Shown here piece after piece: positions 1 to 64,000 of a stretch of DNA of 64,000 bases. Source of the stretch: Mobula hypostoma (Eukaryota). The notes under the pieces are model-generated. The model was not told where the DNA came from, made no database searches, and saw only the letters and a list, made by a program, of their open reading frames with translations. Made by a program: the position numbers and the translations under genes. The stretch is from the NCBI RefSeq assembly GCF_963921235.1, contig NC_086108.1, positions 35,466,001-35,530,000 on the forward strand, read 5' to 3'. Every line of letters starts with the position of its first letter. Positions within the stretch are counted from its first letter, which is position 1.

Positions 1-419
1 GGAGTGATAATTTGACACAGATCTGAAACAGATCGCATGCCACTGTTGTACAGAAATCATTTGTTTTACACCCAAAATGGGAACAGGATCAATTCACTAG
101 TTACTCAGTTTGGTAGTTCTCCCCTTTTCCTGGTAACAGAGCACATCTTTAGAGTCGTGGAGGGGGGCGTGTTCCCACTAATGTACGTAGGAGGTGACTG
201 TTAACTGAAATAACCAAATTAGAATGTGGTCAAACCAACTATTCATAGCAAAGCTGCACTCCATGTGATAGCAATCATGCGTTGGATGAACAAATCATGC
301 ACAAGGCAAGAATTTTGAAAATAACGGAACATGGGGCATACTTGAACATTGTAATTTAAATCAGTGGTCCCAAATAAATTCCATTCCACTCTAGGCATAT
401 TCCCCTCTGTGACCAGAGA

Positions 420-640
420 CACAAGTGATACCGCAGATGCTGGAAATCTGGAGGAACGCACACAAAAGGCAAGAGGAACTCAATGCTTCGGGCAGTGCCT
501 GTGGAGGAAAATGAGCAGTCGATATTTCGAGCGAGACCTTTCATCAGGATCTAACATCCTGAACTGGCAACTGTTCCGTTTTCTCCTTTGATGCTGCCTG
601 GCCTACTGAGATCCTCCAGCGTTTTGTGCGTGCTCCCTCC
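420..640. mobile_element. Non-autonomous Penelope-derived element with two inverted terminal arms
   Basis: Minus-strand arm 420-550 with hammerhead remnant (rc: ATC CTGATGA AAGGTCTCGCTC GAAATATC GACT) facing a plus arm with gatgctgcctggcctactgag...ccagc. Confidence 0.6.
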
Positions 641-727
641 ACGACCTCCAACTAAACCTGCTAACACCGACTTTCCGAGATCCAAGTCTGTTCTCAGTAG
701 ATCCACTGTTTCAATAATTCAATGAAT

Positions 728-1008
728 CTTTTACCAGTCTGTTGTAGTGAGTACAGTCTTCTTTGCGGCTTTGTGTTGGGCAAGCGGCATCAGTGCTGGT
801 GATGCAAGAAGGCTAAATGAACTCATCGAAAAGGCTGCATCTATCCTTGGCTACAATCCTGACTCTGTTTTATTATTGTGTATATTATTATTCTGCACTT
901 TATTATTAGTTAATTCTGTACACTGCTAAGTGTGTTTTTAAATGTTGTTGCTGCAAGAAAAGAATTTCACACTCAGGATCAATAAAGTACTTCTTCTTAT
1001 TATTATTA
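728..1008 (+). mobile_element. Rex1/Babar-type LINE 3' fragment
   Basis: FYQSVVVSTVFFAALCWASGISAGDARRLNELIEKAASILG (post-RT C-terminal region), AATAAA and (TTA)n tail. Confidence 0.6.
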
Positions 1009-1017
1009 GTAAGAACT

Positions 1018-1125
1018 GGTCCTGAAGAAGGGTCACGGCCTGAAATGTTGACTGTTTATTCATTTCCATTGAGTTCCTCCAACATGTTGTGTGTTTTGCT
1101 TTGGACGTCAGGCATCTGCACACTT
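1018..1125 (+). mobile_element. Penelope terminal-repeat fragment with degenerate hammerhead
   Basis: GGTC CTGAAGA A GGGT CACG GCCT GAAA TGTT GACT followed by gagttcctccaacat...gcatctgca. Confidence 0.6.
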
Positions 1126-1259
1126 TCTGGTGCTTATGTTACTGTTCAAGAGGCCTTGTTGCACACTGTCTTTTCAACCTCGTTTCAGAGCTGGACCGCA
1201 AAATGTTCTGTATTAGGAATCAAGGGCACTGGTATTGACACACTCTCCCTCGGATCTGT

Positions 1260-1800
1260 CATTATCTTCTCAAGATAGATTCTGTGCATGGTTAAATAAT
1301 GTAAGGATAAAGTTAATTATGTAAAAACATAATTTTTAATGTCACATTGTTTTAATCTCAGATTAAACTGCTGTACTAGACACCTATTTGACAATACGAC
1401 ATTCAGAAGAACCACAACTGAAACTCCCACCCGATGTCTGCTTCCTGTCTCCTCTTTCACCTGGAGTCTGCAAAATGTACTGCTGAAATTATTGAGCCAT
1501 CAACAGGTAAAGAGAGGCACAGCCCGCGGACAAAAGTTTTGCATTAAGCCTCTGGCTCAGCCGAGGCGGTATATTGCTCCAACTAAATGCTGCGGACTTC
1601 AAAAGACAATGCAAGGAATGGACCGCTTTATTTATACAGATGGTTATCAAAATGCAATTTCGCATTTCATCTGGTCTGTAGGGTATTTTTAACTGCTGAC
1701 GTCAAACACTTAGCATCTAAATGCAGTCACAATTAAATGTAACTTCGCGGAGGCCGCAGGAACCGGTGGGAGGGTCCCAGCTCTCCACAGCCAATTAGCT
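1260..1800 (+). promoter_or_regulatory. Putative RGS18 promoter region
   Basis: GATA sites (1262-1267, 1273-1278, 1644-1649), RUNX AACCACA 1410-1416, ETS CTTCCTG 1441-1447, perfect CRE TGACGTCA 1697-1704, CCAAT 1791-1795, local CpG enrichment. Motif matches only. Confidence 0.4.
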
Positions 1801-1922
1801 TTCACGAAGTCGGCTCGAACTCGGCTTCTTAACCTGTTCCCAGCAAAGCGGGTGAAACATTCTCAACCTGTGCGGTGGTGAGCGTTTGGTGCTAGCCGAA
1901 CCTCATCCTCGGTCGTGGGACT

Positions 1923-2035
1923 ATGCAGACTGTGCTCTATCTGTTCCCGCAGTTAAACCTGTCAGCTCCAAAGGAGGAACCTTACAGGATTATCAAACCA
2001 CAGAATCAAGAGGGGAAAATGGAGAATAAAAACAG
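1923..2035 (+). CDS. RGS18: RGS18 coding exon 1
   Basis: ATG at 1923, [37 protein letters not shown], donor AG|gtaat at 2036 (phase 2). Confidence 0.85.
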
Positions 2036-5000
2036 GTAATGTAGAATCTTGAAAATCAGAATATTGTGCGCTTTGAAAGTTCTGATTCGGACATCATTCA
2101 TTTCCCTCATTTGATAACTTGTGGGAAAGGGGAATGTGCTGTCGAAAATACTTGAAATGCAACTTGACATACACTCGTGAACAGCGCACCGAAGCAACGA
2201 ACGTGTATTTCTTTGACCATATATAAATATACATAATTTAACATTTTGTGAGCTTGTAAACTTTATTCTGCACCTGTTCCACTTGATGGACACACTTTAA
2301 GTGTGTAGAAATTACTGTTTGTTTCATTATTTTTTCTCTAATTATTATTTCCGAACATAAATTCTGCTGACTTTGCCCATTAAAGATTTATGATGTTATT
2401 GGTTACAGAAGTAGTGGTAAATGTTGCTGTTGTAAACTGAGTTTAGATAACTTGAAAGAGTGAGTACTTTTAATAATACACTGAAGATCCAAAACTTGGG
2501 ACTGCAAGTAAAACAGACTGTAGTCACTAATCCAGGTGATCAGCCTTCAGGAAAATCCTTTTGCCCAGTGAGTGGTAGAATGTGGCTTATAGAAGAAGTT
2601 GAAGATCATAGATGATAGATAAACGGGAGTGAGAAAGGTATGAAAGGGTTTGCAGGTGGAATGCCACAACGACCAGCAAGAATCTGCGGACCGGATCTGA
2701 AGGTCGTGATTGTATGGTGCATGAGTATTGCATCAGATTCACTGTGGAGATGGGAGCGTGTAGGCATTAAGGGATGGTAGTAGTGGTGGGGTTGGTTTGG
2801 GTAGGTGTAGAAATAAACTTTAAACCAAGTGGGTAGTTAGGTGCCAGTTGTTCTGGTCTTTTTCTCATCTGCCCATTGGTGCTCCCTATTGACATCTGTG
2901 GGCTAAAATAGGGTAAGGTGAAAGCAGTTAAAAAAAACTGCAGATATGAAAATGCTAAATTTTAAAAAAACACAGAAAACCCTGGATGCCTGCAGGTCAT
3001 TCTGCATTTGTGGGAAGAGAAGCCAAGACAATGTTTCCCGTCAAAAACCTTTCTCAGAACCCAGAATTCCAACCAATTTTCCAGTCTCCTTCTGCATGGT
3101 TAAAATGGTTCCTCCAAAGGGGGTGAGGATGTTCTATTATTTCCAGCTGTTGCCTGACCAGACTTTCTAATATTGTATATTGCAGGGGTAAAGACAAGTG
3201 GCATCGACTGAGTCTCATCCTGCAGAAAGCAGACTCGCGTGAAATCTTAGCACCACTGCTCAGCAAACCTGAAAAAAACAAGTGAGTTTTACCCAAGTCT
3301 CAGTAGGTCCCTATCGCCACTGACTGAATCTGAAATCATTAATCGCAAATACATCAGCTCAATTGTAATATTGGTAAATGATCCCATTCGTAAGAAATTA
3401 GATAAATTAATTCTTCTGAGTTTGTGTTGGTTTTAAGGTTTCTCTCCCTGACAATATATATTTGAAGGAGTCCTCAAAGATCCTATCTCTTTATTCGATA
3501 ATGATATAGTGTGTGTTAATTTAAATAAAAACTGAAAATGCTGGAAAATCTCAGCAGGCCAAGCAGCCTCTGCAGAAAGAGCAGTTTAGGGGCTCAGACT
3601 TGAAACATTAACTAATTTCTTTTTCAAAAAGATGCTGCATTTTTGCAGTATATTTTGATTCTATTTTAGAATTTCAGCATCTACTTGTTCTTTTTTTATT
3701 CCCATTTCATTAATTTAAATTTTGCTGCTTACTAATTGAAATAAAGCTAAATGCGTTGCTCAATTGCCTTCAAAGCTTAAGCACTGTAAGTGCCTCTCCA
3801 TCTAGTATCACTTCTTTATTTTATTCTAAAGTAGAATGCTTTAGAAATAAAAGTGATGAAGAATTTGAGGGGTCTGTAAGCTTCCCTTGCCTCAATCCAA
3901 ATTCAGTCTTTGGTTTTATCTCACCTGCTGACCAGAGCCCTTTCTGGTTTGTGGTTGAGTGTGTTCTTGTTTTGCAAGTACGTGCTGTAAACAACAGCAA
4001 GATCAGTAACCAGCCTCCGCTTTAGCAAATGAAACTTGCAGTGGTTTCTGGTAGTGCTGTGCAGAGTCTTGTGGGGCAGCAGGGGGAGCGGTGGATTGTA
4101 CATCTTTCTTCAGCACGCAAGCTTTCTGTTCGCATCAATAAGTTTGCTGAAGTGAAAGCAGCAAGTAATTGCGTGTGCCAGAAAAAAAATGTCAGTTGGC
4201 TTTATTCTGTCATTAAAAAGAAACAACTGACGAGGTTGCTTAAATTTAAATTACATTTTCTTTTTCTTCTCCAGCATTTATCTTGATGAACCTTCAAAAT
4301 GGGGTGAATGTCTGCACAAGCTTTTAACACATAAAAGTAAGTATCACTTGTACATTGCTGAGTTAAGCATTAAAATATGAAAGCTGCGCAGTTCAATGTA
4401 TGACTAATGGAGAGATTGACTTGAATTAATTGCCGCAAGCAGGGGTGTAATAGAGTTAAGAAGTGAAGTAAAAGCAGGTTATTTTGATGCTCAAGCCTGC
4501 CCTGCCAAACAAAGTGATCAGGGCTGTCTTTCCCCAGGCCTCATCTCATCTTCTGTGCAATTCCTACAGCCCTCAAATCCCTGGTCTTTCAAAAATGCCC
4601 CTACTTCCATTTCAAATAACCCTGATGATCTAGCCTTCCAACCCATCGACAATAGAGAATTTCAGATTTTTATTACTATTAGTTTAGACCAGTTTGGTTT
4701 CTGGGATGTTTGAGGAGACATCAGCTCAGTCAGGTTTGTATTCACCTGAGTTAAGGAGAATAAGCAGGGACCTAATTCCGACTCCAACCATTCTGATACA
4801 GATGTCGTATTGGATGGGGGAAGAATGGTTCCCCCGGCTAAGGAACCTGAATTTTTAAAAAATTAATTCAAGGGGTCCGGGTTTCCAGGCTAAGCCTAGA
4901 TGCCGTTGAGGTAGTTGTGAGCTACCTTTTTGAACAGATGCAGCCACTGGGGTGCGAGATTACCCATACTGCCATTGCAGGATTTTGAGTGAGGAATCAC

Positions 5001-7759
5001 TGTCTGAGTTTATTGTCAAGATACTTAGTTCAAAGATGAAGAGAAACTTCTCTAAAGGGTAGTGAAACTGGATTTCTCAAGGGCGAGGATGGAAGTAAAC
5101 TTAGAGACACAAAAGACCAAGGATTTTGTGGATTAATTTCAAATAATGAGCCTCACCTCTAGTACAGTAGGTAGTACTGCTGTCTCCGTTTTCTTGCGAC
5201 TTGGGTTTAATGTTGACCTCTGATAGTGTCTTTGTGAATTCTGCACTTTCTCTCTGTGGCCATTTGGGTATCCCCAGTGTTCTCTGATTTCACCACCTCC
5301 CCCCCAACTCCTCCACATCCCAAAGATGTGCTGGATGATAGGTAAATTGGTTTTTGTACGTTGCCCAAAATGTACGGAAGTGGTAGAAGAGTCAGGATAG
5401 CTTTGGTGGACATATGACTGACAGTAGTTCCGGGGAATAAAGTGCACCTTTGCCATGGGATTGCTCTGAGAGCTGTCATAAACTTTGGGCTGAATAGACT
5501 CCTCCTGTGCCATGAGGATTAATAACAATGGCAACGTGGGTTTGAAGACTCCAATTACTACCACTTTATAAGTTGATCTTTCAGTATATCAGTGATCCAC
5601 AACACAGGTTGTATTTGTAGAACAGAACATTACAGCATAGGAACAGACCCATGTTGTGTAGTAACTAAATACCTACCAAAGCTAATCTTTTCTGCCTACA
5701 CAATGCTCATAGCCCTCTATTCTCTGCATTTATACACGCTTATCCAGCAGCCTCCAAAATGCCTCCATCATATTTGTCTTTGTTACCACCTTAGGCATTT
5801 ATCACTCTTGTGTAACAAAATATACTTGCCCCAAACATCTCCTTTGATCTTACCCCGCTCTCACCATAAATGCACACGCTCTAATATGAGACATTGCAAC
5901 CCCGCAAAAAAGAAACCAGCTGTTAAACCCATCTATGCCTCTCATAATCTTGTAAACCTCTGTCAGGTCTCCCGCCAGCCTCTGCTACTTCAGAGAAACC
6001 TCTTGTCCAGCCTCTTGCTTTGTTTTATGATTTATGCTTTTGAATCAATCATTCCCTTCAAATGTTGAGGAGCAAAATCTTGGCCAAATATTTTGTTTAT
6101 GATGTTGGCTTTTAAATTACAAAAGAAAGGGGCTTATATGGTTAATCAGGCAGAATTGATATTTACACCACTTTCTGCTTTCTCTTAAAGCTGGCTTGGC
6201 GCTTTTTCGAGCATTTTTACAATCGGAGCACAGCGAGGAAAACATTGAATTCTGGTTAGCTTGTGAAAACTACAGGAAAACTAAGACACTCGCAAAGCTG
6301 TCTTCTAAGGCAAAGAAAATCTATTCTGATTTCATCAGTACGGATGCTCCAAAAGAGGTAAGAGCAGTTCTCCTATGGCCAAGCATGATAACAACTGCAG
6401 AAACCAGAGGGGAGATAGGGGCATTACTTTTTATCACTTGGAATTCCTCATTTGAAAGAGAGTGGAAGTGGATTCATTATCTACTTTTTGAAGTAGTTTG
6501 GTTGTGTATTTGAAGAGGGAAAACTGAACAGTTTTAGGAAAAAGATCAAAGCAATGGAATTATAAATATGATAAAGAGTAGGCTACTTGGCCCATCAAAC
6601 CTACTCTCACATTTATTAATATCACAGTTGGTCTCATTGTGATCGTAATGTGACATAAGTTTGGTAGTTCTCTTCAAAAAACTGATCTGGGACTCCCATA
6701 AGATTCAGTGTGATTAAGATGATGTTTTGGAATATCCTGCACTGTGCAAAAATGTTAGGAGTACAATAAGATGTTGAACCAAGCTATACTGTGGTCTTAA
6801 AACTTAGGAGATTCCATATGATGTTAGGGGAAGGAGCACCTCACATTGAGCTACTGCTGTGTCACCTTGAAACACTTGACGTTTTCAGAACTCAAAAAAC
6901 AGCATGAGCAGCAATCTATTACCCCGAATACTTCTGCTTGCATTGTTTGTGAATTCTGCATTCACCAAGAATTTCAGGATGACAGTGCTATCATCTGTGA
7001 CAATTGCCCTCTCAAGTAAGGCCAATACACCAAAAGTCGGGACTGAAAGTGCAGAGGTACAAGGCTCAATGTGGTAGCTGTGGAAATTAAATAAACTTCT
7101 GAATTAACAGACTATGTTATTAGTAATGTTGGTTATGCATGTACCAGCTTGGTACAATTCCATTTGAATCATCTATCTCCTTTAGGGAAAATTATTTGCC
7201 CAAGTGACAGAACCACAGCAAACTTATTGACCTTCTGCCGCTCACTGAAATGGCAGAGTAAGTCCCTCTGCTTAGAAACAAATGGGACAGGCAGTTGTGG
7301 TGAAGAGCAAACATTTGATAGTGACCTTTGCTGAAAGTTGCACATGGGTTTTTAGACTGTAGTAAGACACAGGAGAAATGCACAATAAACGACACTTTGG
7401 GACAATTGGAGTACTTGGTATTCTTGAATATAATTGGACTTGCTTTCATCATGCTGATTCAGAAAACTAATTGGTTCCATTAACTTTTTTTTGTAAACAA
7501 GGTGAACATTGACTTCCATACTAAAGAAGTGACGAAGAAAAACATTGCGCGGCCGACCCTGTCTTGCTTTGACTTGGCGCAGAAGAAGGTGTACAGTCTG
7601 ATGGAGAAAGACTCTTATCCCAGGTTCTTGAAGTCACAGCTCTACAGAGAATTACTTCAGCAGTCGGGCGTTCAGAGCACTGGGCACAGACCGCGATCTC
7701 ACTCATTTACATCAATGGGTGTCCTTCAGACACAGGCAGACTTCAGTGCCTGGCTCTAA
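1923..7759 (+). CDS. RGS18: Regulator of G-protein signaling 18, spliced CDS join(1923..2035,3186..3281,4275..4336,6191..6357,7502..7759), 231 aa
   Basis: Five exons with GT/AG ends join in frame (113+96+62+167+258=696 nt). RGS box ([18 protein letters not shown]...[13 protein letters not shown]...[13 protein letters not shown]). N-term [12 protein letters not shown] and C-term RPRSHSFT...QADFSAWL* resemble RGS18 (METTLLFFSQIN...RSRSFT...QSDVAIWL). Confidence 0.9.
3186..3281 (+). CDS. RGS18: RGS18 coding exon 2
   Basis: Acceptor tgcag|, (R)[31 protein letters not shown], donor |gtgagt. Confidence 0.88.
4275..4336 (+). CDS. RGS18: RGS18 coding exon 3
   Basis: Polypyrimidine tract + ccag|, [20 protein letters not shown] (RGS helix 1), donor |gtaagt. 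Confidence 0.9.
6191..6357 (+). CDS. RGS18: RGS18 coding exon 4
   Basis: taaag|, [29 protein letters not shown]...DAPKE, donor |gtaag. Confidence 0.95.
7502..7759 (+). CDS. RGS18: RGS18 coding exon 5 (terminal)
   Basis: T-tract + aag|, VNIDFHTKE...SYPRFLKS...AWL, stop TAA 7757-7759. Confidence 0.95.
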   Translation: MNIDFHTKEVTKKNIARPTLSCFDLAQKKVYSLMEKDSYPRFLKSQLYRELLQQSGVQSTGHRPRSHSFTSMGVLQTQADFSAWL

Positions 7760-8098
7760 TTGGATGGAAAATTCCTTTCTTTGTTAGCAATTCTGTCAGT
7801 GATGACATTCCAGGACAACAAGTCTGGTTACTTTGTGTTGCCTAAAACGCTGATCACCTGCAGTAACTTTAGGTCATGTGTTGGACCATTCACAAGACAT
7901 TTTAATGAATTGCGATTTTATTTAAATAAATGCCCTGTTAATTTAATGAAGTCTATGAGGTGGTACTCATTGTAAATCTATGTGTAAATTATTTGGGTTT
8001 CAAAGTGTGAACGTATTTAATATTTGTATAATTACTTGACTTTGTGTGTGTTATTTTGTAGAATAGTGAAGGAAGAACCACTGAAGTAATTAATTTTC

Positions 8099-8104
8099 AA
8101 TAAA
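8099..8104 (+). terminator. Candidate RGS18 polyadenylation signal (alternative AATAAA at 7925-7930)
   Basis: AATAAA downstream of the stop in an AU-rich 3'UTR, followed by GT/T-rich sequence. Confidence 0.5.
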
Positions 8105-8824
8105 TGGATTTTTAAAAAATAATGTTTAGTTATTGTTATTCACTGGATTGACAGCCCCCTTCCTACACATTTGTTTTTGATTCACTATCCTGAATCCATT
8201 CTGGTGTGTACCTAAAATAATCAGTTTCCCTAAGGCTAACTATCATGTTTCAGCTGTGAATTAGCGTGCCCAGTTAACTTCCTGTCACCTCTGGTAAGGA
8301 GGGCCTTAGACCTTCAGAGAACTCTCACACTTCAGTCAGAACGTGGTGAGTCTCACCATCCAAGCACAAATGTCCTGATGAATTAACCTGAAGTTAGGGT
8401 CACAGAATCGTACAGTATGGAAGCAGGTAATTCCACATTGACCAGTGGTCACCGTTCAGTATAAATCCCATCTCTTTGTAAGTGGTCCATAGCACACTAT
8501 ACCCAAGTGGTTGAAGTGCACTTCTAAATATGTCAGCTTTAGCCATTCTGTCAAGCAGCATGCTGGTAAGAATTTGACACTCTGAGTGAAGAAGGTCACC
8601 CTCTGAATCACTTCCCTCTGTCCTCCGGTTTTATCTGCCCCTGCTACGGGAAAGAGTTTCCTGCGGTTTAGCCTATTTACTGACTACATATCTCAATCAT
8701 CTCGCCCTTAACCTCCATTCCAGAGACGGCAGACCTAACTTCTTCCGTCTCTCATAACTGAGCTGCTGGTGAATCGCCCCTACACCGTGTCCATTGCTGT
8801 CATGTCCTTTCTTTACTTGGTGAC

Positions 8825-9130
8825 CAGTACCGACTGAGGTGCCATCTGTTCGATGAGATGTTAAACCTAAAGTAGTAGGGATGGGTTTTTGGAATATTTC
8901 TATCAAGGTCTCAAGCTACTCTTGTGGAAAAAGAATAATATGTCTTGGCAAGCATTCCATCAGTCAACCTTGCAGAAATAGATGTTCGGTCATTATCCAT
9001 TTCTATCTACTATATGTAAATTAGCTGCTAAGTCCTTAACACAATAGAAGTGACTACTTTCGAAGTATTTTATCAGCTATGAAATGTTTTATGATTTTCT
9101 GGAAAGGATGGGTAAGGTTTTATATAACCA
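8825..9130 (+). mobile_element. Old Deu-domain-like SINE remnant
   Basis: Degenerate resemblance to Deu-SINE segments (gatgagatgttaaacc; ggtcattatc; aaattagctgct; agtgactac...aagta), judged from memory of the consensus. Confidence 0.4.
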
Positions 9131-9974
9131 TAAGGCTGCCTTTTGCAGATATCACCTGCTGGCGTTTCACCTGGAGCATGGTGTAATTGGCCAAAAGTGA
9201 CCACAGGTCTACTTGGGGAAAAAACTGCTATCTGTGGATTGTCTGCAAGTACGGAAGAAAGTTGGGGGGTGGGGAGGGGTAAGTGCTTTGTGAAGTTAGA
9301 AAGGACAATAGAGCTGTAAAAAGTCAATCAAAACTTCGAATGGACAGCTGATGATATTTTGATGTTAGTAAAGACAACAGAGCCATGATTGTTGGGTAGG
9401 ATTCACCTCCCTCCGTTACTCTCATCTCACCTGTCTCCATAACCCCAATTATGTAAGAGATACTGTTTTAGGGAGACCTTTCTGGAAAAGTCTCAGTACA
9501 GAGGTCTCACACGTTTGTCTTGAATACACACTGCTGCAGTCTATCTCATCTGTAGCAAACCAAGGTGACTTCAAAAGTCTCACTTGACTACAACTGCCCC
9601 AGGCTATTGTTGTCTTTAGTCCTGCCTTACCACAGCTTCACCTGAGATGCAGAGCCCATATAGAGTTAGAATCTTCAGGCCAGTGAGTGGACATCAGGCA
9701 CCATTTACACTACCCCTGAATTTTAAAAAAAAGAAAATGCTGGGAATAATCTGCAGGTCAGGTCAGGTCACATCTGTGGAATGAGGAACAAAGTTAAATT
9801 TTCAAGTTGAAGACCCGTTATCAGAACTGAGAAAGAGACAAAAGAATCTTGTCATCTCTGTCCTCCACACTTTCTGAAACTTCTTTCGTCTGCTTCCCAG
9901 TTCTGAGTAAAGGTCCTTGACCTCAAATGTTTATCTTCCCTCGGATGTGGTCTGACATTCTGAGTAGTCTCATT

Positions 9975-10730
9975 GAGTAATAGAGCACTACAGCACAGAA
10001 ACAGGCCCTTCCGGCCATCTAGACTGTGCTGAGCTATTATTCTGTCAAGTCCCATTGACCCACACCTGGACCATAGCACTCCAGACTCCTCCCACAAATT
10101 TCTCTTAAATGTTGAAATGAAACCCACATCCATTACTCCTGCTGGCAGCTTGTTCCCCACTCTGACCACTCCCTGTGTGAAAAAGAATCCCCTCAGGTTC
10201 TCCTTAAATATTTCACCTCTCACCCTGAACCTATAACTTCTAGTTCAAGCCTTGTCCAACTTCAATGGAAAAAGCCTGCTTGCATTTATCCTATCTATAT
10301 CTCCCCCATAATTTTGTATACCTCTATGAAATCTCCCCTTATTCTCCCATGTGCCAGGGAGTAAAGTTGCAATGTAATCAAACTTTCCCCATAACTCAGG
10401 TCCCCAAGAGTCCCGACAACATCTTGTAAATTTTCTCTGTACTTTTTCAATCTTACTGATATATCTCCATAGATAGGTGATCGGAACTGCACTCAACACT
10501 CCAAATTAGGCCTCACCAATGTCTTACACAACTTCAACATAACATCCTCAATCCTGTACTCATTAAATTGATTTATGAAGGGCAACGTGCCAAAAATTCT
10601 CTTTATGATCTTGTTTCCCTGTGACACCATATTCAAGAAATTATGGATCTGTATTCCCAGATCCTTCTGTTCTCCCGTACTCCTCAGTGTCCTACTGTTC
10701 ACAGTGTAAGACCTACTCTGGTTTGTTCTC
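9975..10730 (-). mobile_element. CR1 LINE 3' fragment (degenerate)
   Basis: Minus ORFs QKDLGIQIH...LCKTLVRPNLEC and RIRGDFIEVYKIM, FFTQGVVRVGNKLP. Confidence 0.85.
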
Positions 10731-10779
10731 CCAACATATTTACAGCATGTTCTGTTTTTATTTCCAGCATCTGCAATTA

Positions 10780-11056
10780 TAACGTGGCGGTTTGCCCGAC
10801 GCTATCACAGCTCGGGGTGTCGGAGTTTGGAGTTCAGTTCCGGCGAGCTCTGTAAAGAGTTTGTACATCGCCCCGTCAATGCGCGGGTTTCCTCCGGGTG
10901 CTCTGGTTTCCTCCCACAGCCCAAAGACATACTGGTTAGTAGGTAAATTGGTCATTGTAAATTGTCCTGTGATTAGGCTAGGGTTAAATAGCTGACTTGC
11001 TGGGTAGTGCAGCTTGTTTGGCCAGTAGGACCTGTTCCACACTGTATCTTTAAAAT
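10780..11056 (+). mobile_element. V-SINE (HE1-like tRNA-derived SINE)
   Basis: V domain gggtttcctccgggtgctctggtttcctcccacagcccaaagac. Related copies at ~11600-11790(-), 12840-13080(-), 22925-23160(+), 26520-26770(-). Confidence 0.75.
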
Positions 11057-12289
11057 ATACTTTTTTTGATTGACGCTGTTCCCACTCTCTCCGCATTCCT
11101 ATCAACTCTCTCCAAATTCTACCACTCACCTGCACTCCAAGGGCACCTCACACTGGCCGATTAACTTACCAGCCCACACGTCTTCGGAATGCGGGAGAAG
11201 ACTGGAGCATCCAGATGATGACAGTGCAAGTCAAAGGAAGAATGTGCTGACAGCACTTGGAAGTCAGGACTGAACCTGTGTCGCTGGAGCTCTGAGATAT
11301 CATTTCCACCATCTGCACCATGGATCTTCAGTGGAGCAGAGGCATCGCAGAGTTTAACTGGAAACTTCCTGCACACTGTGAGGGCGAGGCTTTGGCTGCA
11401 TGGCCAGAAATATTGTCAAAAATGTGGCAGAGACAATCAGTGACTGACAATTTAATTTAATGGTTAGCTTTATTTGTCACATGTACATTGAAATATTGAA
11501 ACATACAGTGAAATACATCACTTGCTTCAAATCCAATCAACGATGATCGTGCTGGGGGCATCCTGCAAATGTTGCCATGTTTCTGGCACCAGCATAACAG
11601 GCCCACAACTTACTAACTATAACTTTGACTGTACATCTTTAGAATGTGGGAGGAAACTGGAGCACCCAGAGGAAACCCACAAGGTTATGGGTAGAATGTA
11701 CAAACTCTTACAGGCAGTCCAACCCTGACTGAAGAGCGCTGGTGCTGCAAAGCAATTGCGTTAACTCCTACAACACCGCGCCACCCCCAATTAGGAGTGG
11801 GTAAAAATCTCCCTCCAACTTCTCACAGTAAATGGCTAGTGATCACATTGGTCTTCAGTTCTGAGGGAACTTTTGCACAAAATATTCCTTCACAGCTTTC
11901 ATGACTTTCTTTATCTGTGGTTACGCTTTCAGCTTCCTGTCACCTGCTCCTTTTCTTTCTGTCAAGCAAAGATGTTTGAATCTTTTTAAATGGCAGAAAA
12001 CAGTTAATAGTTTAAAAGACAAGGGATGAAAAGTGCAATTTAGAAAAGAAGGTTGAGAGATCGTGTCAGAATTGCCCAAGATTTGACAGCAACTGGAAAA
12101 ATCTGATTTGATTTCACAGGACGGAAACTTTTCTTCGGTGAACTTAGGATAAGAATCTAAAAAGTGAAGGTAACTTTTAGATCCGGTGTAGACTGCTTCC
12201 TGCTGCAGAGCAGGAGAGGCTTTATCGCAATCCGAACCACGTTTGTCATCACTGGCATACAGGTCTGTTGTGAAATTTGTTGTTTTGTG

Positions 12290-13300
12290 GCAGCGAGTTA
12301 TAAAAGTAGTATAAGTTACAAAATAAATGGCACAAAAGAACAGTAATGAGGTGGTATTCATGGGCTTATGGACCATACAGAAATCTGATGGTGGAGGAGG
12401 ACAAGTTATTCCTAAAACATTGAATGTGGGTATTTAGGTGTGGGTCGTCTAGCGTTTATACCTCCTTCCTGATGGTAATAAGGCAATGAGGTCATGTCTC
12501 ATCTGGTGAGGGATCTTAATGGTTGATGTCGCCCTCTTCGTGCACAGCCCCTTGGAGATGTTTTTGATGGCTGGGAGAGTCTTCCCATAAGGGAACTATC
12601 TGAGACTACAACCCTCTGCGGCTTCTCGTGATCCTGTGCGTTGGAGCTTGTATACCTCCATGTCATGCAACCAATCAGAATGCATCTTACTGTACACCTG
12701 TAAAATTTTGAAAGAGTCTTTGGCGCCATACAAAATCTCCTCAAACTCCAAAGGAAGCTGAGCTGCTGGCCTGCCTTCTTTGATTGCATCAATGTATTGG
12801 GCCCAGCATTGATTCTCTGAGATGTTTATTTATTTATGTTGGGAATCAGCACAGTAACTGGCCTTCAGGCCCAACAGGCCAGCACCACCTGATTACACCC
12901 CTGTGACTAATTATCTACAAATCCATACAAATTTCGGGTGTGAAGGAAAATGGAGCACCTGGAGGAAACCCACATGGTCACGGGGAATACGTACAAACTC
13001 CTTGTAGACAGCAATGGGATTGAATCTGGACCACTGGCCCAGCAATTGTATAGCTCACCACTATACTACCACGCCACTCCAGGATGCCTAGGAACCTGAA
13101 GCAGCCCCCTCTTTCCATCACTGACCCCTCACAGAAAATTAATGAGTATTCTTTTGACTTCCTCTTCCTGAAGTCCGCAATCAATTTCTTGGCTTTGCTG
13201 GCATTGAGTGTAAGGTTATCATTGCAGCACCACACAACCAGTGAATCTGTCTCACTCCCACACATCTTCTCGTTACCATCTGAGATGGCCAAAAGTGAGA
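12290..13300 (-). mobile_element. Rex1/Babar LINE fragment split by a V-SINE
   Basis: KKAGQQLSFLWSLRRF...FYRCTVRCILIGC and WCCNDNLTLNASKAKKLIADFRK. Confidence 0.7.
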
Positions 13301-14486
13301 GATACACATATAACATCTGATAACTGATGGAGCCAAACATCTCCAACATCTCTGAAGCTTGCTGGAACATCTAGAGAGAGACTTCAATTTGCCTATCGTA
13401 GCAACAGGTAAACAGAGGACGCCATCTCCACGGCACTTCACTCTGCCCTGACCCACCTGGACAGCCCCAACTCTTACGTCAGAATGCTGTTCATTGACTT
13501 CAGTTCGGCATTCAATACTGTGATCCCCTCCAAGCTGATCGCCAAACTTTGACAGCTTGGTATCAGCTCATCCCTCTGCAATTGGACCTTGGACTTTCTG
13601 ACTAACAGTCCCCAATCAGTTAAGTTAGACAAACTCTCCTGCTCCACTCTCACCCTGAACACCGGCATGCCTCAAGGCTGTGTGCTGAGCTCTCTTCTGT
13701 ACTCCCCTTTTACCTATGACTGCGTTCCTGTACATGGTTCTAACTCCATAATCAAGTTTGCAGACGACACCACGGTAGTTGGCCTGATCAGAGGGGATGA
13801 CGAGACGGCCTACAGGGACGAGGTCCAGCACCTGGCCACGTGGTGCGCCAACAACAATCTGGCCCTTAACACCCATGACCATGACCAAGGAGATCATTGT
13901 GGACTTCAGGCATGCTAGGAGCCACACTCACGTCCCCATCTACATCAATGGAGCTGTAGTGGAGCGTGTATCAAGCTTTGAATTCCTTGGTGTCCACATT
14001 TCCGAGGATCTCACTTTGTCCCTGAACTCCTCCATCCTGATCAAAAAGGCGCAACAGCACCTTTATTTCCTGCAGAGCATCAAGAAAGCTCACCTCTGTC
14101 CCAGGATACTGACAGACTTTTACTGCTGTACCATTGAGAGCATACTCACCAACTGCATCTCAGTGTGGTATGGCAATTGTCCCGTATCGGACCACAAAGC
14201 ACTCCAGCATGTGGTGAAAACTGCCCAGCGGATTATCGGCACCCAATTGCCCACCATTGAGAACATCTACCATAAACGCTGCCTGGGCAGGGCGAAAAGC
14301 ATTATCAAGGATGCATCTCACCCCAACCATGGACTTTTCACTCTCCTCCCATCCGGTAGATGTGTTGGGCACGTGGCCAAGTGGATAAGGCGTTCGTCTC
14401 GTTATCTCAAGGTCACTAGTTTGAGCCTCAGCTGTGGCAGTGTGTTTGTGCCCTTGAGCAAGGCACTTAATCACACATTGCTCTAG

Positions 14487-15068
14487 CCTATTCTCTGTCC
14501 GCCAAAGAAAGCAGGATCTCCCAGTGGCACACATTTTAATTCCATGTCCCATTCCCATTCTGACATGTCTGTCAAGATGAAGTCACACTCAGGTTGGAGG
14601 AACAAGACCTTATATTCCGTCTGGGTAGCCTCCAACCTGATGGCATGAACATTGACTTCTCAAACTTCCGCTAATGCCCCACCTCCCCCTCATACCCCAT
14701 CCGTTATTTATTTATATACACACATTCTTTCTCTCTCTTTCCTTTTTCTCCCTCTGTCCCTCTAACTATACCCCTTGCCCATCCTCTGGGTTCCCCCCCA
14801 CCCCTTTTCCTTCTCCCTGGGCCTCCTGTCCCATCATCCTCTCATATCCCTTTTGCCAATCACCTGTCCAGCTCTTGGCTCCATCCCTCCCCCTCCTGTC
14901 TTCTCCTATCATTTTGGATCTTCCCCTCCCCCTCCCACTTTCAAATCTCTTACTAGCTCTTCTTTCAGTTAGTCCTGACGAAGTGTCTCAGCCCGAAACG
15001 TCGAATGTACCTCTTCCTGAGATGCTGCCTGGCCTTCTGCATTCACTATCAACTTTTTTGTGTATTGC
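14487..15068 (+). mobile_element. Penelope-like element 3' fragment
   Basis: Near-identical to 27645-28248. Flanked by TTGCTCTAG (14478-14486 / 15069-15077). Hammerhead at 14971-15006. Confidence 0.85.
14971..15006 (+). ncRNA. Hammerhead ribozyme copy (stem mismatches)
   Basis: AGTC CTGACGA A GTGT CTCA GCCC GAAAC GTC GAAT. Confidence 0.6.
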
Positions 15069-15654
15069 TTGCTCTAGTCTGTGCGAGGAGTGGCGCCCCA
15101 CACAGACTTCCAATCTGCGCCTTGTAAGGCACGGAAATGCCCGACGCAGGCCTCTCATGGTAGGCGCTGCAGGAGCCTCCGCTCCCACACCAGCAGGCAC
15201 AGGAAGAGCTTCTTCCCTGAGGCTGTGACCCTGCTGAACCTCACATCACAGCGTTAAGCAATATTGCACCCATATTGTAGTGTCTCAGTACTTTTATATT
15301 TGTGTGCTGTAGCATTTACTTTTTATTCGCAGTTATTTTGTAAATAACACTATTCTTTGCATTTCTGGTCAGATGCTAACTGCATTTCATTGGCTTTGTA
15401 TCTGTATTCAGCACAACGACAATAAAATTGAATCTAATCTAATCTAATCTAATCTAATCAACACAATAACCTTTGTTGCAAATCATTGTTCTTGTTGTGC
15501 AGCAGTTTCCTCAGCCTGGTATCATGGTAACCTGATTACAATCAGGTTGCTTCATTGGTTTTATTTTATTTAGAGGTACAGTATGGTAACAGGCCCTTCT
15601 TGTCCAATGATCCCACGCCACCCAATTACACCCAACTGACCAATTAACGTACTC

Positions 15655-16068
15655 GTCGTGGCTACCCCTCGAGGTGAAGGATGATGGTATTTGTTCTGAA
15701 GAAGTGGCCCACAGAGCGAAGATGCCCATGCATGTATTTGTTTAACGTGTACTTGATGTTGCACTCCAAGAAGCACACGATACTTCACAAATCAACCAAC
15801 TGATTCCAATGGCATGGAAACCATGACGATTGGAGCTGATGGATTTGTTGCAGCCTCCATCCGCCTTCACAGCCATTGAGTTCGAAGTAACTTCGTCTGC
15901 CTGTTCCACCGTTGAGGTCTTGGTTGGACTGTTCTTTGTCAGGGACCTCATCCTCGACCTTACCGCCATGGGTGACCCTACCAGGAGCATAGCTCCAGAC
16001 GGCATTGCTCTCGGGACCACAGGACCACACAAGCTTCTCCACCATGACAAGGTGACAATCCACGGAGA
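15655..16068 (-). mobile_element. RTE/Expander-5'-like non-autonomous element inserted in a V-SINE
   Basis: rc begins caccttgtcatggtggagaagcttg...cctggtagggtcacccatggc, resembling RTE-clade 5' UTRs. V-SINE halves lie either side. Confidence 0.55.
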
Positions 16069-16671
16069 AGAATTAACCTACTAACACGTACATCGTTGGA
16101 ATGTGGGATGAAACCAGGAGCACCAGGGGATAGGCACGTGATCACGGGAAGCCAATATAAGCTCCTTATAGGCAGCACGGAATACTGTCTTATATGATGA
16201 GAAATTTATTGTTTTGAGGCAGTACTACAGTGCAAAAGCATAACATTACTATAAATTACAAAATAAATAATTGCTACAAAAAAAGAATAATGAGGTAGTG
16301 CTCATAGGTCCATGGACTATTCGGAAACATGACAATGGAGGAGAAGGAGTAGGTCTTTTATGAGAACCATTTTTCTCCATGTCCCTCATATGTTTACCCT
16401 ACTTCCTCTAAATGCATCTGATGTTATTCACCCCCATCTGTGGATGTGGAACCTTGTTCCACTTTCTTAGCACTGCCTTGCCGATTAAGTTATATTTATG
16501 AATTTCCCTTTTTTCGATTCCTGGTAACTTCTTTATATTCATGCCTTTTAGTGCCAACTATTTTTACATTTCTGCATGGAACACAAGAACATTGGAAAAT
16601 TGGCACAGAATCAGACCTTCAGTCCCTCAAGGCTGCTCCATCATTCAATATGTTATGGCTAATCTCTCCCT

Positions 16672-17255
16672 TAAGGTTGTTACAGCCACAGGTGGTAGTG
16701 GGGACAAGCTTCCACTACCTATTAAATGCTCCCAATGGCGTGCACCACAAATAGCCTCTGACAACCAAGACCAGGTCCTGGACTTCATGTGTGGCTTATC
16801 TACCTAGCCCAATGGTACCATTTCTACTGGCAAGAGAAGGAGCAAAGGTGAGTTACTGGCACCTTAAAACCAGTCGCTTCGGGCAGATGGGGCTTGTCAG
16901 CCATGTTTGGTAGCTCATCTAGAAGAAGGAAAACTCTGATCTCAAACCTCCGCTGCCTTGCGGCTATACCCGCTCATGGGGAAGGCTTCGGCAGTAAACT
17001 CCCAGGGAAAAATCCGAAACTGGAGTCACTAAGGCAGTCCTGCACTAAGTTCAACACTGACTGGCAAATCCTGCTATGCTGCTGGTACCAAACTGCATCA
17101 GTCTCTGTCATTCCTTTGGCTTCATCAGTTGTATGGAGAGGGTAGCTTGCTACATGGGTAATAGCTTGCTCTCCATATTGTACTGTCCAGGCTTGTGTAT
17201 CTAGACAGCTCTGACACAATATTCATGGTTGACTCTGACCAACGGAGGCCTCAGG
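16672..17255 (+). mobile_element. RTE-related non-autonomous element
   Basis: Contains ctagaagaaggaaaactctgatctcaaacc, resembling RTE 5' UTR. No coding capacity. Confidence 0.45.
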
Positions 17256-17295
17256 CTCAGAACCTATCCCAGGCCTCGCCATATCTTTTGTGCTG

Positions 17296-18575
17296 AATCA
17301 TGTCTGACGAATCTCATAGAATTTTTTGAGGATATAACTAGTAGAGTGGATAGGGGAGAACCAGTGGATGTGGTATATTGGATTTTCAAAAGGCTTTTGA
17401 CAAGGTCCCACACAGGAGATTAGTGTGCAAACTTAAAGCACACGGTATTGGGGGTAAGGTATTGATGTGGATAGAGAATTGGTTAGCAGACAGGAAGCAA
17501 AGAGTGGGAATAAATGGGACCTTTTCAGAATGGCAGGCGGTGACTAGTGGGATACCGCAAGGCTCAGTGCTGGGACCCCAGTTGTTTACAATATATATTA
17601 ATGACTTGGATGAGGGAATTAAATGTAGCATCTCCAAGTTTGCGGATGACACGAAGCTGGGTGGCAGTGTTAGTTGTGAGGAGGATGATAAGAGGATGCA
17701 GAGTGACTTGGATAGGTTGGGTGAGTGGGCAAATTCATGGCAGATGCAATTTAATGTGGATAAATGTGAAGTTATCCACTTTGGTGGCAAAAATAGGAAA
17801 ACAGATTATTATCTGAATGGTGGCCGATTAGGAAAAGGGGAGGTGCAACGAGACCTGGGTGTCATTATACACCAGTCATTGAAAGTGGGCATGCAGGTAC
17901 AGCAGGCGGTGAAAAAGGCGAATGGTATGCTGGCATTTATAGCGAGAGGATTCGAGTACAGGAGCAGGGAGGTACTACTGCAGTTGTACAAGGCCTTGGT
18001 GAGACCACACCTGGAGTATTGTGTGCAGTTTTGGTCCCCTAATCTGAGGAAAGACATCCTTGCCATAGAGGGAGTACAAAGAAGGTTCACCAGATTGATT
18101 CCTGGGATGGCAGGACTTTCATATGAAGAAAGACTGGATGAACTGGGCTTGTACTTGTTGGAATTTAGAAGATTGAGGGGGGATCTGATTGAAACGTATA
18201 AAATCCTAAAGGGATAGGACAGGCTAGATGCAGGAAGATTGTTCTCGATGTTGGGGAAGTCCAGAACGAGGGGCCACAGTTTGAGGATAGAGGGGAAGCC
18301 TTTTAGGACCGAGATTAGGAAAAACTTCTTCACACAGAGAGTGGTGAATCTGTGGAATTCTCTGCCACAGGAAACAGTTGAGGCCAGTTCATTGGTTATA
18401 TTTAAGAGGGAGTTAGATATGGCCCTCGTGGCTACGGGGGTCAGGGGGTATGGAGGGAAGGCTGGGGCGGGGTTCTGAGTTGGATGATCAGCCATGATCA
18501 TAATAAATGGCGGTGCAGGCTCGAAGGGCCGAATGGCCTACCCCTGCACCTATTTTCTATGATTCTATGTTTCTA
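17296..18575 (+). mobile_element. CR1 LINE, young family A, copy 1 (5'-truncated)
   Basis: RT (DFQKAFDKVPH, PQGSVLGP, KFADDT), 3' tail (TTCTATG)n. Frameshift and stop present. Confidence 0.95.
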
Positions 18576-19074
18576 TCCCCATGGTCCACAATACTAGGGG
18601 CAGTCAAGATTTTGTCCACCTCTTATTTAGATACCAGCAGACTTGTGGTAGAATGGTAGAGAAATCCATTTATTTACTCTCCTCTGCAAGTCGTTCTTCA
18701 GCATCCACTCTTTAATAACCATTTCTTAAGTCTGCAACTATGATGTGCCATTCACATTTTCCCACTCATAGAAACATCTCAACATCCACCCCGTCAATCA
18801 AAAGTTTCAACGAGGTCTTCCTTAAATTCTTCATGATATGGAGATCAGAACTTTACACTTCGTGGTCTTATCAAAGTTAATACAAATTAATCTATCTGGA
18901 AATAAAAGATGACATTTGTTCTGATATATATCTGGCATTTTTAATGGATGTCAATTTTTTTAACAACTGGGTAGCTGAATGTTAAGATTTAAATACACAT
19001 TTAGACACTTGGGTCCTAATGGTCTGTATTTCGATGCTGCACAGATCATCTGGCAAGGGTACTTGCAGACATTT

Positions 19075-20640
19075 TTAACCTCACCATGATTCAATCAGAG
19101 TTCCCACCCCCAACAAGACTGCTATCATCCTGGTACCTAAGAAAAAGAAGATAATGTTCCTTAATAACTACCGCCCAGCGGCTCTCACATCCACCATCAT
19201 GAAGTGCTTCAAGGGGCTGGTCACAGCATGCGTTAACTTCAGCTTCCTAGACAAACCTCAGTCTTCTGCATCTCACCTACCACCATGACATATCTACAGC
19301 AGATGCCATCTTCTAGGCCCTCCATTCCTCTCTGCAGCATTTAGATAGTAAAGACACCTAAGATAGACTATTGTTTACTGACTTTAACTCCACCCTTAGT
19401 ACTGTAATTTCAAGCAAACAACCCTTCAACCCATGAACAGCAGTTCACATTTTGCTCTATTTTTGCACTACTTTTTTAAAATATTTGTTACCGTAACATA
19501 GTGTAGTTTTTATGCATTGCATTGTACTGCTGCCACAACACATCAATTTCACGACATATTTCAGCAATAATAAACCTGATTCTGATCTACAAATTCCTAA
19601 ATCTGGGACTCAGATGGATCCTTGACTCCCCAATGAACAGACTGCGATCAGTAAGAACAGGCAGCCACAGTTACTCTCAACACTGGTGCCCGACAGGGCT
19701 GAATCCTCAACGACCTGCTCCTATACGCTTGCAACTGTGTGCCTAGATTCTGCTCTGACTGCATTGGGGAAATTTGCTGGCGATACCACTGTAGTGGGCT
19801 ACATCTCAAATAATGAGTCGGAGTACCGGAAGAAGATGAAGAGCTCAGTGACATATCGTCCTGACAATAACCTTTCCATCATGAATCCATCACGAAAAAA
19901 ATAACCCTTCCATCAAGAAACAAAAGAGCTGGTCATTTTCTTCAGGAAGGGGCAATGTACATACTCTTGTTTACATCAGTGGGATGCAGTGAGATCAAAA
20001 GGGTTGAGAGTCTCAGGTTCCCAGGGGTGAACATCACCAATAGCGTCTCCTCTTCCAACTACGTTGACACCACATTCAGAGAGGTTCACTAGTGCCCCTA
20101 CTTCCTCAAGCAGCTAAAGAAATTTTCCACGTCCCCTTTGATTCTCACCAATTTTGATCGATGCACCATGTGTTATCCAGCTGCACAGCGTCCTGGTATG
20201 GCAACTGCTCTGCCTACGGCCACAAGAAACTGCCGAGCTGCAGACACAACACAGCACCTCCTGGAAACCAACCTTCCCTTCCCAGGTTCTGTCTGGACTT
20301 CTCACTGCCTCAGTAAAGCTGCCAGCAAAATCAAAGTCACCACCCACCATAGACATTCTGTCTTCTCCCTTCTGCTATCAGGCAGGAGATACAAAAGTCT
20401 GAGAGCACATACCACCAGGCTTAAGGATGGCTTTTATCCTGCTGTTGTAAGAATTTTGAATGATCCCTAGTACTAGAAGGTGGGCTCTTGACCTCACAAT
20501 CAACCTCTTTATGACCTTGCACCTTACTGTCTACCTGCCCTGCATTTTCTTTGCATGGTTAACACTTTATTCTTCATGTCTGTACTACTTCAATGCACAA
20601 TTGTAATGAATTAATGAATTAATCTATCAATATATGTCAG
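19075..20640 (+). mobile_element. Degenerate Rex1/Babar LINE
   Basis: Remnants NNYRPAALTSTIMKCF, KFAGDTTVVGYI, SGRRYKSLRAHTTRLKDGFYP. Confidence 0.75.
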
Positions 20641-20728
20641 AATCAGAATCAGGTTTATTATCATCGAAATTTGTTAACTTAGCAGCAGCAGTTCAATGCA
20701 ATACATAATATAGAAGAAAAAATAAATA

Positions 20729-21077
20729 GGGCCGGCTGGTGGCGCAATGACATCAGCACCAGACCTGGGAGCGGAGGTTTCCGGGTTCGATACTAGTCGG
20801 GTCCGCCCCTGAGTATGCTTTCCATCCGTGCTGGGTTGAGTGTCGAGATCCTGACTCCACCTCATAAAATGGAGGGAAAATACTGCGAAGACGTCTGTGT
20901 GTGGATTGGCGGGACACAGTGTCTCTCTCCCTCTCGCTCTGCCCCTTGTAAAAGCCATGAAAAAGACATCATCATGGACGCACGCATGGACACACAGAAG
21001 CACATGCACAGACACGCATGCAGGCACACGGCAAAAATAAATACACAAACAAACAAACAAACAAACAAACAACTAAA
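20729..21077 (+). mobile_element. tRNA-derived SINE with (CAAA)n tail
   Basis: A box TGGCGCAATGA at 20740, B box GGTTCGATAC at 20784, 3' simple-repeat tail. Confidence 0.75.
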
Positions 21078-21081
21078 TTAG

Positions 21082-21303
21082 TAACACGCGTAAAAATTGC
21101 TGCTGAACGCAGCAGGCCAAGCAGCATCTATAGGAAGAGGGTTAGTCGACGTTTCGGGCCGAGACCCTTTGTCAGGACTAACTGAAAGAAGAGATAGTAA
21201 GAGATTTGAAAGTGAGAGGGGAGGGGGAGATCCGAAATGATAGGAGAAGACAGGAGGGGGAGGGATGGAGCTAAGAGCTGGAAAGTTGATTGGCAAAAGG
21301 GAT
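21082..21303 (-). mobile_element. Penelope-like terminal fragment
   Basis: Reverse complement of the ~28030-28248 sequence. Hammerhead at 21141-21182. Confidence 0.85.
21141..21182 (-). ncRNA. Hammerhead ribozyme copy (core G-to-A mutation, 7-bp stem I)
   Basis: rc: GTTAGTC CTGACAA A GGGT CTCG GCCC GAAAC GTC GACTAAC. Confidence 0.65.
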
Positions 21304-23424
21304 CAATAAATAAATTACAGTATATGTATATTGGAGATTAAAAATCATGCAAAAACAGAAATAATATATATTGAAAAAGTGAGGTAGTGTTCACGGGTTA
21401 AATGTCCATTTTGGAATCGGATGGCAGAGGGGAACAAGCTGTTCCTGAATCACTGAGTGTGTGCCTTCAGGCTTCTGTATCTCCTACCTGATGGTAACAG
21501 TGAGAAAAGGGCATGCCCTGGGTGCTGGAGATCCTTAATAATGGACACTGCCTTTCTGAGACACCGCTCCCTGAAGATGTTCTGGGTACCTTGTAGGCTA
21601 GTACCCAAGATGGAGCTGACTAGATTTACAACTTTCTGCAGCTTCTTTCGGTCCTGTGCAGTAGCCCCTCCATACCAGACAGTGATGCAGCCTGTCAGAA
21701 TGCTCTCCACAGTACAACTATAGAAGATTTTGAGTGTATTTGTTGACAAACCAAATTGTGACAATAATAAATCAATTTACCAATTTCCATGTAGGGCGTA
21801 GAAGCCCACTTGAAAGACACCTCCTCCACCACCGTTCCACATACTCCGCACATTCTACTACCAATGCACAATAACAGTGGTTTATATTATTTTCAAAGAG
21901 AACTGCAACAAGTTTCAAGACTCCTTTGGACAGCGCCTTCCAAGATCGAGGAATTGTGGGCAATGGGGAAATGGCACAGTAGAGATGAGGAACCCTGGGG
22001 TAGATCAGTCATAGCATATTCAATGATAGTCCCCTACCAGCGAAAAGGACAAGGGCAATAAAAGTATGGAAATGCCATTACATGGAAGTTGTCTGCCAAC
22101 CCACAGAACAACCTTACTCAGAATATGTTATTGTTCCTTCACTGGGTCAAACATCTGGAATTCTCTCCCTAACAGGGAATACGTTCAGCTTATACCAACA
22201 CCTTAAGTTCTGCACTGGTTTAAGAAAGCAATTCACCACTGAGCTGTCATAGGCAATTAGAGATGGACAATTAAATGCTGCTGCATCTTGCGATGCCCAC
22301 ATCCTTGGAATGAATGATAGAAGAGATATCTGGGAGCATATCAAGGAACGAGGATTAACTTTATTCACCATATATATTTACCTTCTTTAGGAATTTACTC
22401 TGGTGTGTATCATGCAACAAAAAAAAATTATTCAACAATTACAAAGATTTATATTAAAATAAAATTAGAGGTTAAAATAAGTACGTAATTACCAGCATGT
22501 ACTTACAATGTAAACAGCATTATACAATGTGGTTTAAAATGCTTACTGTGCAGTGCAGTGTCTGGGGTAATAGATAGAGGGGGTGGGGAAGGCTAACCAG
22601 AATGGTTGATCAGATAGGGGAAGAATTTTTAAATTTGGCATGGAGGTTTTGTTTTAATAGCTCTATAGTGCTTTCCAGAAGGGAATTTTTGGAAAAGGCA
22701 GTTTTCAGGCTGGTATCCACCATAATTTTTCCTACCCTCTTCTTTGTCCTGGACAGTAATTTGATGCAGTTTAGCAAACAGTTCAAAGTCCAGGCCGAGG
22801 CTACATAGAATATGGATTACCACACTCACTATCAAACGGAGCCCTGCTTGATATTGAGATTTGCCGATTGTTGAAACCAGGCATATGGGTCAAAAATCAC
22901 CCGATGGAGTCGGCGAGAACATCATGGTAGCGTAGCAGTTGGTGTAGCGCTTTTACAGGGCTAGCAACCTCGATCTGGTTCTCCTGCTGTCTGAAAGGGG
23001 TTTGCACATCTTCATCGACAGTGTGTAGGGTTTCCCCAGGTGCTCCAGTTTCTTCCCACTTGCCAAAGACATACTGGTCAGTAAATTAATTGGTCACATG
23101 CGTGTAATCGTGTGGTTCAAGTTCAAGGGCTGAGAGGGTCTGCTATCATGCTTGATCTTTAAATTAAAAATTAAAATAAACTTAAAATCAGACATAATCT
23201 CACTATTCAGGTAAACAGTTTGAGGAGCTGCTTTGATCCCAGAGCAACATGGGAAGAGATGGACATCATGGTATATCACTGAAGGTTCTGTCATGCTCTA
23301 GTACATTCTGTGGCTCTCTGAACATGAAAGACCCTTGGTCCTACAGGTCACTGTGCCGTCCTTTTCTGCCTCTTTGCAATGTCAAATTGCTCTTTGCAAA
23401 GCAAAGCTGTTGGTTTATAAAGAG

Positions 23425-24925
23425 ATGTGGAAGACATCTGCACCTTGGAAGGCACTAGCAGGACGGTGGATGTTCCAAGTGTCAGGGGGCATGAAGCGCG
23501 TGAAGTTACTATAACTAGAGAGAAGGTTCTTGGGAAACTGAAAGGTCTAAAGGCAGATAATTCACCAGAACCAGATGGTGTACACTGCAGACTTCTGAAA
23601 GAGATGGCTGAAGAGGTCATGGAGGCACTAGTAATGACCTTTCAAGAAGCACTAAATTCTGGAATGGTTGCGGAAGACTGAAAAGTTGCAAATGTCACTC
23701 CAGTCTTCAAGAAGGGAGAGAGGTAGAAGAAAGGAAACTATAGGCCAGTTAGTCTGACCTCAGTGGTTGGGAAGAAGTTTGAATCGATTATTAAGGATGA
23801 GGTCTCAGGGTACTTGGAGGTACATGATAAAATAGGCCGTAATCAGCGTGGTTTCTTCAAGGGAAAATCTTGCCTGACAAAATCTGTTGGAATTCATTGA
23901 AGGAGTAACAAGCAGCATTGACAATGGAGAATCGGTGGATGTTGTGTATTTGGACTTTCAGAAGGCCTTTGACAAGCTGCCACACATGAGGTTGCTTAAC
24001 AAGCTATGAGCCCATGGTATTACAGGAAAGACTCGAGCATAGATAAAGTGGTGGCTGATTGGCAGGAGGCAAAGTGTGGAAATAAAGGGAGCCTTTTCTG
24101 ACTGGCTGTTCCACAGGGGTCTGTGTTGGGACCGATTCCTTTTATGTTATATGTCAATGATTTGGATGACAGAATTGATTGCTTTGTTGCAAAGTTTGCA
24201 GACGAGACGAAGCTATGTGGAGGGGCAGGTAGTTTTGAGGAAGTACAGAAGCTACAGAAGGACTTCGACAGTTTAGAAGAACGGGCAAAGAAATGGCAGA
24301 TGGAATATGGTGTCAGGAAGTGAACTTTGGTAGAAGAAATGAAAAGTTTGACTATTTTCTAAATGGAGTGAAAATACAAAACCCTGAGATGCAAGGGGAC
24401 TTGGGAGTCCTTGTGCAGGATTCCCTAAAGGTTAATTTGCAGGTTGAGACTGTAGTGAGGAAAGCATATGCAATGTTAGCATTCATTTCAAGAGGACTAG
24501 AATATAAAAGCAGGGATGTAATGCTGAAACTTTATAATGCACTGATGAGACCTCACTTGGAATATTGTGGGCAATTTAAGGCCCCTTATCTTAGAAAGTG
24601 TGTGCTGAAACTGGAGAGTGTTCAAAGGAGATTTATAAAAATGATTCCAGGATTGAATGGCTTGTCATATGAAGAGCATCTGATGGCTCTGTGTCTGTAT
24701 TCACTAGAATTCAGAAGAATAAGGGATGACCTTAATGAAACCTATTGAATGGTGAAAGGCCTTGATAGAGTGGATGTGAAAAGGACGTGGGAGAGTCCAA
24801 GACTGGTGGACGCAGCCTCAGAATAGAGGGTTGTCCTTTCAGAATAGAGATGAGGAGGAATTTCTTTAGCCAGAGAGTTGAGAATCTGTGGAATTCTTTG
24901 CCACAGGCAGCTGTGGAGGTCAAAT
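23425..24925 (+). mobile_element. Older CR1 LINE ORF2 fragment
   Basis: LKADNSPEPDG, KFADETKL, LMRPHLEYC, with many stops and frameshifts. Confidence 0.9.
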
Positions 24926-27022
24926 CCTGGGTGGATTTCAAACCTTGTTAATGAAATGATAAACAGAAGTGTGGTAAATAACAAAGATGATAGCAATAGA
25001 TTTCAAGAGAATACGTGATTGGAAAGAGCAGATGAAATTTAACATTGGAAAATGTGAAGTGACTCATTTTGGCTGGAAGACAGGTGAAACAGTTTATGTA
25101 ATGTTTCTAGTACTGGGAGGTCAGATGGCCATGAAAAACACACACGTGAGACGGAGAGGTGAGGAACAAACATGCTCCTGTTTATTTTACATCATCTACT
25201 CAGATTGCCACCTCACATTACGTTCAGTACATAACACATAGGGAAGATTGACACTTTTAAGGGTCAAACTACACATAACAATTTAAACGACATGATACAA
25301 TTTTGAAAGGGGCATAGGAACAGAGAGTACAGGAGCTACATGTACACAAATTCGTTGTCCTGTAAATGGACAAAAGTAATAAAGTTGCAATATATTTTTA
25401 TTGATCACTGTCTAGGCCTTTGCAGCAGCATAATTTCCAATTGAGAAGCATAAACACTATAAATGGTTGAAATCTGAAATAAAATTGGAAAATGATGGAG
25501 ATACTCAGCAGGTCAGGCTGCACCAGTAGAGAGACAAGCAAATTATGATTGAGCTTGATGGCCGCTGATAGTGCCAGACATTTTCTCTAATTACAATCTC
25601 CATCTCTGGGCCAGTTTAGAAAAAATGCCAGGGTCTTGGATAGGCTAAAGGAGACTTACTATCTTCAAAATCAGAATAAAAATTTATTATCACTGGCAAA
25701 TGTCATGAAATTTGTTGTTCTGCGACAGCTTGGATGCAGGGATGAGTGGCTTCAGTTACGTGGAAAGTCTTGAGATATTCGGCTTGTTCTGCTTAAACAG
25801 CCAGGAGCTCTGAGAAAGGAATGCATTCTAAAAGATTGACTGTTACTCTTTCAGTCTGATGATATCTGAAGATTATTCACTAACCTTGAGGTTATTGAAT
25901 TTTAGCAGCTCTTTATCCTGGTGATTGAATCACCGGAACTACCTCCTCCCACTGTCTTAAGTTCATAAAGATATAGAATCGTACAGCCTAGAAACAGGCC
26001 CTTCAACCCACTGAGTCTGTGCTGAAGCCCAAGGATCCATTTTTAAATCCCCGCACATTCCCAGTAACTCCCTTCAGATTCCACCAGTTGCTAGAGGAGG
26101 TTTGCAGTGGCTAGTCATTGGAATGTGTTCAGTTATCACAGCACCTTGCTTCCTGCATCACTGTTCTACCCCGCTGACTTTAGTGTGTCTGGAGAAGCTC
26201 CTCAGACCTCACAGGCCTCCTCAGGACCTCCCTCCTCCACCAATTCCTTCAGCACCCTGTCCGAACACCACAGAACACTTATGTGACCACAGTGCATAAC
26301 CACCCCCAAACTCGCAGGGCTGCTGATGTTCTACAGTGGGGGTCCAAACCAGTTTCAGTGAATATCCCTCCATAAAGCAGTGCGTTTTGGTGTTAAACGG
26401 CACAAGTTACTGCTAATCAATTGCAACACTGAACTGAGCCAAGTCCTACTGAACTCGGCACCCAATAAGTAGCATTGGAGCTAAATTCATAGTTAGTAGG
26501 CAGTAAATAAAATATTTTTTATTTAGAGATACAGAGCGGAATAAGCCTACTGGCCCTTTGAGGTGCACCTCCCTGCCGCACCTTCTCCCTACCCTGAAAT
26601 AACCTTAGCCTAATCATGGGACAATTTACAATGATCAATTAACCAGCATGAATTTAGACTATGGGAGGAAACTGGAGCACCTGGAGAAAATCCACACGTT
26701 CCACGGGGAAGGTGTACAAACGCCTTGCACAGGATGCTGGAATTGAACTCTGAACTCAGACGCCCTGTGCGATGTTACGTTATCGCGGGACCCAATTTGC
26801 ATACTGCCTGCATTACACTGAATGCAACAAAGTTAACCTTGTTTTTCAATCCCTGTCCCAAGTTTGGTGATGAGCGTCATCAGATTTATTTCCAAAAAGT
26901 TCACAGCTCAGAGGGAGCATATTTCAACCCACTCATTATGCTTTGCTGGGATTTTGAAAGAGCTGCAAGTTACCAATCTTGCAAAACTTTAGACAAGATA
27001 AAGGGTCCTTTTAATGACGCAA

Positions 27023-28248
27023 ACAAAAATGCCATCCCCTTCTAGCAATTCCTCCGTCTCCGCCGCATCTGCTCTCAGGATGAGGCTTTTCATTCTAGGA
27101 CGAGGGAGATGTCCTCCTTTTTTAAAGAAAGGGGCTTCCCTTCCTCCACTATCAACTCTGCTCTTAAACGCATCTCCCCCATTTCACGTACATCTGCTCT
27201 CACTCCATCCTCCCGCCACCCCACTAGGAATAGGGTTCCCCGGTCCTCACCTACCACCCCACCAGCCTCCAGGTCCAACATATTATTCTCCGTAACTTCT
27301 GCCACCTCCAATGGGATCCCACCACTAAGCACATCTTTCCCTCCCCCCACCTCTGCTTTCCGCAGGGATCGCTCCCTACGCGACTCCTTTGTCCATTCGT
27401 CCCCCTCATCCCTCCCAACTGATCTCCCTCCTGTCACTTATCCTTGTAAGTGGAACAAGTGCTACACATGCCCTTACACTTCCTCCCTTACCACCATTCA
27501 GGGCCCCAAACAGTCCTTCCAGGTGAGGCGACACTTCACCTGTGAGTCGGCTGGGGTGATATACTGCGTCCAGTGCTCCCGATGTGGCCTTCTATATATT
27601 GGCGAGACCCGACGCAGACTGGGAGACCGCTTTGCTGAACACCTACGCTCTGTCCGCCAGAGAAAGCAGGATCTCCCAGTGGCCACACATTTTAATTCCA
27701 CATCCCATTCCCATTCTGACATTGTCTATCCATGGCCTCCTCTACTGTAAAGATGAAGCCACACTCAGGTTGGAGGAACAACACCTTATATTCCGTCTGG
27801 GTAGCCTACAACCTGATGGCATGAACATCGACTTCTCTAACTTCCGCTAATGCCCCACCTCCTCCTCGTACCCCATCCGTTATTTATTTTTATACACACA
27901 TTCTTTCTCTCACTCTCCTTTTTCTCCCTCTGTCCCTCTGACTATACCCCTTGCCCATCTTCTGGGTTCCCCCCTCTCCCACCTTGTCTTTCTCCCCGGA
28001 CCTCCTGTCCCATGATCCTCTCGTATCCCCTTTTGCCTATCACCTGTCCAGCTCTTGGCTCCATCCCTCCCCCTCCTGTCTTCTCCTATCATTTTGGATC
28101 TCCCCCTCCCCCTCCCACTTTCAAATCTCTTACTAACTCTTCCTTCAGTTAGTCCTGACGAAGGGTCTCGGCCTGAAACGTCGACTGTACCTCTTCCTAA
28201 AGATGCTGCCTGGCCTGCTGCGTTCACCAGCAACTTTGATGTGTGTTG
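27023..28248 (+). mobile_element. Penelope-like retroelement, 5'-truncated, with GIY-YIG endonuclease
   Basis: CKWNKCYTC...FTCESAGVIYCVQCSRCGLLYIGETRRRLGDRFAEHLRSV...LRLEEQHLIFRLGSLQPDGMN (frameshifted), pyrimidine-rich 3' region, terminal hammerhead. Confidence 0.92.
28151..28186 (+). ncRNA. Minimal type I hammerhead ribozyme
   Basis: AGTC-CTGACGA-A-GGGT(CTCG)GCCT-GAAAC-GTC^GACT. Stem I AGUC/GACU, complete core, palindromic ACGU stem III, GUC cleavage triplet. Confidence 0.8.
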
Positions 28249-30340
28249 CTGGTCCTTTTAATCAATTTGTTTATGATATCACTGGCAAGAAAAACCTCAG
28301 TGAGCTAATTGCCCTTGAGAGGGTGGTGATAAGCTGACTTGGAAGGCTTGGTTGGTAGGAGAGATTAGTTTGTTTGACCATTTATCATTCAATTTTATGC
28401 TTTATGTCTTTCTTGTCTGACTTAAGTTCTCTAAATAGATTTGATTCCCTATGGGTTCCTTGTTTGACCAAGGAAATAGTTACCAATGTGTCATATATTG
28501 ACAGTTGAGAAAGGGGTGTCAGATTTTTCAGGTATTTCATTACAGAAGGGAAGAAACTGTACATTGAAAGAGAAAGAATTATAAGTATTGTAGTTACCGA
28601 AGCAATTATCAGACTAAAAAGGCACTGGAAAAAAATGAAACGATCAGGAAAATTAAATAGGAAGTGAAGGAGGAAGAACCAATCCATTGGATAGGATTCC
28701 TACAATAGTTCATGTTAGGCACGTAAGGATGTGAGAGTTGCTTCCATGAAAGAGAAAATATATGAAATAAGCTTGTTTTCTTGGTTCTTGCTTACTATTT
28801 CTCTTGATCTTCAGGACTTGATTTTGACACATGGTTAGCCTGAGGTATTGCCTGTTAGTGCATTCAGGCAGTTAGGATTTTGTGGGTGAAACATGCAAGA
28901 GTCATTTTCTGTGCTTAACAAAAGCCGCAGCCCATCACTGACAAGCGAACAAGCAGTTGCCTTACACCAATGTAATTACATCAGACATCATCTCTTGAAG
29001 TGAATACAGCAACTCTATGATGGTGTTAGTGAATCATATAGAACAGATTCCATTGTGAACAATATGTGTTGTCTGTCACCCATTATACTACCCTACAACA
29101 GCATTGCTCTTCTGAATGCAGTGACATTGGGAATGGAATTAGACCTTTCTGCATGAGCGAAAATAGCCACAATCTGTAGAAGTGGAAAAATGTTAACTGA
29201 ATCAGACACACTGCTTTTCATTCTGTGGCTTTCTGCAGAATGTCGCTGGTGCCTTCATTGCATGTTGTGGTTGCGTGGGAACTGAAAACTGCTCTTTTGA
29301 GACACTAACCTTAGTTCAAAAGTACTTTGTAACTTCAAGTTTATTGGGTTTTTTTTTTGTTTGCAGTTCTGAGCACATGAAAAAATGGGATTTTTCCTTT
29401 TCTGAAATACTGTTATGACTGATGTGAGATGGAGTGATATGATATATCAGTATGATTTTTCTTTCTTTTCCCATATTAACTTCTTCAAGCCTATCTCATT
29501 TTACGAATCCTTCAGACACGTTTTGGGTCACCGCCATGTTCAACCATTCCAGTCGTTTCTAGTCAGAGTTTATTTTGCAGCCCCCCCCCCTGCAATATCC
29601 TGGAGTTCATACTAGCCAATGCTGCCACTATCAAAATTTGAATTCATTTATCAGCCTTGTACTTGCTGTGCATCAAAACACTGAGCTTAAGTATTAATTC
29701 TTTCTTTAGATCCCATCTTGAATCTTTTTGACCATCATGCCACTCGCAACACTCCAATTCTGTAAAGTTCTCAATATATGTTTCACAGCAAGATACCAGA
29801 AATCCTGCAGTTCGAGCCTCTTACAGCTTCATCGCTTCAGAATTGGCAGCCTTGATTTTCCAAAGCTCTTACCTGACTAAAACATTCTGCTTGTCTTTCT
29901 TTCTTAAAGAAGCATCTTAAAATCAACTGTAGGGTAATGTAATTGGTGGAAACATAATAACTCACAACCACCAACAGCCTTTAAGAGGCCACTTGATGTG
30001 ATGAGATAATTATGTAAAAGACTTTTACCATGCTTTGTGCTCAGTTTTGAGAGTTCAGTAAATGAGTTGTTATGGATTTTCTTCAACATTAAATGCCTCA
30101 CATCGTTTAATTTGCAAAAACCTACACAATGTCTTTTATAATACATTTAGTCAGTTCTCCTATCTTGCCTATCCTGTTTCAGCATTAAATGTGGGGCACT
30201 TAGGGAGATCTTCCTACATTAAAAGCACTATTGAAATACAGATTGTTGTTTGTGTAACACCGGTTCATACCTCACTAAAACTGGTATAACTCCAAAATAT
30301 AAAACTAATCAAAATAAAAACAAGGAAGCCAACAGATGTG

Positions 30341-30436
30341 AGTCCTGACGAAGGGTCTCGGCCCGAAACATCGACTGTACCTCTTCCTAGAGATGCTGCC
30401 TGGCCTGCTGTGTTCACCAGCAACTTTGATGTGTGT
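30341..30436 (+). ncRNA. ~96-bp Penelope terminus consisting of hammerhead plus tail
   Basis: AGTC CTGACGA A GGGT CTCG GCCC GAAAC ATC GACT then gatgctgcctggcctgctg...gatgtgtgt, inserted into an LTR. Confidence 0.7.
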
Positions 30437-30689
30437 CCAAGTTAATTTTTTTACTTTAAGTGAAGTGTGAGTATATATGATGTGGCAGTGTCATGACGCA
30501 TGCAATTTACGCACTTTTACATATAACCTGTACTACGTTATTTAAATGAACACGAATGATTAATTAAACTATGTATTTATAATATACTCATATACTAGTG
30601 ATATATTAAATACACAACACTTCTCCCTGCTTAGCTATAAATAAATCAATATAGAATGCATCTCAATTTATATATATAGTATATACAAT

Positions 30690-32016
30690 ATCAGAATCAG
30701 GTTTATTATCACAGGCATGTGATGTGAAATTCGTTAACTCCGCAGCAGCATTTCAATGCAATACATAATCTAGCAGAGAGAAAAAAAAATAAAACATAAT
30801 AATAAACAAGTAAATCAATTACATATATTGAATAGATTATTAAAAATTGTACAAAAACAGAAATACTGTATATTAAAAAAAGTGAGGTAATGTCCAAAGC
30901 TTCAAAGGAATCGGATGGCAGAGGGGAAGAAGCTGTTCCTGAATCGCTGAGTGTGTGCCTTCAGGCTTCTGTACCTCCTACCTGATGATAACAGTGAGAA
31001 AAGGGCACACCCTGGGAGCTGGAGGTCTTTAATAATGGATGCTGCCTTTCCGAAACACCGCTCCCTAAAGATGTCCTGGGTACTTTGTAGGCTAGTGCCC
31101 AAGATGGAGCCGACTAGATTTACAACTTTCTGCAGCTTCTTTCGGTCCTGTGCAGTAGCCCCTCCATACCAGACAGTGATGCAGCCTGTCAGAATGCTCT
31201 CTCCACGGTACAACTATAGAAGTTTTTGAGTGTATTTGTTGACATGCCAAATCTCTTCAAACTCTTAATAAAGTATAGCCGCTGTCTTGTCTTCTTTATG
31301 ACTACATCAATATGTTGGGACCAGGTTATATCCTCAGAAATCTTGACACCCAGGAACTTGAAGCTGCTCACTCTCTCCACTTCTGATCCCTCTATGAGGA
31401 TTGGTACGTGTTTCTTCGTCTTACCCTTCCTGAAGTCCACAATCAGCTCTTTCGTCTTACTGACATTGAGTGCCAGGTTGTTGCTGCAGCACCATTCCAC
31501 TAGTTGGCATATCTCACTCCTGTACACCTTCTCGTCACCACCTGAGATTCTACCAACAATGGTTGTATCGTCAGCAAATTTATAGATGGTATTTGAACTA
31601 TGCCTAGCCACACAGTCATGTGTATATAGAGAGTAGAGCAGTGGGCTAAGCACATACCCCTGAGGTGCGCCAATCTTGATCGTCAGCGAAGAGGATATGT
31701 TATCACCAATCTGCACAGACTGTGGTCTTCCGGTTAGGAAGCTGAGGATCCAATTACAGAGGAAGATACAGAGGCCCAGGTTGCACAACTTCTCAATCAG
31801 GATTGTGGGAACGATGGTATTAAATGCTGAGCTATAGTCGATGAACAGCATGTTTGCATTGTCTAAGTGTTCCAAAGCCATGTGAAGAGCCATGGAGATT
31901 GTGCCTGCCATTGACCTATTGTGACGATAGGCAAACTGCAAAGGGTCCACGTCCTTGCTGAGGCAGGAGTTCAGTCTAGTCATAACCAACCTCTCAAAGC
32001 ATTTCATCACTGTCGA
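30690..32016 (-). mobile_element. Rex1/Babar LINE 3' half, inserted in the LTR element
   Basis: [11 protein letters not shown]...DPLQFAYR...[11 protein letters not shown]...[17 protein letters not shown]...KFADDTT. Confidence 0.92.
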
Positions 32017-34289
32017 TGGAGATATATATATATACACACACACATATACTATATATACAATATACTATATGATACAACTATAAAGACATCCACAGCATAG
32101 CAAATTTTGAAACCATAACTTGACTTCTTATTCTTTTCTCTTCCCTGTGCAGTCCATTTATTTTTGTCTTTGTATGTGTCCTACTTTGTTGCATTTCCTG
32201 CAGATTTTCTCTTTTAAACCTGTATTGGTCTTGTGTTTGTGAGCCCCTACCACAACGGTAACACAATCTGCTTGGTCAGGCAGGTTTCTGTTTTTACGTT
32301 ACACTCTTGTTCACACTCACTGTCATTCCTGGCTGCAACTCAATTGTGTCTCTGTCCGTGGAATTGCTCTTTTAAATGTAAGTTGTGCTCCAGTTGGGAG
32401 CCGTTTTTGAATGCCTTATTTTAATATTCCACAAACTAAATGACCTCTCAGTGCATCATTAAGCCCATCACTGGACTGACAATGTTCAAACAATCTCTTC
32501 AATTCAGTCATGCAGGCTCCTCGTTTTATGAAATCTGAAGTATTCTGCAACCCAAAATGTTTTTGGTTCTAATTGTCCCATCCTCATCGCCACTGTTATG
32601 TTTTGCAACTCCAAAACATAAAACTAATCAAAATAAAAACAAGGGATCAAAGAGATGTGAGTCTAATTTCTTTTTTTTACTTTAAACAAGGTGCACACAT
32701 ATATGACATGATGGTGTCAAGCCTATTGAAATTCATGCACTTTTACGTATAACCCGTAATGCATCATTTAAACAAGCAAAAATGTTTAATCAAACCATAT
32801 ATATACACAAAATTACTCAAATACTACTGATATATTAAATATACAAAACAACCTTTTCTCTTTATGTAAATACGTGAATAAAAGAAGAAACCCCAAGCTG
32901 TGTATGTTTGGTGATTAGTTAAAAGGTGCATGTGAGGTTTTGTTTTAAACAAACTTCTGGTTGTAAATTCCATTGAGTAACTTCTTAAATAAACATTTTG
33001 AAAATACACTTCAAAGTGTCAAAGTTAATTTAGACATACCAGAATAGATACCGGGTTTGTAAGGGAGATAGAGTAAGTTGTGTAATGGGAAGACGTTGCT
33101 GTAGCCCTTACACTTTATTCTGCATTCTGTCATAGTTTTACCTAGTATAACCTCAATGCACCATGTAATGATTTGATCTGTATGAACAATATGCAAGCCA
33201 AGCTTTTCACTATACATTGGTAAATGTGACAATAATAAACCAATTCCAATTACAATTCTACCTCGTTTCATCCCAATGTTCTCCCCTTCTATCTAAGGTA
33301 GAGTGTCATTTGTGCAATTAATAATAAATATATCATGTTTGCCACACGTTTTGTTAGTTGACTAGAGAGCTGAGTTCGACACTACTCTCGTTTCACCTTT
33401 ACATATGGTAGTGGACACTGAGTAATGGTTAGGAGTGGTGATCCTTACTGAGTTTTGAGTTCCATCTTTTCTCAGGGCAATCAAAGTATCTCTTATTTTG
33501 GCTCAATATCAGGCTAGCAGAGCACAGACTGAACTGCATGGCTTGGTTCACAGGACTCTGGACATTTATCTACTAAATCATACTAATCAGCCAATATTCT
33601 TACAGAATAAGTGACCTCCAGCAACATTAATTGCATAAATATAAATGGCTTTAGCTTTATGAAACACTATTTCCTATTTTGTCACTAAAACCAATTCTGC
33701 TGGGATAGTCTGCAGTAGTGTAAAACAATCTATGAGCCAGCTATGGCTGGACTAAAACTATGAACCCGTAACCACCTGCTAGTTTGTTCAGATTAGATCA
33801 GACTCTAACATGGGTGACTTGCAAAGTTGTGTAATTAAGCTCCTTTGAAATCACATTCTAGTATTTCTGAGACCTTATCCAGTAGGTACCAGTTTGGCAG
33901 GTGCTTGTTAATCAAATATGCCATTTAACCCAACATTGACCTGGTGGCTTACCATTCCCTCTGAAGCATTGGTTACAGGCGTCTCCTGGTGTGTGATGTC
34001 CTGGATGACCAAGATAATATAAAAAGCTTCACATGATGAGTCTTTTTCACTATTCATGCTGTAAGAGTTTTGCAATGTCTTCCAACATGCAGCTGCAAAT
34101 TTGATGATACTTTTGCAGGAAAAAGCACTTGTGTTTCAGAGGCATAAGAGATTCTGCAGAGACTGGAAAGCTTGGGCAATACAAAAAAAATGCTGGAGGG
34201 TGGCACAATGGTTTAGAGTTTTAGCACAACGCTCACAAGTACCAGACACCAGAGTTCGATGCCCACTGCTGTCTTTTGCTGTCAGGGAA

Positions 34290-37200
34290 TCAAATTAAAG
34301 AGGGGGGGCGAGAGGAGGTTAGTTCACAACAGGGGGATGGGAACCAGTGCAGAGAGACAGAGGGGTGTAAAGTGAGGGTAGAAGCAAAAAGTACTAAGGA
34401 GAAAAGTAAAAGTGGCAGGCCGACAAATCCAGGGCAAGCAATAAAAAGGGCCACTTTTTAACATAATTGTATAAGGGCTAAGAGAGTTGTAAAAGAGCGC
34501 CTGAAGGCTTTGTGTGTCAATGCAAGGAGCATTCGTAATAAGGTGGATGAATTGAAAGTGCAGATTGTTATTAATGATTATGATATAGTTGGGATCACAG
34601 AGACATGGCTCCAGGGTGACCAAGGATGGGAGCTCAACGTTCAGGGATATTCAACATTCAGGAGGGATAGACATGAAGTAAGGGGAGGTGGGGTGGCCTT
34701 GCTGGTTAAAGAAGAGATTAACGCAATAGAAAGGAAGGACATAAGCCGGGAAGATGTGGAATCGATATGGGTAGAGCTGCGTAACACTAAGGGGCAGAAG
34801 ACGCTGGTGGAAGTTGTGTACAGGCCACCTAACAGTAGTAGTGAGGTCGGAGATGGTATTAAACAGGAAATTAGAAATGTGTGCAATAAAGGAACAGCAG
34901 TTATAATGGGTGACTTCAATCTACATGTAGATTGGGTGAACCAAATTGGTAAAGGTGCTGAGGAAGAGGATTTCTTGGAATGTATGCGGGATGGTTTTTT
35001 GAACCAACATGTCGAGGAACCAACTAGAGAGCAGGCTATTCTGGACTGGGTTTTGAGCAATGAGGAAGAGTTAATTAGCAATCTTGTCGTGAGAGGCCCC
35101 TTGGGCAAGAGTGACCATAATATGGTGGAATTCTTCATTAAGATGGAGAGTGACATAGTTAATTCAGAAACAAAGGTTCTGAACTTAAAGAGGGGTAACT
35201 TTGAAGGTATGAGACGTGAATTAGCTAAGATAGACTGGCAAATGACACTTAAAGGATTGACGGTGGATATGCAATGGCAAGCATTTAAAGGTTGCATGGA
35301 TGAACTACAACAATTGTTCATCCCAGTTTGGCAAAAGAATAAATCAGGGAAGGTAGTGCACCCGTGGCTGACAAGAGAAATTAGGGATAGTATCAATTCC
35401 AAAGAAGAAGCATACAAATTAGCCAGAGAAAGTGGCTCACCTGAGGACTGGGAGAAATTCAGAGTTCAGCAGAGAAGGACAAAGGGCTTAATTAGGAAGG
35501 GGAAAAAAGATTATGAGAGAAAACTGGCAGGGAACATAAAAACGGACTGTAAAAGCATTTATAGATATGTAAAAAGGAAAAGACTGGTAAAGAGAAATGT
35601 AGGTCTCCTACAGACAGAAACAGATGAATTGATTATGGGGAGCAAGGACATGGCAGACCAATTGAATAATTACTTTGGTTCTGTCTTCACTAAGGAGGAC
35701 ATAAATAATATTCCAGAAATAGTAGGGGACAGGGGGTCCAGTGAGATGAAGGAACTGAGCGAAATACATGTTAGTAGGGAAGTGGTGTTAGGTAAATTGA
35801 AGGGATTGAAGGCAGATAAATCCCCAGGGCCAGGTGGTCTGCATCCTAGAGTGCTTAAGGAAGTAGCCCAAGGAATAATGGATGCATTAGTGATAATTTT
35901 TCAAAACTCGTTAGATTCTGGACTAGTTCCTGAGGATTGGAGGGTGGCTAATGTAACCCCACTTTTTAAAAAAGGAGGGAGAGAGAAACCGGGGAATTAT
36001 AGACCGGTTAGTCTAACGTCGGTGGTGGGGAAACTGCTGGAGTCAGTTATCAAGGATGTGATAACAGCACATTTGGAAAGCAGTGAAATGATCGGACAAA
36101 GTCAGCATGGATTTGTGAAAGGAAAATCATGTCTGACGAATCTCATAGAATTTTTTGAGGATGTAACTAGTAGAGTGGATAGGGGAGAACCAGTGGATGT
36201 GGTATATTTGGATTTTCAAAAGGCTTTTGACAAGGTCCCACACAGGAGATTAGTGTGCAAACTTAAAGCACACGGTATTGGGGGTAGGGTATTGATGTGG
36301 ATGGAGAATTGGTTAGCAGACAGGAAGCAAAGAGTGGGAATAAACGGGACCTTTTCAGAATGGCAGGCGGTGACTAGTGGGGTACCGCAAGGCTCAGTGC
36401 TGGGACCCCAGTTGTTTACAATATATATTAATGACTTGGATGAGGGAATTAAATGCAGCATCTCCAAGTTTGCGGATGACACAAAGCTGGGTGGCAGTGT
36501 TAGCTGTGAGGAGGATGCTAAGAGGATGCAGAGTGACTTGGATAGGTTGGGTGAGTGGGCAAATTCATGGCAGATGCAATTTAATGTGGATAAATGTGAA
36601 GTTATCCACTTTGGTGGCAAAAATAGGAAAACAGATTATTATCTGAATGGTGGCCGATTAGGAAAAGGGGAGGTGCAACGAGACCTGGGTGTCATTATAC
36701 ACCAGTCATTGAAAGTGGGCACGCAGGTACAGCAGGCGGTGAAAAAGGCAAATGGTATGCTGGCATTTATAGCGAGAGGATTCGAGTACAGGAGCAGGGA
36801 GGTACTACTGCAGTTGTACAAGGCCTTGGTGAGACCACACCTGGAGTATTGTGTGCAGTTTTGGTCCCCTAATCTGAGGAAAGACATCCTTGCCATAGAG
36901 GGAGTACAAAGAAGATTCACCAGATTGATTCCTGGGATGGCAGGACTTTCATATGAAGAAAGACTGGATGAACTGGGCTTGTACTCGTTGGAATTTAGAA
37001 GATTGAGGGGGGGATCTGATTGAAACGTATAAAATCCTAAAGGGATTGTACAGGCTAGATGCAGGAAGATTGTTCCCGATGTTGGGGAAGTCCAGAACAA
37101 GGGGTCACAGTTTGAGGATAAAGGGGAAGCCTTTTAGGACCGAGATTAGGAAAAACTTCTTCACACAGGGAGTGGTGAATCTGTGGAATTCTCTGCCACA

Positions 37201-37402
37201 GGAAACAGTTGAGGCCAGTTCATTGGCTATATTTAAGAGGGAGTTAGATATGGCCCTTGTGGCTACGGGGGTCAGGGGGTATGGAGGGAAGGCTGGGGCG
37301 GGGTTCTGAGTTGGATGATCAGCCATGATCATAATAAATGGCGGTGCAGGCTCGAAGGGCCGAATGGCCTACTCCTGCACCTATTTTCTATGTTTTCTAT
37401 GT
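34290..37402 (+). mobile_element. CR1 LINE family A, copy 2 (ORF2 APE+RT nearly complete), inserted in a V-SINE
   Basis: 837-aa ORF 34510-37023 (NARSIRNK, GITETWL, SDHN, RT), with a +1 frameshift in a G run near 37010. SINE head at 34196-34285 and V domain at 37403-37570. Confidence 0.97.
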
Positions 37403-37897
37403 TTTCTCCTCCGGGTGCGCCAGTTTCCTCCACATCTCAAAGAAGTACCAATCGGTCAGTTAATAGGTCATCATTGTAAATTGCCCCATGATTAGGCTAG
37501 GGTTAAGTTAGGAGATTGCCAGGTGGTGCGGCTTGAAGGCCTAGAAGGGCGTCTTCCATGCTCAATAAATGAATAAATTTGGTTCTGTTGAAGGATCTTG
37601 GCCGGAAATATCAATTGTTTATCGACATGGAGCAATGGACCGCCTTCTCCCAGGATATGCCCTCTTCTCCTGGCTACCATCAACGAAGATCTACAGGAGC
37701 CAGACAACACACTTTCAATGTTTCAGGAACAGCTTCTTCCCTTCCACCATCATATTTCTGAATAGGTAATAAACCCATGAACGCTGCCTCATCATTTTTT
37801 CCTCTCTTTTTGAACGACTTATTTAATTTAATTTTCTTTTTTACATTTGTATATATCTTACTGTAATATATATAATTTTAATACCATGTATTACAAT

Positions 37898-39575
37898 GTG
37901 AAATGATTCTCAGAGAAATAGAAGACCTAGATGGGATAAAAATTGGAGGTGTTAACATCAACAATATAAGATATGCAGATGATGCCACCCTAATAGCAAG
38001 TGCTGCAGAAGACCTACAAATCCTCCTAGACAAAGTAGTACAAACAAGTGCAGATTTTGGTCTAACCATTGTGACGAAAAAAAAACAAGTTATCAGAAGA
38101 TTGATGCTAATGAGAGAGAGAGAAGTGGGACAATGGAGAAACTTTCAAAATGCTAATAAGAGAGAAGAGAGAGATTAACTAGAAAGAAACACATTTCAGA
38201 ATATTGACAGACCGGTTGCTTTGAACCTGAACTGTTTGAAGTTTGATGGACAGGCGATACCTCAGCAGGGGGATAAAAAGAACAAGTTTGCTAAGGCACG
38301 ACACACACCACGAGATCACGAGATAACGAGACCCTGGAAGGGCGGTGTGCCCCCACAAGTTAGTGAGAGTTGGAGGTCTGGTTCGAGGGAACCAACCATA
38401 GACTGACAGGGTGAAAAGGGACGATCGGCGGGAACCTGGTGTGTGTGTCCGCCCTTGCCTGGGTGCCGGGTTCACCGCGGAAGAACGGTCGTATCTGGAA
38501 CGGAGGGGTCACAGTCGGTGACCACAGAAGACATAAAAGGGTTCGCCTGAAAGCTAATTGTGAAGAACATCAGTTTGAATCAAAATTTGCATTCTCTCTC
38601 TCTCTCCAATGGCACAACAGCAATTACTGCGAACTTTACTAAGCTGAACTGAACTCTGCGTCACTTGAGACTGATCATTTTACCCCTAGACTGCAATGGA
38701 GCTTGGTTGATTCCTATTACCCTAGTTCTGTGTACATGTGTGTTTTATCATTGCTAACCTGTTGCACTTATATCCTTACGATTGGAGTACTGTGTTTCTT
38801 ATTTCTTTAATAAAACTTTATTAGTTTCTGTTAAACCAGACTCCAACTAAGTGGTCCATTTCCGCTGGTTTGGCAACCCAGTTACGGGGTACGTAACACC
38901 ATCAACTGTTAAAAAAAATAAATGTATGGTAATATCAAAACAGCAGGATACTCCCAACTGCCAATTGTACATCAGTAACCAAGAGATTGAACAAAAGACC
39001 AGTTTTAATTACCTTAGTAACTTTATATCACAAGATGCGAGAAGTAAAGTAGAAATAAAAAGAAGAATTGCCATTGCTAAAACCAACTTCCAAAAAATGA
39101 AACCCATTTTTACCAACAGACACATTTCTATGACAACAAGGCTTAGGCTACTAAGATGTTACATCTGGTCAACTTTGCTGTATGGACTATAACACCAGAA
39201 CTCCAAAGAAACTTTGAAGCAACAGAAATGTGGTTTCTTAGAAGAATGCTAAAAATATCATATAGAGATAGGGTAACTAATGTGACAGTACTCCAATGTG
39301 CCCATACAAAAAGATCTTTAATGAGAACATTAAATTAGAGGAAATTTATATTCCTGGGCCATGTCATCAGAATGGGAGAAATAGAATGCCTTGCATTACA
39401 AAGCCGTATGCCTGGGAAACACAGAAGAGGGAGGCAAACAAGAAAATATATGGACACTGTGAAAGAACTAACAGATCTAAGTGTGCGAGATATCATTGAC
39501 GCTGCGTGGGATTGTTCGATGTGGAAAGCCGTGATCACCCAAGCGTGTAACGCGCAAGGCACATGAAGAAGAAGA
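37898..39575 (+). mobile_element. RTE-clade LINE 3' fragment, interrupted by a solo LTR
   Basis: GIKIGGVNINNIRYADDATL...FGLTI | NCKK...EIKRRIAIAK...LLRCYIWSTLLYG, (GAA)n tail. Sits inside a Rex1 3' fragment (37620-37897, 39576-39655). Confidence 0.85.
38070..38898 (+). mobile_element. Solo LTR
   Basis: TGTGACG...CGTAACA ends, 4-bp TSD CCAT (38066-38069 / 38899-38902), AATAAA at ~38808. RTE frame resumes across it. Confidence 0.85.
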
Positions 39576-40735
39576 TTACAGTGTACTGCTGGCGCAAAAC
39601 TACAAATTTCACGACTTATGCCAGTGATATTAAACCTGATTCTGATTCTGAATCTGATTTTGTGGGTGTTGCTCATCTACATTCCTGAATGTAGCTGGGA
39701 TTAGGAACTGATTTCTAGCACCCCCTTCATCCCTGTGAGTCGGCCTTTGCTCCACAAGAACTGCTGTCCATTGTCTACTCAAACAATACAGTCGGGTGCT
39801 AACTCGTGGAAGGAAGTAGCTATCGCTTTGGGGCATGTTTACATAGCTGGTGGATGGAAGTAGAGCGGTGCTTGCAGATTCTTCTCTAAACCAGCCATGC
39901 TTGTTCTTTCCGCTTGTCAATAGCAAATCTATTCTGCTTGTAGAACCGGTCCTCAGATAAACTCGCAGTCACTGCAGAGGGTGCCACTGGAAGCAAGAGG
40001 TTGATCGACAGCCCTGCTAGGAAAGTACATTCAACAGCTTACAGCAGGTTCAGCATTTCTGCTCCTGATGACATTTCATTGATCTGATAAGTTATATCTC
40101 CATCATCAGATACGGCCTGACATACACAACAAGTCCAGCACATCTATTCATCACTCCAGCATGTCCCCTGTATGCGGATGAAGCTGTAGAGATGTCAAGA
40201 AGTGAACAGCCCCATTTTTTAATTTTTAGATTCACCGCGATATTGTGAACAAATAGGTCATATCTCAAAGTGCTGTAATGTAATGATATCTGCTGTGCTG
40301 ATCTCTTGTCTTTAATTAAATTTTCATTTAAATAAGGATGACTCATGGATTAAAATCTAGTTTACACAGCTGTAAAGAATGATGACATCTCTATTATTCA
40401 GCAGCTGAGCGGACATGAGAGGGCACTCTTATTTCCCTTGACTAAATTTGATTCCTGTCATCAGGGTATATCAGTATCATTAAGCACCTCCCATACCTCT
40501 TCTATCTCCAGACACATGAGTTTTTCCCCTTTATTCCTGATTTGTCCTATTCTCATTCTAGTCACCCTCCTCTTTTCCACATATATGTAGAATATCTCGG
40601 GTTTTCCTTAATCTTATTCACCAAGGCCTTCTCATGACCCTTCTTAAACTCCTTCTTAGCTAATTTATAATCCTCAGGAGCCCTGTATCAAATTTACTCT
40701 CTGAACCTTAAGTATTCTTCCTTCTGCCTCTAGAC

Positions 40736-43494
40736 CAGGGGGTTCTTAACCTAGGGTCCATAAACTTGGATGGGAAAGAATTTATATCTTTATTTTCACT
40801 AACCTCTAATTGAAATTTAGCATTTCCTTCAATTATGAATGCAGAAAACAAACCACAGTGTTATTAGCAGTACCTGTGACCTTGTCATCAATAGAAACCA
40901 CAGATATTTTCATATCGCATTACAATTGTTACAGATAGCCCAAAATATTTCATCACTACTTTGAAATTAAGATAGTTATTAGACCTGTAACTAGATCGAA
41001 TGTGATCATAGTCTTTCTGTCTGCAGACACTCGTGTGACATAGCTGTCCCACTATCGGGCTGCCCTGAACCAAACGATGAAGTCGCGCGTTCTCACATTT
41101 GTCAGCCAGAGATCTACGTTATTCTTCATTACGCCTATCCACAATTGCTTGTTCATCAATGCATAGAAGAAGGTAAGTTGTTTTTGTTGCTTGTTAAAGT
41201 TTTGCAAACTAGACAGTTCAAATGAAAATTCTTAACTCTCTGTAAGACCGCACAGCTTTTGTCATACGGATAGGAGTATGGGCTACAGGTGTAGAATAGG
41301 CAAGTGTAAACGTACTGATGATTGGGATAACTGTTGAAGTGCATTATTTAAACTAATATCTTATTACTGCTAACCATTTGTGAAATGATACAGGTCATGC
41401 ACAGTTGTTAGTTCCGTGAGTAGCAGACGTTCTTTCTTTTTTTTGTTTGTTTTTTGTATTCCATTTTTGAAGTTAAGACGCGCACACATAGAATGCTTTA
41501 CAAGTGGTGTTCGTGTGTTATAATTCTGTGCAAATACTGCACATCTTAAAAACAATTTCTCAAGAATACTGTGAACAATATCAGAAATGAAGCCATTATT
41601 TCCAGGAAGGCACAGAAAGCCGTGTGACTCCATGTGCAACAATAACCGAAATCCAGGAAAGGCACGGCGCCCTGTGTCTGTTCGACTATCTAAAAGCCAT
41701 TAGAAGTGCTAAAACTTTGTATGTATTGTAAAACCTGCCTTTTTTTTTAACTTGGCATACAAATTCTTGAATATCTTATATTTCTTTCTCTTAACTAACA
41801 TTCAATTTACTTATTTCTTTGCAGATTTATCGAATTACTTAATAACCATTCAAAAATACTGAGTTTCAGAAAATATCAACTGAATCAAATACTTTAGCTT
41901 TATTTACTTTGTATATTTTTACATTAATATAGAAGGACATATAAAGGAGGGAGAGAGAAACCGGGGAATTATAGACTGGTTAGCCTAACGTCGGTGGTGG
42001 GGAAACTGCTGGAGTCAGTTATCAAGGATGTGATAACAGCACATTTGGAAAGCGGTGAAATCATTGGACAAAGTCAGCATGGATTTGTGAAAGGAAAATC
42101 ATGTCTGACGAATCTCATAGAATTTTTTGAGGATGTAACTAGTAGAGTGGATGGGGAGAACCAGTGGATACGGTATATTTGGATTTTCAAAAGGCTTTTG
42201 ACAAGGTCCCACACAGGAGATTAGTGTGCAAACTTAAAGCACACGGTATTGGGGGTAAGGTATTGGTGTGGGTGGAGAATTGGTTAGCAGACAGGAAGCA
42301 AAGAGTGGGAATAAACGGGACCTTTTCAGAATGGCAGGCGGTGACTAGTGGGGTACCGCAAGGCTCAGTGCTGGGACCCCAGTTGTTTACAATATATATT
42401 AATGACTTGGATGAGGGAATTAAATGCAGCATCTCCAAGTTTGCGGATGACACGAAGCTGGGTGGCAGTGTTAGCTGTGAGGAGGATGCTAAGAGGATGC
42501 AGAGTGACTTGGATAGGTTGGGTGAGTGGGCAAATTCATGGCAGATGCAATTTAATGTGGATAAATGTGAAGTTATCCACTTTGGTGGCAAAAATAGGAA
42601 AACAGATTATTATCTGATTGGTGGCCGATTAGGAAAAGGGGAGGTGCAACGAGACCTGGGTGTCATTATACACCAGTCATTGAAAGTGGGCATGCAGGTA
42701 CAGCAGGCGGTGAAAAAGGCGAATGGTATGCTGGCATTTATAGCGAGAGGATTCGAGTACAGGAGCAGGGAGGTACTACTGCAGTTGTACAAGGCCTTGG
42801 TGAGACCACACCTGGAGTATTGTGTGCAGTTTTGGTCCCCTAATCTGAGGAAAGACATCCTTGCCATAGAGGGAGTACAAAGAAGGTTCACCAGGTTGAT
42901 TCCTGGGATGGCAGGACTTTCATATGAAGAAAGACTGGATGAACTGGGCTTGTACTCGTTGGAATTTAGAAGATTGAGGGGGGATCTGATTGAAACGTAT
43001 AAAATCCTAAAGGGATTGGACAGGCTAGATGCAGGAAGATTGTTCCCAATGTTGGGGAAGTCCAGAACGAGGGGCCACAGTTTGAGGATAGAGGGGAAGC
43101 CTTTTAGGACCGAGATTAGGAAAAACTTCTTCACACAGAGAGTGGTGAATCTGTGGAATTCTCTGCCACAGGAAACAGTTGAGGCCAGTTCATTGGCTAT
43201 ATTTAAGAGGGAGTTAGATATGGCCCTTGTGGCTACGGGGGTCAGGGGGTATGGAGGGAAGGCTGGGGCGGGGTTCTGAGTTGGATGATCAGCCATGATC
43301 ATAATAAATGGCGGTGCAGGCTCGAAGGGCCGAATGGCCTACTCCTGCACCTATTTTCTATGTTTCTATATATCAAATATATTAAAAATATATTTTGATA
43401 ACTGTGGTTCAATATAATTATTTTTTGAAGAGTTCCATAGATTTCACCGGTCTGCCAAAGGGGTACATGGTATAAAAAAAGTTAAGAACCCCTA
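40736..43494. mobile_element. Non-autonomous hAT (Charlie-type) DNA transposon
   Basis: TIRs CAGGGGGTTCTTAAC / GTTAAGAACCCCTA, perfect 8-bp TSD CTCTAGAC (40728-40735 / 43495-43502). Confidence 0.85.
41943..43370 (+). mobile_element. CR1 LINE family A, copy 3, inside the hAT element
   Basis: 371-aa RT ORF 42164-43279, near-identical to the other family A copies. Confidence 0.95.
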
Positions 43495-45809
43495 CTCTAG
43501 ACTAAATACTCTACCTCCCTTGTCAGCCATGGTTCTTTCACCCTACCATCTTTTTCTCTCAGTGAGACAAATCTATCCAGAGCCCAGTGCAAAAGGTCCC
43601 TAAACAACTTTTAAATTTCTGCTGTGCATTCTCTAAGAACATCCGATCCCTATTTATGCTCCCAAGTTTCTGCCTAATACTGTTGTAATTAGATCTCCAC
43701 CAGTTCAATATTTTCCCATATTGCCTGCTCCTATCCTTGTATCCCAACCGCCTATCACTAAGAGGTCGCTCACTTGACCAGATTCAACGCCTAGATCCAG
43801 TCTGGCCTCCCCTCTAGTCTGCCTGTTCACATACTGTCTCAGGAATTCTTTCTGGACACAGCTAACCATTTCTGTCCCATTTAAACATTTTGCACTAATG
43901 AGGTGCCAGTTCATATTAGGGAAATTGAAGTCAGCCATAACAACAATCTTGTTATTTTTGTACCTTTCCAAAATCTCCTACTGATTTACTTCTATACTCT
44001 TCAGTGTCTCGGATGCTATTGGGGAGGCCTATCTAACACACCCAATAGAGCGATTACTCCTTTCTGGTTTCTAACTCTACCCACATTGACTCAATCAACG
44101 ATCCCTCCAGGATGTTTTCCCTTTCTGCAGCTGTGATACTATCCCTGATTAGCAATGTCACTACTCCATCTTTTTGACCACCCATCTAAACCCTAGAACA
44201 TCAAGCAGCCAATCCTACCCTTGTGACCGCCAAGTCTCTGTAATGGCCACAATGTTACAAGTTCCATTCTCTCTGTTCATTGCCCTTATTCTTAATACTG
44301 CTCGTAGTAAATCCATTTCACCCTCCCAAATGACTGAATTCATACTCTATCCACTACCTATCCTTCCTCACAGTCTCTCTGCACATTGCATCTACATTTT
44401 GCAACAGCCGCTCCCTCATCTGAACTAATATTCTGGTTTCTATCTCCCTACCAATCAGGTTTAAACCATGCCCAAAGCTCCAGCAAATCTGGCTGCAAGG
44501 ACATTGGTCCCTCTTGGATTCTCGTAAAACTCATCCCTTTCATACAGGCCATACCTTCTCCAGAACAGATCTCAATGATCTGAACCCCTGTCCCCACCCC
44601 CCCACCCCAGCACTAACTCTTCAGCCACACATTTGTCTGCTATATCTTCGTATTTTTACCCACACGAGTGTGTGGCACAGGCAGTAATCCAGAGAATACC
44701 ACCCTTGATGTCCTGCTTCTTAGCTTCTTTTCTAACTTCCTGTATTCACCCTATAGGGCATCTTCGTGGCCTCATCATTAGAGCCTATTGAGTTGGAATG
44801 TAACATACTATCATGGATGGAAGATTGCTTAAAGAATAGAAAAGGGAGATTAGAAATAAGTCGATCACCTACTTTTATTGATTCATTCACAGGATGTGGA
44901 GGTCTCAGGGGAAGGTAACATTTATTGATAGGCCAGGTAACAGGCAGACTTCCTTCCCTGACAAACAGTGAGTTCTTTATGATTATTGATATGTCACTGT
45001 GCTGCGTTAAAAATCCTTCCTTATTTAAATAATTAGGACTTGAAGCTTCCTTTCATGATATTCTTGCAGCCTTATACCAATAATAGACTTATTCACTACA
45101 GTAAATTGCAGAAATAAAGCAGAACTCATTAATTCTTCCAGCACTGTAATATCCATGACTCTTGCTTTCTAGTGAATTAGTTTACAACAGCCTTGTGTTT
45201 AGAAATAGGTTAAATAATCCTTCCTTGACACAAGATAATTTTTGTTTTTTATGCATTGATGCTAAAGGAAAAAGTAGGTCATGTAATATTGGAAGCAATA
45301 GAAATGAAGACAATAAGCATTTAGGCTGCACCTGAGTTCATTTAACTTAGCACAATACCATTAAAATTAATGTCTTTTAATTTGAAGACATCCTTAAGGT
45401 GTATTTATAATATTAATGTATTGGTGATGTTTTCTTGGAAAGGTAGAGATCAGAATAGTTTTTCCTTTATGTGAGGTGTAGAATTGGACTAGATGTTGAT
45501 GATGAACACATGGCCTAACATGGCTGTCAAATTATTTTCAAAGAAATCAACTTCAGGTAAAAGTAATAAGCATTTTATGTTGGGGTTGGATTATATATCA
45601 GCAGAAGCACAAAATGAAATATTGCTGGAAATGCTATAGAGATTGAGTGGCACTGATTGAATGAGGTTCATATTTCCATTTGGTCAACTTCCATCGGCAA
45701 AAGAATAGAAAATAATAACCATAATGGGCTTTAACAAAATAAAAGGCAAAGGAAGTGAGACGAGGAGGGACAAATTGAAGAGGAGATACCTAACAGGAAA
45801 GAAAACAGA

Positions 45810-48697
45810 AGACCATAAGACCTTAAGACATAGGAGCAGAATTAGGCCATTCGGCCTATCAAGTCTGCTCTGCTATTTCATTGTGGGTGATCTGTTTCCC
45901 TTTCAATCCCGTTCTTCTGCCTTCTCTCCATTACTAATCAAAAACCGATCAACTTCTGCCTTAAATGCACCCTGTGACCTGGCCTCCACAGCCACCTGTG
46001 GTAATGAATTCCACAGATTTACCAGCTCTGGCAAAAGAAAATTCCTCCTCATCTCCGTTCTAAATGGACGTCCCTCTATTTTGAAGTCAAATGTTTCTAT
46101 AAGAACCCCCCCGCCCCCACATTCTTCTAAATTCCAGTGAGCACAGAGCCTTCAGTCGTTGCTCAGATGGTAATCCTTCCATTCCCATAGTCATTCCCAT
46201 GAACCTCCTCCTAACAGCTCATCCTTTCTTAAATAAGAGGCCTAACACTGCTCACAATACAGCAGTAAGGCTTCACCAGTGCCTTCTGCACCCTCAGTGT
46301 TGCAGGCTTGCTTTTATATTCTGATCCTCTCAAAATAAACCCCAACATTGCATTCGCCTTCCTTACCACTGATTCACCCTGCAAATTAACCTTTAAGGAA
46401 TCCTGCATGAGATCCTGTGGCATGTCGAATGCCAGGTGAACGAGTAGTCTTTGGGGTACTGCAAGTCTGTGTCTTTGCTGTTGCTTTGCTGCACGCTTGA
46501 GTGCTCGGTGGTGGGTGCCAAGGCTTTTTTTTTGCTGGTGGGGGAAGGGGGATCATTACTTGCTGCCGCTTATGTCCAGGAGGGAGGGGAGTTGGGGGGA
46601 ACTTTGGGGTTCTAACATTGAATTGTCATTCATTCTTTGGGGGCGCTCCTCTGTTTTCATGGATGGTTGTGAAGAAAAAGCACTTCAGGGTGTATATTGT
46701 ATACATTTCTCTGACATTAAATGTACCTGTGAAACCTTTGAACTCACAAATCCCTTTACACCTCGGATTTTTTAACTTTCTCCCCATGTAGGAAATTGAC
46801 TATGCTTTTATTCCTTCTATCAAAGTGCATGACTACACACTTCCTGACACTGTATTCCATCTGCCATCTCTTTGCCCATTCTCCGAATCTGTCTAAGTCC
46901 TTCTGCAGGCTCTCTGCTTTCTCAACACTACCTGCCCCTCCACCTTTCTTCGTATCATCTGCAAACTTGGCCACAAAGCCATCAATTTCATCATCTGAAT
47001 TGTTGGCATACAACTTAAAAAGAATCGGTTCCAACGCAGACCCCTGTGGAACACGACTAGTCACTGGCAGCCAATCCGAAAAGGGCCCTTTATTCCCACT
47101 GTTTGTCTCCTGCCAATCAGCCAATGCTCTGTCCATACCAGTATCTTTCCAGCAATACCCTAAGTTCTTATCTTGTTTAGCAGCCTCATGTGTGGCACCT
47201 TGTCAAAGGCCTTCTGAAAATCCAAGTACACAACATCCACTGATTTTCCTTTGTCTATCCTGCTTGGTGTTTTTGCAAAGAATTCAAAAAGATTTGTCAG
47301 GCAAGAATTTCCCTTAAGGAAACCCATACTGACCATTTAGCTTATCTTGTGCCTCTGAGTACCCCAAAACCACATCCTTTACTATTAGCTCCAACATCTC
47401 CCCAACAACTGAGGTCAGTCTAACTGGCCTCTACTTTCCTCGTACTTCTGCCTCCTCCCTCCTTGAAGTGTAGAATAATGTTTGCCATGTTCCAGTTCTC
47501 TAGAGCCATGCCAAATCCATTGATTCTTGAAATATCATTACCAATGCCTCCACAATCTCTTCAGCTCCCTATTTTAGAACACTGGGGTGTAGACCAGGAG
47601 GTCCAGATTACTTATTTCCCTTTAGACCATTCAATTTCCCAAGCACCATTTCCCCCATTACTATAGAAACATAGAAAACCTACAGCACAATACAGGCCCT
47701 TCGGCCCACAAAGCTGTGCCGAACATGTCCTTACCATAGAACTACCTAGGCTTGCCCATAGCCCTCTATTTTTCTAAGCTCCATGTACCTATCCAGGAGT
47801 CTCTTAAAAGACTCTATCATTTTCTCCTCCACCACCGCTGCCAGCAGCGGATTCCATGCATTCACCACTCTCTGTGTAAAAAACTTACCCCTGACATCTC
47901 CTCTGTACCTACTTCCAAGCACCTTAAAACTATGCCCTCTCATGCTAGCTATTTCAGCGCTGGGAAAAAGCCTCTGACTATCCACACGATCAATGCCTCT
48001 CATTATCTTGTACACCTCTATTAGGTCACCTCTCATCCTCCATCACTCCAAGGAGAAAAGGCCAAGTTCACTCAACCTATTCTCATAAGGCATGCTCCCC
48101 AATCCAGGCAACATCCTTGTAAATCTCTTCTGCACTCTTTCTATGGTTTCCACATCCTTCCTGTAGTGAGGAAGCTAGAACTGAGCACAATACTCCAAGT
48201 AGGGTGTAACCAGGGTCCTGTGTAGCAGCAATATTACCTCTCGGCTCTTAAACTCAATCCCATGATTGATGAAGGCCAATACACTGTATGCCTTCTTACC
48301 CACAGAGTCAACCTGCATAGCAGCTTTGAGTGTCCTATGGACTTGGACCCCAAGATCCCTCTGATCCTCCACACTGCCAGAGTCTCACCATTAGTGCAAT
48401 ATTTTGCCATCATATTTCACCCACTATCTCTCTAACCTAATTTTCCCAGTGGTCCAATATCTATTCTGGCCTCTGTTTTACTCTTTATATATCTGAAAAA
48501 AATGTTGGTTATCATTTTTGATATTATCGGCTGGCTTACCTTCATATATAATCTTTTCTCCCGCTATGGTTTTTTAAGTTGCCTTCTGTTGGTTTCGAAA
48601 AATTTCCCAGTTCTCTAACTTCCCACTAATTTTTGCTTGATTAAATGCCCTTTTATTTGTTTTAATGTTGGCTTTGATTTCCCTTTCCAGCCATGGT
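45810..48697 (-). mobile_element. Older CR1 LINE hosting nested insertions (continues at ~55664-55737)
   Basis: VPQGSALEPILF...KFADDTK. Interrupted at 46418-46740, 47663-48420 and 48698-55660. Confidence 0.75.
47663..48420 (-). mobile_element. CR1 LINE 3' fragment (different family)
   Basis: QRDLGVQVH...[28 protein letters not shown], tail atagaaacatagaaa. Confidence 0.9.
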
Positions 48698-51600
48698 TAG
48701 ACAATAGACAATAGGTGCAGGAGTAGGCCATTCGGCCCTTTGAGCCAGCACCGCCATTCACCGTGATCATGGCTGATCATCCATTATCAGTATCCAGTTC
48801 CTGCCTTCTCCCCGTAACCTTCGATTCCACTATCTTTAAGGGTTCTATCCATCTCTTTTTTGAAAGCATCCAGAGACTTGGCCTCCACAGCCTTCTGGGA
48901 CAGAACATTCCATATATCCACCACTCTCTGGGTGAAAAAGTTTATCCTCAACTCCGTTCTAAATGGCCTACCCCTAATTCTCAAACTGTGGCCTCTGGTT
49001 CTGGACTCACCCATCAGCAGGAGCATGCTTCCTGCCTGCAGCGTGTCCAATCCCTTAGTAATCTTATATGTTTCAATAAGATCCCCTCTCAGCCTTCTAA
49101 ATTCCAGAGTATACAAGCCTAGTCGCTCCAATCTTTCGACATATGACAGTCCCACCATCCCGGGAATTAACCTTGTGAACCCACGCTGCACTCCCTCAGT
49201 AGCAAGAATGTCCCTCCTCAAATTTGGAGACGAAAACTGCACACAGTACTCCAGGTGTGGTCTCACCAGGGCCCTGTACAGCTGCAAAAGGACCTCTTTG
49301 CTCTTATACTCAATTCCCCTTGTTATGAAAGCCAGCATGCCATTAGCTTTTTTCACTGCCTGCTGTACTTGCATGCTTGCTTTCAGTGACTGATGTACAA
49401 GAACACCTAGATCTCGTTGTGCTTCCCCTTTTCCTAATTTGACTCCATTTAGATAATAATCTGCCTTTCCGTTCTTACCACCAAAGTGGATAACCTCACA
49501 CTTATCCACATTAAACTGCATCTGCCATGCATCTGCCCACTCACCCAGCCTGTCCAAGTCACACTGCATTCTCATAACATCCTCCTCACATTTCACACTG
49601 CCTCCCAGCTTTGTGTCATCGGCAAATTTGCTAATGTTACTTTTAATTCCCTCATCTAAATCATTAATGTATATTGTAAACAGTTGTGGTCCCAGCACTG
49701 AACCCTGCAGTACCCCACTGGTCACCACCTGCCATTCCGAAAGGGACCCGTTAATCGCTACACTTTGTTTTCTGTCAGCCAGCCAATTTTCAATTCATGT
49801 CAGTACTCTGCCCCCAATACCATGTGCCCTAATTCTGCCCACTAATCTCCTATGTGGGACTTTATCAAAGGCTTTCTGAAAGTCCAGGTACACTACATCC
49901 ACTGGCTCTCCCTTGTCCATTTTCATAGTTACATCCTCAAAAAATTCCAGAAGATTAGTCAAGCATGATTTCCCCATCGTAAATCCATGCTGACTCGGAC
50001 CAATCCTGTTATTACTATCCAGATGTGTCATAATTTCATCTTTTATAATTGATTCCAGCATCTTTCCCACCACTGACATCAGGCTAACCGGTCTATAATT
50101 CCCTGTTTTCTCTCTTCCTCCCTTCTTGAAGAGAGGGACAACATTAGCCACCCTCCAATCCAGAGGAACTGATCTTTTGAATCTATAGAACATTGGAAAA
50201 TGATCATCAATGCATCCACAATTTCTTAAGCCACCTCCTTAAGTACCCTGGGATGCAGACCATCAGGTCCCAGGGACTTATCAGCCTTCAGACCCAACAG
50301 CCTATCCAACACCATTTCCTGCCTAATATAAATTTCCTTCAATTCATCCATTACCCTAGGTCTTTCGGCCACTATTACATCTGGGAGATTGTTTGTGTCT
50401 TCCCTAGTGAAGACAGATCCAAAGTACCTGTTCAACTCCTCTGCCATTTCCTTGTTCCCTATAATAAATTCACCCGCTTCTGTCTTCAAGGGCCCAATTT
50501 TGGTCTTAACTATTTTTTCCTTTTCACATTCCTAAAGAAGCTTTTACTATCCTCCTTTATATTCTTGGCTAGTTTACCTTCGTACCTCATTTTTTCTCCA
50601 AGTATTGCCTTTTTAGTTACCTTCTGTTGCTCTTTAAAAGTTTCCCAATCCTCCGGCTTCCCACTCATCTTTGCTATGTTATACTTCTTCGCTTTTATTT
50701 TTATACTGTCCATTACTTCCCTTGTCAGCCACGGCCTCTCCTTATTCCCCTTAGGATCTTTCTTCTTCTTTGGAATGAACTGATCCTGCACCTTCCGCAT
50801 TATTCCCAGAAACACTTGCCATTGCTGTTGCACTGTCATCCCTGCTAGAGTATTGTTCCATTGAACTTTGGCCAGCTCCTCCCTCATAGCACCATAGTTC
50901 CCTTTGTTCAACTGTAATACTGACACTTCCGAGTTTCCCTTTTCCCTCTCAAATTGTAGATTAAAACTTATCATATTATGATCACTACCTCCTAATGGCT
51001 CTTTTACCTCGAGGTCCCTGATCAAATACGGTTCATTGCACAACACTAAATCTAGAATTGCGTTCTCTCTGATAGGCTCCAGTACAAGCTGTTCTAAGGA
51101 TCCACCTCGGAGGGACTCCCCAAACTCCCTTTCTTGGGGTCCAGTACCAACCTGATTCCTCCAGTTTACCTGCATGTTGAAATCCCCCATAACAACTGTA
51201 GCATTACCTTTGTGGCATGCCAATTTTAACTCTTGATTCAACTTACACCCTACATCCAGACTACTGTTTGGGGACCTGTAGATAGCTCCCATTAGGGTCT
51301 TTCTACCCTTAGAATTTCTCAGTTCTATCCATACTGACTCTACGTCTCCTGATTCTATGTCCCCCCTCACAAGGGACTGAATATCATTCCTCACCAACAG
51401 AGCCACCCCACCCCCTCTGCCAATCAGTCTGTCCTTTCAATAGGACATATAACCTTGAATATTCATTTCCCAGGCCCTGTCCACTTGAAGCCATGTCTCT
51501 GTTATTCCCACAACATCGTACTTGCCAATTTCCAACTGTGCCTCAAGCCCATCTACTTTATTTCTTATACTCCGTGCATTCATATACAATTCTTTTAATT

Positions 51601-54600
51601 CATTAATCCCCTCACCTCCCATATCAGTTCCTATTTCACTTGGCCATACTGTACGATCCCTTCTTGAGCTTTCTGCTCTGTTGATTCTGCTGTCGTTCTT
51701 AACTTTTCTTATTCTCACTTTCCCTTTATCTCCGTCCTTTATATTTCCAGTTCATTCCCTCCCCCCACTACTTAGTTTAAACACACCCATGTTGCAGAGG
51801 CAAACCTGCCTGCCAGAATGCTGGTGCCCCGCTTATTAAGGTGCAATCCGTCCCTTTGTACAATTCATCCTTACTCCAAAACATATCCCTGTGGTCCAAG
51901 AATGTAAATCCTTGATTCCTGCACCAGTTCCTCAGCTACACATTCAGATCCATTATCTCCCTGTTCTTGCCCACTCCAGCATGGGGAACTGGAAGCAAAC
52001 GGGAGGTAACCACCCTGGAAGTCCTACTTTTCAGCCTTCTTCCGAGTTCTCTGAAGTCGCGCTGTAGAATGTCTTTCCTCTTCTTCCCCACGTCATTTGT
52101 GCCAACATGCACCACCACTTCCGGATGTTCACCTTCACTCTTGAGGATTCCCTGCAATCGGTCTGTGACATCCTGGATCCTGGCACCAGGGAGGCAACAC
52201 ACCATCCTTAAATCTCACCTGTTGCCACAGAAACCCCTTTCTGTACCTCTCACTATGGAGTCCCCTACTACCACGGCTCTGTCTGACGTCTGTCTCCTCG
52301 GCTTTGCCTCAGCGCCAATTGCAGACCCTTCCGCCTCTCAGACTGGCACTGTCTTCTGTCCGGACAGCTTCCAAGAGGGAGAACCTGTTTACATCTCCCG
52401 GGATGTCCTGTACTTCAAGCATCCTTTCCTTGCTCATCGTTGTCCTCCTACTCTCTTCCTGTATCCTGGGTGAAAAGAGATTAACGCAATAGAAAGGAAG
52501 GACATAAGCCGGGAAGATGTGGAATCGATATGGGTAGAGCTGCGTAACACTAAGGGGCAGAAGACGCTGGTGGGAGTTGTGTACAGGCCACCTAACAGTA
52601 GTAGTGAGGTCGGAGATGGTATTAAACAGGAAATTAGAAATGTGTGCAATAAAGGAACAGCAGTTATAATGGGTGACTTCAATCTACATGTAGACTGGGT
52701 GAACCAAATTGGTAAAGGTGCTGAGGAAGAGGATTTCTTGGAATGTATGCGGGATGGTTTTTTGAACCAACATGTCGAGGAACCGACTAGAGAGCAGGCT
52801 ATTCTGGACTGGGTTTTGAGCAATGAGGAAGGGTTAATTAGCGATCTTGTCGTGAGAGGCCCCTTGGGTAAGAGTGACCATAATATGGTGGAATTCTTCA
52901 TTAACATGGAGAGTGACGTAGTTAATTCAGAAACAAAGGTTCTGAACTTAAAGAGGGGTAACTTTGAAGGTATGAGACGTGAATTAGCTAAGATAGACTG
53001 GCAAATGACACTTCAAGGATTGACGGTGGATATGCAATGGCAGGCATTTAAAGGTTGCATGGATGAACTACAACAATTGTTCATCCCAGTTTGGCAAAAG
53101 AATAAATCAAGGAAGGTAGTGCACCCGTGGCTGACAAGAGAAATTAGGGATAGTATCAATTCCAAAGAAGTAGCATACAAATTAGCCAGAGAAAGTGGCT
53201 CACCTGAGGACTGGGAGAAATTCAGAGTTCAGCAGAGGAGGACAAAGGGCTTAATTAGGAAGGGGAAAAAAGATTATGAGAGAAAACTGGCAGAGAACAT
53301 AAAAACGGACTGTAAAAGCTTTTATAGATATGTAAAAAGGAAAAGACTGATAAAGACAAATGTAGGTCCCCTGCAAACAGAAACAGGTGAATTGATTATG
53401 GGGAGCAAGGACATGGCAGACCAATTGAATAATTACTTTGGTTCTGTCTTCACTAAGGAGGACATAAATAATCTTCCAGAAATAGTAAGGGACAGAGGGT
53501 CCAGTGAGATGGAGGAACTGAGCGAAATACATGTTAGTAGGGAAGTGGTGTTAGGTAAATTGAAGGGATTGAAGGCAGATAAATCCCCAGGGCCAGATGG
53601 TCTGCATCCCAGAGTGCTTAAGGAAGTGGCCCAAGAAATAGTGGACGCATTAGTGATAATTTTTCAAAACTCGTTAGATTCTGGACTAGTTCCTGAGGAT
53701 TGGAGGGTGGCTAATGTAACCCCACTTTTTAAAAAAGGAGGGAGAGAGAAACCGGGGAATTATAGGCCGGTTAGCCTAACGTCGGTGGTGGGGAAACTGC
53801 TGGAGTCAGTTATCAAAGATGTGATAACAGCACATTTGGAAAGCGGTGAAATGATCGGACAAAGTCAGCATGGATTTGTGAAAGGAAAATCATGTCTGAC
53901 GAGTCTCATAGAATTTTTTGAGGATGTAACTAGTAGAGTGGATAGGGGAGAACCAGTGGATGTGGTATATTTGGATTTTCAAAAGGCTTTTGACAAGGTC
54001 CCACACAGGAGATTAGTGTGCAAACTTAAAGCACACGGTATTGGGGGTAAGGTATTGGTGTGGGTGGAGAATTGGTTAGCAGACAGGAAGCAAAGAGTGG
54101 GAATAAACGGGACCTTTTCAGAATGGCAGGCGGTGACTAGTGGGGTACCGCAAGGCTCAGTGCTGGGACCCCAGTTGTTTACAATATATATTAATGACTT
54201 GGATGAGGGAATTAAATGCAGCATCTCCAAGTTTGCGGATGACACAAAGCTGGGTGGCAGTGTTAGCAGTGAGGAGGATGCTAAGAGGATGCAGGGTGAC
54301 TTGGATAGGTTGGGTGAGTGGGCAAACTCATGGCAGATGCAATTTAATGTGGATAAATGTGAAGTTATCCACTTTGGTGGCAAAAATAGGAAAACAGATT
54401 ATTATCTGAATGGTGGCCGATTAGGAAAAGGGGAGGTGCAACGAGACCTGGGTGTCATTATACACCAGTCATTGAAAGTGGGCATGCAGGTACAGCAGGC
54501 GGTGAAAAAGGCGAACGGTATGCTGGCATTTATAGCGAGAGGATTCGAGTACAGGAGCAGGGAGGTACTACTGCAGTTGTACAAGGCCTTGGTGAGACCA

Positions 54601-55660
54601 CACCTGGAGTATTGTGTGCAGTTTTGGTCCCCTAATCTGAGGAAAGACATCTTTGCCATAGAGGGAGTACAAAGAAGGTTCACCAGATTGATTCCTGGGA
54701 TGGCAGGTCTTTCATATGAAGAAAGACTGGATGAACTGGGCTTGTACTCGTTGGAATTTAGAAGATTAAGGGGGGATCTGATTGAAACGTATAAGATCCT
54801 AAAGGGATTGGACAGGCTAGATGCGGGAAGATTGTTCCCGATGTTGGGGAGGTCCAGAACGAGGGGTCACAGTTTGAGGATAGAGGGGAAGCCTTTTAGG
54901 ACCGAGATTAGGAAAAACTTCTTCACACAGAGAGTGGTGAATCTGTGGAATTCTCTGCCACAGCAAACTGTTGAGGCCAGTTCATTAGCTATGTTTAAAA
55001 GGAAGTTAGATATGACCCTTGTGGCTACAGGGGTCAGGGGGTATGGAGGGAAGGCTGGGTTCTGAGTTGGATGATCAGCCATGATCATAATAAATGGCGG
55101 TGCAGGCTCGAAGGGCCGAATGGCCTACTCCTGCACCTATTTTCTATGTTTCTATGTTTCTATGACCTCACTGTAGGTCCTGTCCAGAAAACTCTCGTCC
55201 TCCTGGATTAACCTAACGTCATCCAGTTGCCTCTCCAGTGCTGCAACACGGTCCCTCTGAAGCTGAAACTGGACACATTTTCCGCAGGTGTAGGATCCAG
55301 AGGCACCATCAGTGTCCCTGACCTCCCACATCATGCACGCAGCACACTGAATCAGCCCAGCGGTCATCTCTTCTCCAACTGTGGCGTAGTCTCCACTCTC
55401 AGCCTCCTCGCCGAAGACTCCTGAGCCAAAGACTCGCACTTATCTCACAAGGCACTTCCCTCAACAAGGCCGCTCCCCTAGAGCGAGCTTTGCTTATATT
55501 CGCTGATAATTTCAGTAATTAGCTTCACCTGCCTCGCCTCCTTCGACCTGGAAGGTCTGGTTAGCTCGCTGCTTACAACCGGCTTTTTAAACCAGCCGCT
55601 CCTTCTCAGCCAATCCCCGCACTCACTCCTTCACCTGCCTCGCCTCCTCCGACCTCAAGG
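48698..55660 (-). mobile_element. Near-full-length CR1 LINE (ORF1+ORF2, disrupted), interrupted by family A copy 4
   Basis: 5'UTR ~55440-55660. ORF1 CAACMMWE...CGKC + coiled coil, then esterase-like VCCLPGARIQDV...HVGTND. ORF2 APE/RT pieces 48787-51718. (CTATTGT)n tail. Confidence 0.93.
52472..55163 (+). mobile_element. CR1 LINE family A, copy 4 (5'-truncated, open ORF2 remainder)
   Basis: Uninterrupted 848-aa ORF 52519-55065, (TTTCTATG)n tail. Confidence 0.97.
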
Positions 55661-56651
55661 GAGGTGTCATCTGCCTTTAAAATACCGCCTCTTCTTTGGT
55701 ATGTACTTATCCTGTGCCTTCCAAATTGCTTCCAGAATCTGAAATCTGAAATAATAACAAGGCAGCCTACAGAGAAGAGGTCATCACCCTGACACAGAAA
55801 ACAACCTCACCCTCAATGTTGCAAAAACAAAGGAGCTGGTTGTGGACTACAGGAGGAATGGAGACAGGCTAACCCCTATTGACATCAATAGATCTGGGGC
55901 TGAGGGTGAACATCTTTAAGTTCCTCGCCATACAAATCACCGAGGATGTCACGTGGACTGTACATACCAGCTGTGTGGGAAAAAAAGCACATCAGTGCCT
56001 CTTTCACCTCAGATAGTCTGAAGAAGTTCGGCTTGAGTCCCCAAATCCTAACTGTACTGTATAGCCTACAGTATAATAAGGGACTACTTTATGTTTTAGT
56101 AATATGTCATTGAATGCGCTATTAGGCGCATATTGAGCATGCGCTATTAGATGCGTATTGATCTGTACGTGTGTGCCGAGTTCAGTTTCTGCCAGTAAAG
56201 AACAATGAAACTTAGCTCCCGTCTCCAGCGTTTTTATTAATAGTATTGTGGTGTAACCAGGCCACATACACAACAAATTGGCAACGAGGTTAATGAACCT
56301 ACATCATATCGGAACGCCGTGTTTTAATTGATAACGACACTCGGAGGAAGAGTGCAAGGAACGAGCCAAGGAGCGGGAGAAGGAGGTAGAGTGAGGCCGT
56401 GAGTCTGAAAGGAAGCGGGAGCACAGCCGGGGTCGGGAACGTCGGGAGACCGAGACACAGCACATCCAGCCGAGACCACAGCCGGTGCTGACCCCCAGGG
56501 ACTGAGGGTCTGCCTGCCCCAGAAGGGAGATAAAAAGGAGTGACACTCACACATCTAGACGGAGTGCTCTCGTGGCACTAGCAAAAAGGTCATATGAGTC
56601 AAAAAGAAAACAAGGGGAAAACAGGGCTAAATTAACATAACAAAGATTGCA

Positions 56652-57420
56652 ATGATTGGAACCATTATAGCATTTGATAGCGGCATTGAAGACTGGGCAA
56701 CCTAAATTGAAAGAGTGGAGTTATATTGTGAGGCTAACAGTGTCAAGGATGAAAAGAAAACCAGCGTCTTACTCAGTATTATGGGAGCAAAAACATACGG
56801 CCTTCTACGGAGCTTGTTAACCCCTGAAAAGCCAACTGACAAAACATACAAGCAAATAGTAGACACTCTCCAACAGCATTTAAACCCCAAACCACTGGTC
56901 ATTGCTGAAAGATTTAAATTTCACAATCGGAATCAGAGCAAAAATGAAAGCATTTCTGAATATTGTGCTGAATTGCACAAATTATCAGAACATTGTCAAT
57001 TTGGAGCTGGTCTATCGGACGAGTTCAGGGATAGGTTAGTGTGTGGCACGCACTGTGAAACCACACAAAAGAAGCTTCTGTGTGAAAGAGACCTCACATT
57101 CGAGAAAGCGCTAAACATTGCAATATCAATGGAAACAGCAGCACGGGGTGCTTCTGAGATACAATAAAAATCTCTAGAATATGCCACAAATAAAATGTCA
57201 CTGAACAGAAATGAAGGAAAGAAGTGTTACCGTTGTGGGAACAGGTCACATGACCCTGATGAGAGTGCATCCCAAAGGCAAAATTAAAGTGACAGTGTCC
57301 TACGAAGACAAAACACAGCAGCTGAACCTCTATGTACTGAAAAATGGAGGACCACAGTTGCTGGGATGTGAATGGCTCAGAAAAATCCAGTTGGATTGGC
57401 ACACCATCAATGCACTAGAT
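56652..57420 (+). pseudogene. Gypsy gag (with stops, truncated Zn knuckle) plus C-terminal protease remnant
   Basis: MIGTIIAFDSGIEDWAT*IERVELYCEAN...HLNPKPLVIAERFKFHNRNQ...RDRLVCG...CYRCGNRSH, then frameshift to PKGKIKVTVSY...GGPQLLGCEWLRKIQLDW. Confidence 0.85.
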
Positions 57421-58603
57421 CAGGGGTCCCTAACCTTCTTCGCACGGCGGACTGGTTTCATATTGACGATATTCTTGCGGACCGGCCGACCGGGGGGGGG
57501 TGTGGGGGGGGAGGTGTAGGGTTGCCAAAGGACGAGAGTAGCAGTCAAATACACTGGGTTTACCCCGAGAAAGACTACAATGACCATGAAGCCTCGCGCG
57601 GGCACCAGTGCGCATGCGTGTACGGTTGTTTTCTACAAATCATTTTTGGCGATTCTGTTCGGGGGGGGAGGGGGGTCTTAATCACGACTGGAATATCGGT
57701 GATAAGTGGCTAATACACTCAATTTCCTTTCTAAAAGGGTTTATCTAACGAATTTAATATTAAACACACAGCGCATATTTTCCTCGCATGAATGTACTGA
57801 TAAGTCAATTGTCAGGGGAGCTTGAAGTAAGTTTTGAACGAACTTCCAGTAGAAGTGGTAGAGGCAGGTTCGATATTATCATTTAAAGAAAAATTGGATA
57901 GCTATATGGACAGGAAAGAAATGGTGGGTTATGGGCTGAGTGCAGGTCGGTGGGACTAGGTGAGAGTAGCGTTCGGCACGGACTAGAAGGGCTGAGATGG
58001 CCTGTTTCCATGCTGTAATTGTTAAATGGTTTTATAAGTCAATAGCATCATAACATTTTAAGTAACGTTTGGATAATAAACACGCAGCACATATTTTCCC
58101 CGTGTGAACATATAAAATCATTGCAACACACCAATATCACTGAATCAGTGGGAGCCCTGGGCTTGCTTCCCTGCAACAAGACGGTCCGATCGAGGGGTGA
58201 TTGGAGACAGCGATACTCGAAGAGGGTTCCTTATGTCCAGTCTATTCCACAATTTGGTTTTCATTTCATTCATTGCAGAGATATGTTGGAAATGGAAGCA
58301 ACGTTTTCAGTGCCTTCGTGGCTTTCTCAGGATATTTAGCCTTGACTTTAAGATCCAGAATGCCAGCAGAGATGTTATGTCAAACAGACTTCCCAGCCCG
58401 CCGTCATTTGCAAGCTCGAGGAGTTGATCTCCTTCCCGCGCTGACATGGATGACGCGCGGGTAATGACCTCGTATGCGTAATGGCTCAACAGTGGGCATG
58501 ACCAGGAATGAGGAAAGGTGCAGCTGACTCCTATCGCCAAATCATATCGCTTCCTCATGGCCCGGTAGCACATGCTTTGCAGCCCAGTGGTTGGGGACCG
58601 CTG
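57421..58603 (-). mobile_element. hAT/Charlie deletion derivative with transposase C-terminal remnant
   Basis: TIRs CAGGGGTCCCTAACC / GGTTGGGGACCGCTG, 8-bp TSD CACTAGAT/TACTAGAT. Minus-strand DQLLELANDGGL...AFWI...NRLDIRNPLRVSLSPITPR..AGKQAQGSH* (~58145-58440). Confidence 0.88.
57810..58033 (+). mobile_element. Short CR1 3' end inside the hAT element
   Basis: gaagtggtagaggcagg...catttaaagaaaaattggatag...ggcctgtttccatgctgtaa, flanked by ATAAGTCAAT (57800-57809 / 58034-58043). Confidence 0.75.
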
Positions 58604-58644
58604 TACTAGATGTGTCGACAAAGGAGGGCAGCTCGGTGGGGGAG

Positions 58645-59579
58645 ATGTCCACAGCTCTCCTCTCACCCATTGTCGACTATTACAATGATGAGGAGGAGCT
58701 AGACGGTGTCGACGATGAGACGAATGCAGTATCCGTGGCTGCGACTCGGATGAAGATACAAAGGATGCAAGGGAGACAGATATTGTCAATAAGCAGGATG
58801 ATGAGGACTACCTGGAAGTAAAAGAGCAGATGTACCAGGAGAAATTGACATCTCTCAGAAGACAGCTACAGCAATTACAGGAAGGCACTTTGCAGGAGTA
58901 TCAGAAAAGGATGAAGAAACTAGATCAACAATACAAGGGAAGAATAAGAAATGCAGAGCTTTTTCTGCAACTGGAGACAGAATAAGTGGAAAGGAATTGC
59001 ATTAAAGAGAAGAAAGCAACAGTGAAGGAATTTGAAGATAAAAAGATTGAGTTTGAAGAAAAGAAAAAGATGATTGAGAATGAGAGGCTAACAATGGAAC
59101 TCACAGGAGATTCGATGGAGGTAAAGCCAATAATGACTAGGAAACTAAGGAAGAGATCTAATGACCCTGCTCCAATTACAAACAAAAGACGAAAACCTGC
59201 ACCTGTGCAGTTAAATTACTTGTTATTAGATGAACAGATAATGGAAGATCTGTGAACTCTCAATAAGCTTAAATCTCCGAAAAGACCAGCATCTCCATCT
59301 TCTCCTGAGCATCTTCCCAGTTCTCCTGCTGAATCACCAGCACAAAGATATGAAGCACAAATAGAAGATGGAAAGTTATATTACGATAAGAGATGGTATC
59401 ATAAAGGTCAGGCTATCTATTTGGAATTTAAGGAGCATACAACGATTGGCTGTGTAATTAGCTCAGTTGGAACAAATGAGATACGGTTAAGGAAGACAAG
59501 TGATAGCACAAAGGTGCGTATATATCTAGGACAGCTACACAGAGGAGTCTTCATTATACCAAGGTTATCTGCTACCTAG
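58645..59579 (+). pseudogene. SUDS3: Processed (intronless) pseudogene of Sin3 HDAC corepressor component SDS3
   Basis: MSTALLSPIVDYYNDEEELD...KEQMYQEKL...[19 protein letters not shown]...[21 protein letters not shown]...[16 protein letters not shown]...[15 protein letters not shown]...[17 protein letters not shown]. Frameshift at ~58720, stops at 58983 and 59253. Confidence 0.95.
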
Positions 59580-60439
59580 AATTCTTAGCAAGTTGGAGGT
59601 GGAATTCTTAACTCACTATGCTCAGAGGTCAACTTTTAACGACTTTTATATGGAAATCTGTATTAAAACAAACAAGTTTATTGACAGACATTACCCAGAG
59701 AGACAAAGAAGGCCCCCCCCCCTCCGCCAGAGACCTGAGTTATAAATGGGTCTTAGACCAAAAGTAAAAAAAAGGCTTGTTATAATTTGACATATTACGT
59801 TACACTGTTATAATTTGATATTATTAAGTTACTAAGTAAACAAATATTAGGCATTTGTATGTTAAGGGTAAACATATTTATTTGTTTAGAATATACACTA
59901 TTAAAATAAAAGGGGAGGAGTGTACCGTATAGTAAGGGACTAGTTTATGTTTTTGCAATATGTCATTGAGTGCGCTATTAGGCACATATTGATCTGTACG
60001 TGTGTGCCAAGTTCGGTTTCTGCCAGTAAAGAACTATGAACTTAGCTCCCGTCTCCAGCAGTTTTATTAATAGTATTGTTGTGTAACCAGGCCATATACA
60101 CAACACTAATGACTATCTACAGGGGCACAATTGAGAGCATCCTGACTATCTGTATCACTGCCTGGTATGGGAAATGCACTTCTCACAATCACAGGACTCT
60201 GCAGAGAGTGGTGCAGATAGCACAGCGTAATTGTAGATGTGAAATTCCCAATATTCAGGACATCTGCAGAAACAGGTGCACAAAAAGGGACCATAGGATA
60301 ATTGGGGACCCGAGTCACCACAACCACAAACTGTTCCAGCTGCTACCAATTGGGAAACGGCACCTCAATGTAAAAGCCAGGACCAACAGGCTCTGGGACA
60401 GCATCTTCCACCAGGCCATCAGACTGAAGCAAGTTTCAG

Positions 60440-63400
60440 TCGAAGCAAGCAGCTGAGAAGAAGGGAGTGAAGAAATCGGGTAGAAAAAGTCTTTTTTTTA
60501 AACACTGCTCGGGGAGAAGGGTCTGCACTGCACAGGCGTGTGATGTAGCACGCCAAGGTTTAAAAGCAGACCACCATATACAGCGGCCATCGTTGTAGCC
60601 GCCATCGTCGGAGTGGACTGAGTCAGAGTGGGATGGCTTTGGTTCAACAGACTTCGGCGAGAACAGGCAGAGGCCAAGGTTGGTTCCTGTAAGTTTTTTG
60701 TTTAGATTGTTTAGAGTAGAGAGAATGCCAGGCAGGATGTTGGAATGCTCCTCTTGCAGGATGTGGGAAGTCAGGGAGCCCTCCGGTGTCCCTGCCAATG
60801 ACACCTGCAAGAAGTGCATCCAGCTGCAGCTCCTGACAAACCGCGTTAGGGAACTGGAGCAGGAGCTGCATGACCTGCGGATCATTCGGGAGAATGAGGT
60901 GTTTATAGATAGTAGCTTCAGGGAGGTAGTTATGCCAAAGGAGCAGCGCACAGGCAATTGGGTTACTGTCAGGCGAGGGAAGGGGAAAGGGCAGGCAGAG
61001 CAGGGTTCCCCTGTGGCCATTCCCCTCAACAACAAGTATACCGCATTGGATACTGTTGGGGGGGATGACTTACCTGGGACAAGCTGTAGTAGCCGGATCT
61101 CTGGCACTGAGTCTGGCTCTGCAGTGCAGAAGGGAGGGGGGAGAAAGAGGAGAGCGGTAGTGATAGGGGACTCGATAGTTAGAGGTGCAGATAGGAGGTT
61201 CTGTGGTCGTGACAGAGAATCCAGGATAGTTTGTTGCCTCCCGGGTGCCAGGGTCAAGGATGTCTCTGAATCGCTTGCATGACATTCTGAAGTGGGAGGG
61301 TGACCAGTCAGATGTCGTGGTGCACGTCGGTACCAATGACACAGCAAGGAAGAGTGAGGAGGTCCTGGAGAGTGAGTGTAGAGAGCTTGGTAGGAAGTTG
61401 AAAAGCAGGACCTCAAGGGTGGTAACCTCAGGATTGCTACCCGTGCCACGTGCCAGTGAGGGTAAGAATAGGATGCTCTGGGGGATGAACAAGTGGCTGA
61501 GGAACTGGTGTAGGAGGCAGGGTTTCAGATTTCAGGATCATTGGGACCTCTTCTGGGGCAGGTGGGACCTGTACAAGAGAGACGGGTTACACTTGAACTA
61601 CAGGGAGACCAATATCCTTTCAAGGAGGCTTGTTAGTGCTATTGGAGAGGCTTTAAACTAGATTTGCAGGGGGATGGGAACCAGAGTGCCAGAGCTGACA
61701 GTGTGGGTGGGGTGAAAATAAATGATGTTAAAAGTTCAAACAAATCCGCTAATAGAAAGGTTGTGAGTGGTGGTAAAAATCTTCTGAGGTGTATATATTT
61801 CAATGCTAGGAGTATTGCGGGGAAGGCAGATGAGTTGAGGGCGGGGATTGACACTTGGAATTATGACGTTATAGCATTAGTGAAACGTGGCTGCAGGAGG
61901 GGCAGGACTGGCAGCTTAATATTCCAGGGTTCCAATGTTTCAGATGTGATCGAGGCAGAGGAATGAAAAGTGGGGGAGTAGCATTGCTTGTTAGGGAAAA
62001 TACTACAGCAGTGCTCAGGCAGGACAGATTAGAGGGCTTGTCTACTGAGTCCTTATGGGTGGAGTTGAGAAACAGGAAAGGTATGGCCACATTAGTGGGA
62101 TTGTATTACAGACCACCCAATAGTCAACGAGATTTGGAAGAGCAAATCTGCAGAGAGATAGCAGGCAACTGCAGGAAACATAAAGTTGTGGTGGTAGGGG
62201 ATTTTAATTTTCCATATATTGATTGGGACTCCCATACTGTTAGGGGTCTAGATGGTTTAGAGTTTGTAAAATGTGTTCAGGAAAGTTTTCTAAATCAGTA
62301 TATAGAGGGACCAACTAGAGGGGATGCAATATTGGATCTCCTGTTAGGAAACGAGTTAGGACAAGTAATGGAAGTCTGTGTAGGGGAGCAATTTGGTTCC
62401 AGTGATCATAACACCATTAGTTTCAACTTGATCATGGACAAGGATAGATCTGGTCCTAGGGTTGAGGTTCTGAACTGGAAGAAGGCCAAATTTGAAGAAA
62501 TGAGAAAAGATCTAAAAAGTGTGGATTGGGACAGGATGTTCTCTGGCAAAGATGTGATCAGTAGGTGGGAAGCCTTCAAAGGAGAAATTCTGAGAGTGCA
62601 GAGTTTGTATGTTCCTGTCAGGATTAAAGGCAAAGTGAATAGGAATAAGGAACCTTGGTTCTCAAGGGATATTGCAACTCTGATAAAGAAACGGAGGGAG
62701 CTATATGACATCTATAGGAAACAGGGAGTAAATAAGGTGCTTGAGGAGTATAAGAAGAGCAAGAAAATACTTAAGAAAGAAATCAGAAGGGCTAAAAGAA
62801 GACATGAGGTTGCCTTGGCAGTCAAAGTGAAGGATAATCCAAAGAGCTTTTACAGGTATATTAAGAGCAAAAGGATTGTAAGGGATAAAATTGGTCCTCT
62901 TGAAGATCAGAGTGGTCGGCTATGTGCGGAACCAAAGGAATTGGGGGAGATCTTAAATAGGTTTTTTGCGTCTGTATTTACTAAGGAAACTGGCATGAAG
63001 TCTATGGAATTGAGGGAATCAAGTAGTGAGATCATGGAAACTGTACAGACTGAAAAGGAGGAGGTGCTTGCCACTTTGAGGAAAATTAAAGTGGATAAAT
63101 CTCCGGGACCTGACAGAGTGTTCCCTCGGACCTTGAAGGAGACTAGTGTTGAAATTGCAGAGGCCCTAGCAGAAATATTTAAAATGTTGCTGTCTACAGG
63201 TGAGGTGCCGGAGGATTGGAGAGTGGCTCATGTTGTTCCGTTGTTTAAAAAAGGATCGAAAAGTAAACTGGGAAATTATAGGCCGGTAAGTTTAACGTCG
63301 GTAGTAAGTAAATTATTGGAGGGAGTACTAAGAGACAGAATCTACAAGCATTTGGATAGACAGGGACTTATTAGGGAGAGTCAACATGGCTTTGTGCGTG

Positions 63401-64000
63401 GTAGGTCATGTTTGACCAATCATTGGAGTTTTTCGAGGAGGTTACCAGGAAAGTGGATGAAGGGAAGGCAGTGGATATTGTCTACATGGACTTCAGTAAG
63501 GCCTTTGACAAGGTCCCGCATGGGAGGTTAGTTAGAAAAATTCAGTCGCTAGGTATACATGGAGAGGTGGTAAATTGGATCAGACATTGGCTCAATGGAA
63601 GAAGCCAAAGAGTGGTAGTAGAGAATTGCTTCTCCGAGTGGAGGCCTGTGACTAGTGGTGTGCCACAGGGATCAGTGCTGGGTCCATTGTTATTTGTCAT
63701 CTATATCAATCATCTGGATGATAATGTGGTAAATCGGATCAGCAAATTTGCTGATGATACAAAGATTGGAGGTGTAGTAGACAGTGAGGAAGGTTTTCAG
63801 ATCCTGCAGAGGGACTTGGACCAGCTGGAAAAATGGGCTGAAAAATGGCAGATGGAGTTTAATACAGACAAGTGTGAGGTATTGCACGTTGGAAGGACAA
63901 ACCAAGGTAGAACATACAGAGTTAATGGTAAGGCACTGAGGAGTGCAGTAGAACAGAGGGATCTGGGAATACAGATACAAAATTCCCTAAAAGTGGCGTC
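60440..64000 (+). mobile_element. CR1 LINE with 5' end, ORF1 and ORF2 (frameshifted), runs off the window
   Basis: ORF1 from 60725: CSSCRMWE...CKKC, leucine zipper, GDSIVRG/HVGTND/DGLH esterase motifs. ORF2 NARSIAGK...SDHN...RT. Confidence 0.95.

Follow-up and report, generated by a model that had tools for sequence, protein, structure and literature searches.

A non-autonomous Ty3/Gypsy family of Mobula hypostoma in which spliced SUDS3 mRNA from the host probably replaced pol by template switching

Within a 64,000-nucleotide stretch of Mobula hypostoma contig NC_086108.1 (positions 35,466,001 to 35,530,000; here, the window), the segment at 56053-60105 is a dead, non-autonomous copy of a Ty3/Gypsy element, with a spliced mRNA of the host gene SUDS3 standing where RT-RNaseH-integrase would be. 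The reading that we favor, at a probability of roughly 85% with its reconstructed steps included, is that this Gypsy family gained SUDS3 by template switching and was copied by helpers, with the cargo as a passenger. A host mRNA would have been co-packaged with the element RNA, and reverse transcriptase probably switched templates at short shared sequences, whereby SUDS3 would have replaced pol. Intact relatives likely supplied RT and integrase in trans, making SUDS3 a passenger, and repeated rounds of switching may have given rise to the long, short, RNF213, and Y-box forms. Retaining all of the cis signals (LTRs, PBS, PPT, and gag-protease) and being shorter than the helper (by about 1.5 kb), the chimera could have spread without any work by the cargo.

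The features of the element are collected in Table 1. It sits within an older LINE remnant whose frame is interrupted and resumes beyond it (ORFs 55910-56113 and 60046-60456), and its LTRs have TG..CA ends and a mutual identity of about 90%. The primer-binding site, which we take to be of the tRNA-Ser type (putative), is represented at the same position in the family by TGGCGACGAGGT in 25 of 104 copies, with near variants in most of the others listed; no tRNA was found within the 64-kb window. The polypurine tract reads AAAGGGGAGGAG in 71 of 114 copies. All of the Gypsy anatomy described in the initial annotation (LTRs, PBS, gag, protease remnant, PPT, and outer target-site duplication [TSD]) was recovered, the gag and protease matches being weak, and its statement that RT, RNase H, and the integrase core are all missing also holds. 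About 397 nt comprising the zinc knuckle, linker, and protease DTG are gone at 57261/57262, a loss that is private to this copy, the segment being kept in others; the hAT-type insertion is likewise private, with none at the other 29 loci compared. The coding sequence matches the Sds3 family above that family's cut-off. It had been called full length, which is true of its span and not of its integrity, as it carries a frameshift of 1 nt, premature stops (codons 114 and 212), and the 24-nt deletion found family-wide.

Table 1. Features of the SUDS3-bearing Gypsy copy, in window coordinates
Feature	Position	Strand	Remarks
Left target-site duplication, CTAAC	56048..56052	+	Right copy CTAAT at 60106-60110
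5' LTR, 223 bp	56053..56275	+	K2P to 3' LTR 0.074
Primer-binding site, TGGCAACGAGGT (PBS-like)	56279..56290	+	
gag remnant with in-frame stops	56652..57261	+	Pfam Retrotrans_gag, E 0.013, weak
Aspartic protease, C-terminal part	57262..57420	+	RVP, E 0.09, weak; same region matches protease in L037
hAT-type non-autonomous DNA transposon, later insertion, 1183 bp	57421..58603	.	8-bp TSD CACTAGAT/TACTAGAT (7/8); 15-bp TIRs (13/15)
5' switch point, 10-nt microhomology	58623..58632	+	Helper pol vs SUDS3 5' UTR
Captured spliced SUDS3 mRNA	58623..59689	+	5' UTR 22 nt; CDS 58645-59579; 3' UTR ~110 nt
3' switch point of short form, GACAGAC	59683..59689	+	SUDS3 3' UTR vs helper integrase tail
Last codons of helper integrase, RHYPERQRRPP	59686..59718	+	Helper alignment
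Polypurine tract	59908..59920	+	
3' LTR, 185 bp	59921..60105	+	

The host SUDS3 gene is a single locus of 12 exons across 59 kb, with an AT-AC intron among its 11 introns, and it alone holds the eight codons that the deletion common to the family copies removes. In the copies, all 12 exons are joined and all 11 introns, the AT-AC intron included, are absent. Alignment with helper elements identified both flanks of the cargo as discontinuous parts of one LTR element. These helpers carry RT and integrase and have the LTR, gag, protease, and tail in common with the chimeras. They are Ty3/Gypsy elements by their protease-RT-(RNase H)-integrase order, TG..CA LTRs, PBS, PPT, and 5-bp TSD (e.g., L062, with Pfam RVT_1 ahead of Integrase_H2C2 and rve, its RNase H being recognized by translation only); they are 4.7 to 5.3 kb long, with the integrase ending about 200 nt upstream of the 3' LTR and with no env.

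The 5' junction lies just past the protease, with a microhomology between helper and SUDS3 5' UTR of 9/10 nt (7 exact), and the short-form 3' junction has 7/7 nt. Since this latter junction with the helpers lies in the integrase tail, and the helper alignment places RHYPERQRRPP at the integrase end, the proposal that this peptide is the extreme C terminus of pol is borne out. The proposal of capture by template switches is supported, as both junctions fall on helper/host-mRNA microhomologies; it is refined by the existence of two 3' junction types (long and short), which implies at least one further switch after the first capture. One element (L061) is itself a recombinant of helper and chimera.

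The SUDS3 chimera family comprises at least 245 copies, more than the helper junction count: its 5' junction has 245 matches in the genome versus 156 for the helper form, and reversed-pattern controls have 0. Every copy has its own TSD and its own flanks. The 63 complete elements display 39 perfect 5-bp TSDs and 17 that are one off (56/63 with 4/5 or 5/5), with 60 different left 5-mers. The junction count and the different TSDs confirm the earlier suggestion that the chimera moved as a unit, and the copies share their switch points, as in secondary retroposition. Distances between LTR pairs are 0.096 for the long form (n = 21), 0.092 for the short form (n = 17), and 0.107 for the helper (n = 10); pairs about 9% apart point to an old burst, and the helper family is of the same age as the chimeras. 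A gag-protease tree of 67 copies is star-like, with chimeras and helpers intermixed; only the Y-box branch is resolved in it, and therefore it gives no order of events.

Side branches of the family gained spliced mRNAs of RNF213 (antisense) and of a Y-box gene (sense and, judged from host sequences, in frame), and both multiplied. RNF213 is carried by 23 of 60 copies picked by junction, SUDS3 being thereby interrupted or cut off. The Y-box and RNF213 joins have 11, 10, and 7 exact nucleotides of microhomology. Against the template-switch reading stand three joins with little of it, namely, at most 2 nt at the 3' end of the long form, 3 nt at the RNF213-to-SUDS3 join, and 3 nt in one SUDS3-to-RNF213 variant; furthermore, simple minus-strand switching does not explain the antisense entry of RNF213. 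The RNF213 host exon was located by a search for the RZ-finger family, as a DNA search returned mostly more copies. A second RZ-finger locus (C68:41.3 Mb) was discarded as the source, with no match to the captured piece within 50 kb, and an RPS8 capture was rejected as a branch, being a single copy.

Selection on the cargo was gauged from classes of variant frequency, from pN/pS between pairs of copies, and against an expectation calibrated on the UTR; all three approaches gave neutral decay, and a function visible through selection was set aside. Non-synonymous changes number 2347 against 2361 expected and synonymous ones 891 against 847; at an N/S of 0.94 of expectation, the substitution ratio among copies, which the initial annotation had put forward as a check, reveals no constraint. 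The number of stops falls somewhat short of expectation (152 versus 187), a point against the passenger reading, and 3 of 105 full-length copies have a SUDS3 free of stops and frameshifts. The 12 synonymous versus 3 non-synonymous near-fixed differences from the host resemble constraint but are accounted for by changes in the host itself since the capture (host-to-copy pS of 0.087, half of the copy-to-copy value being 0.043). As the cargo decays neutrally and branches with SUDS3 cut at codon about 232 or 121 were amplified too, the earlier hint that a chromatin-silencing cargo matters finds no support. The neutral decay describes dead copies only and is silent on the short active phase, the stem being too short to measure.

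A LINE-made SUDS3 processed pseudogene that landed in a Gypsy copy with a later deletion of pol would suit a LINE-rich genome, with long open LINE frames in the window, and such an origin could apply to the antisense RNF213 piece, which in one form has a short SUDS3 repeat on its flanks. The SUDS3 cargo lacks the marks of such a pseudogene: a run of 10 A is present in 0 of 101 long- and short-form copies, no TSD around the cargo appears in the junction listings, the cargo stops within the 3' UTR at a point beyond which host RNA contigs continue, and helper/host microhomology exists at both ends. The poly(A) tail and TSD that the initial annotation had likewise failed to see are thus absent. 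Segmental duplicates or misassemblies are countered by the separate TSD and flanks of each copy and by the 245 junctions. This whole group of explanations is very improbable and largely refuted.

The passenger model does not predict that the frame is preserved in both sense captures and in the shared deletion, an outcome with a chance of about 1 in 27. SUDS3 is fused in frame to gag-protease, in the manner of gag-onc fusions, in 126 of 134 copies; in 125 copies the join lies 63 nt beyond the LDW motif of the protease, and the catalytic DTG is retained in 103 chimeras. Together with the excess of chimeric over helper junctions and the in-frame Y-box join, this would suit the same origin with a cargo that helped, in which protease-released SUDS3 without eight coiled-coil residues would be a dominant negative on Sin3-HDAC silencing, with Y-box as a later RNA chaperone. 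The structure PDB 4ZQA covers the segment that holds the deletion, and Sds3 dimerizes via an antiparallel coiled coil, according to the available text of PMC8800102. We consider this quite unlikely: the cargo N/S is neutral, there is no signal of net divergence between branches, the truncated-cargo branches spread, and a trans-acting factor would benefit helpers equally. Moreover, non-autonomous elements often outnumber their helpers. Just as doubtful is a Gypsy lineage arming itself by serial host-gene capture, with SUDS3 as an anti-silencing weapon in the burst, later joined by an in-frame Y-box protein acting as RNA chaperone and by part of the immune ligase RNF213 in antisense. Less unlikely, and still tentative, is selection solely for a long open frame (through RNA stability or cis-preferential packaging) that favored in-frame captures whatever they encoded. 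It would account for the sense joins and the deletion, and it fits the gag-protease divergence toward the Y-box form (net pN 0.010 versus pS 0.027 to 0.031, below the ratio of 0.6 among dead copies); the RNF213 forms, a third of the sample, speak against it, as their open frame ends about 1 kb ahead of the 3' LTR. Template switching with a helper-copied passenger thus remains our preferred reading.

As for transcripts, one contig spans the 5' junction and three runs have the short 3' join; these contigs are strandless and startless, and their RNA nature is guessed. None of the listed holders of SUDS3 copies is recorded as RNA. In eight contig runs, every contig across the 24-nt site has the host form; contigs lose rare variants, and therefore host-only contigs are no evidence of silence. 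Annotated "SDS3-like" proteins in two Mobula species carry the deletion of the family, so the elements are also entering gene annotations.

Acutely transforming retroviruses carry gag-onc fusions in which pol is replaced by a host mRNA in frame behind gag and need a helper. Unlike them, the present family has no env and no infection, was amplified in the germline, and offers no evidence of a selected cargo. The mechanism itself is already known from LTR-mediated retrocopies (Tan 2016; PMC5131818) and maize Bs1; the novelty lies in its scale here and in captures that were serial and amplified. As far as the available text of PMC5131818 goes, those retrocopies share with our family a spliced mRNA between discontinuous halves of an LTR element, microsimilarity where the template was switched, the absence of poly(A) and of a TSD, truncation at the 3' end, chimeras of several genes, and secondary retroposition with shared switch points. 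That text gives vertebrate cases for zebrafish (5), chicken (4), human (3), and mouse (8), treats the four-gene "Super" copy as one locus, and cites FAM8A1 in a human ERV. In contrast to these few-copy cases, one capture here led to at least 245 copies, above the helper junctions, and the later RNF213 and Y-box captures gave rise to amplified branches of their own. Bs1, in the accessible portions of PMC5131818 and PMC7264820, is likewise an LTR element that is non-autonomous; it incorporates parts of three host genes, its copies all share their switch points, and it is partly in frame. It has 1 to 5 copies and a reported hybrid protein, whereas in the Mobula family the copies run to hundreds, the CDS was captured whole, one cargo is antisense, and nothing points to constraint. 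No earlier description of a SUDS3-carrying Gypsy family turned up in the literature searched, with subscription journals, Repbase, and Dfam outside that scope.

The VGP retrocopy survey (bioRxiv 10.64898/2026.06.26.734816) names SUDS3 as one of the leading parent genes of retrocopies in cartilaginous fishes, alongside MIPOL1, SDF2L1, SLU7, and ZNF276. In its available text, which has "Gypsy" 0 times, retrocopies are tied to non-LTR elements and lineage-specific filtering, whereas here the SUDS3 excess is one amplified LTR capture. As hundreds of SUDS3 "pseudogenes" are one event, the high rank of SUDS3 need not reflect selection. This is a warning for retrocopy surveys, where one amplified capture can resemble hundreds of separate pseudogenes, and the retrocopies of the other four listed genes are open to the same LTR-flank test. 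In vertebrates, LTR capture can yield a gene-carrying family of high copy number; the cases in the sources available are of single or few copies. With host genes, helper, switch points, and several generations of chimeras in one genome, the Mobula family is a large natural archive, mappable throughout, of retrovirus-like transduction in the germline of a vertebrate.

The initial annotation credited the Gypsy element in the window with a full-length, intronless SUDS3 coding sequence. The joining of all 12 host exons stands, whereas the coding sequence of this copy is broken by a frameshift and two stops and has lost 24 nt. Its gag-protease region is also shorter than in other copies, by about 397 nt. 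The LINE ORF2 frame in the window, which we take to be CR1-like, apparently belongs to a young copy.

Features of the SUDS3-bearing element and the neighboring LINEs (positions in the window)
Feature	Position	Length	Remarks
LINE ORF2 open frame	52474-55065 (+)	863 codons	Endonuclease-RT
Gypsy element	56053-60105		
TSD of element		5 bp	CTAAC/CTAAT; sits in older LINE frame
5' LTR		223 bp	~90% identical to 3' LTR
PBS	56279		
gag and protease remnants			Weak Pfam matches
hAT-type insertion		1183 bp	Own 8-bp TSD
SUDS3 cargo	58623-59689		
RHYPERQRRPP	59686-59718		
PPT	59908-59920		
3' LTR		185 bp	
Second LINE, same type	Start ~60600		Broken

Among nine proteins viewed of 1,211 matches, the eight residues KENLIAEL are absent from five Mobula "SDS3-like" proteins and present in four orthologues. 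A pattern for their codons has a single match in the 3.48-Gb genome; there lies the host SUDS3 locus (12 exons, ~59 kb), whose protein is P0003 except for an 8-residue isoform insert and whose introns are ten GT-AG and one AT-AC. The latter, a minor-spliceosome intron (intron 7; 3117 nt; C78, L046), is cleanly absent from the captured copy. The window cargo begins 22 nt upstream of the ATG and stops ~110 nt past the stop codon. Host RNA contigs extend beyond the 3' break points of both chimera types (a short form, as in the window, and a long form), and a run of 10 A was found 3' of the cargo in none of 101 long- or short-form copies. The cargo is thus an internal segment of a spliced host mRNA and not a LINE-type retrocopy.

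Of 39 further loci fetched from an LTR-gag search, three carry pol in place of SUDS3 (helpers) and one is a helper-chimera recombinant; a pol search then gave many more helpers, 20 of which were fetched. In the helper, RT lies upstream of the integrase domains. At the 5' junction, helper (GGAGGGCAGC followed by AAGG) and host (GGCGGGCAGC followed by TCGG) share a 9/10-nt overlap, and GACAGAC at the 3' junction of the window copy is identical in both. Such microhomology at both junctions agrees with the two template switches proposed in the initial annotation; its assignment of RHYPERQRRPP to the extreme C-terminal tail of pol also holds, as the helper continues past GACAGAC into the last integrase codons. 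The long form has ~230 nt of extra UTR, with the tail joined 15 nt further down at an overlap of at most 2 nt. Neither form is derivable from the other by simple deletion, and they have identical 5' junctions and lack the same 24 nt, from which we infer a single SUDS3 capture followed by at least one later switch. The deletion, flanked by TGAGTT repeats 24 nt apart, was scored in 123 of 130 covering copies, and four inspected of the remaining seven also lack the eight codons. Recombinant L061 (C62:66.71 Mb) follows the helper to ~350 nt inside RT and switches there, at a short shared sequence, to the last third of SUDS3, which leads into the tail of the long form; the TSD of this element is perfect.

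A census of 60 copies from the first 100 exact junction matches, skipping those already analyzed, gave 19 long, 15 short, 20 with an RNF213 piece, and 3 with Y-box and RNF213 pieces, the remaining 3 being interrupted by later insertions or by the end of the fetched sequence. The RNF213 piece is antisense (RNF213 structures matched at E = 1e-30) and consists of joined exons from the host locus C68:48.81-48.83 Mb. The same contig has another RZ-finger exon (L195, 41.30 Mb), perhaps from a paralogue, which was rejected as donor, the captured piece being unmatched in 50 kb upstream. The Y-box piece, found at ~30 genomic places, is sense, encodes a cold-shock domain, and joins seven exon blocks of a host gene at C75:3.29-3.31 Mb; the host sequences predict an in-frame join to SUDS3, and six of nine copies scored show one. 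Exact overlaps are 11 nt at SUDS3-Y-box, 10 nt at Y-box-RNF213, and 7 nt at SUDS3-RNF213, and only 3 nt at each of two other cargo joins. In one SUDS3-RNF213 copy only (L163/L217, C50:14.925 Mb), a spliced piece of RPS8 (host exons at C50:80.95 Mb) takes the place of the 5' LTR end and PBS. Another single copy (L135:2992-3308, element strand) holds, between RNF213 piece and tail, a 317-nt stretch, possibly from a fifth captured mRNA, in which an acidic open frame spans 94 codons. A 57-nt in-frame deletion near the SUDS3 N terminus (mRNA model 131-189), common to L033, L034, L144, L155, L157, and L160, marks a sub-branch spanning RNF213 and Y-box forms.

Genome-wide, a 27-nt pattern (at most one mismatch) places the chimeric 5' junction at 245 sites versus 156 for the helper version, with no matches for the reversed-pattern controls. 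These patterns recovered 50 of 73 chimeras and 17 of 24 helpers found otherwise, which suggests roughly 360 chimeras and 220 helpers, probably underestimates. In the 63 elements complete at both ends, the 5-bp TSD is perfect in 39 and one-off in 17; the 60 different left 5-mers, with the 245 junctions, bear out the earlier suggestion that the chimera moved as a unit. The analysis covered 136 loci, 12 others having been removed as duplicates; one of those removed, L055, is a separate place on another contig than L071, sharing 120 identical bases in SUDS3, unlike most copy pairs (~10% apart), possibly through conversion or late duplication. Median LTR-pair distances (CpG included) are 0.096 for long (n = 21), 0.092 for short (n = 17), and 0.107 for helper (n = 10) elements, with 0.074 for the window copy, and a tree built on gag-protease from 67 copies has a star-like shape. 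The amplification was an old burst, concurrent with that of the helper. At L091 (C76:11.19 Mb), two tandem elements have one common LTR, with tail and PPT upstream of the 5' LTR.

The cargo might have aided spread if a Gag-protease-SUDS3 product released SUDS3 as a dominant negative against Sin3-HDAC silencing. SUDS3 follows gag-protease in frame in 126 of the 134 copies scored, and the catalytic DTG is retained by 103 chimeras. Two in-frame sense joins plus an in-frame deletion have a chance of ~1 in 27; the deletion falls inside the solved segment 4ZQA, and SUDS3 is described in part of PMC8800102 as dimerizing by a coiled coil. Against this, rare non-CpG changes in the cargo (2347 non-synonymous, 891 synonymous, 152 stops) lie near the numbers expected had it mutated with the spectrum of its 3' UTR (2361, 847, and 187), and branches interrupting or cutting off SUDS3 amplified as well. 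A role in spread is therefore unlikely, and the cargo was probably a passenger. Only 3 of 105 full-CDS copies have neither stop nor frameshift. Near-fixed copy-host differences are 12 synonymous and 3 non-synonymous, the former appearing consistent with change in the host's own gene; at three sites, which may or may not be among these 12, the copies' base occurs in two more distant organisms and differs in two nearer ones. SUDS3 branches have almost no net divergence from one another, so the neutral pattern describes the dead copies and not the active phase. One study gave four contig runs, presumed RNA with strand and promoter not readable, in which a single contig spans the protease-SUDS3 junction and the short 3' join occurs in three of the runs; in a run from another organism, likewise without readable strand or promoter, one loose end agrees with the join of SUDS3 to Y-box.

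The origin and amplification of the chimera are near certain, and we put the whole reading, capture by template switching with helper-driven spread of a passenger, at roughly 0.85. Most likely, host mRNAs were co-packaged with element RNA; RT would have jumped at short sequences shared by element and mRNA, chimeras retaining LTRs, PBS, and PPT would have been copied by helper enzymes, and later forms may stem from renewed switching between chimeras, helpers, and additional mRNAs. For the antisense RNF213 piece, we would guess that RT either jumped while making the plus strand or copied an antisense template. SUDS3 is listed among the top retrocopy parents in cartilaginous fishes in passages of a preprint (bioRxiv 10.64898/2026.06.26.734816) that draw no Gypsy link, and the literature searched on SUDS3 retrocopies, LTR capture, and Mobula retrotransposons yielded no earlier description of this family. 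In features other than LTR-driven transcription, on which the contigs above bear ambiguously, it matches the LTR-mediated retrocopies set out in passages of PMC5131818. Transduced ORFs are present in one or a few copies according to part of PMC7264820, and maize Bs1, as described in these papers, has 1-5 copies versus hundreds for the Mobula family. The known LTR captures compared, as these excerpts describe them, are single or few copies, and the high-copy SUDS3 chimera departs from them.

Follow-up and report, generated by a model that had tools for sequence, protein, structure and literature searches.

A 64,000-nucleotide stretch of the Mobula hypostoma genome (the window, to which all positions refer) harbors a Gypsy retrotransposon into which a complete host coding sequence, that of SUDS3, was probably captured by template switching, after which the element, with SUDS3 as its passenger, probably spread by trans-mobilization; its copies have decayed neutrally. 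The element consists, in order, of an LTR, gag, half of a protease, an intronless SUDS3, the tail of pol and a second LTR, with a 5-bp duplication outside. The duplication is found at the ends of the LTRs, and the SUDS3 cargo itself is surrounded by neither poly(A) nor a duplication. By its sequence architecture, in which the same LTR element flanks an intronless copy of a host mRNA, the unit is classed as an LTR-mediated retrocopy.

All features lie on the plus strand, apart from a DNA transposon to which no strand is assigned. The 5′ LTR (56053..56275; TG...CA), which has extra segments of 12 nt and 25 nt relative to the 3′ LTR (59921..60105), differs from it by 13 substitutions at 185 aligned positions (K2P 0.074). 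The left 5-bp target-site duplication (56048..56052) agrees with the right copy (60106..60110) at 4 of 5 bases, and a LINE-like reading frame stops at the left copy and continues beyond the right one; a Pfam search with this host LINE piece returned no match. Adjoining the 5′ LTR is a primer-binding-site-like sequence that starts with TGG (56276..56292), followed by the Gypsy 5′ leader (56293..56645), in which 56361-56492 resembles the N-terminus of the Mobula gene model P0163 (E 1e-9), and by a decayed gag (56646..57263) with 62–72% identity over about 206 aa to the Gypsy Gag-Pol proteins P0003-P0012. The C-terminal half of an aspartic protease (57262..57420), recognized by tblastn to relatives, is in a different frame from gag. 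A hAT-like non-autonomous DNA transposon (57421..58603) lies inside the protease–RT linker, and is followed by the right copy of its 8-bp target duplication (58604..58611), a 33-nt spacer that appears to be mostly Gypsy protease–RT linker (58612..58644) and the full-length, intronless SUDS3 coding copy (58645..59579). About 100 nt without poly(A) (59580..59685) represent a putative SUDS3 3′ UTR, judging from their place, which is 3′ of the SUDS3 stop and 5′ of the pol tail. The final codons of the Gypsy pol frame (RHYPERQRRPPP, 59686..59721) carry the motif R-R-Y/N-P-x-R...P, which forms the C-terminus of 13 of the 14 full-length relatives compared, and a polypurine tract (59908..59920) is located immediately 5′ of the 3′ LTR. 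Because RT, RNase H and integrase, all of which are present in the relative P0006, are absent between the LTRs, the unit is a non-autonomous derivative. It occupies 2,862 bases without the hAT, or 3,231–3,294 when 123–144 codons missing from gag-pro are added, and no second copy of the LTR element or of the tested hAT pieces was found elsewhere in the 64-kb window.

The SUDS3 copy is 92% identical to Mobula birostris SUDS3 (P0124) over residues 1–25 and 84% identical over residues 26–327, matches Pfam Sds3 (E 1.5e-6), and contains as adjoining stretches the sequences to which three exons of an intron-bearing locus (L002) map. It also bears an 8-codon deletion near 59050 that characterizes the family. 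Of 86 proteins bearing the flanking motif, 7 show the corresponding gap: six Mobula 'SDS3-like' models, from five loci on contigs that differ in length, and the copy described here. The eight residues, which lie within the Pfam Sds3 region (54–166 in P0124), are 96–100% conserved among 133 orthologue records. Because two in-phase Glu-Leu codon repeats flank the site, as seen in loci L001 and L003, the in-frame loss can be attributed to slippage. P187T and S271G are found in all 7 SUDS3 copies, and S43R in 5 of the 7 copies shown, with occurrences in Mobula, Hypanus and Hemitrygon. The marks common to all copies amount to two substitutions and one in-frame deletion, with no common stop or frameshift, among protein records that are skewed to open frames; such a small number would be expected after a short interval, or if selection had kept the frame open. 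The present copy has in addition a frame change at 58720-58721 and stops at 58983 and 59253. These lesions, like the stops in gag, had not been mentioned in the sequence-only reading that preceded this analysis.

In total, the Gypsy element copy is broken at eight places. The first codon of gag is ATT, where relatives have Met; stops follow at 56703 and 57165, and the frame ends within the first CCHC knuckle. A break at about 57262, said earlier to remove the last knuckle Cys and the catalytic motif, is real and larger than had been claimed: compared with the 10 of 28 relatives in which both ends are fixed, 123–144 codons are gone. In addition to the last Cys of the first knuckle, the missing part includes the D[TS]G motif and the entire second CCHC knuckle in 10 of 10. 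The Pfam RVP match to the protease remnant (E 0.031) fails the cut-off. The gag/pro deletion is probably private to this copy.

The hAT-like insert comprises 1,183 bases. Its terminal inverted repeats agree at 13 of 15 positions, and it has a target duplication (57413-57420 and 58604-58611) matching at 7 of 8, with one mismatch. A 47-aa minus-strand piece of this remnant, with a putative likeness to a Buster/ZBED8 C-terminus, gave no match in Pfam and Atlas searches. Because the insert and one target duplication together measure 1,191 bases, which is divisible by 3, the tail of the protease and the SUDS3 ATG are in one phase. The protease codon starts at 57205 and 57421, position 58612 and the ATG at 58645 are all 1 mod 3, and the protease frame contains no stop codon across 57262-57420 or 58612-58719; the proposal that removal of the hAT and one duplication places the protease frame in phase with the SUDS3 ATG is thereby confirmed. 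The residues to the right of the hAT resemble the Gypsy protease–RT linker, as judged for 58612-58644 from the 15 of 119 relatives that fit the anchor pattern, and a score as good over 10 residues is reached by 31 of 20,000 random peptides of the window. Since the hAT sits within Gypsy linker sequence, phase across it is automatic. The Met of SUDS3 corresponds to position 13 of the linker, at about the start of RT, and the 5′ template switch probably took place inside the spacer, in its last third. The caveat that an in-frame junction arises by chance one time in three stands, because every copy traces to one capture; what it concerns is the junction close to the ATG rather than the site of the hAT. 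Of 15 extended SUDS3 records, 10 have Gly-Asp ahead of the start Met, which resembles the Gly-Glu found here; this likeness is too weak to serve as a marker of the switch point, because the leader of the teleost-like mRNA L001 differs and the siblings read Gly-Lys.

The gene models P0163 of Mobula hypostoma and P0423 of Hemitrygon akajei, which represent two ray families and are free of the hAT, carry the same link of 12 residues, identical in length and frame, which makes the phase a family trait. The in-phase junction of linker and SUDS3 accordingly appears older than the hAT insertion, and the link is in Gag-Pro phase in 3 of the 3 copies that show it in that frame. Residues 1–66 of P0423 match gag at 76%; both are predicted models from which most of gag-pro is left out, and they are uninformative on its state. 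Dispersed Mobula and Hemitrygon models share the gap, the substitutions and the junction, a pattern that marks the whole unit as secondarily retroposed. The junction in the two models, the single frame in which relatives encode Gag-Pol (P0006, 1,311 aa) and the position of the Met in the linker support the part of the earlier proposal that placed SUDS3 at the start of RT in a Gag-Pro-SUDS3 polyprotein, and the founder quite likely encoded such a continuous frame. No continuous-frame copy was found in the protein searches, and any importance of the fusion would be conjectural. An Sds3 domain was absent from the best 120 of 233 Gag matches, and Gag, protease and RT domains from 21 long SUDS3 matches, both searches being weak tests for masked repeats. 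Similarly weak as a test, the SUDS3 search yielded a Gypsy-side match in 2 of 307 proteins, both partial, and no Gag-protease-SUDS3 protein. The Gypsy side was seen in none of three SUDS3 loci from a metagenome scan, and a search of viral contigs was negative for all 49 candidates. Of 24 sequencing runs listed for the stretch, 20 contain part of it, none contains half of its words and none is listed as RNA, so that they carry no evidence on siblings or expression.

At the protein level, evolution of the extant SUDS3 copies is neutral. Of 101 private changes, 80 hit conserved SUDS3 sites, compared with 82% of sites expected (P 0.44). Of distinct changes, 97 of 118 in the copies do so, whereas the figure for 66 held-out orthologues is 69 of 170 (P 9e-13). 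For the present copy, in which 24 of 27 SUDS3 differences are at conserved sites, the LTR divergence of 0.037 per copy predicts 7.8–8.6% amino-acid change and 1.4 stops, and 19 private changes and 2 stops are seen over 264 sites. Neither the intact frame nor the purifying selection by which a functional SUDS3 retrogene is recognized is found in it. The cargo has decayed like a passenger, and no selection for function is seen in extant copies. Neutral decay is also compatible with a function during replication, because any inserted retrotransposon sequence decays in this way, whether useful or not.

The most likely origin of the unit is as follows. A SUDS3 mRNA would have been co-packaged by a Gypsy retrotransposon, whose RT switched templates from the protease–RT linker to a point just 5′ of the SUDS3 start codon and again, about 100 nt into the SUDS3 3′ UTR, to the final pol codons. 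The entire spliced SUDS3 coding sequence would thus have been exchanged for RT, RNase H and integrase, with retention of the LTRs, primer site, leader, gag, protease and polypurine tract, and the in-phase landing of the switch would be due to chance. The product probably then spread as a non-autonomous element, for which intact relatives supplied the enzymes, either before stingrays and devil rays split or across that split, with the 8-codon deletion in SUDS3 fixed early. The copy in the window inserted into a LINE, decayed neutrally, lost the part from knuckle to catalytic site and received the hAT insertion within its Gypsy sequence.

Alternatively, SUDS3 might have been a tool of the element: freed at the RT cut site by the founder polyprotein's own protease and shortened by eight residues of its coiled coil, it would enter and poison the Sin3L/HDAC complex in the ray germ line, so that a captured silencer subunit became an anti-silencing factor, weakened silencing and drove the spread through stingrays and devil rays. 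According to the accessible text of the sources, Sds3 dimerizes its complex via an antiparallel coiled coil (PMC8800102) and repression of ERVs in mouse ES cells requires SIN3A (PMC9410877), and in VGP genomes SUDS3 ranks with the five genes most often retrocopied in cartilaginous fishes, as given in the accessible part of a preprint (10.64898/2026.06.26.734816); these reports, the capture of a complete coding sequence in phase at the protease–RT boundary, the common deletion of eight conserved residues within the Pfam Sds3 region and the absence of a stop common to the 7 copies all speak for this reading. It is nevertheless unlikely, since a single capture is in phase by chance one time in three, both universal substitutions fall on 96–100% conserved sites, slippage accounts for the deletion, constraint is seen in no copy and the fused protein was not found; a trans-acting factor would also aid all elements equally, and selection on this one would be weak. 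The phase may instead have been favored at the RNA level, because a long open frame evades nonsense-mediated decay and keeps Gag made in cis, whatever the cargo. The stop codon about 340 nt from the 3′ LTR, near the native end of pol, the preservation of frame by the sole common indel and the disregard of the common substitutions for SUDS3 conservation agree with such an effect, but the argument rests on a single event, and many non-autonomous LTR elements have spread although they lack long open frames, which leaves it distinctly doubtful.

Conversely, the phase would be a mere relic of capture if the master element already lacked the second knuckle and the catalytic site and no Gag-Pro-SUDS3 was made during amplification. 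The gag/pro deletion and frame change of this copy, the absence of the segment from both hAT-free models (P0163 and P0423) and the lack of a high-identity ray Gag among the best 120 of 233 Gag matches (best full-coverage match, 76%) would fit. Gene models routinely skip broken or masked repeats, however, so the silence of the models carries little weight, and a defective master is rather unlikely. Domestication of certain open-frame Mobula copies as SUDS3 paralogues is suggested by P0126 and P0127, 311-aa models spanning the native start to the native end; of their differences from the parent, 18 of 22 and 23 of 26 hit conserved sites, as expected at random, and 24–26% of copies of this age stay free of new stops in a simulation without indels, making domestication very improbable. 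A processed pseudogene made by a LINE and dropped into a Gypsy element is disfavored and would be extremely improbable: the window is rich in young LINEs, and the accessible part of the VGP preprint links non-mammalian retrocopies to CR1/Tx1 LINEs (10.64898/2026.06.26.734816), but the cargo has no poly(A) or flanking duplication, some 900 pol codons are replaced rather than interrupted, the pol tail returns about 100 nt past the stop, and the junction is identical in two ray families.

The high retrocopy rank in cartilaginous fishes of SUDS3, which is no classic highly expressed housekeeping gene, likely reflects one LTR capture copied often, not many independent retropositions or selective retention. 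In its accessible part, the VGP survey credits germline expression, non-LTR elements and selective filtering, whereas the SUDS3 copies here represent one LTR capture (10.64898/2026.06.26.734816). Decaying copies of the element probably also account for several 'SDS3-like' genes annotated by RefSeq in Mobula, Hypanus and Hemitrygon, and they inflate gene counts. If, on the other hand, the cargo was constrained on internal branches, this would be a rare animal retrotransposon that turned a host silencing subunit against silencing. Among the papers listed by literature searches, none deals with this SUDS3-bearing Gypsy element, and the main text, as far as accessible, of a preprint on manta and devil-ray genomes does not contain SUDS3, SDS3 or Sin3 (10.64898/2026.10.27.761883).

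Among known systems, the unit resembles the K02A2.6-like Gypsy elements of fish (P0003, P0006 and P0008) in its Gag, 62–72% identical, protease tail, linker and pol-end motif, and differs from them in having no RT, RNase H or integrase. The Gag-onc fusions of acutely transforming retroviruses are replication-defective and helper-dependent, with a host coding sequence in phase behind Gag. The SUDS3 unit is likewise defective for replication and probably helper-dependent in its spread, with a host coding sequence in phase behind Gag-Pro, but it has no env between its LTRs, selection on the cargo is not seen and a continuous fused frame is found in no copy. In animal LTR-mediated retrocopies, as described in the accessible text of Tan et al. 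(2016; PMC5131818), duplication often covers only part of an mRNA, and microsimilarity at the switch points is a signature. As in these retrocopies, a sense mRNA copy without poly(A) replaces part of the internal frame between LTRs and is recopied non-autonomously; unlike them, the SUDS3 unit contains an entire coding sequence, in Gag-Pro phase, in three ray genera (PMC5131818, accessible text). Whereas maize Bs1, as presented in the same text, has one to five copies and combines partial exons from three genes, and the SUDS3 family carries one full gene in copies that show no constraint, both are LTR elements with host coding sequence whose switch points are common across copies and species (PMC5131818).

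The Gypsy LTR element that carries SUDS3 (56053-60105; 4,053 bases) contains the in-phase junction and is bounded by a 5′ LTR (56053-56275) and a 3′ LTR (59921-60105), both of which start with TG and end with CA; the two LTRs show 13 mismatches over 185 aligned positions (K2P 0.074). Its ends bear a 5-bp duplication with one mismatch, and a LINE-like frame reaches its left end and continues beyond its right end. Internal to the 5′ LTR and before gag are a primer-site-like sequence and then a leader. These are followed by gag (56646-57263; 62-72% identity to the fish Gypsy Gag-Pol proteins P0003-P0012), the C-terminal half of the protease (57262-57420), a hAT-like insert (57421-58603), a 33-base spacer, an intronless SUDS3 copy that covers the entire coding sequence (58645-59579), some 100 bases that lack poly(A), the final pol codons (59686-59721), whose motif ends 13 of the 14 full-length relatives printed, and a polypurine tract before the 3′ LTR. 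The interrupted LINE-like frame (55930-56052 and 60106-60450), which is continuous across the element and which we take to be Rex1/Babar, had no match in a Pfam search. A stop-free LINE frame of 863 aa with endonuclease and RT domains lies at 52474-55065 (+), and its family is young, because pieces 92-99% identical to it are present elsewhere in the window.

The terminal repeats of the hAT-like insert match at 13 of 15 bases and its 8-bp duplication at 7 of 8; the insert and one duplication together amount to 1,191 bases. The protease frame shares its phase (1 mod 3) with position 58612 and with the SUDS3 ATG at 58645, and no stop lies between the protease tail and the SUDS3 start on either side of the insert, which bears out the sequence-only reading that deletion of the hAT and one TSD brings the protease frame in phase with the ATG. 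The residues to the right of the insert (58609-58647) resemble the Gypsy protease-RT linker of 15 of 119 relatives, those fitting the anchor pattern. Of 20,000 random window peptides, 107, 31 and 50 score as well over 4, 10 and 12 residues, respectively, and the two other frames, over 10 residues, score lower against 13 of the 15 relatives, with one tie and one higher. This resemblance means that the hAT landed within Gypsy sequence, and the phase across it is therefore automatic. What carries information is instead the template switch in the spacer, probably near the ATG. The SUDS3 Met takes linker position 13; in P0006 (a relative of 1,311 aa) the RT side begins with a helix directly after this point, and the earlier placement of SUDS3 where RT normally starts seems about right. 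Inside the insert, frameshifted peptide pieces (58190-58450, minus strand) matched neither Pfam nor Atlas and resemble the C-terminus of a Buster/ZBED8 transposase, and two diverged copies of ~40 bp (57751-57792 and 58069-58110) flank a stretch (57830-58035) that matches nothing else within the window and that resembles a LINE 3′ end.

Besides the parent gene, several Mobula 'SDS3-like' models came up in a search for SUDS3. Of 86 proteins with the flanking motif, 7 have an 8-residue gap, namely the window copy and six Mobula models, which come from five loci on contigs that differ in length, and P187T and S271G occur in 7/7 copies. Because S43R (5/7 copies shown) is present in Hypanus and Hemitrygon models as well, the subfamilies span Dasyatidae and Myliobatidae. 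Two models, P0163 (Mobula hypostoma) and P0423 (Hemitrygon akajei), are without the hAT and lead from the protease tail into SUDS3 across a spacer of equal length; they omit most of gag-pro. Because both show this link, the Gag-Pro/SUDS3 phase is real, ancestral and common to two ray families, but may be due to chance. The link is in phase in all three copies that display it in that frame; all copies descend from one capture, so the earlier caveat that such a junction arises by chance one time in three still holds. In P0423, gag, the protease tail and ~57 SUDS3 residues are followed by a cold-shock (Y-box) domain, which may point either to a second captured mRNA in this sibling or to splicing of the model into an adjacent retrocopy. 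P0163 joins the Gypsy leader directly to the protease tail, skipping gag (window 56361-56492, 57412-57420), which may reflect a spliced subgenomic RNA expressing SUDS3 without Gag or a genomic deletion; Ile replaces its SUDS3 start Met.

The Gag-Pro-SUDS3 polyprotein proposed earlier is favoured by the in-phase ancestral link but not by the proteins searched, among which there was no continuous fused frame. No Sds3 domain was found among 120 listed of 233 long Gag matches, and 21 long SUDS3 matches included neither Gag nor protease; of 307 proteins tested against the Gypsy side, only the partial models P0163 and P0423 match. Genome annotation masks repeats, and these negatives are therefore weak. 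Because relatives encode Gag-Pol in one frame and the link is consistently in phase, the founder probably read as one Gag-Pro-SUDS3 frame.

The seven copies differ from the parent at 7-10% of sites, and six of them from each other at 12-17%, close to a star. If a site counts as conserved when at least 95% of the 133 orthologue records keep it (82% of sites), 80 of 101 private changes fall on such sites (P 0.44). When 67 records served to define conservation and the remaining 66 to test it, conserved sites took 131 of 1,414 orthologue differences (9%); distinct changes there number 69/170 in orthologues versus 97/118 in copies (P 9e-13). From its LTR divergence of 0.037, the window copy would be expected to carry 7.8-8.6% amino-acid change and 1.4 stops; 19 private changes and 2 stops are observed in 264 sites. 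This pattern represents decay after insertion, with little bearing on a replicating master. Recurrent changes of Arg212, Arg308 and Arg322 to Gln, His, Cys, Trp or stop (P0122, P0126, P0163, P0244, P0125, P0127 and the window copy) suggest, from the residues, the CpG decay of methylated DNA.

The best supported and fairly probable explanation is LTR-mediated retroposition with SUDS3 as a passenger: two template switches would have replaced part of the internal Gypsy frame with a SUDS3 mRNA copy, and the chimeric unit would then have spread as a non-autonomous element. Three exons of the intron-bearing SUDS3 locus L002 match adjoining stretches of the window copy, whose identity to Mobula birostris SUDS3 (P0124) is 92% for residues 1-25 and 84% for residues 26-327. 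A LINE-made pseudogene is a nearly negligible prospect. Counting against a passenger, no stop or frameshift is common to the copies, in records biased towards open frames. Domesticated SUDS3 copies are very improbable; the open-frame models P0126 and P0127 (311 aa) show no greater constraint. The three universal changes all affect conserved residues on the master lineage, which argues against normal SUDS3 function there, and slippage explains the in-frame 8-residue deletion, since in two other SUDS3 loci a pair of in-phase Glu-Leu codon repeats flanks the stretch that was lost.

One alternative, rather unlikely, is that SUDS3 would act as a decoy and weaken silencing by Sin3L/HDAC. It has a rationale but no direct support: Sds3 dimerises the complex through its coiled coil (PMC8800102), and ERV repression in mouse ES cells needs SIN3A (PMC9410877). 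Slightly more doubtful is a phase favoured for RNA stability. A master already without the catalytic segment is unlikely, if a little less so than the decoy. The window copy has eight breaks (the first gag codon, two gag stops, the gag/pro deletion with frame change, the hAT, a frame change at 58720-58721 and two SUDS3 stops), and the gag/pro break near 57262, read earlier as loss of the last knuckle Cys and the catalytic motif, is real but larger: compared with the 10 of 28 relatives in which both ends could be placed, 123-144 codons are absent, and in 10/10 of these the absent segment includes the second CCHC knuckle as well as D[TS]G. The deletion may be private to the window copy. Without the hAT this copy has 2,862 bases, or 3,231-3,294 with those codons added.

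In the VGP preprint (10.64898/2026.06.26.734816), SUDS3 is one of the five genes with the most retrocopies in cartilaginous fishes, and the text attributes such rankings to expression and selective filtering; a SUDS3-carrying Gypsy family is likely a simpler cause of this ranking. PIWIL2 and DND1, which head the amphibian list in its section 6, may likewise be carried by amplified elements, as may the other leading genes of the cartilaginous-fish list.

A literature search found no paper on a SUDS3-carrying Gypsy element. What is added here is the real, ancestral Gag-Pro/SUDS3 phase in two ray families, which may be no more than chance. Gag-onc transducing retroviruses, a comparison system for layout, are similarly arranged, but theirs is a cargo under selection, in which the window element fails to follow them. 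The mechanism itself is already known, and the element adds a new example: in the LTR-mediated retrocopies described by Tan et al. (PMC5131818), a stretch of the internal frame is exchanged through two template switches, after which the unit multiplies non-autonomously, and the window element works alike, agreeing in the features compared.
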